Part shown: in pieces, positions 1 to 64,000 of the stretch
Numbering within the stretch: position 1 is the first letter of the stretch
How the letters are laid out: every line of letters starts with the position of its first letter
Source: an uncultured delta proteobacterium
Lineage (GTDB): Bacteria; Myxococcota; Myxococcia; SLRQ01
Reading direction: 5' to 3'
DNA length: 64,000 nucleotides
Assembly: GCA_963727485.1 (NCBI GenBank)
Contig: CAVSGM010000002.1
Span: 192,001 to 256,000, forward strand
Notes under the pieces: model-generated
Database searches by the model: none
Seen by the model: the letters and a program-made list of their open reading frames with translations, nothing else
What the model was told of the DNA's origin: nothing
Program-made: the position numbers and the translations under genes

Positions 1-120
1 GTGATCTCCATCGACGCCCGCTACGCCCGGACGGTGCCCCTCCCGGGCCTCAAGCGAGACCACACCTTCTGGTTCACGGCGCACTGCGAGCAGACCCTTC
101 AGGGCGTGAGCTGGAAGTGA
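1..120 (+). CDS. 3' end of a hypothetical protein (partial, runs in from before the window)
   Basis: Frame 1 is open with GC3-rich codons (VISIDARYARTVPLPGLKRDHTFWFTAHCEQTLQGVSWK) and ends at TGA 118-120, 1 nt before pyrR. Confidence 0.6.
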   Translation: MISIDARYARTVPLPGLKRDHTFWFTAHCEQTLQGVSWK

Positions 121-121
121 C

Positions 122-672
122 GTGACCCCCCCCCTCGTCGAGCGTCGACGTGCGATGGGCCCGGCCGACATCGACCGGGCCCTCGATGCGATCGCCGACG
201 GCCTGGTCGCCGAGGCGGGCGGTCGGCCCCTGGCCCTGGTGGGCGTCCGGACCGGCGGCGTGCCCCTGGCAGAGCGCCTGGCGACGCGCGTCGAGGCCCT
301 CACCGGCACCCGACCGCCCCTCGGCGTCCTCGACATCACCCTCTACCGGGACGACGTCTTCCGGGGCCTGGAGCAGCCCGAGGTCGGCCCCACCGACATC
401 GCCTTCCCCGTCGGTGACCGGGTCCTTTGCCTCGTGGACGACGTGCTCTATACCGGGCGCACCGTGCGCGCCGCCCTCGACGAGCTCATGGACTTCGGTC
501 GCCCGCGCCGGGTGCTCCTCGCGGTCCTGGTCGACCGCGGCGGCCGGGAGCTCCCCATCCAGGCCGAGCTCGTGGGCGAGGTCCTCGAGGTCGCCCCCGA
601 CGAGTCGGTGCAGGTGCGCCTGAAGGAGACCCACGGCACCGACGAGGTGATGGTCCTCGGCGAGGAGGCGCG

Positions 673-676
<4 letters not shown>
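122..676 (+). CDS. pyrR: Bifunctional pyr operon regulator / uracil phosphoribosyltransferase
   Basis: LDITLYRDD, LVDDVLYTGRTVRAAL and DRGGRELPI motifs; first gene of the pyr cluster; start could be ATG 155. Confidence 0.95.
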
Positions 677-1635
<959 letters not shown>

Positions 1636-1638
1636 GTC

Positions 1639-2934
1639 ATGGCGCGGCGACTGGTGATCAAGGGCGGCCGGATCCTGGACCCGGCGACGGGCCTCGACGA
1701 GGTGCGCTGCCTGGTGGTCGAGGACGGGCGCGTCGCCGGGATGCCCAAGCGCGCGCCCACGAACAAGACCGCGACCACCGTCGACGCCCGGGGGCTTTGG
1801 GTGCTCCCAGGCCTCGTCGACCTCCACGTCCACCTCCGGGAGCCCGGCCACGAGTACAAGGAGACGGTGGCCACCGGGGCCCGGGCGGCGGTGGCGGGCG
1901 GGTTCACCACCATCGTGGCCATGCCCAACACCCACCCGGTGAACGACTCGGTGGCGGTGACGCGCCTCGTCCTCGACCGGGCCCGGGAGGCGGGGCTCGC
2001 CCGCGTGTTCCCCGCCGGCGCCATCACCCGGGGCCTCGAGGGCGAGCACCTCTCGGAGATGGCCGATCTCCTCGGCGCCGGCTGCGTCCTGTTCACCGAC
2101 GATGGTCGGCCGGTGATGCGCACCAGCCTCATGCGCCGGGCCCTCGAGTACGCGAAGGGCCTCGAGGTGCCGGTGATGGTCCACGAGGAGGACCTCACCC
2201 TCTCCAGCGGCGGCGCCATGCACGAGGGGCCCATGGCCACGCGCCTGGGGCTCCCCGGGATTCCCGCCGCCGCCGAGGACGTGATGATCGCCCGGGACGT
2301 CTCCCTGGTGGAGCTCACCGGGGCCCACCTCCACGTGGCCCACGTCTCCACCGCCGGCGGGGTGGGGCGGGTGCGCGAGGCGAAGGCCCGGGGGCTGCCG
2401 GTGACCTGCGAGGTCACGCCCCACCACTTCACCCTCATCGACGAGGCGGTGGCGGGCTACGACACCGACACCAAGATGATGCCGCCCCTCCGGGGCGCGG
2501 CCAATCGCGAGGCCCTCCTCGCGGCCATGGCCGATGGCACCGTGGACGCCATCGCCACCGACCACGCCCCCCACAGCCCGGTGGAGAAGGACGTGGAGTA
2601 CGACCGGGCGGCCAACGGGGTGGTGGGCCTGGAGACCGCCTTCTCCCTCACCCTGAAGCTGGTCCGCGACGGGCGGCTCCCGCTGATGCGGGCGCTCCAC
2701 CTGCTCACCGCCGGCCCCGCCGCGGTGGCGGGCCTCGACGCCGGGACCCTGGCCGTGGGCGCCCCCGCCGACCTGATCCTCGTCGACCCTGAGGCGAGCT
2801 GGGTGGTGGACCCCGCCCGGTTCTTCTCCAAGAGCCGCAACACGCCCTTCAAGGGCATGACCCTCCCCGGTCGCGTGGAGCGCACCTATGTCGGGGGGAA
2901 GCTGGTGCACCGTCACCAGGAGGCGCGCCGATGA
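1639..2934 (+). CDS. pyrC: Dihydroorotase (type I)
   Basis: [20 protein letters not shown] and ATDHAPH motifs. Confidence 0.96.
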
Positions 2935-4065
2935 GTCGCACCCGGGCGATCCTCGCCCTCGCCGACGGGCTCACCTTCGAGGGCGAGTCGGTGGGCGCCA
3001 CCGGCGAGGCCGTGGGCGAGGTGGTGTTCAACACCGCCCTCACCGGCTACCAGGAGATCCTCACCGACCCCTCCTACGCCGGGCAGATGGTCTGCCTCAC
3101 CTACCCCGAGATCGGCAACTACGGCACCAGCCCCGACGACGGGGAGGCGGCGCGGCCGTTTGCCACCGGGCTCATCGTCCGGGAGGCCAACGCGCCGTCG
3201 TCGTGGCGCTCGGAGCAGGATCTCCACGGCTGGCTCGCCGACCGCGGGGTGGTGGGCATCGCCGGCATCGACACCCGGATGCTGGTCCGCCACCTCACCC
3301 ACCACGGCGCCCAGATGGGGATCCTCTCCACCGAGCCCGGGGCCGACGCCGACGCGCTGGTGGCCCGGGCCCGGGCGCTCCCGGGCATGGAGGGGCGCGA
3401 CCTCGCCTCCGAGGTCACCTGCGCCGAGACCTACCGCTGGGACGGGGGCGGCGTCCCGGGCCTCGACGGCCTCGTCGAGGAGGTGCAGCCGGACGGCGGC
3501 CGCTACCGGGTGGTCGCCTACGACTTCGGGATCAAGCGCAGCATCCTCGGCCTCCTCCACGAGGCGGGCTGCGAGGTCACGGTGGTCCCGGCCCACACCT
3601 CCGCCGAGGACGTCCTCGCCCTGGCGCCGGAGGGGGTCTTCCTCTCCAACGGCCCCGGGGATCCGGCGGCGGTCCCCGGCGCCGGCGAGCGGACCGCCCG
3701 GCTCCTCGGGCGGCTGCCGGTCTTCGGCATCTGCCTGGGCTGCCAGAATCCTCGGCCTGGCCGCCGGGGGGCGCACCTACAAGCTGGGGTTCGGGCACCA
3801 CGGCGCCAACCACCCGGTCAAGGACCTGGCCACCGGACGGGTGGAGATCGCCAGCCAGAACCACGGCTTCGCCCTCGACATCGAGGGCCTCGGTGACCGG
3901 GCCGAGGTCACCCACGTGAACCTCAACGACCAGACCCTCGAGGGCCTGGCCCTCCCCGACCTCGACGCCTTCGCGGTGCAGTACCATCCCGAGGCGGCGC
4001 CCGGGCCCCACGACTCCCGCTACCTCTTCCAGCGCTTCACCGAGGCCATGGCCCGTCGCCGCTGA
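2931..4065 (+). CDS. carA: Carbamoyl-phosphate synthase small subunit (one +1 frameshift near 3747, probably an assembly error)
   Basis: [26 protein letters not shown] and GICLGCQ in the 2931 frame; [32 protein letters not shown] in the 3160 frame. Confidence 0.95.
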
Positions 4066-4140
4066 CCGGCCACCGCCGGAACCGGCCGACGCGCTATACT
4101 CACCACCGGACGCGCAATCCCGCCGTCGCCGCCGCCGCCC

Positions 4141-4800
4141 ATGTACGACGCGCACCTCGAACGGTTGGCAAGCTGGGCCACCTCTCCGCGCTTCGAGGCG
4201 GAGGTCGCTGCTGCCCGCGAGACCTTCTTCGCCGGGACCGGCGTGGTCCACGAGGACGACCGCTCCTTCGAGGCGCGGATGTCCGCGCTCTCCGAGTACT
4301 ACCTCCTCGACCGGCCGCTGGCCGCCGACGGCGCCGGACGAACCCCGGCCCGGCTCTTCCTCGACGAGTCCGGCGACGCCCTGGAGCCCGAGGCCCGCAC
4401 GGCCCTGGAGGGCCTCACCCGGACCCACTCGGGGCTCTTCGAGATCCGCAAGCTCAAGGATGGGCTGGTGCTGGTCCAGGACGTCTTCGAGGGCGGTCGG
4501 CACGAGGTCCGCGAGCGCCGGCGCCTCGCGGGCCTGGAGAAGGGGGACCTGGTGCAGACGCGCCTGGTGCCCTTCGAGGATGGCGTCCTCTTCGGGCGGG
4601 CCTTCGTCTTCCATCCACGCCCCGCGCGTCGCCTCATCCTCAAGGCGGTGAAGCGCCGGCGGAAGGCCGGGGAGCTGGAGGACCTCGCGGCGCGGCAGGC
4701 GCTCCTCTGGCGCCTCGCCCACCTGGCCCTGGCCCACGAGCGGCAGCAGGCGAACAACCGGACGCCGCCGCCGGTCGAGCGCATCTACGGCGAGATCTGA
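4141..4800 (+). CDS. Hypothetical protein
   Basis: 219-aa ORF with typical codon bias and globular composition; no motif recognised. Confidence 0.75.
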   Translation: MYDAHLERLASWATSPRFEAEVAAARETFFAGTGVVHEDDRSFEARMSALSEYYLLDRPLAADGAGRTPARLFLDESGDALEPEARTALEGLTRTHSGLFEIRKLKDGLVLVQDVFEGGRHEVRERRRLAGLEKGDLVQTRLVPFEDGVLFGRAFVFHPRPARRLILKAVKRRRKAGELEDLAARQALLWRLAHLALAHERQQANNRTPPPVERIYGEI

Positions 4801-4918
4801 GGGCGCCCAGCGGGCGACCGGCAGGGTGGGGCACGCCGGACTACCGAGATGACGACGGCCGCCCCGAGGGGCGGCCGCCTGGAGGCGCCACGGAGGCGCC
4901 AGGAGCCTGCGGATGGGG

Positions 4919-5440
4919 CTACTTGCCCGCAGGCGGTGTCGCCGGAGCACCCGGGGCTGCGGGCGCACCAGGGGCCGCCGGGGCCCCCGGTGCGGGCTGG
5001 GCCCCGCCGGGCATCAGCGCCGGATCCTCGGGGGGATCGGTGACCATGCCCAGGGTCGCCACTCCGTTTCCCCGGGCCAGGTCGAGGACGTGCATCACCT
5101 GGTCGTAGGGGACCGCGTCGCCGGCGTTGAAGAAGGCGAGGTGATCGGGCACCCCGGCCATCACCGCCGCGAGGCGATCGGGGAAGTCCTGGAGCGTGAC
5201 CTGCTCCTGGTTGATGTAGAGGCGCCCGTCCTTGAACAGGCGGATCACCACCTGGTTCTGCGGGGGCTGGTCGACCTGCTGCTGGTCGTCATCGTTGCTC
5301 GGCACCCGGACCGCCAGCTCCTTCTCGAGGAGCGGGGTGAGCACCATGAAGATGATCAGGAGGACGAGGACGATGTCGACCAACGGGGTGACGTTGATGT
5401 CGCTGCGGGGACCGCCCGAGTTGCCAGTGCTCATCGCCAT
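4919..5440 (-). CDS. exbD: ExbD/TolR family biopolymer transport protein with a C-terminal PGAPAA repeat tail
   Basis: DINVTPLVDIVLVLLIIFMV transmembrane motif. Confidence 0.93.
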   Translation of the reverse strand: MAMSTGNSGGPRSDINVTPLVDIVLVLLIIFMVLTPLLEKELAVRVPSNDDDQQQVDQPPQNQVVIRLFKDGRLYINQEQVTLQDFPDRLAAVMAGVPDHLAFFNAGDAVPYDQVMHVLDLARGNGVATLGMVTDPPEDPALMPGGAQPAPGAPAAPGAPAAPGAPATPPAGK

Positions 5441-5450
5441 GGGTGGTTCC

Positions 5451-5900
5451 TCACTTGTCCTCGCCGCCGCCGTGACCCTTGATCTGGGAGGCGGCCAGGC
5501 TCGCGCCTTGGATGTTGTCCTCTTCCAGGGCCTTGAGCAGCTCGCGGACCTTCTTGTACTCGACGCGCTTGTCGCCCTTGACCATGATCGGCCGGGCGGG
5601 GTTCTGCCGGTGGGCGAGATCGACCCGGGCCGCGAGCTGGTCGACGGTCAGCTTGTCCTTGTCGATCCAGTAGGTGCCGTCGGACTTCACGGCGAGGACG
5701 ATGGGCTCGACGGGCTTCTCCCCCTGCTTGGTGTGCCGCGCCGCGAGGTGCTTGGCCTTGGGCAGCTCGACGTGCTGACCCTTCTGCAGCATCGGTGTGA
5801 TCACCATGAAGATGATGAGCAGCACCAGGCACACGTCGACCAGAGGGGTCACGTTGATGTCGCTGCGGACGCCGCCGCCGCCGCCGGTTGCCATTCCCAT
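5451..5900 (-). CDS. exbD: ExbD/TolR family biopolymer transport protein
   Basis: DINVTPLVDVCLVLLIIFMV and KGDKRVEY motifs. Confidence 0.93.
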   Translation of the reverse strand: MGMATGGGGGVRSDINVTPLVDVCLVLLIIFMVITPMLQKGQHVELPKAKHLAARHTKQGEKPVEPIVLAVKSDGTYWIDKDKLTVDQLAARVDLAHRQNPARPIMVKGDKRVEYKKVRELLKALEEDNIQGASLAASQIKGHGGGEDK

Positions 5901-5925
5901 GGTTCGAATCTCCCGGTGAGGTGGA

Positions 5926-6663
5926 TCAGCCCTGGGCGGCAGCCTTGGGGGCGGCCGGGGACGCAGCCGCGGCCTTGGAGGCGGGGGCGCCCGTGCCCGT
6001 GCCGGCCGAGTCGGGCCGCCGGTCGAGGTAGTCGGCGAGCTCGCCGGTGGCCTCCTGCATGTCCACGGTGGCCATCTCGGTGCGGCCCACCAGGAAGTTG
6101 AAGAAGATCACCGCGGGGATGGCGACGATGAGGCCGAAGGCGGTGTTGAGGAGCGCCTCGCCGATGGACGACGCCACGGTGGCGAAGCCGCCGCCGCCGG
6201 TCGCCGCCATCCGGGTGAAGGCGTCGACGATGCCCATGACGGTGCCGAGGAGGCCGACGAAGGGGGCGGTGGAGCCGACCGTACCCAGCACGCCCTGGCC
6301 GCGCTTGAGGCGCTGCACGCCGCGGAGGGTGGCGCGCTCCATGGCGTTGCGGGTGTGGTGCAGCCGCTCCTCGTGGCCGAGCTTGTCGGGCTTGAGCCAC
6401 TCCTTGAGGCCGGACTCGACCAGGTTGCCCAGGTAGGAGTTGGTCTCCGAGGCCTGCTTGAAGGCCTCCTTCACGCGGCCGGCCGACAGGTGCCCCGCGA
6501 GGTCGGCGGCGAAGCGCCGGGAGCGGCTCCGCTGGAGGAAGAAGGTCAGCGAGCGCTCGATGATCGCGCCGATCGACCAGATGCTCATGGTCGCCAGGGT
6601 CACGGTGACCAGGCGGCCGATGAAGCCCATTTCCTGCCAGATGCTAACGATATTGAATTGCAT
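5926..6663 (-). CDS. exbB: MotA/TolQ/ExbB proton channel protein
   Basis: GSTAPFVGLLGTVMGI and IGEALLNTAFGLIVAIPA motifs. Confidence 0.93.
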   Translation of the reverse strand: MQFNIVSIWQEMGFIGRLVTVTLATMSIWSIGAIIERSLTFFLQRSRSRRFAADLAGHLSAGRVKEAFKQASETNSYLGNLVESGLKEWLKPDKLGHEERLHHTRNAMERATLRGVQRLKRGQGVLGTVGSTAPFVGLLGTVMGIVDAFTRMAATGGGGFATVASSIGEALLNTAFGLIVAIPAVIFFNFLVGRTEMATVDMQEATGELADYLDRRPDSAGTGTGAPASKAAAASPAAPKAAAQG

Positions 6664-6717
6664 GCTTGTCCTCGTTGCGGCGGCCTGGGGGGATGGCTCG
6701 GCCGGCCGGCACGTTGG

Positions 6718-7452
6718 CTACTGCGTCTGCTTGAAGCGGTAGTTGCGGATGACGATCACCGAGATCGGCTGGCCCTTGTTGAGGGCGGGCCTGAACTGGC
6801 AGTGGCTGAGGGCGTTGCGGACGGCCGCATCGAACACCGGGTTCGTGGAGCGCTTGATCTGGATGTTGATCGCCTGGCCGGCGCGGGTGACCGTGTACTC
6901 GGCGATCACCATGCCGTGGATGCCGGCCATCTGCGCCTGCTTCGGGTAGCGCGGCTGGCAGGCGTCGGCATCGACCTCCTTGGGAGGCACCATGCCGGGC
7001 TTGAGGAACACCGGCGGGGGCTCCCCGGTGCCGGTGCCGCCGAGCTGGCCGCCGAGCTGGCCGCCGAGGACGCCGCCCACGACGCCGCCGACCACACCGC
7101 CGGCCACGCCGCCCTCGACGCCCTGGTCCTCGTTGTCGTCGTTGGTGTCGTCGGTCTTCGGCTGTTCCTTGGGGATCTGCTTGGGCACGACCAGCTTGTG
7201 GGTCTTGTGCACCACGTGGTGCTTCTTGTGGTGGGTCGTGTGGTGGCTCGCCGGCGGGGGCGGCGGCGGGGGCGGCGGCGGAGGCGCGTGGAACACGACC
7301 TTCACCGGCCCGTTCTTCGGCTGCTCCGCGACCGCCGTGGCGGCCCGGTACAGCCAGAAGATCAGTCCCAGGTGGAAGGCGATCGCCACGACCATGAAGG
7401 CGCTGCGGCGAACCGCCGAGGGGTTGTTGCTGCTGCCGACTGACTCGAACAC
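6718..7452 (-). CDS. tonB: TonB family energy transducer
   Basis: N-terminal TM helix with His (AIAFHL), poly-Pro, GGVVGG repeats, C-terminal PRYPKQAQMAGIHGMV TonB_C domain; likely GTG start at 7452. Confidence 0.9.
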   Translation of the reverse strand: MFESVGSSNNPSAVRRSAFMVVAIAFHLGLIFWLYRAATAVAEQPKNGPVKVVFHAPPPPPPPPPPPASHHTTHHKKHHVVHKTHKLVVPKQIPKEQPKTDDTNDDNEDQGVEGGVAGGVVGGVVGGVLGGQLGGQLGGTGTGEPPPVFLKPGMVPPKEVDADACQPRYPKQAQMAGIHGMVIAEYTVTRAGQAINIQIKRSTNPVFDAAVRNALSHCQFRPALNKGQPISVIVIRNYRFKQTQ

Positions 7453-7482
7453 TGGACGCTCCCTGCCATTACGAGCCGGGGG

Positions 7483-7512
7483 AGGATGCCGAACCACTTG
7501 TGGCCCTGTCAA
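7483..7512 (-). promoter_or_regulatory. Putative sigma70 promoter of the tonB-exbB-exbD-exbD operon
   Basis: Minus strand TTGACA (7512-7507), 18-nt spacer, CATCCT. Confidence 0.4.
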
Positions 7513-7712
7513 GCGGGGGTGTCGGTCGCGTGGCCAACCACGTCACCGCGACCCGCACCCTCTCCTTAGAGGTGTCCCTGTTTCTGTGACGCATGGGTGG
7601 CGTCCAGCCCCGGCAATGGGTATCCTCCCGCCCGATCCCGAGAGGGTCGGGAACGGGGCCCAAGCTAGGCTTTCATACACACGAGCGCCAGCGCGTGTTC
7701 CCCGGGCCATGC

Positions 7713-7741
7713 TTGACACTCTCAGAACGGGTGGATATACG
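7713..7741 (+). promoter_or_regulatory. Putative sigma70 promoter of the TonB-dependent receptor
   Basis: TTGACA-17 nt-TATACG. Confidence 0.55.
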
Positions 7742-7849
7742 ACCCACGCTCTTGGATCCTGAGATCCCCAAAGTATGCTGGAAGCTTTCCAAACAGCCGT
7801 GACTGAGGGAGCCCGTCGCCAAAAGGCCGTCGGGCGGAGGAGGGAAGTC

Positions 7850-10800
7850 ATGCGATTGACCCGTAACTTTGCGCGTCTTGCCCTGGTGGCACTGGCGGCG
7901 GGGGCCTTTACGGCCGCCCAGGCCCAGACCACCGGAACGATCGTTGGTACGATCCAGGACGCCAGCAACGGCAACCCCATTAGTGGCGCCCTCGTGGTCG
8001 CCCAGTCCCCGTCGCTGCAGGGCGAGCAGACCGCCCTGACCAGTGACGAGGGCACGTTCCGCATCACCCTGCTGCCTCCTGGGCAGTACACGGTGATCGT
8101 CCAGGCCGACGGCTACCGCCCCGGCCAGCGAGGCAACATCACCGTTGACCTCGACAAGACCATCCGGGTCACCATCCAGCTCGTGCCGAAGGCCCTCAAG
8201 GCCAAGGACGTGGTGGTCAAGGCGACCGCCCCGGTCATCGACCAGGGTTCCACCTCCTCCGGCGCGGTGGTCAACGCCGACACCTTCGCGAAGAACGTCC
8301 CCACGGGCCGTTCCTTCCAGTCGGTGCTCAACGTGGCCCCCTCCGCCAGCTCCGACGGGCTGGGCACCACCTTCCGTGGGTCGTCCTCCCCCGAGAACAA
8401 CTGGATCATCGACGGGGTCACCACCACCGACGTCGCCTACGGCAACGGCGGCACCTCGCTGCCGAGCTTCTTCGTGAAGCAGGTCGAGGTGAAGACCGGT
8501 GGCTACCAGGCCGAGTACGGTCGCGCGACCGGCGGCGTGGTCAACGTCGTGACCCGCTCCGGCGGCAACGCCTTCCACGGCGACGCCTTCGTTCGGTTCT
8601 CGTCGGGGGCCCTGAACCTCCCGAGCGCGAACATCCAGACCGGGTCGTCGCCGATCAAGCCGACCGCCCAGCAGAGCCTGAACGTCGACTTCGGCTTCGA
8701 CCTCGGCGGCTACATCATCAAGGACAAGCTCTGGTTCTTCGTGGGCGTGGTGCCCCAGATGGTCACCGACACCTACACCCGGTACGTGGAGCCGAAGACC
8801 ACTGACGCCAGTGGCAACGACTTCACCTCGGGCCTGTGGCAGCCGACCTTCAAGAGCCCCATCGACAGCCTGACCAAGACCTACAACTGGAGCGGCACCA
8901 CCATCGGCCGCATGGCCAAGCTGACCTGGAACGTCAACGAGAACAACTCGGCCCAGCTCTCCTACTTCGGGAACCCGGGGACGGACAGCGGCGTCATCAA
9001 CTCGAGCCTCAACGGCACCGTGGCGGCCCTGTCCGCCAAGGAGGCCGGTGGCAACCAGGACCTTAGCGTCCGGTGGACGAGCAAGCTCCTCAACAAGAAG
9101 ATGCTCGCCGAGGTGTGGTACGGCCTGCACTACGAGACCAGCTCCACGCTGCCGGACACCAGCCTCCTGCAGTCGGGTGAGGGCTCGAGCGTGGCCACCA
9201 ACGTCAGCGGTCCCATCGCCACCCAGTACCAGTACGACTACCTCCCGCCCGAGTTCGCCAACACCCCGGGCTGCGAGCCGACCACCGCCGGTGACAACAC
9301 CACCTCCCCGTGCGCCAGCCGCTACTACATGGAGGGTCCGTGGTGGTACCAGTCGGACAACACCATGACCCGTAACGCGGTCGACCTGAAGTTCACCAAC
9401 TTCGTGAACGCCGCCGGTCACCACGAGATCAAGTACGGTGGCGACTACCAGGTCAACCGGTTCCTCAACAAGTACGGCTACTACAACAAGTACGCCCAGC
9501 GGATCTACAACGGGTATACCCGGACCCAGGCCCTCGGTGACCTGAACGCCGCTGGCGACTTCGTGCCCAAGGACTTCCGCCGTCCGAACGGCCACACCTA
9601 CGACACCAGCCTCTTCCTCCAGGACAACTACTCTCCTGTGGACGGGCTCTCGGTGAACCTCGGCCTCCGTTGGGCCACCCAGCAGGTGTGGGGCACCGGC
9701 CAGAAGAAGGCCTCCATCGCCATCAACGACAACCTGTCGCCGCGCGTTGGCGTGACCTACGACTGGACGGGGACCGGGCGCTCGAAGGTGTCGGCCTACT
9801 ACGGCCGCTTCTACGAGGCCATCCCGATGGACATCAACTCCCGCGCCTTCGGTGGCGAGGTCTTCGGCCTCCAGTGGTGGCTGCCTGACGGCACCAACAT
9901 CACCAACGGCATCTGCTCGCCGGGCAGCTGTGACGCCAGCGGCAACTACTACGCCCTCGGCGGGTCGGGCACCTACGTGGCCCCGGGCCTCAAGGGCCAG
10001 TACATCGACGAGTACAGCGCCGGCGTGCAGTACGAGATCCTCCCGGACCTCGCCGTGGGCGCCAACCTGGTCCACCGCAACCTCGGCCGCATCATCGAGG
10101 ACGTCTCGCCTGACAACGGGAACACCTACATCCTCGCCAACCCCGGCGATCAGGGTGCCCTCGACGCCGGCGTCGCCGACCTCACCAAGCAGCTCCAGGC
10201 GGCCGGTGGCACCATGGGCAGCGACGGGACCCCCGACTGCTCGGCGGCCAGCAACGCGGCCAGCTGCAACGACATCGCCAACAACCTGGTGCTGGTCCGC
10301 GGCGTCAAGGCCTTCCCGGCCCCGACCCGCAACTACGACGCCATCGAGCTGAGCGTGAAGAAGAACTTCTCGCGCAACTGGTACATGGTGGCGTCCCTGA
10401 CCTTCTCCAAGACCTACGGCAACTACCCTGGTCTGTTCACCCCGGAGAACGGTCAGCTCGACCCGAACGTCACCTCCCAGTACGACCTCATCAGCCTCCT
10501 GTACAACCGGACCGGGCCTCTGCGCTCCGACCACCCGGTGTACTTCAAGCTCGACGGGTACTACCTGTGGAACTTCGGTCTGGTCACCGGCCTCTCGCTC
10601 CGCGGGCGCTCCGGCACCCCGATCGACGCCCTCGGTGCCCACCCGGTGTACGGGCCGAACGAGGCCTTCGTCCTCCCCCGTGGCTCCGGCGGCCGTACCC
10701 CTCCGGTCTACGACGTGGACGTGAACGTGGGCTACACGCTGAAGGTGACCGGTGACGTGAAGGTGGCGCTCAACGCCAACATCTTCAACCTGTTCAACTT

Positions 10801-11020
10801 CCAGCAGCTCGTCGGCGTGAGCAGCACCTACACCGACAACAGCGTGATGCCGGTCGTCGGCGGTTCGCTCTCCGACATCCAGGATTCCAGCGGGAACCCG
10901 ACCCTCCTGGACGTCAACGGCGACCTCATCACCAAGAGCCCGACCTGGCGCAAGCCGACGTCGAGCGGCAGTGTGCAGTCGCCGCTCGGGGCCCGGATCG
11001 ACCTCCGCGTCTCCTTCTAG
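7850..11020 (+). CDS. Oar-like TonB-dependent outer-membrane receptor with N-terminal carboxypeptidase-regulatory-like domain
   Basis: Signal peptide (AQAQ), GTIVGTIQDA..ISGALV domain, plug EVKTGGYQAEYGRATGGVVNVVTRSG, FLQDNY/NLGLRW barrel motifs, C-terminal Phe; GGAGG RBS. Confidence 0.93.
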   Translation: MRLTRNFARLALVALAAGAFTAAQAQTTGTIVGTIQDASNGNPISGALVVAQSPSLQGEQTALTSDEGTFRITLLPPGQYTVIVQADGYRPGQRGNITVDLDKTIRVTIQLVPKALKAKDVVVKATAPVIDQGSTSSGAVVNADTFAKNVPTGRSFQSVLNVAPSASSDGLGTTFRGSSSPENNWIIDGVTTTDVAYGNGGTSLPSFFVKQVEVKTGGYQAEYGRATGGVVNVVTRSGGNAFHGDAFVRFSSGALNLPSANIQTGSSPIKPTAQQSLNVDFGFDLGGYIIKDKLWFFVGVVPQMVTDTYTRYVEPKTTDASGNDFTSGLWQPTFKSPIDSLTKTYNWSGTTIGRMAKLTWNVNENNSAQLSYFGNPGTDSGVINSSLNGTVAALSAKEAGGNQDLSVRWTSKLLNKKMLAEVWYGLHYETSSTLPDTSLLQSGEGSSVATNVSGPIATQYQYDYLPPEFANTPGCEPTTAGDNTTSPCASRYYMEGPWWYQSDNTMTRNAVDLKFTNFVNAAGHHEIKYGGDYQVNRFLNKYGYYNKYAQRIYNGYTRTQALGDLNAAGDFVPKDFRRPNGHTYDTSLFLQDNYSPVDGLSVNLGLRWATQQVWGTGQKKASIAINDNLSPRVGVTYDWTGTGRSKVSAYYGRFYEAIPMDINSRAFGGEVFGLQWWLPDGTNITNGICSPGSCDASGNYYALGGSGTYVAPGLKGQYIDEYSAGVQYEILPDLAVGANLVHRNLGRIIEDVSPDNGNTYILANPGDQGALDAGVADLTKQLQAAGGTMGSDGTPDCSAASNAASCNDIANNLVLVRGVKAFPAPTRNYDAIELSVKKNFSRNWYMVASLTFSKTYGNYPGLFTPENGQLDPNVTSQYDLISLLYNRTGPLRSDHPVYFKLDGYYLWNFGLVTGLSLRGRSGTPIDALGAHPVYGPNEAFVLPRGSGGRTPPVYDVDVNVGYTLKVTGDVKVALNANIFNLFNFQQLVGVSSTYTDNSVMPVVGGSLSDIQDSSGNPTLLDVNGDLITKSPTWRKPTSSGSVQSPLGARIDLRVSF

Positions 11021-11051
11021 GTAGACGCGGGTCGAGAAGACCCGAGCTGTA

Positions 11052-11091
11052 GATGAGGGCGGCGGACCTTGATGGTCCCGCCGCCCTCGTC
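11052..11091 (+). terminator. Strong hairpin after the receptor gene
   Basis: GAGGGCGGCGGACC-TTGAT-GGTCCCGCCGCCCTC; no U-tract. Confidence 0.6.
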
Positions 11092-11122
11092 GTATGTATC
11101 GCCCGCGGATCGGAAATCCACC

Positions 11123-14408
<3,286 letters not shown>

Positions 14409-14412
<4 letters not shown>

Positions 14413-14888
14413 TCGACAGCATTCCCATGACCGCCGAGGGCCACGTACGCCTCCGGGACGAGCTCAAGCGCCTCAAGTCCGTCGACCGCCCCGAGGTCTC
14501 CAAGGAGATCGGCGTGGCCCGCGAGCACGGCGACCTCAAGGAGAACGCCGAGTACCACGCGGCCAAGGAGAAGCAGGGGATGATCGAGGCGCGGATCGCC
14601 TACCTCGAAGATCACCTGGCCCGGGCCGAGATCATCGACGTCTCCAAGCTCTCGGGCGACCGGGTGGTCTTTGGCGCCAAGGTGGAGCTCCTCGACGTGG
14701 ACAACGACACCGAGGTCACCTACCAGATCGTCGGCGAGGACGAGGCCGATCTGGACCAGGGGCGCATCTCGGTGCGCTCGCCCATCGCCCGGGCCCTCAT
14801 CGGCAAGGAGGTCGGGGACACGGCGGTGATGCAGACCGGCCGGGGGCGGCGCGAGTACGAGATCCTCGAGGTCGAATTCGAGGCGTAG
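14409..14888 (+). CDS. greA: Transcription elongation factor GreA
   Basis: [18 protein letters not shown] and [14 protein letters not shown]; conserved carB-greA order. Confidence 0.96.
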
Positions 14889-14891
14889 AGG

Positions 14892-17398
14892 GTGCCCGGA
14901 TCGGAGCTCGCGGGCCTCATCGGCCCCCTCCGGTTCGCGAGCCGGAACGACTTCGCCGGGGTGGAGCGGCTCCGGGGCTTCGAGGCCCTGGTGCGGGCCC
15001 GGGTCGAGGCGGCCCGGCGTGCCGGCGAGGCCGACGCGGCCCTCCTCGAGGCGCTCACCGAGGGGGTGAGGGGCTTCGACGGCAAGGATGCCGCGGCCCG
15101 GGAGGCGGTGGTCCGGGAGGTGGTGGCGCTCCTGGGGCGACACCTGGCGCTGCCGGCGGAGCTGGGCGCGCTGGCAGGGCAGGGGGCCGCGGCGCCCGCG
15201 AAGGCGGCGGTGGGGCCGAGGCCAACAGCGCCCGCGAAGCTCGCACCGCCCGCGTCCGCGTCCCACGCCCCGCACCTGGCCCGGGACGCCAGCCACGCCG
15301 GCGACGCCGCCCTCGCCGCCGCCGTCTCCACCCTCCCGGGGGTGGGGCCGAGCCGGGCCCACGCCTTCGAGGCCCGGGGGGTGGCCACGGTCGCCGACGC
15401 CCTCTGGTTCCTCCCGGTCTCCTGGGAGCGCCGGGTCCACGCCGGCCGCATCGCCGACCTGACCCACGGCACCAAGGCCGTCGTCGCCGGCACCGTGGAG
15501 ACCGCCGGCGAGCGCTTCCTCGGGGCGCGGCACCGGAAGGTCTTCGAGGCCCTGGTCACCGACGGCACCGGCCGGGTCCGGGTGCGCTACTACCATCGCG
15601 CCGGGTGGGTGGCCCGCCGGCTCACCTCGGGCGCCCAGGTGGTCCTCTCGGGGCCGGTGCGCAAGGGCTACGGAGGTCTCCTGGAGATGGCGCACCCGGA
15701 GCTCCTCGAGCCCGAGGCCGTGGACGGAGACGAGGCCGACGAGGTGATCCCCCGCTACCCCGAGGTCGAGGGCGTGCCGCCGCGGACGGTGCGCCGGGCG
15801 GTCGCCGCGGCGGTGGTCCACGCCGACGCCCTCCCCGATCCCCTGCCCCCGGAGGTGGTGGCGCACCGGGGCCTGATGACCCCCGGGGCCGCGCTCCGGG
15901 GTCTGCACCTGCCCCCGCCCGGGACCCCGGTGGCGGCGCTCAACGAGGGGCGCACCGACGCCCACCATCGCCTGGTCTACGAGGAGTTCTTCTTCCTCCA
16001 GCTCGGCCTGGCCCTGAAGGCCCGGGGGGTGAAGCTCGCACGGGGCATCGCCTTCCCGGTGGGGCCCGCGGAGGTGGAGGCGGCCCTGGAGGCGCTGCCC
16101 TGGCCTCCGACCGGGGCCCAGGGTCGGGTGGTCGAGGAGATCGCCGCCGACATGGCCCGGGCCCAGCCCATGAACCGCCTCCTCCAGGGCGACGTGGGCT
16201 CGGGGAAGACCGCCGTCGCCGCGGTGGCGCTCTCGCTCGCCGTGGGCGCCGGGTGGCAGGGGGCGGTGATGGCGCCCACCGAGCTCCTCGCCGAGCAGCA
16301 CGCCGCCACCCTCACCGGGCTCCTGGCGCCTAGGGGATCCGGGTGGTCCGCCTCTCCGGGAGCCTCGGGGCCGCCGCGCGGCGCCAGGTCCTCGCCGCCA
16401 TCGCCGCTGGGGAGGCCCAGGTCGTCGTCGGGACCCACGCCCTGATCCAGCAGGGCGTCGAGTTCCACCGCCTGGGCCTGGTGGTGGTCGACGAGCAGCA
16501 CCGCTTCGGGGTGCGCCAGCGCATGGAGCTGATGGAGAAGGGGACCCGCCCGGACGTCCTGGTGATGACCGCGACCCCCATCCCCCGGACCCTCGCCATG
16601 ACCGCCTACGGCGACCTGGATCTCTCGGTCCTCGACGAGATGCCCCCCGGGAGGACGCCGGTCGCCACCAAGCTCTACCGGGCCCAGGCGCGAGAGAAGG
16701 TCTACGACGTCATCCGCCGGGAGGTCGGCAAGGGCCACCAAGCCTACGTGGTCTACCCCTTGGTGGAGGTGAGCGAGAACCTCGAGGACGTCCAGGCCGC
16801 CACCGAGGCGGTGGCCCACCTCCAGGCCGAGGTGTTCCCGGAGCTGACCCTCGGTCTCCTCCACGGGAAGATGCCGCCGGCGGAGAAGGACCAGGTCATG
16901 GGCGCGTTCGCCGCCGGGCGCGTCGACGTCCTGGTGGCCACCACGGTCATCGAGGTGGGGATCGACGTCCCCAACGCCTCGGTGATGGTCGTCGAGCACG
17001 CCGAGCGCTTCGGCCTCTCCCAGCTCCACCAGCTCCGGGGCCGGGTGGGGCGGGGCGCCGCCAGGAGCTACTGCCTCCTGGTCGCCGAGGAGGTGAAGGG
17101 TGAGCGGGTGCGGGAGCGCCTCCGGGTCATGGAGGCGACCACCGACGGCTTCCGCATCGCCGAGGAGGACCTGCGCATCCGGGGCCCCGGGGAGATCCTG
17201 GGGACGCGCCAGAGCGGGCACCCGGACCTCCTCTTCGGGAACCTGGCCCGGGACCGGGCGCTCCTCGCCCAGGCCCGGGGCGACGCCTTCGCCCTCATCG
17301 AGGCCGACCCCCACCTCCAGGCCCCGGGACACCACCGGGCGCGGATCGAGGTGGTGGCGCGGTGGGGCGGGCGGATCTCGTTGGGGCAGGTGGGCTGA
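14892..17398 (+). CDS. recG: ATP-dependent DNA helicase RecG (frameshift near 16335)
   Basis: MNRLLQGDVGSGKT, VVDEQHRFGV, MTATPIPRTLA, ERFGLSQLHQLRGRVGRG and TRG motif. Confidence 0.95.
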
Positions 17399-17427
17399 AG
17401 GGCGCCGCCGCTGGTAGAGTGGGCGCC

Positions 17428-17814
17428 GTGATCACCTGTCCCGTCTGCGAGCATCCCCAGGCCCAGGGCACCGAGTGCGACGTCTGCGGCCGTCGCTTCC
17501 CCTCGGACCTGGTCCAGTCCGCCGGCCACGTCGATCCGCCCGCCGAGGTGGTCCCCGGCCTCGAGCTCACGGCGGTGGTGGCCCCCTCGGCGCCGACCCC
17601 GGCCCTGGCCGCCAACGCCCCCTGCGTCTGGTGCGGCCACGTCCAGGCCGAGGGCCGGATTCTGCGACCGCTGCGGGATGCAGCGCCACCGGGGAGAGCG
17701 CCTCGAGACGTCCGCGGCGGCCCCTGGCGACGAGGCGCCCGTGTGCCCCGAGTGCGGCCACCCCGCCGAAGGGACGCGGTGCCGCAACTGCGGGGGCCGG
17801 CTCCCGGAGGGCGC

Positions 17815-17818
<4 letters not shown>
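17428..17818 (+). CDS. Small multi-zinc-ribbon protein (frameshift near 17660)
   Basis: CPVC, CDVC and CVWC in the first frame; CDRC, CPEC and CRNC in the +1 frame, ending at TGA overlapping the thrC start. Confidence 0.7.
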
Positions 17819-19134
<1,316 letters not shown>

Positions 19135-19971
19135 TCGGCGCCGGGTCGGGATTCCGCTTCGGGAACCTGGGGGTAGGGCGACAGCCTCGCGTGTCACGTG
19201 ATGGGTGTTCGGTATGTCCGGTCGTCACCGGACGCCGGGTGTGGCGTGCGGCGACGCCGGAGGACGCTGCGGGGGCACCGGCGCCGGCGCGGGCGATCAT
19301 CGTGCCGGCGGACGCCCCTTCCCCGATCCCCGGCCGACGGGATCGCGGCCGACGGACCGGACGCCGGGTCTCCGCCGTGGACCCCTTCGGGCACCACGTG
19401 AGCGACGCCGCACAAGCCACGATTTCGTCGTGGAAATCACCCTCGGGGCGAGGGGGTGTCGAGGGGGCCGCCACGCGCTGTCGGCGACGGGACGGGTGCC
19501 CCCCCTGTCGCAGCGGACGGGCGGCGCCACGGTGGCGTCACCCGTGGGGGCCCACAACGCCGGGGTGCATCTCGACCCACATTTCAAAGCACGAGAACGT
19601 GCTCCTCGCCGTCGTGACGCGGCGCACCCGATCACTTCGCGTCACCGGTTCGACACCGCCCGCACCGCGTCTGCGCGCTGTCGTGCCCATTTTTCGCGGG
19701 CTGAAATGCGGTCGCTTGACGGGTCGGATCCGAGCGTGCTTGTGTGGCCGACGCTTTGAGGTCACGAGGGGGCAATCGTCGGATGCAGGATGGGGCAACG
19801 TCGCCTTTGGCGGCGTCCGGCGGGGGCCACCGAAGGGCCGAGGGGCAGCGGTCGTGCGGGGGGCGTGCGACACGCTAGGGCTGTGCCGCAACGTGCAGGT
19901 GCGGTCCCCGTGATTCCTGATCCTGTTCCCGTTCCAGTTCCTGTTGCAGCGGAAGTTCCCGGAGGTCGGTC

Positions 19972-22900
19972 ATGCGCATCACCCGTCGGTTCACGGTCGA
20001 GGGGGGCTCGCCCTACGACGCGTTCGAGTTCGTCGCGCGTACCAGCGAGATCCGCGATCCAGGCGGCAAGGTCGTCTTCCGGGCCGAGGACGTCCTGGTC
20101 CCCGAGCACTGGTCGCAGGTGGCCACCGACATCCTGGCCCAGAAGTACCTGCGCAAGGCCGGCGTCCCCGCGGTGGTGAAGCCCGTCGCCGAGAAGGGCG
20201 TCCCCAGGTGGCTCCAGCGCCGGGCGCCCGATGCCAAGGCCCTCGAGGCCCTCCCCGAGGCCGAGCGCCTCGGCCCCGAGCGCGACGCCCGGCAGGCCTT
20301 CGACCGCCTCGCCGGCACCTGGACCTACTGGGGCCACAAGCACGGGTACTTCGACGGCGAGGACGACGCCCAGGCCTTCTACGACGAGCTGCGGTGGATG
20401 CTGGCGCGGCAGATGTGCGCCCCCAACTCGCCCCAGTGGTTCAACACCGGCCTCCACTGGGCCTACGGCATCGACGGGCCGCCCCAGGGCCACTGGTACG
20501 CCGACCCCAAGACCGGCGAGCTCAAGCGCTCCGAGAGCGCCTACGAGCACCCCCAGCCCCACGCCTGCTTCATCCAGTCCGTCGGCGACGACCTGGTGAG
20601 CGAGGGGGGCATCATGGACCTGTGGACCCGGGAGGCGCGCCTGTTCAAGTACGGCTCCGGGACCGGGACCAACTTCTCGGCGCTCCGGGGCGAGGGCGAG
20701 CCGCTCTCCGGCGGCGGGCGCAGCAGCGGCCTGATGAGCTTCCTCAAGATCGGCGACCGCGCCGCCGGGGCCATCAAGAGCGGCGGCACCACCCGCCGGG
20801 CCGCCAAGATGGTCTGCCTCGACCTCGACCACCCGGACATCGAGCAGTTCGTGGACTGGAAGGTCAACGAGGAGCAGAAGGTCGCCGCCCTGGTGGCCGG
20901 CTCCAAGGCCTGCTCGGTGAACCTCACCGCGGTCATGGCCGCCTGCCACACCGACACCGTCGCCGGCGACGACCGCTTCGATCCCGAGGCCAACGCGGTC
21001 CTCAAGGACGCCGTCCGCGCCGCCCGGAAGGCGTACGTCCCCGCCGCCTACATCCAGCGCTGCATCCAGCTCGCCCGCCAGGGCTTCAGCGGGGTGGAGT
21101 TCCCGGTCTACGACACCGACTGGCAGTCCGAGGCCTACGTCACCGTCGCCGGCCAGAACTCCAACAACTCGGTGCGCATCCCCGACGCCTTCATGAAGGC
21201 GGTCCTCGAGGACGGCAAGTGGGTCCTCACCCGGCGCACCGACGGCAAGGCGGCCAAGACCCTCGAGGCGCGCGACCTCTGGGAGCGCATCGCCTCGGCG
21301 GCCTGGAGCTGCGCCGACCCGGGCCTCCAGTTCGACTCCACCATCAACGCCTGGCACACCTGCCGCCCCGACGGGCGGATCAAGGCGTCGAACCCCTGCT
21401 CCGAGTACATGTTCCTCGACGACACGGCCTGCAACCTGGCGTCGGTGAACCTCATGACCCTGGTCGACGCCGAGGGCAACTTCGACGTCGAGGGGTTCCG
21501 CCACGCCATCGAGGTGTGGACGGTGGTCCTCGAGGTCAGCGTCCTCATGGCCCAGTACCCGAGCCGGGCCATCGCCGAGCGCTCCTACTGGTACCGGACC
21601 CTGGGGCTCGGCTACGCCAACCTCGGCGCGGTGCTCATGCGCCTCGGGCTCCCCTACGACAGCGACGCCGGCCGGGCCTTCTGCGGGGCGGTGAGCGCCG
21701 TCCTCACCGGCACCGCCTACGCCACCAGCGCCCGGATGGCCGCCGAGCTCGGGGCCTTCCCCCGCTACGACGACAACGCCGAGGCGATGCTCCGGGTCAT
21801 CCGCAACCACCGGCGCGCCGCCTACGCCGCCGCCGACGCCGACTACGAGGACCTCGAGGTTCCGCCGGTGGGCCTCGACGCCCGCCGCGCCCCCAAGGCG
21901 CTCCTCTCCGCCGCGCGCAACGCCTGGGACGAGGCCCTCGAGCTCGGCGAGGCCCACGGCTTCCGCAACGCCCAGGCCACCGTGATCGCCCCCACCGGGA
22001 CCATCGGCCTGGTGATGGACTGCGACACCACCGGCATCGAGCCCGACTTCGCCCTGGTGAAGTTCAAGAAGCTCGCCGGCGGCGGGTACTTCAAGATCAT
22101 CAACCAGTCGGTGCCCCCGGCCCTCACGCGCCTCGGGTACTCCGACGCCCAGGTCGCCGACATCGTCGCCTACGTGAAGGGCACCGGCACCCTGAAGGGC
22201 GCCCCGGGGGTGAGCCAGGCCGCCCTCAAGGAGAAGGGCTTCACCGACGCCGACCTCGCCCGGGTCGACCAGGCCCTGGCGTCGGCCTTCGACATCACCT
22301 TCGCCTTCAACCGCTGGACCCTCGGCGACGCGCTGGTCACCGGCCGCCTCGGCGTCCCCGAGGACGAGCTGGCCCGGCCCGACTTCGACCTCCTCGCCTG
22401 GCTCGGCTTCGAGGCCGAGGACGTCCGGGCCGCCTCGGACCACGCCTGTGGGACCATGACCATCGAGGGGGCGCCGCACCTCGACGAGGCGCACCTGCCC
22501 ATCTTCGACTGCGCCAACCGGTGCGGCCGCTACGGCAAGCGCTTCATCGCCGCCGACGCGCACATCAAGATGATGTCCGTGGCCCAGCCGTTCATCTCCG
22601 GCGCCATCAGCAAGACCATCAACATGCCCGCCGAGGCCAGCGTCGAGGACGTGAAGCACGGCTACCTGCTGTCCTGGCGCCTGGGGCTCAAGGCCATCGC
22701 CCTCTACCGCGACGGCTCCAAGCTCTCCCAGCCCCTCTCGGCCACCTGGGCCCTCGAGGACGTGGACGACGAGGCGCTCCCGGTGGCGGCCGTGGCCTCG
22801 CCCGAGGAGGCCGCCGAGCGCATCGTCCTACGCTACCTCGCCCGGCGCCACCGCCTCCCACACCGGCGCGGCGGCTACACCCAGAAGGCCATCGTGGGCG

Positions 22901-23592
22901 CCCACAAGGTCTACCTGCGCACCGGCGAGTACCAGGACGGGCAGCTCGGCGAGGTGTTCATCGACATGCACAAGGAGGGCGCCGCCTTCCGGAGCCTGAT
23001 GAACTCCTTCGCCATCGCCGTGAGCCTCGGCCTCCAGTACGGCGTGCCCCTCGAGGAGTTCGTCGAGGCCTTCGTCTTCAGCCGCTTCGAGCCCAACGGC
23101 ATCGTCGAGGGCAACGACCGGATCAAGATGGCCACCAGCGTCATCGACTACATCTTCCGGGAGCTGGCGGTGACCTACCTCGGGCGCAACGACCTGGCCC
23201 ACGTCCAGGAGGAGGACCTGCGCCACGACGCCATCCACCGCGCCGAGGCCGAGCCCGAATACGAGGAGGAGGTCGTCCTCGAGGCGGGCGGGGCCCCGAT
23301 CCCCATCCGCCACGCCCGGGCCTCCGAGGTCGTCGCCAGCGCGGTGGCCGGCGGGGCCACCCAGGTGGCGGCCGCGGGGAGCCAGGTGGCGGCCGGGGGG
23401 AGCCAGGTCCGGGCCGTCTCCGGGGGCCGGCGCGTGGCACCTCGGGGCGGCCAGCGCCTGGACGCCATCGCCGTGGCCCGGGCCCAGGGCTACGAAGGCG
23501 AGCCCTGCTCCGAGTGTGGCCAGATGACCATGGTCCGCAACGGCACCTGCCTCAAGTGCGTGAGCTGCGGCTCGACCTCGGGCTGCAGCTGA
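19972..23592 (+). CDS. nrdJ: Vitamin B12-dependent (class II) ribonucleotide reductase
   Basis: [49 protein letters not shown]-type C-terminal domain, terminal CSEC/CVSC..GCS. Confidence 0.95.
23360..23410 (+). repeat. About 2.5 tandem copies of a 21-nt unit in the nrdJ linker ([16 protein letters not shown])
   Basis: CCAGGTGGCGGCCGCGGGGAG, CCAGGTGGCGGCCGGGGGGAG, CCAGGT. Confidence 0.7.
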
Positions 23593-23666
23593 CGCGCGCC
23601 GGTCGTCTCCACCGGTCGCCGGGCGCCGTTGCGACCTGGCGACCGGTGCACTAGCATCCGCCGCCC

Positions 23667-24465
23667 ATGGCCGACGACAGACCCCGGATCCGCGTGGAGC
23701 GCCGCCACCAGGGCAAGGTCGCCCTGGTGGTCGTCGATTGCCCCGAGGTCCACAACGCCCTGGACCTGGCGGCCATGGACCAGCTCGCCGCCGCGGTCGC
23801 CGGGCTCGGCCGGGACGGCGACCTGTTGGCGGTGGTGGTCACCGGCGCCGGCGAGAAGGCCTTCGTCTCCGGGGGTGATTCTCAAGGACCTCCACGGGGT
23901 CCGGGAGCACGCCGCCGCCCTGCGCATGGCCGAGACCATGGGCGGGGCGCTCGCGGGCCTCTCGGCCCTCCCGGTGCCGGTCATCGCCGCGGTCAACGGC
24001 CACGCCTTCGGCGGCGGGTGCGAGCTCGCCGTGGCCTGCGACTACCGGATCGCCGGCGACCACGTGCGCTTCGGGTTCCGGGCGGTGAAGTTCGGGGTCA
24101 TGGGCGGGTGGGGCGGCACCACCCGGCTCCTGCGGATCATCGGCCGCTCCCGGGCGCTGAAGCTCCTGGTCACCGGCGAGGACCTCGACGCCGCCACCGC
24201 CCTGGACATCGGCCTCGTCGACGAGGTGGTCCCCCAGGGCGCGGTCCTCGAGCGGGCGCTGGCCTTCGCCTCGGAGATTGCCGCCGGCTCGCCGCTGGCG
24301 GTCAGGGCCACCAAGGAGGCCCTCCACGCCGCCGAGGACCTCGACTTCGACGACGCCCGGGCCCTGGAGGCCGAGCGCTTCGCCGAGACCTGGGTGAGCG
24401 AGGACCACGCCGAGGCCCTGGCCGCCTTCCGCGCCGGAAGGCCCCCGAAGTGGCGGGGGCGGTGA
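23667..24465 (+). CDS. Enoyl-CoA hydratase/isomerase family protein (frameshift near 23880)
   Basis: HNAL..TGAGEKAFVSGGD then PVIAAVNGHAFGGGCELAVACDYR. Confidence 0.9.
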
Positions 24466-25094
24466 TGGCGAGGCGGGGACGCTTCATCGCCCTCGAGGGC
24501 CTCGACGGGGCCGGGACCACCACCCAGGCCGCCCTCCTCGTCGAGCGGCTCCGGGCCGCGGGCCGGGAGGCCCACCTCACCCGGGAGCCCTCCGACGGCC
24601 CCCTGGGGGTGCTCATCCGCCAGATCCTCAAGGGGCGCCTGGTCGCCGCCGGGGCCCAGCCGGTGGACGCCGCGGCGGTGGCGCTCCTCTTCGCCGCCGA
24701 CCGCCTGGAGCACCTCCAGAGCGAGATTGTCCCCCGCCTCGCCGCCGGGGTGGACGTGGTCTCGGACCGGTACCTGGCAAGCTCGCTGGCCTACCAGGGC
24801 GCCGAGCTCGACCTCGCCTGGGTCGCCGGGATCAACGCCCGGGCCCGGGCCCCGGACGTCACCGTCTTCCTCGAGGTCACGCCCAGGGTGGCCGCCGCCC
24901 GGCGCACCGCCCGGGGCCAGGACGCCGAGCGCTTCGAGGCCACGGCCCTCCAGCGGAAGATCCACCGCACCTACGAGAAGGTGCTGGCGGCCGGCGAGGG
25001 GGTGGGGCGCCTGGTGCGGATCGACGGCGCCCTCGACGTCGACGCCGTCGCCGAGGCGGTGTGGGCGGGGGTGAAGCCCGGCAGGGGTCGGTGA
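24465..25094 (+). CDS. tmk: Thymidylate kinase
   Basis: FIALEGLDGAGTTTQ, TREPS, LLFAADR and SDRYLASSLAYQG. Confidence 0.93.
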   Translation: MARRGRFIALEGLDGAGTTTQAALLVERLRAAGREAHLTREPSDGPLGVLIRQILKGRLVAAGAQPVDAAAVALLFAADRLEHLQSEIVPRLAAGVDVVSDRYLASSLAYQGAELDLAWVAGINARARAPDVTVFLEVTPRVAAARRTARGQDAERFEATALQRKIHRTYEKVLAAGEGVGRLVRIDGALDVDAVAEAVWAGVKPGRGR

Positions 25095-25123
25095 TCCGCG
25101 CCGGTTGCGCTATGCTCCCGCGG

Positions 25124-26519
25124 ATGCGCCGATTCGCACTGCTGGCTGTCGCCCCGATCCTCGTCCTCGCTGCCTGCGGCCCCGTGCCGCCCGGGGGCGG
25201 TACCGACGGAGGCACGCCCGCCGCCCAGGTCGATCCCCGAATCCAGGCGCTGTGGGATCACCCGGCGGCCTGCGGGATGGCCGACTACCACTGGCTCCAC
25301 GATCCCCGCATCGGCACGGTGGTGGGCTACCAGCCGGCGAACCCCGACCACATCAGCACCAGTGACCTGGAGTCGGTGCTCGGGCAGGTCGGCTTCAAGG
25401 TCGGCCGGCCCTTCGACTACGACGTGAAGATCTACCGCTACCGGTACTGGACCCAGGACCGCGGGCAGATGGTCCAGGCCACCGGGCTCTTCGCCGTGCC
25501 CCAGGTGGGCGGGAACGCCGACCAGGCGTTCCCCATGGTCCTCTACCTCCACGGGACCTCGGGCTTCAACGACGACTGCGCCCCCTCCCGGGATCTCCTC
25601 GGGGGCGTTGCAGGTCGCGGCCCTGGCGTCCTTCGGGTACGTCGTCAGCGCCCCCGACTACCTGGGGATGGACGGCTGGGGCGCCCCCTCGACCCAGATG
25701 CACCCCTACCTGGTCGCCGAGCCCACGGCCATCGCCAGCCTCGACGCCCTCCGGGCGGGCCGGCGGATGCTCCAGATGGGCCTCGGGGGCAAGGCCACCG
25801 CCGTGCCCCACAAGTACATGATCCTCGGCGGCTCCCAGGGGGGCCACGCGGCGCTGTTCACCTCCCGGTACTCGCCCTACTACGCGCCGGAGGAGAAGCT
25901 CGTCGCCGTCGCCGCCTCGGTGCCCCCCGCCGACCTCGTCGACGAGGCGGCGCGCGCGGCCCAGCAGCTGGTGTCCGCCTCGGGCAACACCGCGGCGGCC
26001 ATCGTGGGCTACTCGGACTGGTACGGCCTGGACATCTCCAGCGCCCTGATGCCCCCCTACGACACCGAGCTGCCCCCGGCGATGTCCCACGGCTGCCAGC
26101 TCTCGGGCATCGATCCCGTCCCCACCTCGGTGGACCAGGTCTTCACCCAGGGCTTCCGCGACGCCGCCGCCGCGGGCTTCCCCGACACCCCCGACGACAC
26201 CTGGGGCTGCCTGCTCCGGCAGAACAGCCTCACCTCCACGCCCATCGCCCGCCTCCAGACCGTCCCCACCTTCTGGGAGCTCTCCGAGGACGACACCCTG
26301 GTGAACACGCCCATCGAGCAGAAGAGCTTCGACACCCTCTGCGCCCAGGGCATGAAGATCCAGTACCTGGAGTGCGCCGGGGTGGGGCACACCGGCGGCG
26401 CCATCGGCTCCATCGCCGAGCAGACCCACTTCCTCGACGACCGGTGGGCCGGCAAGCCCTGGCCCGCGGCCGACATCTGCCACCGGACCGCCCCGGTGGT
26501 CTGCTCCGGGAACAAGTAG
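25124..26519 (+). CDS. Lipoprotein of the secretory lipase-like alpha/beta hydrolase fold (frameshift near 25605)
   Basis: Lipobox VLAAC, YLHGTSG, APDYLG, nucleophile elbow GGSQGG, late His (GVGHTG). Confidence 0.8.
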
Positions 26520-26545
26520 GGCGCGGGGCCGGGGGCGACCGGGCC

Positions 26546-27067
26546 TCAGGGCCCGGCGCGGAGGGCGGGCAGCGCCGCCGCGCCGGCGTGCGCGAACCGG
26601 GCGCAGGCGGACTGCCTCGGCGCCAGGCGCACCAGGAGCAGGAGGCACCCGGCGGCGATGGCCAGGTTTGGCCAGTGCCCCTGCACCGCGTAGACCACCG
26701 CGTCGAAGGCCCCCGCGGCGAAGATCAGGCCCCAGGGGATCGAGAGCCGCGCCCCGTAGGCGAGGACCAGCCGCGCGCCATCGCCGAGCTCCGGGGCGCC
26801 GGCGGGCCAGGTGCCATGGGCGATCTTGTAGAGGAGCCCGCGGCGGTAGGGCCCCCACACCAGGGCGGCGGTGAACAGGAAGGTCGCCGCCACCACCACG
26901 CCCGCGGGGACGATGAGGCCGATCTTGGGGTTGGCGGCCGGGGGCGCGAGGGCCTGGAGGGCGCCGGCGGCGGCGACCCCGACCCCGAGGAGGCCGGTGA
27001 GGATGCCATGGCGCCACCGCTGGCGCGGCGGGACCCGGACGGTCGGCAGTGGGGTGGGATCGGCCAT
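26546..27067 (-). CDS. Hypothetical membrane protein (about 4 TM helices)
   Basis: ATG at 27067 and four hydrophobic segments. Confidence 0.65.
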   Translation of the reverse strand: MADPTPLPTVRVPPRQRWRHGILTGLLGVGVAAAGALQALAPPAANPKIGLIVPAGVVVAATFLFTAALVWGPYRRGLLYKIAHGTWPAGAPELGDGARLVLAYGARLSIPWGLIFAAGAFDAVVYAVQGHWPNLAIAAGCLLLLVRLAPRQSACARFAHAGAAALPALRAGP

Positions 27068-27179
27068 GAAGCTCGCGGCGCGGCAGGGTAGCACTTCCGA
27101 CCGGGCGGCACCCGATGGTTTCGAGGCGGGCTGCCTGCTACCATCAGATTTTGCCCGGGGCGACCCCGCGTCGAATCGC

Positions 27180-28751
27180 ATGATCGATTTCGCACGGTTC
27201 GAAGACCTCCACATCGTCCGGAAGATTCGCGAGAAGATCCGGGGGTGGTGGAACATCGAGCTCTCGTATGCCGACGAGAGCGGGTACGTCCTCGACCACG
27301 CCCAGGGGAAGATCGTTCCGCCCCACAACGACCTCTGCCAGGGATCCCTGGGGCACCGCGAGGGCTTCCAGCGGTGCAACACCTCGGTGGAGCGGGCCAT
27401 CGCCCAGATCCGCGGCGAGACCGAGATCCGGGCCCGGGTGGTCCAGACCTGCCACCTGGCCTTCCCCCTGGTCCTGGTGCCGGTGGTCGATGACCTGGGG
27501 GTGTTCCACGGCGCCATCTTCGCCGGGGGCTTCCTCATCGACGACGAGGTCGACGACCGGCGCCGGCGCATCCTCGACGAGACCGCCCGCCAGGGGCTCC
27601 CGGTGGCCGATCCCGACCAGGCCTTCGCCGGGATCCCGGTGATCCGGCGCCGCGACATGGACTACTTCTGCGACCTCCTCGAGACCACCGTCGAGGAGAT
27701 CGTCGAGTTCAACAAGGCCCTGCGCGAGCGCGAGACCCGCATCGAGGCCCTCACCGGCGAGCTCGAGGGGCGCTACCGGTTCGGCAACATCGTGGGCAAG
27801 TCCCCGGCGATGCGCCGGCTCTTCTCGCTGCTGGAGAAGGTGGTGCAGTCGGACAGCACCATCCTGGTCACCGGGGCGAACGGCACCGGCAAGGAGCTCA
27901 TCGCCCGGGCGCTCCACTACAACGGGCCGCGGGCCCGGGGCCCCTTCGTGGTCCAGAACTGCTCGGCGCTCAACGACAACCTCCTGGAGAGCGAGCTCTT
28001 CGGCCACGTGAAGGGCGCGTTCACCGGCGCCACCCGGGACAAGCAGGGCCTGTTCAAGGTGGCCGACGGGGGCACCTTCTTCCTCGACGAGGTCGGGGAC
28101 ATGTCCATGGCCATGCAGGTCAAGCTCCTCCGGGTCCTCCAGGAGGGCACCTTCATCCCCGTGGGCGGGACCGGCGCGGTGAAGGTCGACGTCCGCATCA
28201 TCACCGCCACCAACCGCGACCTGAAGCAGATGGTCGAGCGCCGGGAGTTCCGCGAGGACCTCTACTACCGCCTCAACGTCATCAACGTGGAGGTGCCCCC
28301 CCTCCGGGACCGCAAGGAGGACCTGCCGCTCCTGGTGGCCCACTTCCTGGAGCAGCACGTCGACGGCCGGGGGCCCAAGCGCCTGGCCTCCGAGATCATG
28401 GCCCGGTTCTACGCCTACGACTGGCCCGGGAACGTCCGGGAGCTGGAGAACGAGATTGAGCGGCTGGTGGTCCTCTCCGGCGAGGGCGAGCTCATCGACG
28501 AGGGGGTCCTCGACGTGGCCACGCGCCCCTACCCGGAGGCGGCGAACCCGGCGCGCCTCGCCGGGAAGGGAGACCTCGCCAGCGCGGTTGCGGCCCTGGA
28601 GCGCGAGATGATCCGCGAGGGGCTGGTCGCCACCCACTGGAACAAGACGCGACTGGCCGAGCGCCTCGGGGTCTCGCGCACTACGCTCATCAAGAAGATC
28701 AAGGAGTACGGCCTCGAGGAGCGGGGGAACCCGCTGGCCGAGGGGCACTGA
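27180..28751 (+). CDS. Sigma54-dependent enhancer-binding protein with PocR-like N-terminal sensory domain
   Basis: N-terminal NDLC..QRC..TCHL pattern, coiled coil, GANGTGKE, ESELFGHVKGAFTGA, WPGNVREL, Fis HTH. Confidence 0.92.
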   Translation: MIDFARFEDLHIVRKIREKIRGWWNIELSYADESGYVLDHAQGKIVPPHNDLCQGSLGHREGFQRCNTSVERAIAQIRGETEIRARVVQTCHLAFPLVLVPVVDDLGVFHGAIFAGGFLIDDEVDDRRRRILDETARQGLPVADPDQAFAGIPVIRRRDMDYFCDLLETTVEEIVEFNKALRERETRIEALTGELEGRYRFGNIVGKSPAMRRLFSLLEKVVQSDSTILVTGANGTGKELIARALHYNGPRARGPFVVQNCSALNDNLLESELFGHVKGAFTGATRDKQGLFKVADGGTFFLDEVGDMSMAMQVKLLRVLQEGTFIPVGGTGAVKVDVRIITATNRDLKQMVERREFREDLYYRLNVINVEVPPLRDRKEDLPLLVAHFLEQHVDGRGPKRLASEIMARFYAYDWPGNVRELENEIERLVVLSGEGELIDEGVLDVATRPYPEAANPARLAGKGDLASAVAALEREMIREGLVATHWNKTRLAERLGVSRTTLIKKIKEYGLEERGNPLAEGH

Positions 28752-28755
28752 CGCC

Positions 28756-29532
28756 ATGGCTGGCCACGATCCCCGCACCCCCACCGCCGGCGCGGTCATC
28801 ATCGGCAACGAGGTCCTCTCGGGGAAGGTCCGCGACGCCAACACCCCGTTCCTCGTCGACACCCTCCGGAGCCTGGGGGTGGCGCTCAAGCGGGTGAGCA
28901 TCGTCCCCGACGAGTGCGACGCGGTGGTCGAGGCGGTGGCCAGCGCCCACGACGCCTTCGACCACGTGTTCACCTCCGGCGGCGTCGGCCCCACCCACGA
29001 CGACATCACCATCGCCTGCGTCGCCTCGGCCCTCGGCCGTCCGGTGATCCGCGACCGCGGCCTCGAGGCCCAGCTCCGCCGCCTCTTCGGCGAGCGCCTC
29101 AAGGAGGCGCACCTGCGCATGGCCGACGTCCCCGAGGGCACCGAGCTCATCACCGGCCCGGGGGTGACCGTCCCGGTGATGAAGGTGGAGAACATCTTCA
29201 TCCTCCCCGGGGTCCCGGACCTCTTCCAGGAGAAGGTCCTGGCCATCGCCGACCGCCTCGCCGGGACGCCCTACCACGTGCGCTACGTCTACGTGACCCT
29301 GGGCGAGGGGACCCTGGCGCCGATCCTCGACGCGCTGGTCTCGCGCTTCCCCGACGTGGACGTGGGCAGCTACCCGCGCTTCGACGCCGCCGACTACCGG
29401 GTGCGCGTCACCCTCGAGTCCAAGGACCCGGCGCGGACCACCGCCGCCACCGAGGCGCTCCTGGGGCGCCTGCCCTCCGAGCGGGTGGTGCGGGTCGAGG
29501 ACCCCCAGGCGACCGCCGCCGACGTCGCCTGA
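28756..29532 (+). CDS. CinA N-terminal / molybdopterin-binding domain protein
   Basis: IIGNEVLSGKVRDAN, TSGGVGPTHDDIT and LPGVP. Confidence 0.88.
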   Translation: MAGHDPRTPTAGAVIIGNEVLSGKVRDANTPFLVDTLRSLGVALKRVSIVPDECDAVVEAVASAHDAFDHVFTSGGVGPTHDDITIACVASALGRPVIRDRGLEAQLRRLFGERLKEAHLRMADVPEGTELITGPGVTVPVMKVENIFILPGVPDLFQEKVLAIADRLAGTPYHVRYVYVTLGEGTLAPILDALVSRFPDVDVGSYPRFDAADYRVRVTLESKDPARTTAATEALLGRLPSERVVRVEDPQATAADVA

Positions 29533-32500
29533 TCAGGCGATGGTCAGCGCCAGCTTCTGCCGGAGCCGGAAGAACTCCTCGCTGACGGCGAAGCGCACCA
29601 GGGCGCCGATTCTCGGGCACCGCCGCCAGGGCCTCCGCCGGCCGCTCGGGCTGCCGATGGCCATGCTCGGCGGCCACCAGCCGCAGCGAGGCGTCGAGGT
29701 CGCCGGAGAGGAGCAGGCCCGCCCGGTCGAGGCTCCGGCGCACCCCGGTGACGAAGGCCTCCAGGTGGTCGGGGGTGGCGCCGGCGACCTGGCCGGCGAT
29801 CCCCTCCAGGGCCTTGCGCGCCTTCCGGGACATGGACTTGGCGCAGCGCTTGGAGAGCTCGGCGTCCGGCGGCGCCAGCTTCGCGGTCCCCGGCGCCGCG
29901 GCGTCGAGGCACCCCTGGAGGGTCGAGGCGAGGACCGGCGGGTCGAGGGCGAGGCAGAGGGCGGTGCCGGTGCGGACCTGGGCCATGAGCCGGGTGAAGA
30001 GGAAGCGCTGCTCCTTCATCGGGTGGCGGCGCACCACGTCGCTGCTCACCACCACCGCCGGCGGGTCCCCGGCCATGACCTCCAGGGCGGTGGCGGCGCG
30101 CTCGGCCCGGTAGAGGTCGAAGCTGCCCCCACCGAGGGCGGCGAGGAGCCCGTCGCAGACCCGGCGCAGGGGGGAGTTGTCCTTGGGCGAGAGGCGGTCC
30201 CCCTTGCCCAGCCCGTAGCGGTCGAGGTCTTGGGGGTGGACCTTGCCGAGCTGGTCACCGACGACGGCCATGACCTCGGCGAAGGGGCCCCGGGCGGCGG
30301 GGTCGAGGAGCATCGCCTGGTCGCTCTCTTCGAGGGCGCCGGTGGTGTCCTGGGGCGCGTGCCCGCGGTTCTCGCTGAAGAAGAAGGCCTCGTCCTGGTC
30401 GCAGGCCCCGAGGAAGTGGAGCACCGCCGCCACGCAGAACGCCTTGTCGAAGGCCTTCTGGCTCTCGAAGAGGCGGTAGAGGGCGTGGTGGCTCTCCACC
30501 CGGAGCGGCTGCCGGGCGAGGATCTCCCGGTGCTCGTCGATGGCCAGCGCCACGGTCTCGCCGTTGCCGGCGTAGAGGTCGGCGAGGGCGATGCGGGGGC
30601 CGAGCTCGTCGGGGCGGAGCTGGAGGGCCGCCCGGTAGGCCTGCATCGCCTTGGGGACGTCCTGGTTCACCCGGAGCTGGATCTCGGCGCTGCGGACGTG
30701 GAGGGGGTAGGCCCGGCCGCGCTCGGCCTCGGGGAGGAGCCCGATGAACGCGGCGTAGGTCTCCACCACCTTGTCCCAGGCCTGGGCCTGCTCGTAGAGG
30801 CGGCCGAGGCGCTCCACCGCCGGGACGTTGTGGGGGTCGAGGCGCCGGACCGCCTCGAGGGCCTGCATCGCCGCCTGGGGATCCTGGCGCCGGTCCGCGT
30901 GGAGGCCGGCGAGCTCGAGGAGGAGGGCGACCTGGGCCTCGGGCTCGGGGGTGACCTGGGCCAGCCGGGTGAGGCTGGTGACCGCCCCCGCCCAGTTCTC
31001 CGCCGCGGTCTGGAGATCGGCGAGGCGCCGGAGGGCCTCCGGCTGGTCCGGGTGGGTGGCGAGGACGTCCTGGAGGAAGGCGGTGGCCCGCTGGGGGTCG
31101 CCGAGGGGCCCCTGGAAGAGGATGGCCAGGCGCAGGCGGGGGTGGGCCAGATCGTCGGGCTGGCCTCCGAGCTCGAGGCGGCGCTGGTACCACCCGGCGG
31201 CCCGCGAGGCGTCCTCGAGGCCGTAGGCGAGGTCCGCGGCCCGGGCCACCGCGGCCGGGGCGTTGGGGGCGGCGTCGATGGCCGCCTCCACCGCGGCGAG
31301 GGCTCGGGCGGGGTCCTGGAGGCGCTGCTCGTAGAGGTCGGCGGCGGCGAGGCAGGCGGCGGCGCGGTCGGCGGGATCGCGGAGGTGGCCCGCCCGGTCG
31401 AGCCAGGCCCCGGCGACCTCTGCGTGGCGGTCGGCGGCGGTGAGGAGGCGGCAGAGCCCCTCGAACGCCCGCGGCTCCACCGGGTCGCGCGCCAGGACCT
31501 TGCGGTAGCTCTCCAGGGCGCCCTCGGTGTCGCCGAGGTGCTGCTCCCGGAGGACCCCGGACTCGTAGAGGAGGCCCACGGATCGGGCCGGGTCCCTGGC
31601 GGCCTCGCCCTCGCGGACCAGGAGCGACTGGACCTCGTCCCAGCGGCCGGCGGTCATCAGCACCGACTTGAGGCCCCGGAGGGCCGGGAGGAAGCCGCCG
31701 TCGGCCTCGAGGGCGGCGCGGTAGGCGGCCTCGGCGGCGGCGAGGTCCCCGAGGAGGGCCGCGGTCTCGGCGACCCCCATCGCCGCCGCGAGCCGTGAGC
31801 CCGGGTCGGCGGCGGCCTCGAGCTGGGCGCGGTAGAGGGTGAGGAGCGAGGCGAGGTCGCCGGCCTTCCGCCGGGCGAGCTCGGTGCGCCGGGCGGCGGC
31901 GTCGTTGTCCGGGGTCAGCGCCAGGAGCTTCGCCCAGTCGGAGTCCGCGGGATCCGGCGGGTCCTGGAGGTGCTCCCGGGCCAGGGCCGCGGTCTCCACC
32001 AGGCCCGCGGCGGTGGCCCCGCCCGCGGCGTCGGCGAGGGCCTCCACGTCGGCGGCGGCCGCCCCGTGGGCGCCGGTGGCGGCGTGGAGCCGGGCCAGGG
32101 CCAGGCGGCTCACGGTGTCGGCGGGGTCGGCGGCGATGACCGCCTCGAGGCACTGGATGGCCCGGGGCGGGTCGTCGAGGCGGTCGAGATAGAGGTGGGC
32201 CAGGGACCGGTAGACCGACGGGCGGGTGGCCGGTGGCGCCGCGGCGAGGGTGCGCTCGTAGACCTTGGCGAGCTCCCGCCAGGCGCCGGCCCGGGCGTAG
32301 AGCCGGGCGAGGCCCTCGAGGGCCCCGGCGTCCGCGGGCTGGGCGTCGAGGGCCTCGACGTAGAGCTCGGCGGCCTGGTCCGGCCGCCCCGAGCGGCCCG
32401 CCCGGACCTCGGCGGCGCGGGAGAGGATCCGTGCGCGCTCGGCGGGCTCGCTGACCACCTCGGCCTCCCGGCGGAGCACGTCGACCACCGGGTCCCACTC

Positions 32501-34699
32501 CCCACGCCGGGCGTGGAGGCGCTGGAGGGCCCGGAGGGCGGGGAGGGCGTCGGGGCGCTCGTCGAGGACGGCGCGGTAGGTGCGGATGGCCTCGCCCTCG
32601 TCGAGGAGCTGCCCCTCGAAGAGGCCGCCCATCTTGAGGAGGAGGGCCACGCGGTGGGAGGTGTTCTCGGTGACCTCGAGCTCCCGCCGGTACATCTCCA
32701 CCAGCTCCCCCCACCGGCCCTTCTGGAAGTAGAGCTTCCCCAGGGCCTTGAGGGCCGGGAGGTAGGCGGGCTGGAGCACCAGGACCTTGCGCCAGGCCTC
32801 GATGGCCGCGTCCCGGTCGCCGATGCGGCGCTCCAGGAGCTCGGCGACCTCGTGGAGCAGGGCCACCACCCGGCGCTGGTCGTCGACCAGCTCGGACTCG
32901 CGCTCGGTGAGGCGGACCAGCTCGTCCCAGCGCTCGAGGCCCCGGTTGAGGCGCTGGAGCTGGCGTACCGCCGGCAGGTGCTCCGGGCGCACCTCGAGGA
33001 CCCGCTGGTAGGTGGCGATGGCCGCCTCCCGGTCGCCCTGGCGCTCCTCCTGGAGGCGCGCGATCTGGTCGAGGAGGTGGATTTGCTGGTCGACGTCCTC
33101 CCCGGCCTCGGTGAGCTCGAGCTCGTGGAGGGCGATGAGGTCGGCGAAGCGCCCGGTGGCCTCGTAGAGGCGGTTGAGGCTCTGGAGCGCCGGGAGGTAG
33201 CCGGCGCGGATCTCGAGGATGCGCCGGAGGGTCTCGATGGCCGCCTCGGGCTGCGCCAGCTGCGCCTCCTGGACCTCGGCGATCTTGAACAGGCGCATGG
33301 CCTGCTGCTTGGGATCGGTGGCCGCCGCCAGCTCCTGCTCGAAGGTCCAGATGAGGTCGTCCCAGCGCTCGGCGCGGAAGTAGAGCTTGCCCAGGGCCGA
33401 GAGGGCGTCGGGGGAGCCCGGGCGGGCCTGGAGCATCTGGCGGTAGGCGGCGGCGGCGTCGTCGGCGCGGTGGAGGCGCTCGTCGAGGAGCTGGCCGAGC
33501 TGGTGCCACACCTCGCCGAGGGTGTGGGGATCGATGACCCGCCCGGAGAGGTCCTGGAGGATGCCGACCAGGTCGTCCCAGCGCTCGTAGGCCTCGTAGG
33601 CCGGGGCGAGCTCCTGGAGGACGGCGACGGCGTCGGGGGCGAGCTGGCGGGCCTTCTCCAGGAGCGCCACGGCGTGCTCGGGGCTCCCCAGGCGTTCCCG
33701 GGCCACCTGGGCGGCGTGTCGCAGGGTCGCCGCGGCCTTGCCGGCGTTCTCGGTGGCCTCGGCCTCCGCCTCGAGGATCCCCACCAGGGCCTTGGCGTCG
33801 CCGGCGGCGTCGTGGAGGCGCTCGAGGGCCAGGAGCGGCACCGGGTGGGCGGGGTCGACCTGGTGCGCCTGCTCGTAGAGGGCCCGGGCCTCGTCGGCCT
33901 GGCCGAGGCGGTCGGCGTGGAGGCCGGCGGCGGCGCAGAGGAGGGCGAGCTTCAGGGCCGGGGCGCCCTCCGCGGCGTTGGCCAGCGCCTGGTAGCGCGC
34001 GGCGAGGGCGGCGTGGTCGCCCTCGCGGGCGGCGACCTGGGCCAGGTAGACCGAGGCGGCGCGCCCCTCGGGATCGAGGCGCTCGACCTCGGCGAGGATG
34101 GGGAGGGCGTCGACGGGCTTGCCCAGGCGGTCGTGGAGGAGCACCGCGCGCTCGAAGAGGAGCTGGGCCCGCTTCCTTGGGGCCGGGTCGGCGTCGGCCT
34201 CGGCCTGGAGGAGCTGGGCGACCATGGCCCAGTTGCCCACGCCGGTGAACAGGCGCCTGGCGGCGCGGAGGTTCGGGCGGTAGGTGGCGTCGGCCTTGAA
34301 CGCCGACTGGTAGCAGACCGCGGCCTCCCGGGGCTTGTCGAGCCAGGCCTCGAAGACCTGGCCGGCGGCGTGCCACAGCCGCGCGGCCGCCGGGTCCCCG
34401 GCCCGGGCCTGGGCCTCACGGCGGTAGCTCTCGGCGAGGTCCTCCCAGCTCCCGCCCTCGAGGAGGATCGAGGCGTCGGGGCCCGGGTCAGCGGCGTCGG
34501 TGGGGCCGTCGGCGCCGTCGGGCGCGGGGGGGGGCGCCGCCTCGGTGGGCCCATCCCCGGCCGCGGCCACGGGGGGCACGCCATCGGCCGCCGCCCCGGG
34601 CTGGGGCGGTGACTGGGGACCGTTGTCGAAGAACGACGCCTCGAGGGGGTTGTCGGCCGGGCTCCCGCCCTCGCCCGGAGCCTTGGGCTCACCTGCCAT
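29533..34699 (-). CDS. Very large TPR-repeat protein, about 1720 aa (frameshift near 29612 just before the C-terminus)
   Basis: Dozens of A...YR.VL...P...AL..L..LY repeats; the corrected end reads [23 protein letters not shown]. Confidence 0.88.
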
Positions 34700-34807
34700 G
34701 TGGCCTCCCCAGGTGGCCGCGGGGCCACCCATCACAGGCCACGGTAGCATCCCCCCCGGGGCCGGTACAACGTCCCGTCCCGACGGAGGAAAGCGGTCCC
34801 CGGGGGA

Positions 34808-36353
34808 TCAGCCCAGGGGGCCGGCGGCGTGCTCGGCCGCGCCGAGGATCACGCCCTCGTCGATCAGGGCGCACAGGGCCTCGATGTCCTTGTGGAGGGT
34901 CCGGTCCCCGTCGAGGGGGGGAACCTTCCGGCGGATGGCCGCGTGGACGGGCACCACACCCTTCCCGGGCTTCACCGGGAGCCGGTACTCCAGGGCCTGG
35001 GCGGCGCAGAGCATCTCGATGGCCGAGGATGGTCCGCACGTTCTCCACCACCGTGCGCAGCTTCACCGCCGCGGTCATGCCCATGGACACGTGGTCCTCG
35101 CGGCCGGCGCTCGAGGGGATGGAGTCGACCGACGCCGGGTGGCAGAGGATCTTGTTCTCGGCGACCAGGGCCGCGGCGGTGACCTGGGCGATCATGAAGC
35201 CCGAGTCGAGGCCCGGCTCGTGGGCGAGGAACGGCGGGAGCCCCGAGAGGCTCGGGTTGACCAGCTGCTCGATGCGCCGCTCGCTGATGCTCCCGAGCTC
35301 GGCGACGGCGATGGCGAGGAAGTCGAGGGCGAGGGCCACCGGCTGGCCGTGGAAGTTCCCGCCGCTGACGATCTCGCCGGTGTCGGGGAAGACCAGGGGG
35401 TTGTCGGTGGCGGAGTTCACCTCGCGCTCCAGGACCTGCCGGGCGTAGGCGATGGCGTCGCGGGACGCGCCGTGGACCTGGGGCATGCAGCGCAGGGAGT
35501 AGGGGTCCTGGACCTTGCCGCAGCTCCGGTGGCTCTCGACGATGCCGCTCTCGTCGAGGAGGGCGCGGAGGTTGGCCGCCACGGTGGCCTGGCCCGGGTG
35601 GCCGCGCACCGCGTGGAGGGGCGCGTCGAAGGGCTTCACGCTGCCCATCAGGCCCTCGAGGGTCAGGGCCCCGGCGACGTCGGCGGTGCGGGCCACCGAC
35701 TCGGCGCGCAGCAGCGCCAGGGTGCCCACGGCGGTCATGGCCTGGGTGCCGTTGATGAGGGCGAGGCCCTCCTTGGCCCGGAGGGTCACCGGCGCCAGGC
35801 CCGCGCGCGCCAGGGCCTCGCCGCCGGGGAGGCGCTCGCCGTCGTGCCAGGCCTCGCCCTCGCCCACGAGGACCAGCGCCAGGTGGGCCAGCGGCGCCAG
35901 GTCGCCGGAGGCGCCGAGCGACCCCTTCTCGGGGACCACCGGCACCACGTCCCGGTTGAGCATCTCGACCAGGAGGTCGACGATCTCGGGCCTGGCCCCG
36001 GAGTGGCCCTTGGCCAGCACGTTGGCCCGCAGCACCATCAGGGCGCGGGCCTCGTCCTCGGAGAGGGGCTCGCCGACGCCGCAGGCGTGGGAGCGCACCA
36101 GGTTGAGCTGGAGGCGGGCGAGGTCGTGGGGATCGATCCGGACCTCGGCGAGCTTCCCGAAGCCGGTGTTGATCCCGTAGACGAGCCGGTCCGAGGCGAG
36201 GATGTCCTCGACGACGGCGCGGGCGCGGCCCACGGCGGCGCGGGCCTCGGGGGCGACCTCCACCGAGGCGCCGTCGCCGGCGACGAGGGCCACCTCTTCG
36301 AGGCGGAGGGTGTCGCCGTCGAGGGCCACGTGACGGGGATGGGACGCGGGCAT
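34808..36353 (-). CDS. hutH: Histidine ammonia-lyase (frameshift near 35022)
   Basis: [12 protein letters not shown] motif [31 protein letters not shown] and EDHVSMG. Confidence 0.95.
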
Positions 36354-36431
36354 GTCCGGCGCTCTAGCACCGGCGGCAGGCTCCGTAAAGCGCCGCCCCC
36401 CGCCGCCGCGCCGGCCGCCCGCGGCGCGCCG

Positions 36432-36460
36432 TTGACCCGCCGCAGCGCGTCAAATACCCT
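36432..36460 (+). promoter_or_regulatory. Putative sigma70 promoter of lysC
   Basis: TTGACC-17 nt-TACCCT. Confidence 0.4.
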
Positions 36461-36471
36461 CCGTCCCGCCC

Positions 36472-37709
36472 ATGGCGCTCCTGGTCCAGAAGTACGGCGG
36501 CACCTCGGTCGGGTCCGTCGACCGCATCCTCAACGTCGCCCGCCGGTGCCTCGCCGCCCGGGCGCGTGGCGACGACGTCGTGGTGGTGGTGAGCGCCATG
36601 GCCGGGGAGACCAACCGGCTGCTGGGCCTGGTCTCGGAGATCACCCCCCGGCCCGCGGAGCGCGAGCAGGACGTGGTGGTCTCCAGCGGCGAGCAGGTGA
36701 GCGTGGGGCTCCTGGCCCTGGCCATCCACAGCCTCGGGGGCAAGGCCCGCAGCTTCCTCGGCCACCAGATCCGCATCCTCACCGACTCGGCCTTCTCCCG
36801 GGCGCGGATCCAGGCCATCCAGGCGGACAAGCTCTACGAGGCCCTGGAGCGGGGCGAGATCGCCGTGGTCGCCGGCTTCCAGGGCGTCGACGACGCCGGG
36901 AACATCACCACCCTGGGCCGCGGGGGCTCGGACACCTCGGCGGTCGCGCTCGCGGCCGCGGTGGGCGCCGACGCCTGCGAGATCTACACCGACGTCGACG
37001 GGGTGTTCACCACCGACCCGGGCATCTGCCCGGCGGCGCGGAAGCTCGAGCGGATCTCCTACGAGGAGATGCTCGAGCTGGCGAGCCTGGGGGCCAAGGT
37101 CCTCCAGATCCGCTCGGTCGCCGCCGCCATGATTCACAACGTGCCGCTCTGGGTCCGGTCGTCGTTCAACGACGACCCGGGGACCCTGGTGGCCGCGGAG
37201 GACAGCGCCGTGGAGCAGCTCGTCGTTTCCGGCATCGCCTACGATCGCCACCAGGCCAAGATCGCCGTCCGCCGGGTGCCCGACACCCCGGGCGTCGCCG
37301 CGGCCCTCTTCGACGCCCTCGCCGAGGAGGGGGTGGTGGTCGACATGATCGTCCAGAACGCCTCGCGTGGAGGGGCACACCGACGTCACCTTCACCGTGC
37401 GCGAGGACCGACCTCGATCGGGCCAAGGAGATCGTCGACCGGGTCGCCGCCGAGCTCGGCGCCGGCTCGGTGGAGACCGACGACCGGATGGCGAAGGTCT
37501 CGGTGGTCGGGGTGGGGATGCGGACCCACGCCGGCGTGGCCGCGCGGATGTTCCACACGCTCTCGCAGGAGAACATCAACGTCCAGATGATCTCCACCTC
37601 GGAGATCAAGGTCTCGGCGGTCATCGACGAGAAGTACGTCGAGCTCGCCGTCCGCTCCCTCCACACGGCCTTTGGCCTCGACGCCGCGCCGGCGACCCCG
37701 GCGGCCTAG
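36472..37709 (+). CDS. lysC: Aspartate kinase (two +1 frameshifts near 37368 and 37401)
   Basis: [26 protein letters not shown] domains ending ISTSEIKVS. Confidence 0.95.
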
Positions 37710-37717
37710 GAGACGCC

Positions 37718-38261
37718 ATGCGCCGGGGGCCGGTCATCATCGCCGGGATCCTGCTGGTGGTCCTCACCGGCCTCGGGATCTGGCGCTACGTCGCCCGCCC
37801 GGGGGAGGGCGCCCAGGTGCCCCTGCCGGGTCGGCCGAGCTGCCCCGAGGTCATCTCCCTCGAGCGCCCGGAGCACCGCGCCGAGCTCGTCTGCCTCGCC
37901 AACGGCCCGGGCCCGGGCGACGCAGGTGGCCGCCCGGCTCGGTTGCACCCTCGAGAAGCTGCCCCACCTGGTCGCCGGAGATCGCCTGGTCGTGGAGCCG
38001 GGCACCCCCGACTGCAAGACCACCGTGGCCCGGATGAGCGGGTCGAGCCTCCTCGCCCTGGGCCTGCCCGTGGACCTCAACCGGGCCACCGTCGACGACC
38101 TCGAGGCGCTGCCGGGGATCGGGCCCACCAAGGCCGAGGCCATCGTCGACGACCGCCTGGCCCACGGGCGCTTCCACTCGATCGCCGACCTCGCCCGGGT
38201 GAAGGGCATCGGGCCGGCGACGGTGAGGCGCCTCGCCGGGAAGATTTCCGTCGAGCCCTGA
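37718..38261 (+). CDS. ComEA-like helix-hairpin-helix DNA-binding membrane protein (frameshift near 37915)
   Basis: N-terminal TM helix; VDLNRATVDDLEALPGIGPTKA..VKGIGPAT. Confidence 0.85.
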
Positions 38262-38276
38262 GGCGGCGCCTCGAGG

Positions 38277-39093
38277 TCAGCGCACCACGGTCCCGAAGCC
38301 GGCGAAGAGCTCGGCGGCCAGCCGACTGGCCGTGGCGGCCCCGGCGCAGGTAGCTGTTGACCACCCGGTGGGTCTTCGGGTCCCGGTGGCGGTGGGGGTG
38401 GGCCAGGTCCAGGTAGGCCCGGTCGACGCCCCGGCTGCCGTACTGCACCAGGACCACGGTTCCGTCGGCGCGGATGCGCTCGACCAGGGCCACGTGGGTC
38501 AGCGGGTCGTCCCGGCGCCCGTCCCGGTTCCGGTCGAGGGTGTCGTGGAAGAAGACCAGGTCGCCGGGGTGGGGGCCGTCCCGGTGGAGGCCGCCGCGGC
38601 GCCGGACGTAGCCGTAGATGATGGCGACGCCGTTCTCCCGGCGGTGGGAGGCGCCGTCGGCGAAGAGGTCGATGCCCTCGCTGCGGTAGACCGCCTGGGC
38701 GAGGCCCGAGCAGTCGGCGCGGTAGCGGTGCCCGTGGAGCCGGAGGCGCCGGCGGCCCACCAGGCGTCCGGCGAGGTCGGCGAGGGCGTCCTGGCGGGCG
38801 AGGATCCGGGCCCGGGCGTGGGCGACCTCCCCGGGGGCCTCGGGGGAGAGGCTGGCGAGGGCCGGGGTGGGGCGGGGGGCCCGGGCGGTGGCCGCGGCGG
38901 GGGCCGGCGCCGGGGCGGGCACCGCCGGGGGCGGCGCGGGGTAGTGGGTCGGCGGGGGCGGGGGCACCGCGTCCTGGAACCGGCTGGCGAGGGCGGCGGC
39001 GTCCAGGGGGGTGCGCACCGGGGCCACGGCGCAGCCGCCGGCGAGGAGGGCGGCGGCGGCGAGGAGGACCAGGCTCGAGGTGCTGCGTGACAT
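38277..39093 (-). CDS. NlpC/P60 (CHAP-like) lipoprotein cell-wall peptidase (frameshift near 38328)
   Basis: Lipobox AGGC, DCSGL, PGDLVFF, THVALV; corrected C-terminus RLAAELFAGFGTVVR*. Confidence 0.85.
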
Positions 39094-39242
39094 CTTCCGC
39101 CGCCTTCCAGGGTACCGGGGCGGACGATCCGGTCAACTTCGGGGCCGGGAGTGTGGCCTCCGTCCCCGGGCCCGTGGTATCCCCTCCGGACCCGCCCCTT
39201 CGGGCCCTCGGGGAGACGGCGATCCTGGAAAATGCTTCAAGG

Positions 39243-41122
39243 ATGACGCGCAAGTACCTGATCTGGAGCGCCTTTCTCCTTCTGCTCCTCGGCGGCGGCG
39301 GCTGCGCCAGCGCCTTCCAGGAGGCGGCGCGGGCGGACACGCCGGCGGCCTACCGGGCCTTCCTCGCCAGCGGCCAGGGGACCGACGCCGAGCGCCAGTC
39401 CGCCAGGAGCCGCCTCGACGCCATCAGCTTCGACCGGGCGCGGAAGGCCGGGACCCTCGCCGGGTACAAGCGCTACCTCGAGGCCTTCCCCCACGGCGAC
39501 CACGCCGAGTCCGCCGCCGCCGCCCTCGAGGCCCTGCGCTTCAAGGCGGCGATGGGCACCCAGGGGCCCTGGGCCCTGGAAGACTTCCTCGCCCGCTACC
39601 CCAGCGGGCCCCACTCGGCGGCGGCGCGCGACGCCCTGTCGGTCCGGACCCGCAAGGCGGCGCTGGCGAGCAAGGACCCGGCGCGGTACCGGGCGTGGCT
39701 CGACCGCTACCCCGACGCCCCGGGGGCGGCCGCAGGTCCGCCGGGCCCTCGCCCAGCGCGCCTGGGCCCGGGCGTCGAAGGCGGGCACCTTCGCGGCCCT
39801 GTCCCACTTCGTCCACGCCTTCCCCGGCGATCCCCACCAGGCGGGAGGCGGCGCTCCGGATCCGGGCCCTGGAGGTCCGGGCCGGCGTCGCCGCCGGGAA
39901 GCTCGACGCGGCACGCAAGGTGGTCGCCGGCACCGGCAACCCCGAGGGCCCACGCCCGCCTCCAGGCGGCCTTCGACCGGGCGCTCCTCCACCGGGCCCT
40001 CGTGGACCTCGACCCGGCGGCCCTCGGGGCCCTCGCCGCCGAGCCCGGGGTGGGGCCCCGAGGCCGCCGCGGCCCTGAAGGCCCTCCGGGCCCGGCCCCG
40101 GCATGGGCGCCGGCTCACCGCCGCCGCCGAGGTCCTGGCCACCCCCGCCGCCGGGCCTCACCGAGGTGGAGATCACCGCGGGCCTCGCCAGCACCGACCC
40201 CCGGCGCCGCCGGGTCTCCGTCCGGGCGCTCGGCTACACCCGGGATCCGGACCGCCTCCGGCGCCTGGTCGACGCCCTCGGGGACCCGGACCTCCTGGTC
40301 CGCCTCGAGGCCCAGGGGGCGATCCGGCGCCTGGCCGCCAGCCTCGATCCCCTGGTCCGGGACGTGGCCTTCGCCGCCAACCTCCAGCGCCTCCACGCCC
40401 GGGCCGCCGGGAGCAGGCTGCTCACCGCCGAGGGCATCGTCCTCGAGGCCGCCGGCCGCCCGGGGGCCCGGGACGCCCTCCGCCGCGCCGCCGCGAACCC
40501 GGGGCGGATCCTGGCGCCGCTCCACCTCGTCGACCTCGAGACCGACCCCGAGCGCCGGTGGGTGGCCCTGACCCAGGCGGCCCACCGGATCATGGCCGCC
40601 GTCCACGACCGCCTCGGTGCCCTGGACCGGGCCCGGACCAAGGGGCCGGTGGACGTGGCCCTCCTGCGCCAGTGCGCCGGCTTCGACCAGGTCCTCGGGC
40701 AGGTCCTCGCCCACACCGCCGGCGTCGCGAAGGCCCGGGCCCAGGCCACCGGCCTCCCCAAGGTCGAGCCGCTCCCCTGGGCCGCCGACGCCCGCACCCT
40801 CGAGGCGCGCCTCCACCGGATGCGGGCCGACGCCGAGGCCCGGGCCCGGGTCGTCGACCGGAGCTACCTGTCCTTCGACGTGGACGAGGGCGCCGGTCGG
40901 CGGGCCGCGGCGGCGAAGAAGAAGCTCGCGGCGGTGAAGGTCCTCGCCCGGGCGCCCGGGGTGCCTGGGGTCCACGCCGCCCTGGCGCGCGCCGCCCGGA
41001 GCCCCCTCGCCGCAGTGGCCGCCGCGGCCCGGGGGGTGCTCGCCGCCGAGGCGAAGCCGGCGCCGGAGACCGCGGCGAAGACCGCGAACCCGGCGCCGAA
41101 GACCGCGGAGGGCGCCCGATGA
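39243..41122 (+). CDS. Helical-repeat lipoprotein with HEAT-like repeats (several frameshifts between ~39735 and ~40075)
   Basis: Signal peptide ending GGGC; repeated Y..FL..YP.G.H units; ALGY..LVDALGDPDLLVRLEA HEAT-like segment in the final frame. Confidence 0.65.
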
Positions 41123-41541
41123 AGCTCCCGGACGCCCTCTGCCGGGACGTCGCCGGCCTCCTCCAGGGCCGGCACCAGGACCGCCTCGGCCCCGGTGAGC
41201 TGTTCACCGTCGCAGGCGAGATGGACGCCGACGGGGTCGAGGTCACCCTCGTCCTCGACGCCCCGGGCGGCCACGACCGGGCCGAGGCCGTGTGCCGGGT
41301 CGCGGTGCCCAAGGGCGCCCCCGACGCCGACGCCGCCCTCGACCGTGCCCTCGACGCCGCCGACGCCTTCCTCGGGAGCTGGCTCGAGGGGGACCGGGCC
41401 GAGCACTTCCCGGTGGACTTCGAGGAGTACGAGTACGGGGGCGCGCCGGTGAGCCTCCGGTTCCGGCGGTCCCGGCCCACGGTCGAGACCGAGGCCGACC
41501 GGCTCCTCCGGGAAGCCGGCCACGATCCCGACGACGTCTGA
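41119..41541 (+). CDS. Hypothetical protein
   Basis: ATGA overlap with the previous gene, GGAGG RBS, 140 aa, acidic. Confidence 0.7.
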   Translation: MKLPDALCRDVAGLLQGRHQDRLGPGELFTVAGEMDADGVEVTLVLDAPGGHDRAEAVCRVAVPKGAPDADAALDRALDAADAFLGSWLEGDRAEHFPVDFEEYEYGGAPVSLRFRRSRPTVETEADRLLREAGHDPDDV

Positions 41542-41578
41542 TCCGGCCGTCGGCCCGGCGCCGCCGCCGGCGCGGCGG

Positions 41579-41878
41579 TCACGCCTCGCCGGACCCCTCG
41601 GGCCCGCCCTCGCCGTAGCCGTAGGGGGCCTCGGGGAGCGCCTCGCCCTCGGCGAGACCGAGGAAGACCTTCATCTGGACGTCGAGCTTCTCCGCGTCGG
41701 CGGCGCTCGCCAGGTTGAGCCGGAACTCGTTGATCACCTTGGTCTGCATCACCTGCCAGGCCCGCCAGCAGGAAAGGCACACGTGGTCCTGGATCTCCTG
41801 ACCCGAGGGCCCGGGCCAGGGGGGCGCCGGCAGGGCCTCCCGCGCCTCGCCACATCTCGCACACTTCACCGTCGCCAT
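41579..41878 (-). CDS. Fe(II)-trafficking / oxidative damage protection protein, YggX family
   Basis: PPWPGPSGQEIQDHVCLSCWRAW..QTKVINEFRLNL; GGAGG RBS. Confidence 0.82.
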   Translation of the reverse strand: MATVKCARCGEAREALPAPPWPGPSGQEIQDHVCLSCWRAWQVMQTKVINEFRLNLASAADAEKLDVQMKVFLGLAEGEALPEAPYGYGEGGPEGSGEA

Positions 41879-41893
41879 GGGTTCCTCCGAGGA

Positions 41894-41909
41894 CTGCACT
41901 GACATTCAG
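41894..41909. promoter_or_regulatory. Putative LexA box between the YggX-family gene and the helicase
   Basis: CTGCA-CTGACA-TTCAG, resembling the CTGAA-N6-TTCAG box upstream of lexA. Confidence 0.5.
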
Positions 41910-41937
41910 GGGTGCGTGCTATATCACTGTGTTGCTC

Positions 41938-44049
41938 ATGGCCAGCCGTCGCTACACCCTGAAGTCGCACGTCCCCGCCGTCAACTGGCGCATCGACTAC
42001 GCCCAGGATCTCAACGCCGAGCAGCTCCGGGTCGTCGAGGCCGGCAACGGCCCGCTCCTGGTCATCGCCGGGGCGGGCTCGGGGAAGACCCGGACCCTCA
42101 CCTACCGGGTGGCAAGGCTCCTCGAGTCGGGGGTCCGGCCCGAGGAGGTCCTTCTCCTCACGTTCACCAACCGCGCCGCCCGGGAGATGATCGGCCGGGT
42201 GAACGAGCTCGGGGGCGAGGCCCTCGGCAACGACCTGCGCCGCCTCTGGGGCGGAACCTTCCACCACGTGGCGGCGCTCACCCTCCGGGAGCACGCCTCG
42301 GTGCTCGGCTACGGCGAGCGCTTCGGCATCCTCGACCGCGAGGACTCGAGCGAGCTGATGAAGGCCTGCATCGCCGAGCTGGGCCTGGCGAGCCTCCCCC
42401 GGCGCTTCCCCAAGCCCGACGTGGTGGTCAGCCTGGTCTCCAGCGCGGTGAACACCCAGACCCCCATCGCCGACGTGGTCGCCGACCGGACGCCCCAGTT
42501 CGTGGTCCTCACCGAGGAGATCCTCCAGGCCGCCGCCCGGTACATGGAGCGCAAGGTCGCCCTCAACGTCATGGACTTCGACGACCTCCTCCTCAACTGG
42601 AAGGTGCTCCTCGCCGAGCACCCGGCGGTCCGCGCCGCCCAGGCCGGCCGCTTCCGCCACGTCCTGGTCGACGAGTACCAGGACACCAACCAGCTCCAGG
42701 GCGACCTCGTCGACCTGGTGAGCTCGGTCCACGGCAACCTCATGGTCGTCGGCGACGACGCCCAGAGCATCTACTCGTTCCGGGGGGCGCACTTCGCCAA
42801 CATCTTCGAGTTCCCCGAGCGCCATGCCGGGGCCCAGGTCTTCCACCTCACCGCCAACTACCGGTCGACCCCCCAGATCCTCGAGCTCGCCAACGCCTCC
42901 ATCGCCAACAACGACAAGCAGTTCGAGAAGACCCTCACCGCGGTCCGCGACGCCGGGGTGCTCCCGGCGCTGGTGCCCACCCGGGACGTGTTCCAGCAGG
43001 CCGAGTTCGTCTGCCAGCGCATCCTCGAGGTCCGCGACGAGGGCATCCCCCTCAAGGACGTGGCGGTCCTCTACCGGGCCCACCACCACTCCATGGAGCT
43101 GCAGGTCGAGCTCTCGCGCCGGGGCATCCCCTTCGTGGTGCGCTCGGGGCTGCGGTTCTTCGAGCAGGCCCACATCAAGGACGTGCTGGCCCACCTGCGC
43201 CTCACGGCCAACCCCCGCGACGAGCTGGCCTTCAAGCGCACCATCCGCCTGGTGCGGGGCATCGGCAGCGCCATCGCCGAGCGCCTCTGGACCTGGATGC
43301 GCGCCCGGTCCGAGGGCGCCGGCGACCCGGTGTCGGCGATCCTTCGCCGCGAGGCGCTCGAGGAGGTCCCGCCGCGGGCCCGGGCCAGCGTGGGGCGGTA
43401 CCAGGGGCTCCTCCGCGAGCTGGGCAAGCCGTCCCTCCGGGACACCCCCGGCGAGATGATCCGCCTGGTGCTCGAGAGCGGCTACGACGACTACCTGAAG
43501 GACACCTTCCTCAACGGTGAGTCGCGCCTCGAGGACCTGGAGCAGCTCGCCACCTTCGCCGACTCGTACACCGACCTCGACACCTTCCTCGGCGAGGTCA
43601 GCCTCCTCACCGAGCTCGAGGGCGAGGAGGTCGTCGACGGTGTCGAGCCCGACGAGCACGTGACCCTCTCCACCATCCACAAGGCCAAGGGCCTCGAGTG
43701 GCGGGCGGTGTTCCTGGTGTGGCTCGCCGACGGGCGCTTCCCGGTCCCGGCGGCCTACCGCACCGCCGACGGCCTCGAGGAGGAGCGGCGCCTCTTCTAC
43801 GTCGCCTGCACCCGGGCCAAGGACGAGCTCTACCTCTGCCACCCGATCATGCACACCCAGCGGGACAGCGAGCGCATCGTGATGAAGGCCTCGCCCTTCG
43901 TCGAGGAGCTCCCCGAGGGGGACGACGCCCCGTATGAGCGGTGGAGCCTGGAGGTCGAGGCGGTGGATCCCGGGCCGGCGCTGGGGCCCGGGGCGGGGAT
44001 CGCCGGCGCCCTCGGCGAGGGGGGCGAGGGCCCGGATTCCGCTGATTGA
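41938..44049 (+). CDS. UvrD/PcrA/Rep family ATP-dependent DNA helicase
   Basis: AGAGSGKTRTL, VDEYQDTN, VGDDAQSIYSFRGA, STIHKAKGLEW and EERRLFYVACTRA. Confidence 0.95.
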   Translation: MASRRYTLKSHVPAVNWRIDYAQDLNAEQLRVVEAGNGPLLVIAGAGSGKTRTLTYRVARLLESGVRPEEVLLLTFTNRAAREMIGRVNELGGEALGNDLRRLWGGTFHHVAALTLREHASVLGYGERFGILDREDSSELMKACIAELGLASLPRRFPKPDVVVSLVSSAVNTQTPIADVVADRTPQFVVLTEEILQAAARYMERKVALNVMDFDDLLLNWKVLLAEHPAVRAAQAGRFRHVLVDEYQDTNQLQGDLVDLVSSVHGNLMVVGDDAQSIYSFRGAHFANIFEFPERHAGAQVFHLTANYRSTPQILELANASIANNDKQFEKTLTAVRDAGVLPALVPTRDVFQQAEFVCQRILEVRDEGIPLKDVAVLYRAHHHSMELQVELSRRGIPFVVRSGLRFFEQAHIKDVLAHLRLTANPRDELAFKRTIRLVRGIGSAIAERLWTWMRARSEGAGDPVSAILRREALEEVPPRARASVGRYQGLLRELGKPSLRDTPGEMIRLVLESGYDDYLKDTFLNGESRLEDLEQLATFADSYTDLDTFLGEVSLLTELEGEEVVDGVEPDEHVTLSTIHKAKGLEWRAVFLVWLADGRFPVPAAYRTADGLEEERRLFYVACTRAKDELYLCHPIMHTQRDSERIVMKASPFVEELPEGDDAPYERWSLEVEAVDPGPALGPGAGIAGALGEGGEGPDSAD

Positions 44050-44074
44050 CCGGGCCCTTGGGCGCCGATACGAT
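44046..44074 (+). promoter_or_regulatory. Putative sigma70 promoter of the lipoprotein-Hsp70 operon
   Basis: TTGACC-17 nt-TACGAT. Confidence 0.55.
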
Positions 44075-44155
44075 GCGGCCCACAGTGCCGGGCCGCGAAG
44101 CATCAGGGGGGGGCGTCGGGTCCCCCACGGGGGGTGGAAACGTCGTGCCGCCGCG

Positions 44156-44820
44156 GTGGCGCGGGGCCTGGCCACGGCCCTGGCGTGCCTGTCCCTCGGC
44201 GCCTGCGCCACGCCCACCTCGGGCCTCGCCGCCCCCGGCGCCGACACCGCCGGGAGCGTGACGCCCCCGGGGCGCGCCTTCCCCACCGAGGTCACCTTTC
44301 CCGACGGCTACGGCCGCGCCTGGGACGCCACGGTGGCGGTCCTCGCCTCCCGGGGCTTCCCCCTGCGCTCGGTGGCCCGGGCGTCGGGGATCGTCCAGAC
44401 CGGGTGGCGGGTCACCGCCGGGCGCTACGAGACCCGGGTCGGCGGGGTCCTCTACTACGGCCGGAAGGTCGAGCGGCTCACGGTCCTGGTCCGGCCCCTC
44501 TCCCACGGGACCGCGGTCTCGGTGCAGGCCCAGGCGGCCCTGGTGAGCCCCGAGTGGAGCGCCGCCGGCACCCCGGCGCCGGGGCAGGCCGCCGACGTCC
44601 CCGACGACACCATCACCGACTACGGGATCCTCCATGACCTGGGGCGGGTGCTCCGCCGGCCCCTGGCCCGGGCGCCCGACGCCGGCTACCCGGGGCCCCT
44701 GGCCGGCGGCGGGGTGTTCACGGCGCCGGTGAGGGCCGCGGCGCCGGTGAAGGCCGCGCCGCCGCCCCAGGCCCCCACCTCGCCGCCGCCCCCGCCGCCC
44801 GCCACCGCCGGAGGGACCCC

Positions 44821-44824
<4 letters not shown>
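44156..44824 (+). CDS. Hypothetical lipoprotein with Pro-rich tail
   Basis: Lipobox LGAC; AWDATVAVLASRGFPL..ASGIVQTGW resembles BamC-like helix-grip lipoproteins; start uncertain. Confidence 0.65.
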
Positions 44825-46422
<1,598 letters not shown>

Positions 46423-46425
46423 GCG

Positions 46426-46698
46426 ATGGGTATGAAGGACAAGGCCACCAACCTCGGGATGAAGGTCATGAACGACATCATGACCGACCCCGAGAAGGCC
46501 CAGAAGCTGGCGAAGGCCATGGGGGCCTACCAGAAGGGGCGTGACTCGGTGCGCGAGAGCCAGGAGAAGCTCCTGCACTCGGTGGGGCTGCCCACCACCG
46601 GTGACGTCGAGGGCCTCACCAAGCGGATCTCGAAGGTCCGCCGACGCATCAAGGACGTGTCCAAGCGTCTGGGAAAGGTGCAGGGACGACTGGCTTGA
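46426..46698 (+). CDS. Small basic coiled-coil protein (phasin-like C-terminus)
   Basis: AAGGAG RBS; GLPTTGDVEGLTKRI segment. Confidence 0.7.
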   Translation: MGMKDKATNLGMKVMNDIMTDPEKAQKLAKAMGAYQKGRDSVRESQEKLLHSVGLPTTGDVEGLTKRISKVRRRIKDVSKRLGKVQGRLA

Positions 46699-46723
46699 CA
46701 GGCGGCCGAGCCAACACCATACT
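46695..46723 (+). promoter_or_regulatory. Sigma70 promoter of tRNA-Val
   Basis: TTGACA-17 nt-CATACT followed by a GC-rich discriminator. Confidence 0.7.
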
Positions 46724-46743
46724 CCGCCGCCGTTTCACGGTTT

Positions 46744-46818
46744 GCGCGCGTAACTCAGCGGTAGAGTGCCACCTTCACACGGTGGAAGTCGCTGGTTCGA
46801 ACCCAGCCGCGCGTACCA
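46744..46818 (+). tRNA. tRNA-Val (anticodon CAC)
   Basis: Acceptor stem GCGCGCG/CGCGCGT, D arm ACTC/GAGT, anticodon arm CCACC-TTCACAC-GGTGG, T arm GCTGG-TTCGAAC-CCAGC, encoded CCA. Confidence 0.96.
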
Positions 46819-46822
46819 TCTT

Positions 46823-46865
46823 CCCGCGCCCGCTCCCCCAGGTTGGGGGGCGGGCGCGGGCTTCT
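46823..46865 (+). terminator. Hairpin after tRNA-Val
   Basis: CCCGCGCCCGCTCCCCCA-GGT-TGGGGGGCGGGCGCGGG then CTTCT. Confidence 0.7.
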
Positions 46866-46882
46866 CGACGCCGCGCCTACTG

Positions 46883-48317
46883 ATGGCTGCTTCCGAGCGC
46901 AGGCCCCGGGCCCTGGTCGTCGACGACGACGACGGGATGCGTGGGAACATGGCCCACATCCTCGAGGCCGACGGCTTCGAGACGGTGGGCGCGGTCGACG
47001 GGATGGACGCCCTGGGGCGGCTCGAGCGCGCCAGCTTCGACATCGCCCTCCTCGACATCCAGATGCCGGGCATCGACGGCCTGGAGACGCTGAAGCGGAT
47101 CCGGGAGAAGGCGCCGGAGGTCGAGGTGGTGATGGTCACGGTGCTCAAGGAGATCCCCAAGGTCGTCGAGGCGATGAAGCTCGGGGCCTTCGACTTCCTC
47201 ACCAAGGACTTCCGGGCCAGCGAGCTGCAGCTCAAGGCCCAGCAGGCCCTGACCCACAGGCGCACCGCCCGGCAGATGGCCTACCTCCGCGACGAGGTGG
47301 AGCGACAGGCCCCCGGCGAGATGATCATGGGCGACGGGCCGGCGATGCGCGAGGTGTCGACCCTGGTCGACAAGGTGGCGCCGCTCCCCGCCACGGTGCT
47401 GGTCCTCGGCGAGAGCGGGACGGGCAAGGAGCTGCTGGCCAGGCGTCTCCACCGCATCTGGTCCGGGGGCGACAAGAAGAAGCCCTTCGTCACGGTGAAC
47501 CTGGCGGCGATGCCCGCCAGCCTCATCGAGTCCCAGCTCTTCGGGCACGAGAAGGGGGCGTTCACCGGGGCCACCGAGCAGCGCCTGGGGAAGTTCGAGC
47601 TCGCCGACGGAGGCACGCTCTTCCTCGACGAGATTGGCGAGCTGCGCCTCGATCTCCAGGCGAAGCTCCTGCGCGCCATCCAGGAGCGCGAGGTGGAGCG
47701 CCTCGGGGGCAAGCGTCCGGTGCCGGTGGATGTCCGGCTCATCACCGCCACCAACGTCGACCTCAAGGAGGCGGTCCACGCCGGTCGCTTCCGTGAAGAC
47801 CTCTACTACCGCATCAACGTCATCCCCATCCGGCTGCCGCCCCTGCGCGAGCGCATCGAGGACGTGCCGGTGCTGGCGCGGCACTTCGCCCGGAAGGCGG
47901 GGCAGCGGTTCAACCGGCCAGTGCCCGAGCTCACCGACACGGCGCTCGAGGTGCTGATGCGCTACCCCTGGCCCGGGAACGTCCGGGAGCTGGAGAACCG
48001 CATCGCCGGGCTGGTGGCGGTGCAGGACCGGCCGGTCATCGACGACGTGGACCTGCCCATCGAGTTCAGCTACCCGCGCTTCTACGACGAGGCCCGGCGC
48101 AAGAAGGCGGACGGGCTGGCGGTGGCGCTCACGGCCTTCGAGCGGTCGTTCATCGCCATGACCCTGGAGAAGACGGGGTGGCACCGGAAGCAGGCGGCGG
48201 CGGAGCTGGGCATCGGCTACTCGACGCTGAAGAAGAAGCTCAAGAAGCTGGGTGCTCGCGCCGCCCGGGGGGCGCCACGCCGACGGGGACCCGGACGGCG
48301 ACGACGACGAGGGGTGA
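46883..48317 (+). CDS. NtrC-family sigma54-dependent response regulator
   Basis: REC domain (VVDDD, LLDIQMPG), GESGTGKE, GHEKGAFTGA, WPGNVREL, HTH; a probable late frameshift near 48253 gives the end ..DGDDDEG* at 48317 (the uncorrected ORF runs to 48421). Confidence 0.93.
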
Positions 48318-48362
48318 GCCCTCACCGGCGCCGGAGGGACGTGGCGCGCGTGGCCGGCGTCG

Positions 48363-50141
48363 TCAGGCGGCGTCGGGGGACGACTCGGCCACCGGGGGAC
48401 TGGCGCGCCGGGGCAGGGTGACCACGAAGACGGCGCCGCCGCTGGGGCGGTTCCCGGCGGAGACGGTGCCCCCCTGCTCCTCGACGATGCGACGGACCAC
48501 GGCGAGGCCGAGGCCGAGGCCGTTGCCCGAGCCCTTGGTGGTGCGGAAGGCGTCGAAGAGGTCGTGGAGGAGCGCCGGGGGGATGCCCGGGCCGTCGTCC
48601 TCGACCACCACGGTGACCCGGCTCGCCTCGAGGCCGACGCGGAGGGTGACGTGTCCCCCGTGGTCGCGGAGGGCGTCGAGGGCGTTCTCCACGAGGTTGC
48701 GCACGGCGCGCTCGAGGGCCAGGGCGTCGACCTCGACCATGGGGTCCCCGTCGCCCTCGACGACCAGGGCGAGGGAGATGCCGCGGGTGCGGGCGGTGGC
48801 GGTGAGGCTGCCCTCGAGGCGACGGAGGAGGTCGGGGAGGAGCACCGGCGCGGCCTCGGCCTCCCGGGGGTTGGCGAACTCCGAGAGGTCGGCGAAGAGC
48901 CGGTCGATGTAGGCCTGCTCCCGGTCGAGGTTCGCCTCGAGGTCTTGGCGGGTGGCCTCGGTCTCGGGGATGTCGAGGAAGGTCCGGACGTGGGTGATGA
49001 GGTGCTGGAACGGGCGCTTGAGATCGTGGGCCAGCCCGCCGGCGATGCGGCCGAAGAACGCCAGGCGCTCCTGGCGGCGAATCTCCTGGGTGAGGGTGCC
49101 GAGGTCCTCGGCCATGTGGTTGAAGCCCCGGGCCAGGTCGCCGAGCTCGTCGGGGCGGTCGTGGTGGACGCGGACGGTGAAGTCGCCCTCGCCGATGCGC
49201 CGGGCGCCGGCGGCGAGGCGCTCCACGGGGTTGACGATGGTCCGGGCGCCGATGAAGGTCACGGTGCCCACGGCGAGGAGCGCCGCGAAGAGCACGATGA
49301 GCAGGCCGAGGCCGAGCGCCCGCGCCTGGGCGAAGGCGTCCCGCGCAGGTGTCTCCACCACGGCGACCCAGTCGGTGCCCGGGACGGAGGCGGCGGCGCC
49401 GACCACCTGCAGCCCGTCGCGGCGGTCATAGGTCGCCGACACGGCGCCGCCGTCCTTCTCCACCTCGTTCACGATCTTCGGGGTGGGGTAGGGGCGGCGC
49501 TGGATGGCGTAGACGAGCTCCTTGGCGATGCCGTGGGCGAAGAGGTGCCCGTGGCGGTCGACGAGGTAGGTGTAGCCGGTGCGACCGAGGCGCAGGTCGC
49601 GGACCATGGACCACAGCTCCAGGGTGTCGACCTCGGCGGCGAGCGCCCCCACGGTCCGCCCGAGGCGGTGGACCGGCACGGCCACGGCCATCACCGGCAG
49701 CAGGTCGTCGCCGATGACCACCTGGGTCACCTGGGGCTTGCCGGTGGCCAGGGTCTTGTCCGCGGCGCCGCGCACCAGCTTGGAGGGCCCCTTGTCCGGC
49801 AGCAAGGTGCTGAAGGTCCGTTTGCCCCCGTGGTCGAAGTCGACCAGGTAGCGCAGGGTGCGGTCCTCGAGGAGCGCCCGCGCCAGCACCCGGTCGGTCT
49901 CGGTGGCGTCGAGCCCGTTGCCCGGGCTCACCGCCGCCCCCACCGCCCGCACCACGTCCACGCGCCCGCGGACGAAGGCCCCGACCCGCTTGGCCACCTC
50001 CGACGCCGCCGCCCGGGTCCCGGCGGTCACGCCCTCCTGCGCCCCGCGGATTCCGGACCAGGTGGCGTAGACCCCGTAGGCGCCGAGGGGAAAGAGCGTG
50101 GTGAGCGCCAGGAAGAGCAGGAGCTTGGCGCGCAGGCGCAT
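48363..50141 (-). CDS. Membrane sensor histidine kinase (TM-dCache-like-TM-HAMP-HisKA-HATPase)
   Basis: Two TM helices, GRTGYTYLVDRHGHLFAH Cache motif, DELGDLARGFNHMA HAMP, AHDLKRP H-box, DDGPGI and GLGLGL. Confidence 0.93.
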   Translation of the reverse strand: MRLRAKLLLFLALTTLFPLGAYGVYATWSGIRGAQEGVTAGTRAAASEVAKRVGAFVRGRVDVVRAVGAAVSPGNGLDATETDRVLARALLEDRTLRYLVDFDHGGKRTFSTLLPDKGPSKLVRGAADKTLATGKPQVTQVVIGDDLLPVMAVAVPVHRLGRTVGALAAEVDTLELWSMVRDLRLGRTGYTYLVDRHGHLFAHGIAKELVYAIQRRPYPTPKIVNEVEKDGGAVSATYDRRDGLQVVGAAASVPGTDWVAVVETPARDAFAQARALGLGLLIVLFAALLAVGTVTFIGARTIVNPVERLAAGARRIGEGDFTVRVHHDRPDELGDLARGFNHMAEDLGTLTQEIRRQERLAFFGRIAGGLAHDLKRPFQHLITHVRTFLDIPETEATRQDLEANLDREQAYIDRLFADLSEFANPREAEAAPVLLPDLLRRLEGSLTATARTRGISLALVVEGDGDPMVEVDALALERAVRNLVENALDALRDHGGHVTLRVGLEASRVTVVVEDDGPGIPPALLHDLFDAFRTTKGSGNGLGLGLAVVRRIVEEQGGTVSAGNRPSGGAVFVVTLPRRASPPVAESSPDAA

Positions 50142-51494
50142 CTAGTGGGCCTTGGCCGGGCGGATGGAGAGGGCCAGCGAGTAGGGCTCGGTCGAGTCGG
50201 GCTTGGGATGGACGAAGCGGAAGCGCTTGGAGGTGACGGCGACGCGGGGGAGCACGCCCAGCGGCACGAAGGGCGGGTTCTCCGCGAGGCGCTTGCGGAT
50301 GTCCTTCCAGGTCGCGCCCTTGGCGAGCATGGCGTCGAGGACCGGGTCGTGGTGGTGGCCGACGTTCAGGCGGGCGCTCGATGGCGACATACAACGTTGG
50401 GGCCCGAGCGGGTGGCGCAAGTTGATGAAGCTAGGCGGAGGTCGAGCTTCCATGGGCTGGCCAAGTCGCTGCTTGGGCCACATGCTGTCACATGAGCCTG
50501 GACTCCTGCATCCGCTAGGCTCACGAAGAGGTCTTCGGTCGCCATGCGCGATCTCCTCGAGGTTGACGATCTCGAGGTCTAGCGGCTTGGTGATGGTCTT
50601 CAGCATCCTCTTGCACCCAGCGCGGAGGGGCGTGTCAGAACCGACTTGCCGATGGACCCGTGCGGGCGTCGGGGCCAGCCCATAGGCGACCTGCCAACGC
50701 CCGGAAGGCAGGAGTGATGGCTCTGGCAATGCACCGCCGGACCGCCGTGACTTTGGAGTAGGGGCTCATCTTCGTTGAAGACGAGCACAGCCTCGGTGTT
50801 CCTCTGCAGTACGGAGTCACCAGTCCTACCCGAGGCAGCGAGCAGGCGATCGTGCTGTAGGGGGAGCCCGCCGGCCACGTCGGCGTCGCCGGCTAGCAGG
50901 TGGGCGAAGACGGCCACGCGGCCCCGAGACGTGTCGGACGACCATCAGCCGAGGGTCGTGCATGGGCTGCACGGCGCGCGAGACAGATCCGGCTGGGCGC
51001 TCTGGGAGCGACCCGGTACGGGCCTGCGCCAATCCACGCCCCGTCCCGACCTCTTCGGGCAACGGGTGCCCACGGGACCGCGTGCATGTCCGGTGTCGGC
51101 AGGTGCAGGATACAGCCTGCCGTTGCGCTGCCAGTGCCAGCTCTCGCTCTGGGACCCCAGATGCAGCTCACGGCGGATCGCGCTGACGAGGTCGCGCGGC
51201 CGGATCGGGGAGCCGTCCTGGAAGTACCAGGTCGGCTTGAGGTTCGACCGCACAAGGATTCTCGCTGGGGCAGTGCAGGGCAGCCGGATAAGACGTGATC
51301 CGAGTGGAGGCGCAATTAGGTCGAGCAGGGTGGCCGAGTCGCCGTTGTGGGGCATGCCGGGAACGAGCGGCTCGAGAGGGCGGGGTGAGACCCACACGAG
51401 CGGTCGCTCCTGGCGCTGGCGGGCGTGGCCTGACACAGGCCGACAGGAGAAGCCCAAGCGCAAGCGCAAGCGGTACAGTCCTTCGGTGCCTCAC
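50142..51494 (-). CDS. Family-5 (OppA/DppA-like) solute-binding lipoprotein, broken by about 8 frameshifts (assembly errors or pseudogene)
   Basis: In order across frames: lipobox LLSAC; FQDGSPIRPRDLV; WIGAGPYRV; AHLLAGDADVA; LVFNEDEPLL/TAVRRCIARAI; LFVSLADAGVQAHV; NVGHHHDPVLDAML..RLAENPPFVPL; TAG directly abuts the kinase ATG. Confidence 0.75.
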
Positions 51495-51529
51495 CGAGAC
51501 AGCCTAGTCGTAGTCGCGCAGTCCGACGG

Positions 51530-51562
51530 AAGACAAAGGCCCCCGTCGCTGACGAGGGCCTC
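51530..51562 (-). terminator. Intrinsic terminator after the peptide gene
   Basis: Minus strand AGGCCCTCGTC-AGC-GACGGGGGCCT followed by TTGTCTT. Confidence 0.75.
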
Positions 51563-51588
51563 TCGAATCTCAGAACGGTGACCGCGGG

Positions 51589-51657
51589 TTAGAAGCCGGC
51601 GAGGGCGTCGCAGGGGATGCGCTTCCGATTCCGCTTGTTGAGGGGCTTCTTGACCAT
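51589..51657 (-). CDS. Putative RiPP precursor peptide, 22 aa: MVKKPLNKRNRKRIPCDALAGF
   Basis: ATG..TAA with AAAGGAAGG RBS 6 nt upstream, GC3-rich codons, a downstream terminator, and position directly after the radical SAM gene; below the ORF-track cutoff. Confidence 0.8.
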   Translation of the reverse strand: MVKKPLNKRNRKRIPCDALAGF

Positions 51658-51778
51658 GGCGAACCTTCCTTTCGGGAAGTGGGGGGACTTCGTTGGGGGG
51701 GACTTCAGGGGGCAGAGGTCGGGCTTGCAGGTCCCCACACGTGGGGAGCCTCCCGGCCCCGGCGTCGGACAAAGGCGG

Positions 51779-53107
51779 CTAGGCCGCCACTTCCTCCGAG
51801 GGCATCCGGCCCTCGTAGAACTCGTCGAGGTAGCGCCGCTTCAGGGTCTCGCGGCCCACCGTGTCGAAGTAGTCGTGCTCACAGCTCACGCCGAGGGTGC
51901 CGTTGCGGCGGTAGGTCGTCGCCCGGCAACCGCCGGCGCACACGGGCAGGTACTCGCACTGGCCGCAGTCCTTCACCGGGTCGAGGCTCTCGAGGAGCTC
52001 GACGCGGGGCAGCCAGCGGTCGTCGGTGATCCGGCCGACGGCCATCTTCGGATCGCCCACCAGGACGTCGCACTTGTAGAGGTAGCCGCCGGCGTCGACG
52101 AGCAGGTACTGGTCCATGTGGAGGCCACAGGGGCCGAGGCCGAACTCGGGCTCGGGGCTGAGGCCCGAGCTCACCGCCTTCATCTGGAGGTGGACCAGGC
52201 CGTCGGGGTCGGCGTCGGAGATGCGGGTGGCGCAGTCGCCGTCGCCGCGTCCGTCGAGGACCGGCTTGAACTTCAGCTCGCTGATGGCGTCGGCGAGCCC
52301 CTCGCGGCGCAGCACGTCGGCGAGCTCGCCGTACGCGTGCTCGAGGCCCGCGGGCACGTTGCTGCCGATGTGGATGCGCACCCGCCCGGCGACCGCCTTG
52401 AGGTTCGCGAGGATCTGGTCCCAGGAGCCCGTCCCGTCCTTGCGAACCCGGCTCTGGTCGTGGTGGTGCTTGGGCCCGTCGAGGGTGACCTTGACCGACT
52501 CGAGCCCCAAGGGCGCCATGGCGTCGACGAAGGGCCGGTCGAGGAGGGCGCCGTTGGTGATGATCCGGCAGCTGAAGGCGCGACCGTCCTCGGCGAGCTC
52601 GCGCTGGAAACGCTCGGCGGTGCGGAGGATGAGGGGCTTCTTGAGGAGCGGCTCGCCGCCGAAGTAGGTGAGCTCCAGGGTGTGGAGGTCGTAGCGGGCC
52701 ATCCGGCGCCGGACCCAGCCGTGGAGCGCCTGCTCCACCGTCTTGCCCATCCCCGGCCCGCTGGGGCCACCCTCGGCCTCGTAGCAGTAGGGGCACCCGA
52801 AGTTGCAGTTCTCGGTGACCAGCACCCGCAGGCGCAGCACTCCGTCGCCCTGCTTCATCCCCAGCATGAAGTCGCGGAGGGCGGCGTCGTCGGCGACCTC
52901 GTCCTCGACGAGGAAGCCCTCGGCCGAAAGGTAGTCGACCTCCTCCTGCTCGAGGGCGCTCGCCGGCGGCCCGCCCGACAGGGACCCGACCCAGCCGAGG
53001 GCCCGGTCGTCGAGGCCGACCAGGTTGTCGGTCAGGGTGTTGTAGAGGACGTGCTCCCCGGGGAGTGGGAAGTCTCGGATGAGGACGTGGAACCGGGTGA
53101 GCTGCAT
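51779..53107 (-). CDS. Radical SAM/SPASM domain peptide maturase with RRE-like N-terminus
   Basis: CNFGCPYC, YFGGEPLL, ITNG, TLDG; SPASM GPC..YKC..CGQC-x5-C-x3-C..VSC; N-terminal LYNTLT..LSAEGFLV segment; GGAGA RBS before ATG 53107. Confidence 0.93.
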   Translation of the reverse strand: MQLTRFHVLIRDFPLPGEHVLYNTLTDNLVGLDDRALGWVGSLSGGPPASALEQEEVDYLSAEGFLVEDEVADDAALRDFMLGMKQGDGVLRLRVLVTENCNFGCPYCYEAEGGPSGPGMGKTVEQALHGWVRRRMARYDLHTLELTYFGGEPLLKKPLILRTAERFQRELAEDGRAFSCRIITNGALLDRPFVDAMAPLGLESVKVTLDGPKHHHDQSRVRKDGTGSWDQILANLKAVAGRVRIHIGSNVPAGLEHAYGELADVLRREGLADAISELKFKPVLDGRGDGDCATRISDADPDGLVHLQMKAVSSGLSPEPEFGLGPCGLHMDQYLLVDAGGYLYKCDVLVGDPKMAVGRITDDRWLPRVELLESLDPVKDCGQCEYLPVCAGGCRATTYRRNGTLGVSCEHDYFDTVGRETLKRRYLDEFYEGRMPSEEVAA

Positions 53108-53137
53108 GGGGTGTCTCCCTGAATCGCCCCCCGAGAG

Positions 53138-53153
53138 AGCAGGGAGCGTGCCA
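53138..53153 (-). promoter_or_regulatory. Sigma54 promoter of the radical SAM-peptide operon
   Basis: Minus strand TGGCACGCTCCCTGCT (GG-N10-GC), 30 nt upstream of the start codon. Confidence 0.8.
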
Positions 53154-53163
53154 CCCGCCAGGG

Positions 53164-53558
53164 GGCTCCAAATCGAGCCCTCCCGACTCGGCTCAGCGGT
53201 CCAAGCTGGAAATCTCAATTGATTTCAACCACCTGTCACCAAGGCTCAAAATAGAGCCCCACGTGGCTACCCTCGCCCGAAGCGACACAAGCCACCGGAA
53301 TCACTGTGAATCGCCTGGACCAGGCCCCGAATGGGGCTTATCCCGACCCCAGGGGACTCTTCCAAAAAACACCTGTGATCACAAGGCGTTGGAAAGAGGG
53401 TGGCGACCCCGCCGGGGCACGTCGCCCAGCTTCGGGAAAGGGCTCCATTTGGAGCCCTTTCGTCCCGGGGCGGGGCCAGATCACGGGGAAATACCAATAA
53501 AAACCGTGATTTGGGCGCAGCCGCTCCTAGGCGAGCCCTCAGGTCTCACCCTAGAGCC
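53164..53558. promoter_or_regulatory. Six palindromic GGCTC-N6-GAGCC-type sites
   Basis: Starts at 53164, 53243 and 53441 (perfect), 53323 (GGCCC/GGGCT), 53522 (CGCTC/GAGCC) and 53543 (GTCTC/GAGCC). Confidence 0.75.
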
Positions 53559-53563
53559 AGTGG

Positions 53564-53579
53564 TGGCACGCCGCTGGCA
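53564..53579 (+). promoter_or_regulatory. Sigma54 promoter of the divergent small protein-kinase operon
   Basis: TGGCACGCCGCTGGCA (GG-N10-GC). Confidence 0.7.
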
Positions 53580-53594
53580 AAAGAGACCAGTGCA

Positions 53595-53843
53595 ATGTCC
53601 AGGCTCGCCAAGGTCAAGGTCGTCGAGCTCGACGGGAAAAAGGTGTTCCTCCACTTCTACGAGGACGTCTCGACCCTCGGGACGCCCCGCTACTCGGTGG
53701 AGATCCGCTTCGGCCCCGAGGACCGCGTCGTCTTCGACGGCCCCAGCATCTCGGACCTCGAGGCGACCACCCAGGCCTGCCTCCCTGCCACCTGGGCCAG
53801 CCGGCGGATGCTCGCCGGCGCGGCCTACGGCGCCCCCCACTGA
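53595..53843 (+). CDS. Small hypothetical protein (82 aa)
   Basis: MSRLAKVKVVELDGKK..., strong GC3 bias starting at this ATG, TGATG coupling to the next gene. Confidence 0.75.
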   Translation: MSRLAKVKVVELDGKKVFLHFYEDVSTLGTPRYSVEIRFGPEDRVVFDGPSISDLEATTQACLPATWASRRMLAGAAYGAPH

Positions 53844-54718
53844 TGCAACCCCTCGCCTCCCAGCCGACGCCCTCGCGTCCCTACCGCGCCGATCCCATGC
53901 CCCGCGACCCCGAGCTTCACGCCGCCCGCCTCGTCGAGCTGGGCAGCCTGGTACCGGGGCTGGTGCACGAGCTCTCGAACCCGGCCGCGGTCCTCCGGGG
54001 CAACCTCGGCGCCGTCGTCGACCACGCCGACACCCTGGGCCGACTGGTCAACGGCCTCGACCAGGGGCAGGACGCCTCGGCCCTGCGCCGGGACCTCGAG
54101 CTCGATGACACCGCCATCGACCTCGCCGAGCTGGTGGGCGAGTCCGCCGGCGCCCTCGACGAGCTGGTCTCCCTCCTCGGCGACATCCGTCACTACGCCG
54201 CCGGCGCCGAGGCCGAGGCCGAGGCCGATCTCGCCTCGGCCGTCGCCGCCGCCCTGCGCCTCGCCACCTACGAGACCAAGTACCGGGCCGCCGTGAGCGT
54301 CGGCGTCGGCGACCTCCCTCGGATCGCCCTGTGCCCCGTCCACCTGGTGCAGCTGGTGCTGGCCCTCATCCTCAACGCCGCCCAGGCCCTCGCCGACCAC
54401 CGGCAGCTCCACGGCGACCTGGGCCACGTGTCCCTCTCGGCCAGGGCCGAGGGCGACGACCTCGTCGTCCTCGAGGTCCGCGACGACGGCCCCGGCGTGT
54501 CCCCCGACCTCGCCGACCGCGTCTTCGAGCCCGGGGTCACCTCGCGGCCCGGGGCCAGGGGCATGGGCCTGTACCACGCCCGGAACCTCCTCGAGCGCGC
54601 CGGTGGCGCCCTCGTCCTCCAACCGCCCCGTGGCGGGGGCGCCGTCTTCGTCGCGCGCCTGCCCGCCCTCTCCGACGACATTCACAGTGAGGCCATCGGT
54701 CCTGTCCACAAGACATAG
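53843..54718 (+). CDS. Cytoplasmic histidine kinase without a sensor domain
   Basis: LVHELSNP H-box, LILNAAQA N-box, DDGPGV, GMGL; no TM segment. Confidence 0.88.
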   Translation: MQPLASQPTPSRPYRADPMPRDPELHAARLVELGSLVPGLVHELSNPAAVLRGNLGAVVDHADTLGRLVNGLDQGQDASALRRDLELDDTAIDLAELVGESAGALDELVSLLGDIRHYAAGAEAEAEADLASAVAAALRLATYETKYRAAVSVGVGDLPRIALCPVHLVQLVLALILNAAQALADHRQLHGDLGHVSLSARAEGDDLVVLEVRDDGPGVSPDLADRVFEPGVTSRPGARGMGLYHARNLLERAGGALVLQPPRGGGAVFVARLPALSDDIHSEAIGPVHKT

Positions 54719-54756
54719 GGTCTTGTGACCATGCCCCCCCGCAGAGGTCGATGGCC

Positions 54757-54793
54757 GGGAACCCCGCCGTGAATACGGCGGGGTTCTCTTTTT
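54757..54793 (+). terminator. Intrinsic terminator
   Basis: GGGAACCCCGCCGT-GAAT-ACGGCGGGGTTCTC-TTTTT. Confidence 0.85.
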
Positions 54794-54842
54794 CCGTCCC
54801 CCGCGCCCGTCGGACGAGGGGAGCGCAAGGCGCGGCCTGCGC

Positions 54843-55232
54843 CTACGCCTCGGGCGTCTCGGTCTCCCGCTTGCGCAGCATGTACTTCACCTTGCGCATC
54901 AGCCCGTCGAGGTCGAAGGGTTTCTCGATGAAGTCCTCGGCCCCGAGCTCCAGGCCGAGCTGGCGGCTGAAGGGGTCGCCCCGGGCCGAGAGGAAGAGGA
55001 CCGGGATCGCCCGGGTCTGGTCGTCGGCCTTCAGCGCCCGGCACACGTCCCGGCCGTCCATCCGCGGCATGTTCACGTCGAGGACCACCAGGTCGGGTTG
55101 GTCGCTCTGGGCGAGGGCGAGGCCCTCGACGCCATCGGCCGCGGTGATCACCGTGAAGCCGTGGCGCTCGGCGGTGCGACGGAAGATCGTGCGCAGCTCG
55201 GCGTCGTCGTCGACGAAGAGGAGGCGAGCCAT
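54843..55232 (-). CDS. Single-domain response regulator
   Basis: LLFVDDD, VLDVNMPRMDG, LSA, FIEKPF. Confidence 0.92.
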   Translation of the reverse strand: MARLLFVDDDAELRTIFRRTAERHGFTVITAADGVEGLALAQSDQPDLVVLDVNMPRMDGRDVCRALKADDQTRAIPVLFLSARGDPFSRQLGLELGAEDFIEKPFDLDGLMRKVKYMLRKRETETPEA

Positions 55233-55304
55233 GGCGGGCATTATAGGGATCGATCGCGTCCGCGTCTCTCCATCGGTCGCGCTCCGGTGATACGCTCCCG
55301 GGCC

Positions 55305-56546
55305 ATGCACCGCCACCTCGCCTGGCTCTGCGCCGCCACCGTCGTCTTCGCCGCCTGCAGCAAGGGGAACAGCGTCGTCCCCACGCCGGCCCTCAAGGCC
55401 CAGGCCGCCTACCACCAGGGCAACGCCAAGCTCGTCGCCGGCGACTTCAAGGCGGCGCTGGTGCTCCTGCGCCGATCGGTGCGCCTCGATCCGGGGCTGG
55501 TCCAGGCGCACCAGGCCCTGGGCGAGACCTACCTCGGCCTGCTCCGGGGCCCGGAGGCCGAGGAGCAGTTCCGCCTCGCTCTCAAGATCCAGCCCAAGAA
55601 GTACCTGGCGTGGGAGGGCCTCGGCGACGCGCTCCGCCTCGAGCACCAGCTCGACAAGGCCCTCGACGCCTACGCCCACGCCGCCACCCTCGACCAGACC
55701 CTCCCCGATCCCTGGACCTCCCAGGGCGAGGTGCTCCGGGACCAGGACGCCTACGCCGACGCCGCCGCCGCCTTCGAGAAGGCCGCGGCCCGCGCCTCGG
55801 GAAAGGACGTCGCCACCCAGTGGACCAGCGCCGGCGGGGCCTGGGGCAAGGCCGGCAAGTGGGACCGCGCCGCCGCCAATCTGGCCAAGGCCGCCGCCGC
55901 GACCCCCAAGGCCGCCAGCGCCTGGGACCGCCTCGGTCAGGCCCGGGCCCACGCCGGGGACATGAAGGGCGTGGCCACCGCCTACGCCCGGGCCGTCGCC
56001 GTCTCGCCCGAGGACCCGGTCCTCTGGGAGCTCCTCGGCGCCGCCCGCCGGGCCCTCGGTGACGCCGCCGGGGCCCGCAAGGCCTACGAGCGGGCTCGAG
56101 ACCTGGCGCCGCACCGCGCCTCGGTCTGGGAGGGGCTCGGGCGCCTCGACCTCGACGCCAAGGACCTCCCCGCCGCCACCCGGGACGCCCACCGCGCCCT
56201 CGACGCCCTGGGGAGCACTGGCCCGTCCCAGGGCAAGAAGGGCGCCGCCGTCGCCGCCGAGGTCGAGGACGACAACGTGGTCGCCAACGTCGCCAATCTC
56301 CTCGCCAAGGTCGGCGACCACGACCGCGCCGCGGGCCTCTACCGGATGCTCCTCGGAGGCAAGGGCGACCACGATCCCCAGCTCTGGATCGCCCTGGCCC
56401 ACGAGGACACCGCCCTCGGCGACAAGGCGGCCGTGGCCCTCGACTGCGCGACCGCCCGGAAGGACGCCGGAACGCAGGCGCTCACCGGCCTCGAGGTCTG
56501 CCCCAAGGCGCCCAAGCCGTCGCCGGGCAAGTCCCCGGGCAAGTAG
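55305..56546 (+). CDS. TPR-repeat lipoprotein
   Basis: Lipobox FAAC followed by about 8 TPR units. Confidence 0.85.
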   Translation: MHRHLAWLCAATVVFAACSKGNSVVPTPALKAQAAYHQGNAKLVAGDFKAALVLLRRSVRLDPGLVQAHQALGETYLGLLRGPEAEEQFRLALKIQPKKYLAWEGLGDALRLEHQLDKALDAYAHAATLDQTLPDPWTSQGEVLRDQDAYADAAAAFEKAAARASGKDVATQWTSAGGAWGKAGKWDRAAANLAKAAAATPKAASAWDRLGQARAHAGDMKGVATAYARAVAVSPEDPVLWELLGAARRALGDAAGARKAYERARDLAPHRASVWEGLGRLDLDAKDLPAATRDAHRALDALGSTGPSQGKKGAAVAAEVEDDNVVANVANLLAKVGDHDRAAGLYRMLLGGKGDHDPQLWIALAHEDTALGDKAAVALDCATARKDAGTQALTGLEVCPKAPKPSPGKSPGK

Positions 56547-56555
56547 ACGCCGGAC

Positions 56556-57242
56556 CTAGTGGACCCGGCGGTAGACGCCGACCACCACGCCCAGGATCTG
56601 GGTGTCCCGGAAGTCCTGCTGGTGGACGTAGATGGGCTGCATCGCCGCGTTCGCCGGCTGGAAGCGGATGCGGTCGCCCTCGGGGAAGTAGCGCTTCACC
56701 GTGGCGTCGCCGTCGATCATGGCGACCACGATGTCGCCGGCGTCGGCGGTGAGCTGCTTCTTCACGAAGATGTAGTCGCCGTCGAGGATGCCGTCGTCGA
56801 TCATGGACTCACCGCTGACCCGGAGGCCGAAGACCTTCTTGGTGGTCCCCCCGAGGAAGAAGCTGTCCACGTGCACCGTGTCGGTGACGTTCTCCTCGGC
56901 GAGGATCGGGCTCCCGGCGGCGACCCGCCCGAGGACCGGGATCGCGACCAGGTCGCCCTCGGGGAAGATCGCCGGCACCGCCACGTCGACCGCGGTGGGG
57001 TGGGGCGCCTCGCCGAGGGCGCGCAGGGCCGGGGCGGTGAGGGCGAGAGCCCGGGACTTCTTGTCGCCACGCTCGATGTACCCCTTGCGCTCGAGGGCCT
57101 TGAGGTGGTCGTTGACGCCGTTGGTGGACCTGATGCCGAAGGCGGTGCCAATCTCGCGGATGGTCGGGGGGTAGCCGCTCCCGTTGATGCTCTGGTGGAT
57201 GAAGCCGAGGATGTCCCGCTGCCGCTGGGTGAGCTCCTGCAT
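56556..57242 (-). CDS. lexA: SOS repressor LexA
   Basis: [26 protein letters not shown], cleavage site VAAG, GESM serine, ATVKR lysine. Confidence 0.97.
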
Positions 57243-57254
57243 GTCCGCCCTCTC

Positions 57255-57296
57255 CTGAAAACAGGTTCAGGCACAAGATACTGAACGGGCGCCCAG
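57255..57296. promoter_or_regulatory. LexA operator(s) upstream of lexA
   Basis: Palindrome CTGAA-AACAGG-TTCAG (57255-57270) plus weaker CTGAA-CGGGCG-CCCAG (57281-57296) in the spacer of a TTGACG..TATCTT promoter; resembles the Myxococcus LexA box. Confidence 0.7.
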
Positions 57297-57355
57297 CGCG
57301 TCAAGAAATCCGGCGCCGCCTTCCGCCCCGGACGCCCCTGGGGTACACAGGGCCC

Positions 57356-58435
57356 ATGCGACCGGCGACCCGCCACCTGGGCCACGGGGTCAGGGCCACT
57401 CTCCGCCACCTGCCCCTGGTGGCCCTCCAGGCCTCCGTGGACCTCACCGCGAGCCTGGCGGCCCTGCTCCCGGCGGTGGTCGCCGCGGTCCTGGTGGTGC
57501 GCCACGCCGTCACGCTGGTCTCGGCCCTGCCCCCGACCCGCAACCCCCTGGCCCTCGCCGCGGCGGAGCTGCTGGGCTACCTCCTCTCGGCGCGCTTCCT
57601 GATGCCGGTGGTGGGCCTCGCCGCGGCCGGGGCGCTGCTGGTGGCGATGATGCGGGTCCTCTATCTCACCGGCGCCCTGGGCCTCCTCGCCGGCGACCTC
57701 CGCGCGGGTGGCCGGGCGCCGGCCGGCGGCTTCATGGACGCGGTGGTCGCCCGGTTCCCGGCGGCCCTCGCCGTGGTCGCCCTCATGGGGGTCGCGGGCC
57801 TCGCGGTGGCGGGCCTGGTCGCGGGCCTGGTGGGCGCCGCCGGCGCCGTGTTCGCCGCCGGGCCCTCGGTGGCGAGCGCCGCGGGCCTCGCCCTCGCCGG
57901 GAGCCTGACGGTGGTCCTGCTCGCGATCTTCGAGGCCGTCCGGCACCTCGCCCTGGTCCGCACCGTGGCCCTCGGCGAGGGCCCGGGTGTGGCCACCTAC
58001 GAGGCCGGGGCCCTGGTCCTCCGGCGTCCCGGGACCCTCCTCGCCCTGGGGGTCCTGCTCCTTGGCGTCGAGCTGGCCGTGGCGGTGATCTTCGCCAGCG
58101 CCACCGGGATGCAGGGCCTCCTCCCCGCCGCCGCCGCGGCCACCGGATGGGCCGTCGGCGCCCGGGTCGTAGGCGAGGTCACGGCCACCGTGGCCCTCGC
58201 CGTGGTCGGCGTGGTCGCCTGGGGCGCCCTGGTGTCCCTGGCCCTCGATGACGCCGGGGCGCTCCCGCCGGACCCCGAGCCCGCGCCCCGGTCGACCCCG
58301 CCCGCACCCGCGCCGGCGGTCCCGGCGCGGCGGGTGTCCCTCGCCCGGCCCGTGTCGGAGGTGTGGCCGCCGGCGCCGGCGCCTCAGGCCGACGCCCCGG
58401 GCGACGACGCCTCAGACGACGACCCCTCGGCGTAG
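57356..58435 (+). CDS. Polytopic membrane protein of unknown function
   Basis: About 6-7 hydrophobic segments and a Pro/acidic tail. Confidence 0.7.
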   Translation: MRPATRHLGHGVRATLRHLPLVALQASVDLTASLAALLPAVVAAVLVVRHAVTLVSALPPTRNPLALAAAELLGYLLSARFLMPVVGLAAAGALLVAMMRVLYLTGALGLLAGDLRAGGRAPAGGFMDAVVARFPAALAVVALMGVAGLAVAGLVAGLVGAAGAVFAAGPSVASAAGLALAGSLTVVLLAIFEAVRHLALVRTVALGEGPGVATYEAGALVLRRPGTLLALGVLLLGVELAVAVIFASATGMQGLLPAAAAATGWAVGARVVGEVTATVALAVVGVVAWGALVSLALDDAGALPPDPEPAPRSTPPAPAPAVPARRVSLARPVSEVWPPAPAPQADAPGDDASDDDPSA

Positions 58436-59316
58436 CACCCGAGCCGGTCCCGGAAGAACTTCTCGAGGCGCAGGTTGAGCAGCTCCGGCTGCTCGATGGG
58501 CGCCGCGTGGCTCCCCTTGGGGATCACCAGCAGCTCGGCGTCGGGGATGAGGTCGGCCATCTCCTCGGAGAGCCACATGGGCGTGAAGGTGTCGAGCTCG
58601 GCGCCGACCACCAGGGTGGGCACGTCGACGTGCCCCAGGTGGTCCCGGGTGCTGTGGGCCGCGGCGTGGGAGAGGAGCCGCACGAAGACCTCCGGGTCCA
58701 TCTTCCCCAGGTGGTCGAAGTAGGGCTGCATGTCCTCCCAGCGGATGAGCGAGCGGTTCACCTCCCCGGCGAGGAAGGCGAGGAGCCAGGCCATCCGCGA
58801 GGGGAGCAGCGCCCGCCACAGCCCCACCACCGCCCCGGGGAAGCCTTCGAGGATCCGGTTGATGTAGGGCAGGCCCTCCTTGAGGGCGGCGGTGCCGTGG
58901 AAGGTGTCCAGGGGCCGGCCGTAGCTGCCGCAGACCAGCACCAGGGCGGCGACGCGCCCGGGCATGCGCCGGTGGGCCTCGAGGACCACCTGCACCCCCA
59001 CCGAGTGCCCGGCGAGGATGGCGCGCTCGCTGCCGGCGGCGTCGAGGACGGCGCCGAGGTCGCCCACCAGGTCCTCGATGGCCATGCGGTCGAGGTCCCG
59101 GGGCGTCGCCGAGCGTCCGTGGCCCCGGTAGTGCCAGCGGATCACCCGGTGCCGGTCGGCGAAGGCGGGCACCACGTACTTCCACACGAAGCCGTCGCAG
59201 CCGATGCCGTCGCAGAGCACCAGGTCCGGTGCCGTGGGGCGGTCGGGCCCGGCGATGGTGTAGTAGATCGACGTCCCGTCGGACGCCTGGCAGAACCCCT
59301 CGGTGTAGCGCTCCAT
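58384..59316 (-). CDS. Alpha/beta fold hydrolase
   Basis: HYRGHGRS, GHSVG nucleophile, LDTFTP, GSHAAPIEQP. Confidence 0.9.
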   Translation of the reverse strand: MERYTEGFCQASDGTSIYYTIAGPDRPTAPDLVLCDGIGCDGFVWKYVVPAFADRHRVIRWHYRGHGRSATPRDLDRMAIEDLVGDLGAVLDAAGSERAILAGHSVGVQVVLEAHRRMPGRVAALVLVCGSYGRPLDTFHGTAALKEGLPYINRILEGFPGAVVGLWRALLPSRMAWLLAFLAGEVNRSLIRWEDMQPYFDHLGKMDPEVFVRLLSHAAAHSTRDHLGHVDVPTLVVGAELDTFTPMWLSEEMADLIPDAELLVIPKGSHAAPIEQPELLNLRLEKFFRDRLGCYAEGSSSEASSPGASA

Positions 59317-59333
59317 GACCCCTTCCCGCGCCG

Positions 59334-60900
59334 TCAGCGTGCGGCCTGGCGCGGCTCCTCGAGGCCGTACTTCTCACACTTCGCGATGAGGTTCGAGCGG
59401 CTCACGCCCAGCTCGCGCGCGAGGCGCGACTTGTTCCAGTGGGTGCGGATGAGCCCCTGGTGGATCATCTCCCGCTCCAGGGCCTCGACGGCGTGCTTGA
59501 GCTTGCCGGTGGTCTTGATGGGGCTGACCCCCTTGGGCGTCCCCACCGCGTCGCGGATCCGGGGGCTGACCAGGTCGACCCCGAGCTCGCCGTCGTCGGC
59601 GCCGAGGACCAGGAGCCGCTCGAATCTCGTTCTCGAGCTCGCGGATGTTCCCGGGCCAGTCGTAGGTGCCCAGCAGCTCGAGGCACTCGCGCGCGAGGGT
59701 CCGGGCGTCGCCGTTGCCGTGCTTGCGCAGGAAGTGCTCCACCAGCAGGGGGATGTCGTCGCGGCGCTCGCGCAGGGCCGGGACGTCGATCTTGATGACG
59801 TTGATCCGGTAGTAGAGGTCCTCGCGGAACTCGCCGGCCTCGACCATCTTGGCCAGGTCCTTGTGGGTGGCGGCGATGACCCGGACGTCGACCTCCCTGG
59901 CGGAGGTCCCGCCCACCGGCGTGAAGGTGCCCTCCTGGAGCACCCGGAGGAGCTTGACCTGGAGGGTGGGGGACATGTCCCCGACCTCGTCGAGGAAGAA
60001 GGTCCCGCCGTCGGCGACCTCGAAGAGGCCCTTCTTGTCCTTGATGGCGCCGGTGAACGCGCCCTTCACGTGACCGAAGAGGGCGCTCTCCAGGAGGTTG
60101 TCGTTGAACGCCGAGCAGTTCTGGACCACGAACGCCTTGTCCTTGCGCGGCCCGTTGTAGTGGATGGCCCGGGCGACCAGCTCCTTGCCGGTGCCGCTCT
60201 CCCCGTGGACCAGGACCGTGGAGTCGGAGTTGCACACCTTCTCCAGGACCCGGTAGACGTCCTGCATCGCCTGGCTGGAGCCGATGATGGACTCGAAGCG
60301 GTAGCGCTCGGAGAGCTCGTCGGAGAGGTGCTGGATCTCCCGGTCGCGCTTGCCCATCTCCAGCTCGAAGGCGGCAATCTCGTCGGCGCCGAACTCGAGG
60401 AGGTCGCAGAGCTTCTCCACGCCCTCCGGGGGGATCACCGGGAGCCGCTGGACGGCCCGGTCGAGGTCGGTGGCCCCGGGGTTGAGCACCCGGATCCGCG
60501 AGCTGGCCTGCTCGACCTGCCGCTCGGTGAGATCCTCCCGGAGGAAGCCACCGACGAACATGAAGCCCTTGTACTCGGAGGCCACCACGATGGGGCAGCC
60601 GACGATGGTGAACCCCAGGTGGCAGTCGTGGAAGAGGCAGCGCCTGGGCTTCTTGCTGGCGCGGAACTTGTCGCCGACGAACTTCACCGACTCGTTGCAG
60701 CGCCGAAAGCCCTCCTTGGAGAAGAGCGAGAGGCGGCAGAAGTCGTTGTTCGGGGGGATGATCTGGCCGTTGGCGTGCTCGAGGACGTAGCCGGTCTTGT
60801 CGGCGAAGGCGAGCTCGAGGCCCCACCACTTGCGGATCACGTCCCGCAGCATGATGATGGTGTGCAGGTTCTGGTAGCGCTCGTACTCCTGCAACGCCAT
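59334..60900 (-). CDS. Second sigma54-dependent enhancer-binding protein with PocR-like domain (frameshift near 59622)
   Basis: NDFC..RRC..DCHLG, GESGTGKE, GHVKGAFTGA, WPGNIREL; HTH (HWNKSRLARELGVSRSNL) in the next frame. Confidence 0.92.
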
Positions 60901-61081
60901 GCTCTTTCTCCTCCCGGGACGGCCAGCGGTAAGGCGCCCCTTGGTGACTTGACCTGACCGGCGACACCCCACCGCCGGCTGCACAGAATCAGGACAATCC
61001 TACCGGCCCGATGTAGACAATCGCAAGGCACGATTGTCCTGATCCAGGGCAGACGCCGCCACCGAGGAGCGTTCCAAGACC

Positions 61082-62065
61082 ATGTCCGCCGTCGATCCGA
61101 TCCACCGCCACGTCCCGGCCCCGGTGGCCCACCGGCTCGGGGATCGCCCGGGGGTGACCATCCTCGGCCTCCGGGACGTCCTCCGGGGGCTCGAGGGCTC
61201 CGGGCGGGTGCTCCTGGTGGCGGTGTGCGAGTCGCCCCTGGCGGTGGCACCCATCCTCCGGGCCGCCCGGGAGCTCGACGCGGTGGTGGGGCTGGCCCCG
61301 GCGCTGCCCGAGACCGGACCCCGGGATCGCCACGCCTTCTTCGAGACCGTGTGCCGCGCCGCCGAGGAGACCGGGCACCGGCGGGCGGTGGTCACCGTGT
61401 CGCCGCCGGTGGCCCTCGGGCGCCCCGAGGACGCCGAGACCGTCGCCGAGCAAATCTACGGCCGGGTCGACGCCGGGTTCTCGCACGTGCCCCTGGACGT
61501 GTCGGCCCTCAATCCCGCGCGCGCCGCGCCCACCATCCGCCGGGCCGCCGAGGCCCTCCTCGACCTGGAGCTGGGCCTGGATCTGCGCCTGGCCCCGGGG
61601 CAGGAGGACGCCGCCGGGGAGCTCGCCGCGGGCCTCAAGCTCCTGGGGGTCGAGGTCGACCTGGTGGGCGTCGCCGGCGAGGAGGGCGTGGGCCTCGCGG
61701 TGGTCGCCAGCGAGGTGGACCCGGTGGGGGTGAGCTGGGCCGAGGGGGACGACGACGCCGACTTCCGGGGCGGGCTGCGCAACGCCGTGGGCGCCGGGGT
61801 GCGCCTGGTGAGCCTGCGCTCGCCGTTCACCCGCCAGGTCCTCGCGGGCCTGCCGCCGGCCCTCGCCCGGTCCCTCGAGGCCGGCGCCGGGACCCGGGGC
61901 AGCATCGCCGCCGCGCTCCAGGACCGGGGCGACGAGCTTGCGGCCCTCGACGCCGAGGCCGTGGACCGGGTCGAGGCCCGGGTCCACGCCGAGGCCGAGG
62001 AGCTCCTCCGCCTCCTGCGCCTCGACGGGGCCCACCGCCTGCTCCGGGACCGCCTGCTGGGCTGA
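61082..62065 (+). CDS. Hypothetical protein, possibly a degenerate class II aldolase-like TIM barrel
   Basis: PILRAARELDAVVGL and DAGFSHVPLDVS recall class II FBP/tagatose aldolases, but the metal-binding His motifs are not evident. Confidence 0.55.
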   Translation: MSAVDPIHRHVPAPVAHRLGDRPGVTILGLRDVLRGLEGSGRVLLVAVCESPLAVAPILRAARELDAVVGLAPALPETGPRDRHAFFETVCRAAEETGHRRAVVTVSPPVALGRPEDAETVAEQIYGRVDAGFSHVPLDVSALNPARAAPTIRRAAEALLDLELGLDLRLAPGQEDAAGELAAGLKLLGVEVDLVGVAGEEGVGLAVVASEVDPVGVSWAEGDDDADFRGGLRNAVGAGVRLVSLRSPFTRQVLAGLPPALARSLEAGAGTRGSIAAALQDRGDELAALDAEAVDRVEARVHAEAEELLRLLRLDGAHRLLRDRLLG

Positions 62066-62069
62066 CGCC

Positions 62070-62630
62070 ATGCGCATCATCGGCGGCAGCGCCCGGGGGC
62101 GGCCGCTTCGCGCCCCCAAGGGAACCGGGACCCGGCCCACCCTCGACCGGGTGCGCCAGAGCCTCTTCGACGTCCTGGGGCAGCGCTGCGACGGCCTGGC
62201 GGTCCTGGACCTCTTCGCCGGGACCGGGGCCCTGGGCCTCGAGGCCGTCAGCCGGGGGGCGGCGCGGGCGGTGCTGGTGGAGCAGGGGCGGCCGGCGCTC
62301 GCGGCCCTGGCGCACAACCTCGAGACCCTGGGCTTCGGGGACCGGGCGACGGTGGTCCCGGGCGACGCCCTGAACCTCGCCGGCCTCGCCGGGGCCCTGG
62401 GCCCCTTCGACCTGGTCCTCGCCGACCCGCCCTACGTCCTGGGGGTGGCGAAGGTCCTGGAGGCCCTCGCCGCGGCCCCCGGCCTCCTCGTCGAAGACGC
62501 CCGCGTCGTGGTAGAACACGCCCGGCGCGACCCCGCCCCCGAGCGGGTGGGGACGCTCCTCCACCGCGACACCCGCCGGTACGGCGACACCATGGTGAGC
62601 TTCTACACAGCGCAGGGAGCGACGACATGA
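62070..62630 (+). CDS. rsmD: 16S rRNA m2G966 methyltransferase
   Basis: [42 protein letters not shown]; rsmD-coaD order. Confidence 0.95.
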
Positions 62631-63103
62631 AGGTGGCCATCTACCCCGGGTCCTTCGATCCCCTGACCAACGGCCACGTGAACATCGTCGAGCGTGGGCT
62701 GGCGGTCTTCGACAAGCTCATCGTCGCCGTCGCCAGCAACCCCCGCAAGAGCCCGATGTTCTCCGTGGCCGAGCGCCGCGCCATCCTCGAGGAGGCGCTG
62801 ACCGCCGATGGCCGCGTCGAGGTCGACGACTTCGAGGGGCTCCTGGTCGACTACTGCAAGCAGCGCGGCGTCCCCCTCGTCCTCCGGGGCCTCCGCGCCG
62901 TCTCCGACTTCGAGTACGAGCTGCAGATGGCCAACATGAACCGCAAGCTGGCCCCGGACATCGAGACCGTCTTCATGATGACCGGCGAGGAGCACTTCTA
63001 CATCTCCAGCCAGTTCGTCCGCGAGGTCATCAAGTTCGGCGGTGACGTGAGCGCGCTCGTCCCCGAGTGCGTCACCCGCCGCCTCAAGGAGCGTGAGTCG
63101 TGA
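62627..63103 (+). CDS. coaD: Phosphopantetheine adenylyltransferase
   Basis: [28 protein letters not shown] and ISSQFVRE. Confidence 0.97.
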
Positions 63104-64000
63104 TCCGCCTCTCCCGGCGCGCCGCCGCCGTCAAGCCGTCCGCCACCCTCGCCACCGCCGCCAAGGCCCGGGCCCTCAAGGCCAAGGGCGTCGACGTGGT
63201 CCTCTTCGGGACCGGTGAGCCCGACTTCGACACCCCGGACCACATCAAGATCGCCGCGGTGAAGGGCCTGCGCGAGGGTCGCACCCACTACCCGCCGCTC
63301 TCGGGGATCCCCGAGCTGAAGAGCGCCATCCAGGACCGCCTCCAGGTCGACCACGGGCTGTCCTTCGGGCTCTCGGAGATCCTGGTCACCATCGGCGCCA
63401 AGCAGGCCCTCTACAACCTCTGCCAGGCCGTCCTCGACGAGGGCGACCAGGCGGTGATCCCCGGGCCCTACTGGGTGAGCTACCCGGACATGGTGACGCT
63501 GGCCGGCGCCGAGCCGGTCCACGTCCCCTCGGATCCCGCCGCGGGCTTCGTCCCCCGGGCCGAGGACCTCGAGGCGGCGATCACCGGCCACACCCGCCTG
63601 CTCTTCCTCAACTCGCCCTCGAACCCCACGGGCATCCTCTACCCGCACGGGGCCCTCGAGGCCATCGCCGAGGTGGTCCGCCGGCACCCGCAGATCGTCG
63701 TCGTCTCCGACGACATCTACGAGAAGCTCATCTACGACGGGCAGAAGTTCGAGAACCTGCTCATGGTCGCCCCGGATCTACGCGACCGCATCGTGCTGGT
63801 GAACGGCGTCTCCAAGAGCTACGCCATGACCGGCTGGCGCCTGGGCTGGGCCGCGGGGCCCCCGGACGTCATCGCGGCGATGCAGCGGATCCAGGGCCAG
63901 AGCACCAGCGGCGCCACCAGCTTCGCCCAGCTCGGCGCGGTGGCGGCGCTCACCGGCGACCAGAAGGTGGTCGCCGACTTCCTCGCCGAGTTCGACACGC
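63100..64000 (+). CDS. PLP-dependent class I aminotransferase, aspartate aminotransferase-like (partial, runs off the window)
   Basis: GTG overlapping the coaD stop; [30 protein letters not shown] and [12 protein letters not shown]. Confidence 0.93.

What the first reader, a model, noticed from the sequence alone, without database searches (positions are those of the whole stretch)
46883..53579. Candidate RiPP-based autoinducing signalling circuit: radical SAM + 22-aa peptide + peptide-binding lipoprotein + Cache kinase + sigma54 activator
Seen: on the minus strand, a sigma54 promoter, then the SPASM maturase, the 22-aa peptide and a terminator; then a family-5 solute-binding lipoprotein whose stop abuts a dCache/HAMP kinase; then a convergent NtrC-type activator, all beside tRNA-Val. 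No ABC permease or ATPase accompanies the binding protein. Established: RRE-containing radical SAM/SPASM enzymes modify short ribosomal peptides, family-5 proteins bind peptides, binding proteins can present ligands to kinases (LuxP/LuxQ), and NtrC-type proteins activate sigma54 promoters. Inference: the modified peptide is captured by the lipoprotein, signals through the kinase and activator, and induces its own synthesis. That would be a peptide quorum-sensing loop, which I do not know to be described in this group. No exporter or protease is visible in the cluster.
Basis: partly seen in the sequence, partly recalled or inferred. Interest (0 to 1): 0.92.

Follow-up and report, generated by a model that had tools for sequence, protein, structure and literature searches.

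The report
Self-sensing modified-peptide signalling cassette
A myxobacteria-related genome carries a gene cassette, kept in the same order in many relatives, that encodes a tiny cysteine peptide, an enzyme predicted to modify it, a binding protein (frameshifted in this assembly), a sensor kinase and an activator that likely switches the cassette on, so it is probably an unstudied peptide-based self-signalling loop of double-membraned bacteria.

Summary
Mostly confirmed. The maturase, 22-aa peptide, Cache kinase, NtrC-type activator and sigma54 site are real. The 'lipoprotein' is not an intact gene here. It lies in frameshifted pieces, probably assembly errors, and is intact with a family-5 fold in a same-family genome. 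The terminator is only a hairpin.

Conservation: maturase-peptide-binding protein-kinase order holds in 23 of 23 class-level loci. Maturase and activator share 42 of their 44 genomes each, among 368. All 32 promoters examined carry a sigma54 site. A GGCY-N8-RGCC-type palindrome is strongly enriched there (109 versus 2.4 shuffled), and cassette activators share one recognition helix. A sixth gene (about 80 aa) lies under a divergent sigma54 site. Binding protein-kinase docking is weakly supported (0.49 versus 0.01). Distant relatives add TonB receptors and sometimes exporters.

Best reading: an autoinducing peptide loop (0.5). That the peptide is the ligand is untested, and no exporter is present here. 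It is a sister of NCBIfam's hypothetical geopeptide system, below both cut-offs. No describing paper was found. This scan noted the same system earlier on other DNA.

The parts
46744..46818 (+). tRNA-Val(CAC), upstream of the activator; a sigma70-like site lies at 46695-46723
46883..48317 (+). NtrC-type sigma54 activator (receiver, AAA+ with GAFTGA, HTH with helix IGYSTLK); 3' tail frameshifted in the assembly, end at 48317 inferred
   Evidence: Pfam; frames; error-free contigs with one gap over the tail in two runs (records 2 and 17); helix; 68% identical to G001 orthologue
48363..50141 (-). Membrane histidine kinase: periplasmic dCache_1, HAMP, His372, HATPase
   Evidence: 46% identical to G001 orthologue
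50142..51494 (-). Divergent family-5 solute-binding lipoprotein gene (lipobox LSAC), in frameshifted pieces; stop abuts the kinase start
   Evidence: collinear tblastn pieces against G001 protein P0115; indels versus public contigs; fold of P0115
51535..51563 (-). GC-rich hairpin after the peptide gene; weak terminator or mRNA-stabilising element (inferred)
   Evidence: z -0.81; not called a terminator
51589..51657 (-). 22-aa precursor peptide: K/R-rich leader, one Cys, hydrophobic end
   Evidence: analogous peptide in 23 of 23 class-level loci
51779..53107 (-). Radical SAM/SPASM maturase with an N-terminal extension (RRE-like by position, inferred)
   Evidence: TIGR04280 222.7 bits, cut-off 400; best solved relative 5WGG, E 9e-31
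53138..53153 (-). Sigma54 -24/-12 site of the maturase operon
   Evidence: equivalent site in 32 of 32 upstream regions
53164..53456 (.). Three palindromes GGCTC-N6-GAGCC (53164-53179, 53243-53258, 53441-53456): candidate activator-binding sites
   Evidence: only cluster of this motif among 31 genome-wide matches; three copies at similar spacing in G001
53564..53579 (+). Divergent sigma54-like site (GG and GC conserved, one mismatch)
   Evidence: equivalent in 29 of 36 loci
53595..53843 (+). 82-aa protein of no known family, a sixth cassette member; followed here by a sensor-less kinase-like gene (53843-54718)
   Evidence: hhalign to the family in other genera, probability 92%, E 6e-7; homologues behind the kinase in 6 acidobacterial loci; no Pfam hit

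Best explanation
This is a conserved six-gene cassette that likely works as an autoinducing loop: the radical SAM enzyme is predicted to cross-link the peptide's cysteine, the matured peptide would reach the periplasm by an unknown route and likely bind the orphan family-5 lipoprotein, which is predicted to dock on the kinase's Cache domain, and the phosphorylated activator would then bind the palindromes and fire the two divergent sigma54 promoters. SHOWN: the genes, their order and co-occurrence, the promoter elements, the activator clade and its shared helix. INFERRED from family knowledge: thioether chemistry, kinase-to-activator phosphotransfer, activator binding at the palindromes. WEAKLY PREDICTED: lipoprotein-Cache contact. 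UNTESTED: the peptide as ligand, export, leader removal, sign of regulation. The output looks small: the cassette itself plus the 82-aa protein and, here, a bare kinase that may relay the signal.
For: Order maturase>peptide>binding protein>kinase in 23 of 23 class-level loci; activator convergent in 17 of 23, the other 6 ending at a contig edge. Among 368 class genomes, 44 have the maturase and 44 the activator's C-terminal region; 42 have both, 322 neither (kin are not independent). Sigma54 site in 32 of 32 upstream regions; palindrome 109 times versus 2.4 +/- 1.5 in 100 shuffles. Helix IGYST[LM]K in 16 of 16 class cassette activators, in 0 of 14 other G000 activators with an aligned HTH (2 more unaligned) and in 0 of 4 non-cassette activators of relatives. 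All 23 family-5-type cassette activators form one clade, support 0.999. Where the helix differs the palindrome is rare: 8 sites in 29 loci. P0115 model pLDDT 82, Foldseek top hits NikZ, AppA, CtaP, E about 1e-21. Lipoprotein-Cache prediction 0.49 versus best control 0.01, weak support: the mark was reached by 116 of 157 solved and 2 of 215 mismatched pairs, but at 0.60 or under by only 18 solved and both mismatches; runs agree in at least 75% of contacts, partner pLDDT at least 78. Over 14 loci the peptide core (24% mean identity) and binding protein (41%) diverge faster than leader (59%), maturase (62%), Cache (57%) and activator (70%). Distant relatives add a TonB receptor (16 of 36 hand-picked loci, plus L035), ABC exporters (L022, L035) or an MFS gene (L015, L027), which fits a product that leaves and re-enters.
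Against: The binding-protein gene is broken in this assembly. No exporter, protease or TonB receptor was recognised next to the cassette in the window or in the 20 class-level loci read by ORF listing and BLAST (not all neighbours were Pfam-scanned). Core similarity tracks the binding protein no better than it tracks the cytoplasmic kinase core (partial r 0.39 versus 0.44), so there is no specific co-evolution signal. Family-5 folds also bind nickel complexes and sugars (PMC8050422). Geopeptide-type relatives use an unrelated PF04392 binding protein, and the two such activators placed in the tree fall outside the clade. Three acidobacterial loci (L026, L029, L043) show no activator in the fetched DNA. 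The palindrome pattern was drawn by eye from the regions it was then counted in. The complex score may reflect likeness to solved binding protein-kinase pairs.
Confidence: 0.5

Rival explanations
1. The modified peptide is a small metal-binding or redox-probing molecule. The lipoprotein binds the loaded form, so the circuit reports metal or redox status rather than cell density (methanobactin-like logic wired to a kinase).
For: Top structural neighbours include the nickel-complex binders NikZ and NikA. A TonB receptor plus an OppA-like binding protein is the methanobactin import set (PMC7558416, passages). Geopeptide-type precursors carry Cys-Cys.
Against: One Cys in a highly variable hydrophobic core is a poor metal site. 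No metal-handling gene was recognised in the cassettes. The same structure search ranks peptide binders (AppA, OppA) alike.
Confidence: 0.2
2. Open chain, no loop: lipoprotein and kinase sense an unrelated cue and switch on the peptide as an output (antimicrobial or intracellular regulator), as streptococcal quorum sensing switches on RaS-RiPPs.
For: No export route in the class-level cassettes. Binding-protein families are swapped between lineages. The family-5 precedent CBP-ChiS senses a sugar (PMC8050422). No specific core-receptor co-evolution.
Against: The sensor genes lie downstream in the same orientation as the peptide operon. The binding protein is the fastest-diverging protein, together with the core. 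The activator's only strict-motif cluster in the genome is this promoter.
Confidence: 0.22
3. Independent of mechanism: in the sequenced strain the binding-protein gene is a real pseudogene, so this copy is signal-blind or decaying.
For: Frameshift density is far above the flanking genes (none in maturase, kinase or UvrD). GC3 is 0.68-0.81 in the tested frames versus 0.97 in neighbours. Substitutions versus the near strain are 8 synonymous to 12 non-synonymous. The correcting contigs come from one run at depth 2-5 and a strain about 95% alike.
Against: Three other syntenic genes and the activator tail are also frameshifted, and two other family-5 genes of the genome are split over frames. Error-free contigs show a gap at the activator tail. 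Six of 8 coding indels are extra bases in the window. With the near strain's differences, two stretches read open and match P0115 continuously over 54 and 64 residues.
Confidence: 0.3

Closest known systems
Geopeptide system (NCBIfam TIGR04280 maturase, TIGR04229 peptide; hypothetical equivalog)
   Same: Best full-length family match. Short Cys peptide beside the maturase. True members (L041, L047, L054: 543-654 bits) also sit by an orphan binding protein and a TonB receptor, and a kinase lies within reach in L041.
   Different: Window enzyme 222.7 bits against cut-off 400; peptide not matched. Peptide lies downstream with one Cys, rather than upstream with Cys-Cys. Family-5 rather than PF04392 binding protein; different activator clade; no TonB receptor.
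Staphylococcal agr / autoinducing peptide loops (recalled)
   Same: Precursor, modifying enzyme, kinase and regulator in one locus with divergent promoters; variable core.
   Different: Diderm host, radical SAM chemistry, separate periplasmic receptor, sigma54 activator, no dedicated exporter or protease.
CBP-ChiS and LuxP-LuxQ of Vibrio (PMC8050422 table and text passages; PMC12704726 passages)
   Same: A binding protein controls a kinase with a dCache-like domain; CBP is family 5.
   Different: Their ligands are chitin oligosaccharide and AI-2, not a peptide made by the same operon.
CteB ranthipeptide maturase (PDB 5WGG) and streptococcal RaS-RiPPs
   Same: Closest solved enzyme. RRE-radical SAM-SPASM layout (PMC8326336 passages). 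A paper title links SCIFF ranthipeptides to quorum sensing (reference line only).
   Different: Firmicute systems. In streptococci quorum sensing controls RiPP production (PMC8092268, abstract start). No binding protein-kinase-sigma54 cassette.
Methanobactin import (MbnT, MbnE; PMC7558416 passages)
   Same: RiPP plus TonB importer plus OppA-like periplasmic protein.
   Different: Different maturation chemistry (recalled); copper uptake; no Cache kinase or sigma54 activator described in the passages read.

Membership tests
Geopeptide maturase TIGR04280 | Score at or above 400 bits | tested here: not met
   222.7 bits; relatives 216-263; true members 543-654
Geopeptide TIGR04229 | Precursor matches the model (30 bits) | tested here: not met
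   no family hit; no match over cut-off in the genome
Radical SAM/SPASM peptide maturase | CxxxCxxC plus SPASM cysteine pattern | tested here: met
   PF04055, TIGR04085 above cut-off; cysteine positions
Radical SAM/SPASM peptide maturase | N-terminal RRE domain | tested here: inconclusive
   no Pfam hit for residues 1-85; best stretch to 5WGG starts at position 89; RRE inferred from position and full-length match to RiPP maturase models
Ranthi/sactipeptide RiPP | Thioether cross-link on the precursor | not testable with these tools
   a Cys is present in all 23 class-level precursors, partly by the search filter; needs mass spectrometry
Family-5 solute-binding protein (PF00496) | Sequence score above gathering cut-off | tested here: inconclusive
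   window pieces no hit; G001 protein 25.2 versus 32.4; several relatives above
Family-5 solute-binding protein (PF00496) | OppA/NikA-type fold | tested here: met
   G001 orthologue, pLDDT 82, TM-score 0.6-0.7; the alignment used contained family-5 members
Family-5 solute-binding protein (PF00496) | Intact gene in this genome | tested here: not met
   frameshifted as assembled; error or pseudogene unresolved
Binding-protein-gated kinase (LuxPQ / CBP-ChiS type) | Binding protein contacts the sensor domain | tested here: inconclusive
   weak support 0.49 versus 0.01
Sigma54 enhancer-dependent promoter | -24/-12 element with upstream palindromes and a GAFTGA activator | tested here: met
   (sequence level only)
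Autoinducing-peptide quorum sensing | Exported peptide activates its own receptor and synthesis | not testable with these tools
   needs binding and reporter assays
Autoinducing-peptide quorum sensing | Dedicated export or processing gene in the locus | tested here: not met
   none in the window cassette; exporters only in distant loci

The most novel reading that the evidence does not exclude
A widespread, undescribed peptide quorum-sensing system of double-membraned bacteria. A radical-SAM-cyclised mini-peptide with a lineage-specific core is read by its own fast-evolving periplasmic lipoprotein and Cache kinase, closes a sigma54 positive-feedback loop, and passes the signal on through a dedicated ~80-aa protein.
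Probability: 0.4. Interest if true: 0.9.

Novelty: new variant of a known kind. Interest (0 to 1): 0.72.

Why it matters
Peptide autoinduction is textbook for Gram-positive bacteria, and radical SAM RiPPs are mostly known as outputs of signalling. A loop in which the RiPP itself is the signal, read in a periplasm by an orphan binding protein, would extend peptide signalling to Myxococcota, Acidobacteriota and other diderms. It would also give the hypothetical geopeptide family a testable function. This locus supplies what a reporter needs: the promoter, candidate activator sites, the cognate activator and an intact binding protein from a relative.

Tried and rejected
Single-protein scan of metagenome contigs: 2 distant loci (25% identity), uninformative. 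Single-sequence fold of P0115: pLDDT 36, discarded. Sequence search of P0115 in the PDB: nothing; homologue search returned only itself. The exhaustive representative search did not run, so remote relatives of the binding protein outside the fetched loci are unexplored. No RNA holder listed. Run X5 laid nothing, and the 5' part of the binding-protein gene was not covered by the near-identical contigs of X1 and X3. Core-receptor co-evolution: not specific. First HMM of the small-protein family, built with one wrong-frame row, missed the window's gene; a clean profile comparison found it. Atlas hits for the small protein scored under 0.9 and are leads only. A HicB-like fold for it was a recalled idea with no Pfam support. 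Wider regulon: no second cluster of the strict palindrome in G000; a degenerate-motif scan was not done. Peptide-lipoprotein docking was not modelled: the peptide is under 30 residues and its modified form is unknown. Literature: 'geopeptide'+'radical SAM' 0 papers; TIGR04280/TIGR04229 0 occurrences in the 20 listed of 21 hits, which were unrelated 'geopeptide' substring matches; six-term search 0; searches listed nothing describing this cassette (listings only). Subscription papers and supplements were not searched and may hold the family in genome-mining tables.
Full report
OBSERVATION. Two details are wrong. The lipoprotein is not an intact ORF: 51494-50142 starts with a lipobox but shifts frame repeatedly, and none of 4 pieces matches Pfam. 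The terminator is a hairpin that the terminator scan does not call and whose folding is not significant. By the names that sources give to maturase homologues and related loci, the host is in Myxococcota (inference).

THE BROKEN GENE. Of 4 other genomes in the family, only G001 has the maturase, the kinase and the activator at the thresholds used. There the cassette is split over two contig ends, with the same flanking genes as the window on both sides. The peptide falls in the gap. G001 has an intact 448-aa gene abutting the kinase (P0115). It matches the window's pieces collinearly, best 49% over 65 aa. It scores below the PF00496 cut-off, but with a 37-row alignment it folds at pLDDT 82 and matches NikZ, AppA and OppA. 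Public contigs of a near strain differ from the window by 8 coding indels in 430 of the 581 bases covered by that run's three contigs in the gene. With those differences two stretches read open and match P0115 over 54 and 64 residues. Other genes of the assembly are also frameshifted, and error-free contigs show a gap at the activator's tail. Against this: the evidence is one run at depth 2-5, GC3 is low (0.68-0.81 versus 0.97), and substitutions are 8 synonymous to 12 non-synonymous. I put assembly error at about 0.7.

CONSERVATION. A 66-sequence maturase profile hits 44 of 368 class genomes. A profile of the activator's C-terminus hits 44; 42 are shared, and the 4 single cases are drafts 73-91% complete. 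I fetched 20 of the 44 for contig length and added 3 loci from the genome scan. Maturase, peptide, binding protein and kinase follow in that order in 23 of 23, and the activator converges on the kinase in 17; the other 6 end at a contig edge. Neighbouring genes differ between families. The all-species scan read 7 of 64 parts and kept 80 loci; I examined the first 50 and sent genes of 36 to Pfam. Of these, 22 have a family-5 protein (some under the cut-off), 13 a PF04392 protein, and 1 was truncated; 16 have a TonB receptor. L035, scanned later, has a receptor, a family-5 protein, an ABC exporter and a Cache kinase; L022 has ABC exporters; L015 and L027 have an MFS gene inside the cassette. More distant maturases (L050, L051, L053, L055-L057) showed no kinase or activator. 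Three acidobacterial loci show no adjacent activator.

PROMOTER. Of 36 upstream regions, 3 duplicates and 1 too short were dropped. All 32 remaining carry TGGCAY-N6-TGC 12-30 bases before the start. The palindrome GGCYV-N6-BRGCC occurs 109 times against 2.4 in shuffles, maximum 6. The pattern was drawn from these same regions, so the contrast is inflated. In G000 the strict form GGCTC-N6-GAGCC has 31 matches and clusters only here, three copies, as in G001. All 16 class cassette activators carry the helix IGYST[LM]K; no other activator of G000 with an aligned HTH does (0 of 14). The 23 family-5-type cassette activators form a clade apart from the genome's 16 others. In 29 loci of other phyla, where the helix differs in the 9 activators aligned, the motif occurs 8 times, and acidobacteria show a GGCCAA-N4-TTGGCC-like variant. 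This is good sequence evidence that this activator drives this promoter. Binding is not shown.

SIXTH GENE. A second sigma54-like site faces the other way in 29 of 36 loci and precedes a 70-85-aa gene. The window's 82-aa protein belongs to that family, and homologues lie just behind the kinase in 6 acidobacterial loci. It has no Pfam family. An earlier scan note reads it as a partner of sensor-less kinases; I did not test that.

MECHANISM. The closest solved enzyme is 5WGG, the CteB ranthipeptide maturase (name recalled; CteB is described in PMC8326336, passages). The precursors keep a basic leader and a Cys, so a thioether cross-link is the likely product (inference). The conserved extra C292 could fill the auxiliary cluster and point to other chemistry (recalled comparison). 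Family-5 proteins gating dCache-like kinases have a precedent in CBP-ChiS (PMC8050422, passages). The G001 lipoprotein-Cache pair got weak support, 0.49 against 0.01; passes at 0.60 or under were 18 of 157 solved pairs and both mismatches that passed among 215. The sensor genes lie in line behind the peptide, the core and the binding protein diverge fastest, and distant versions carry import and export genes. Together these favour the matured peptide as ligand and a positive-feedback loop (0.5). The gap is real: core-receptor co-evolution was not specific, no export route is encoded here, and the fold also binds metal complexes. Metal or redox sensing (0.2) and an open chain with an unrelated cue (0.22) stay open.

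KNOWN SYSTEMS AND NOVELTY. It is a sister of the geopeptide system but not a member: 222.7 bits against 400, while true members score 543-654, and the peptide model does not match. It would work like agr in logic and like CBP-ChiS or LuxPQ in sensing, but lacks a dedicated exporter. Seven searches of the open-licence library listed no paper on this cassette; subscription papers and supplements were not seen. Papers seen: PMC8050422, PMC12704726, PMC7558416 and PMC8326336 as passages; PMC8092268, PMC11626156 and PMC9389541 as listing and abstract start; agr recalled. The scan had noted the same system in 6 other genomes; these are unchecked notes and not evidence. Verdict: a real, widespread, uncharacterised cassette, a new variant of known kinds, interest 0.72. 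This copy is a poor experimental starting point unless the lipoprotein gene proves intact.

Noticed in passing
window 53843-54718 (+): Kinase-like gene with an HATPase domain but no sensor, overlapping the stop of the 82-aa gene; a similar gene follows the small gene in G001. A possible output relay of the cassette.
   Followed up: partly
window 46868-52958, runs X2 and X4: Contigs in these runs are about 99% identical over the maturase but only 92-97% over kinase, activator and binding-protein genes. Could be recombination within the cassette or mixed strains.
   Followed up: no
window 53164-53179: One palindrome ends only about 10 bases from the -24 element, in G001 too; it may limit rather than activate transcription.
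   Followed up: no
window 46695-46723 (+): Sigma70-like site before tRNA-Val; the activator may be read through from the tRNA promoter, giving a constitutive supply.
   Followed up: no
window 34814-36347, 39087-41122, 59319-60984: Three more genes are split over two frames relative to G001, consistent with indel errors in the assembly.
   Followed up: partly
L027:11397-11712: Three near-identical tandem precursor genes after the maturase.
   Followed up: no
L014:15039-15338 (-) and similar acidobacterial loci: An HU/IHF-family gene (PF00216) lies right behind the cassette; such proteins assist sigma54 promoters (recalled).
   Followed up: no
window 44821-46422 (+): Short DnaK-like protein, syntenic in G001, beside the cassette.
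   Followed up: no
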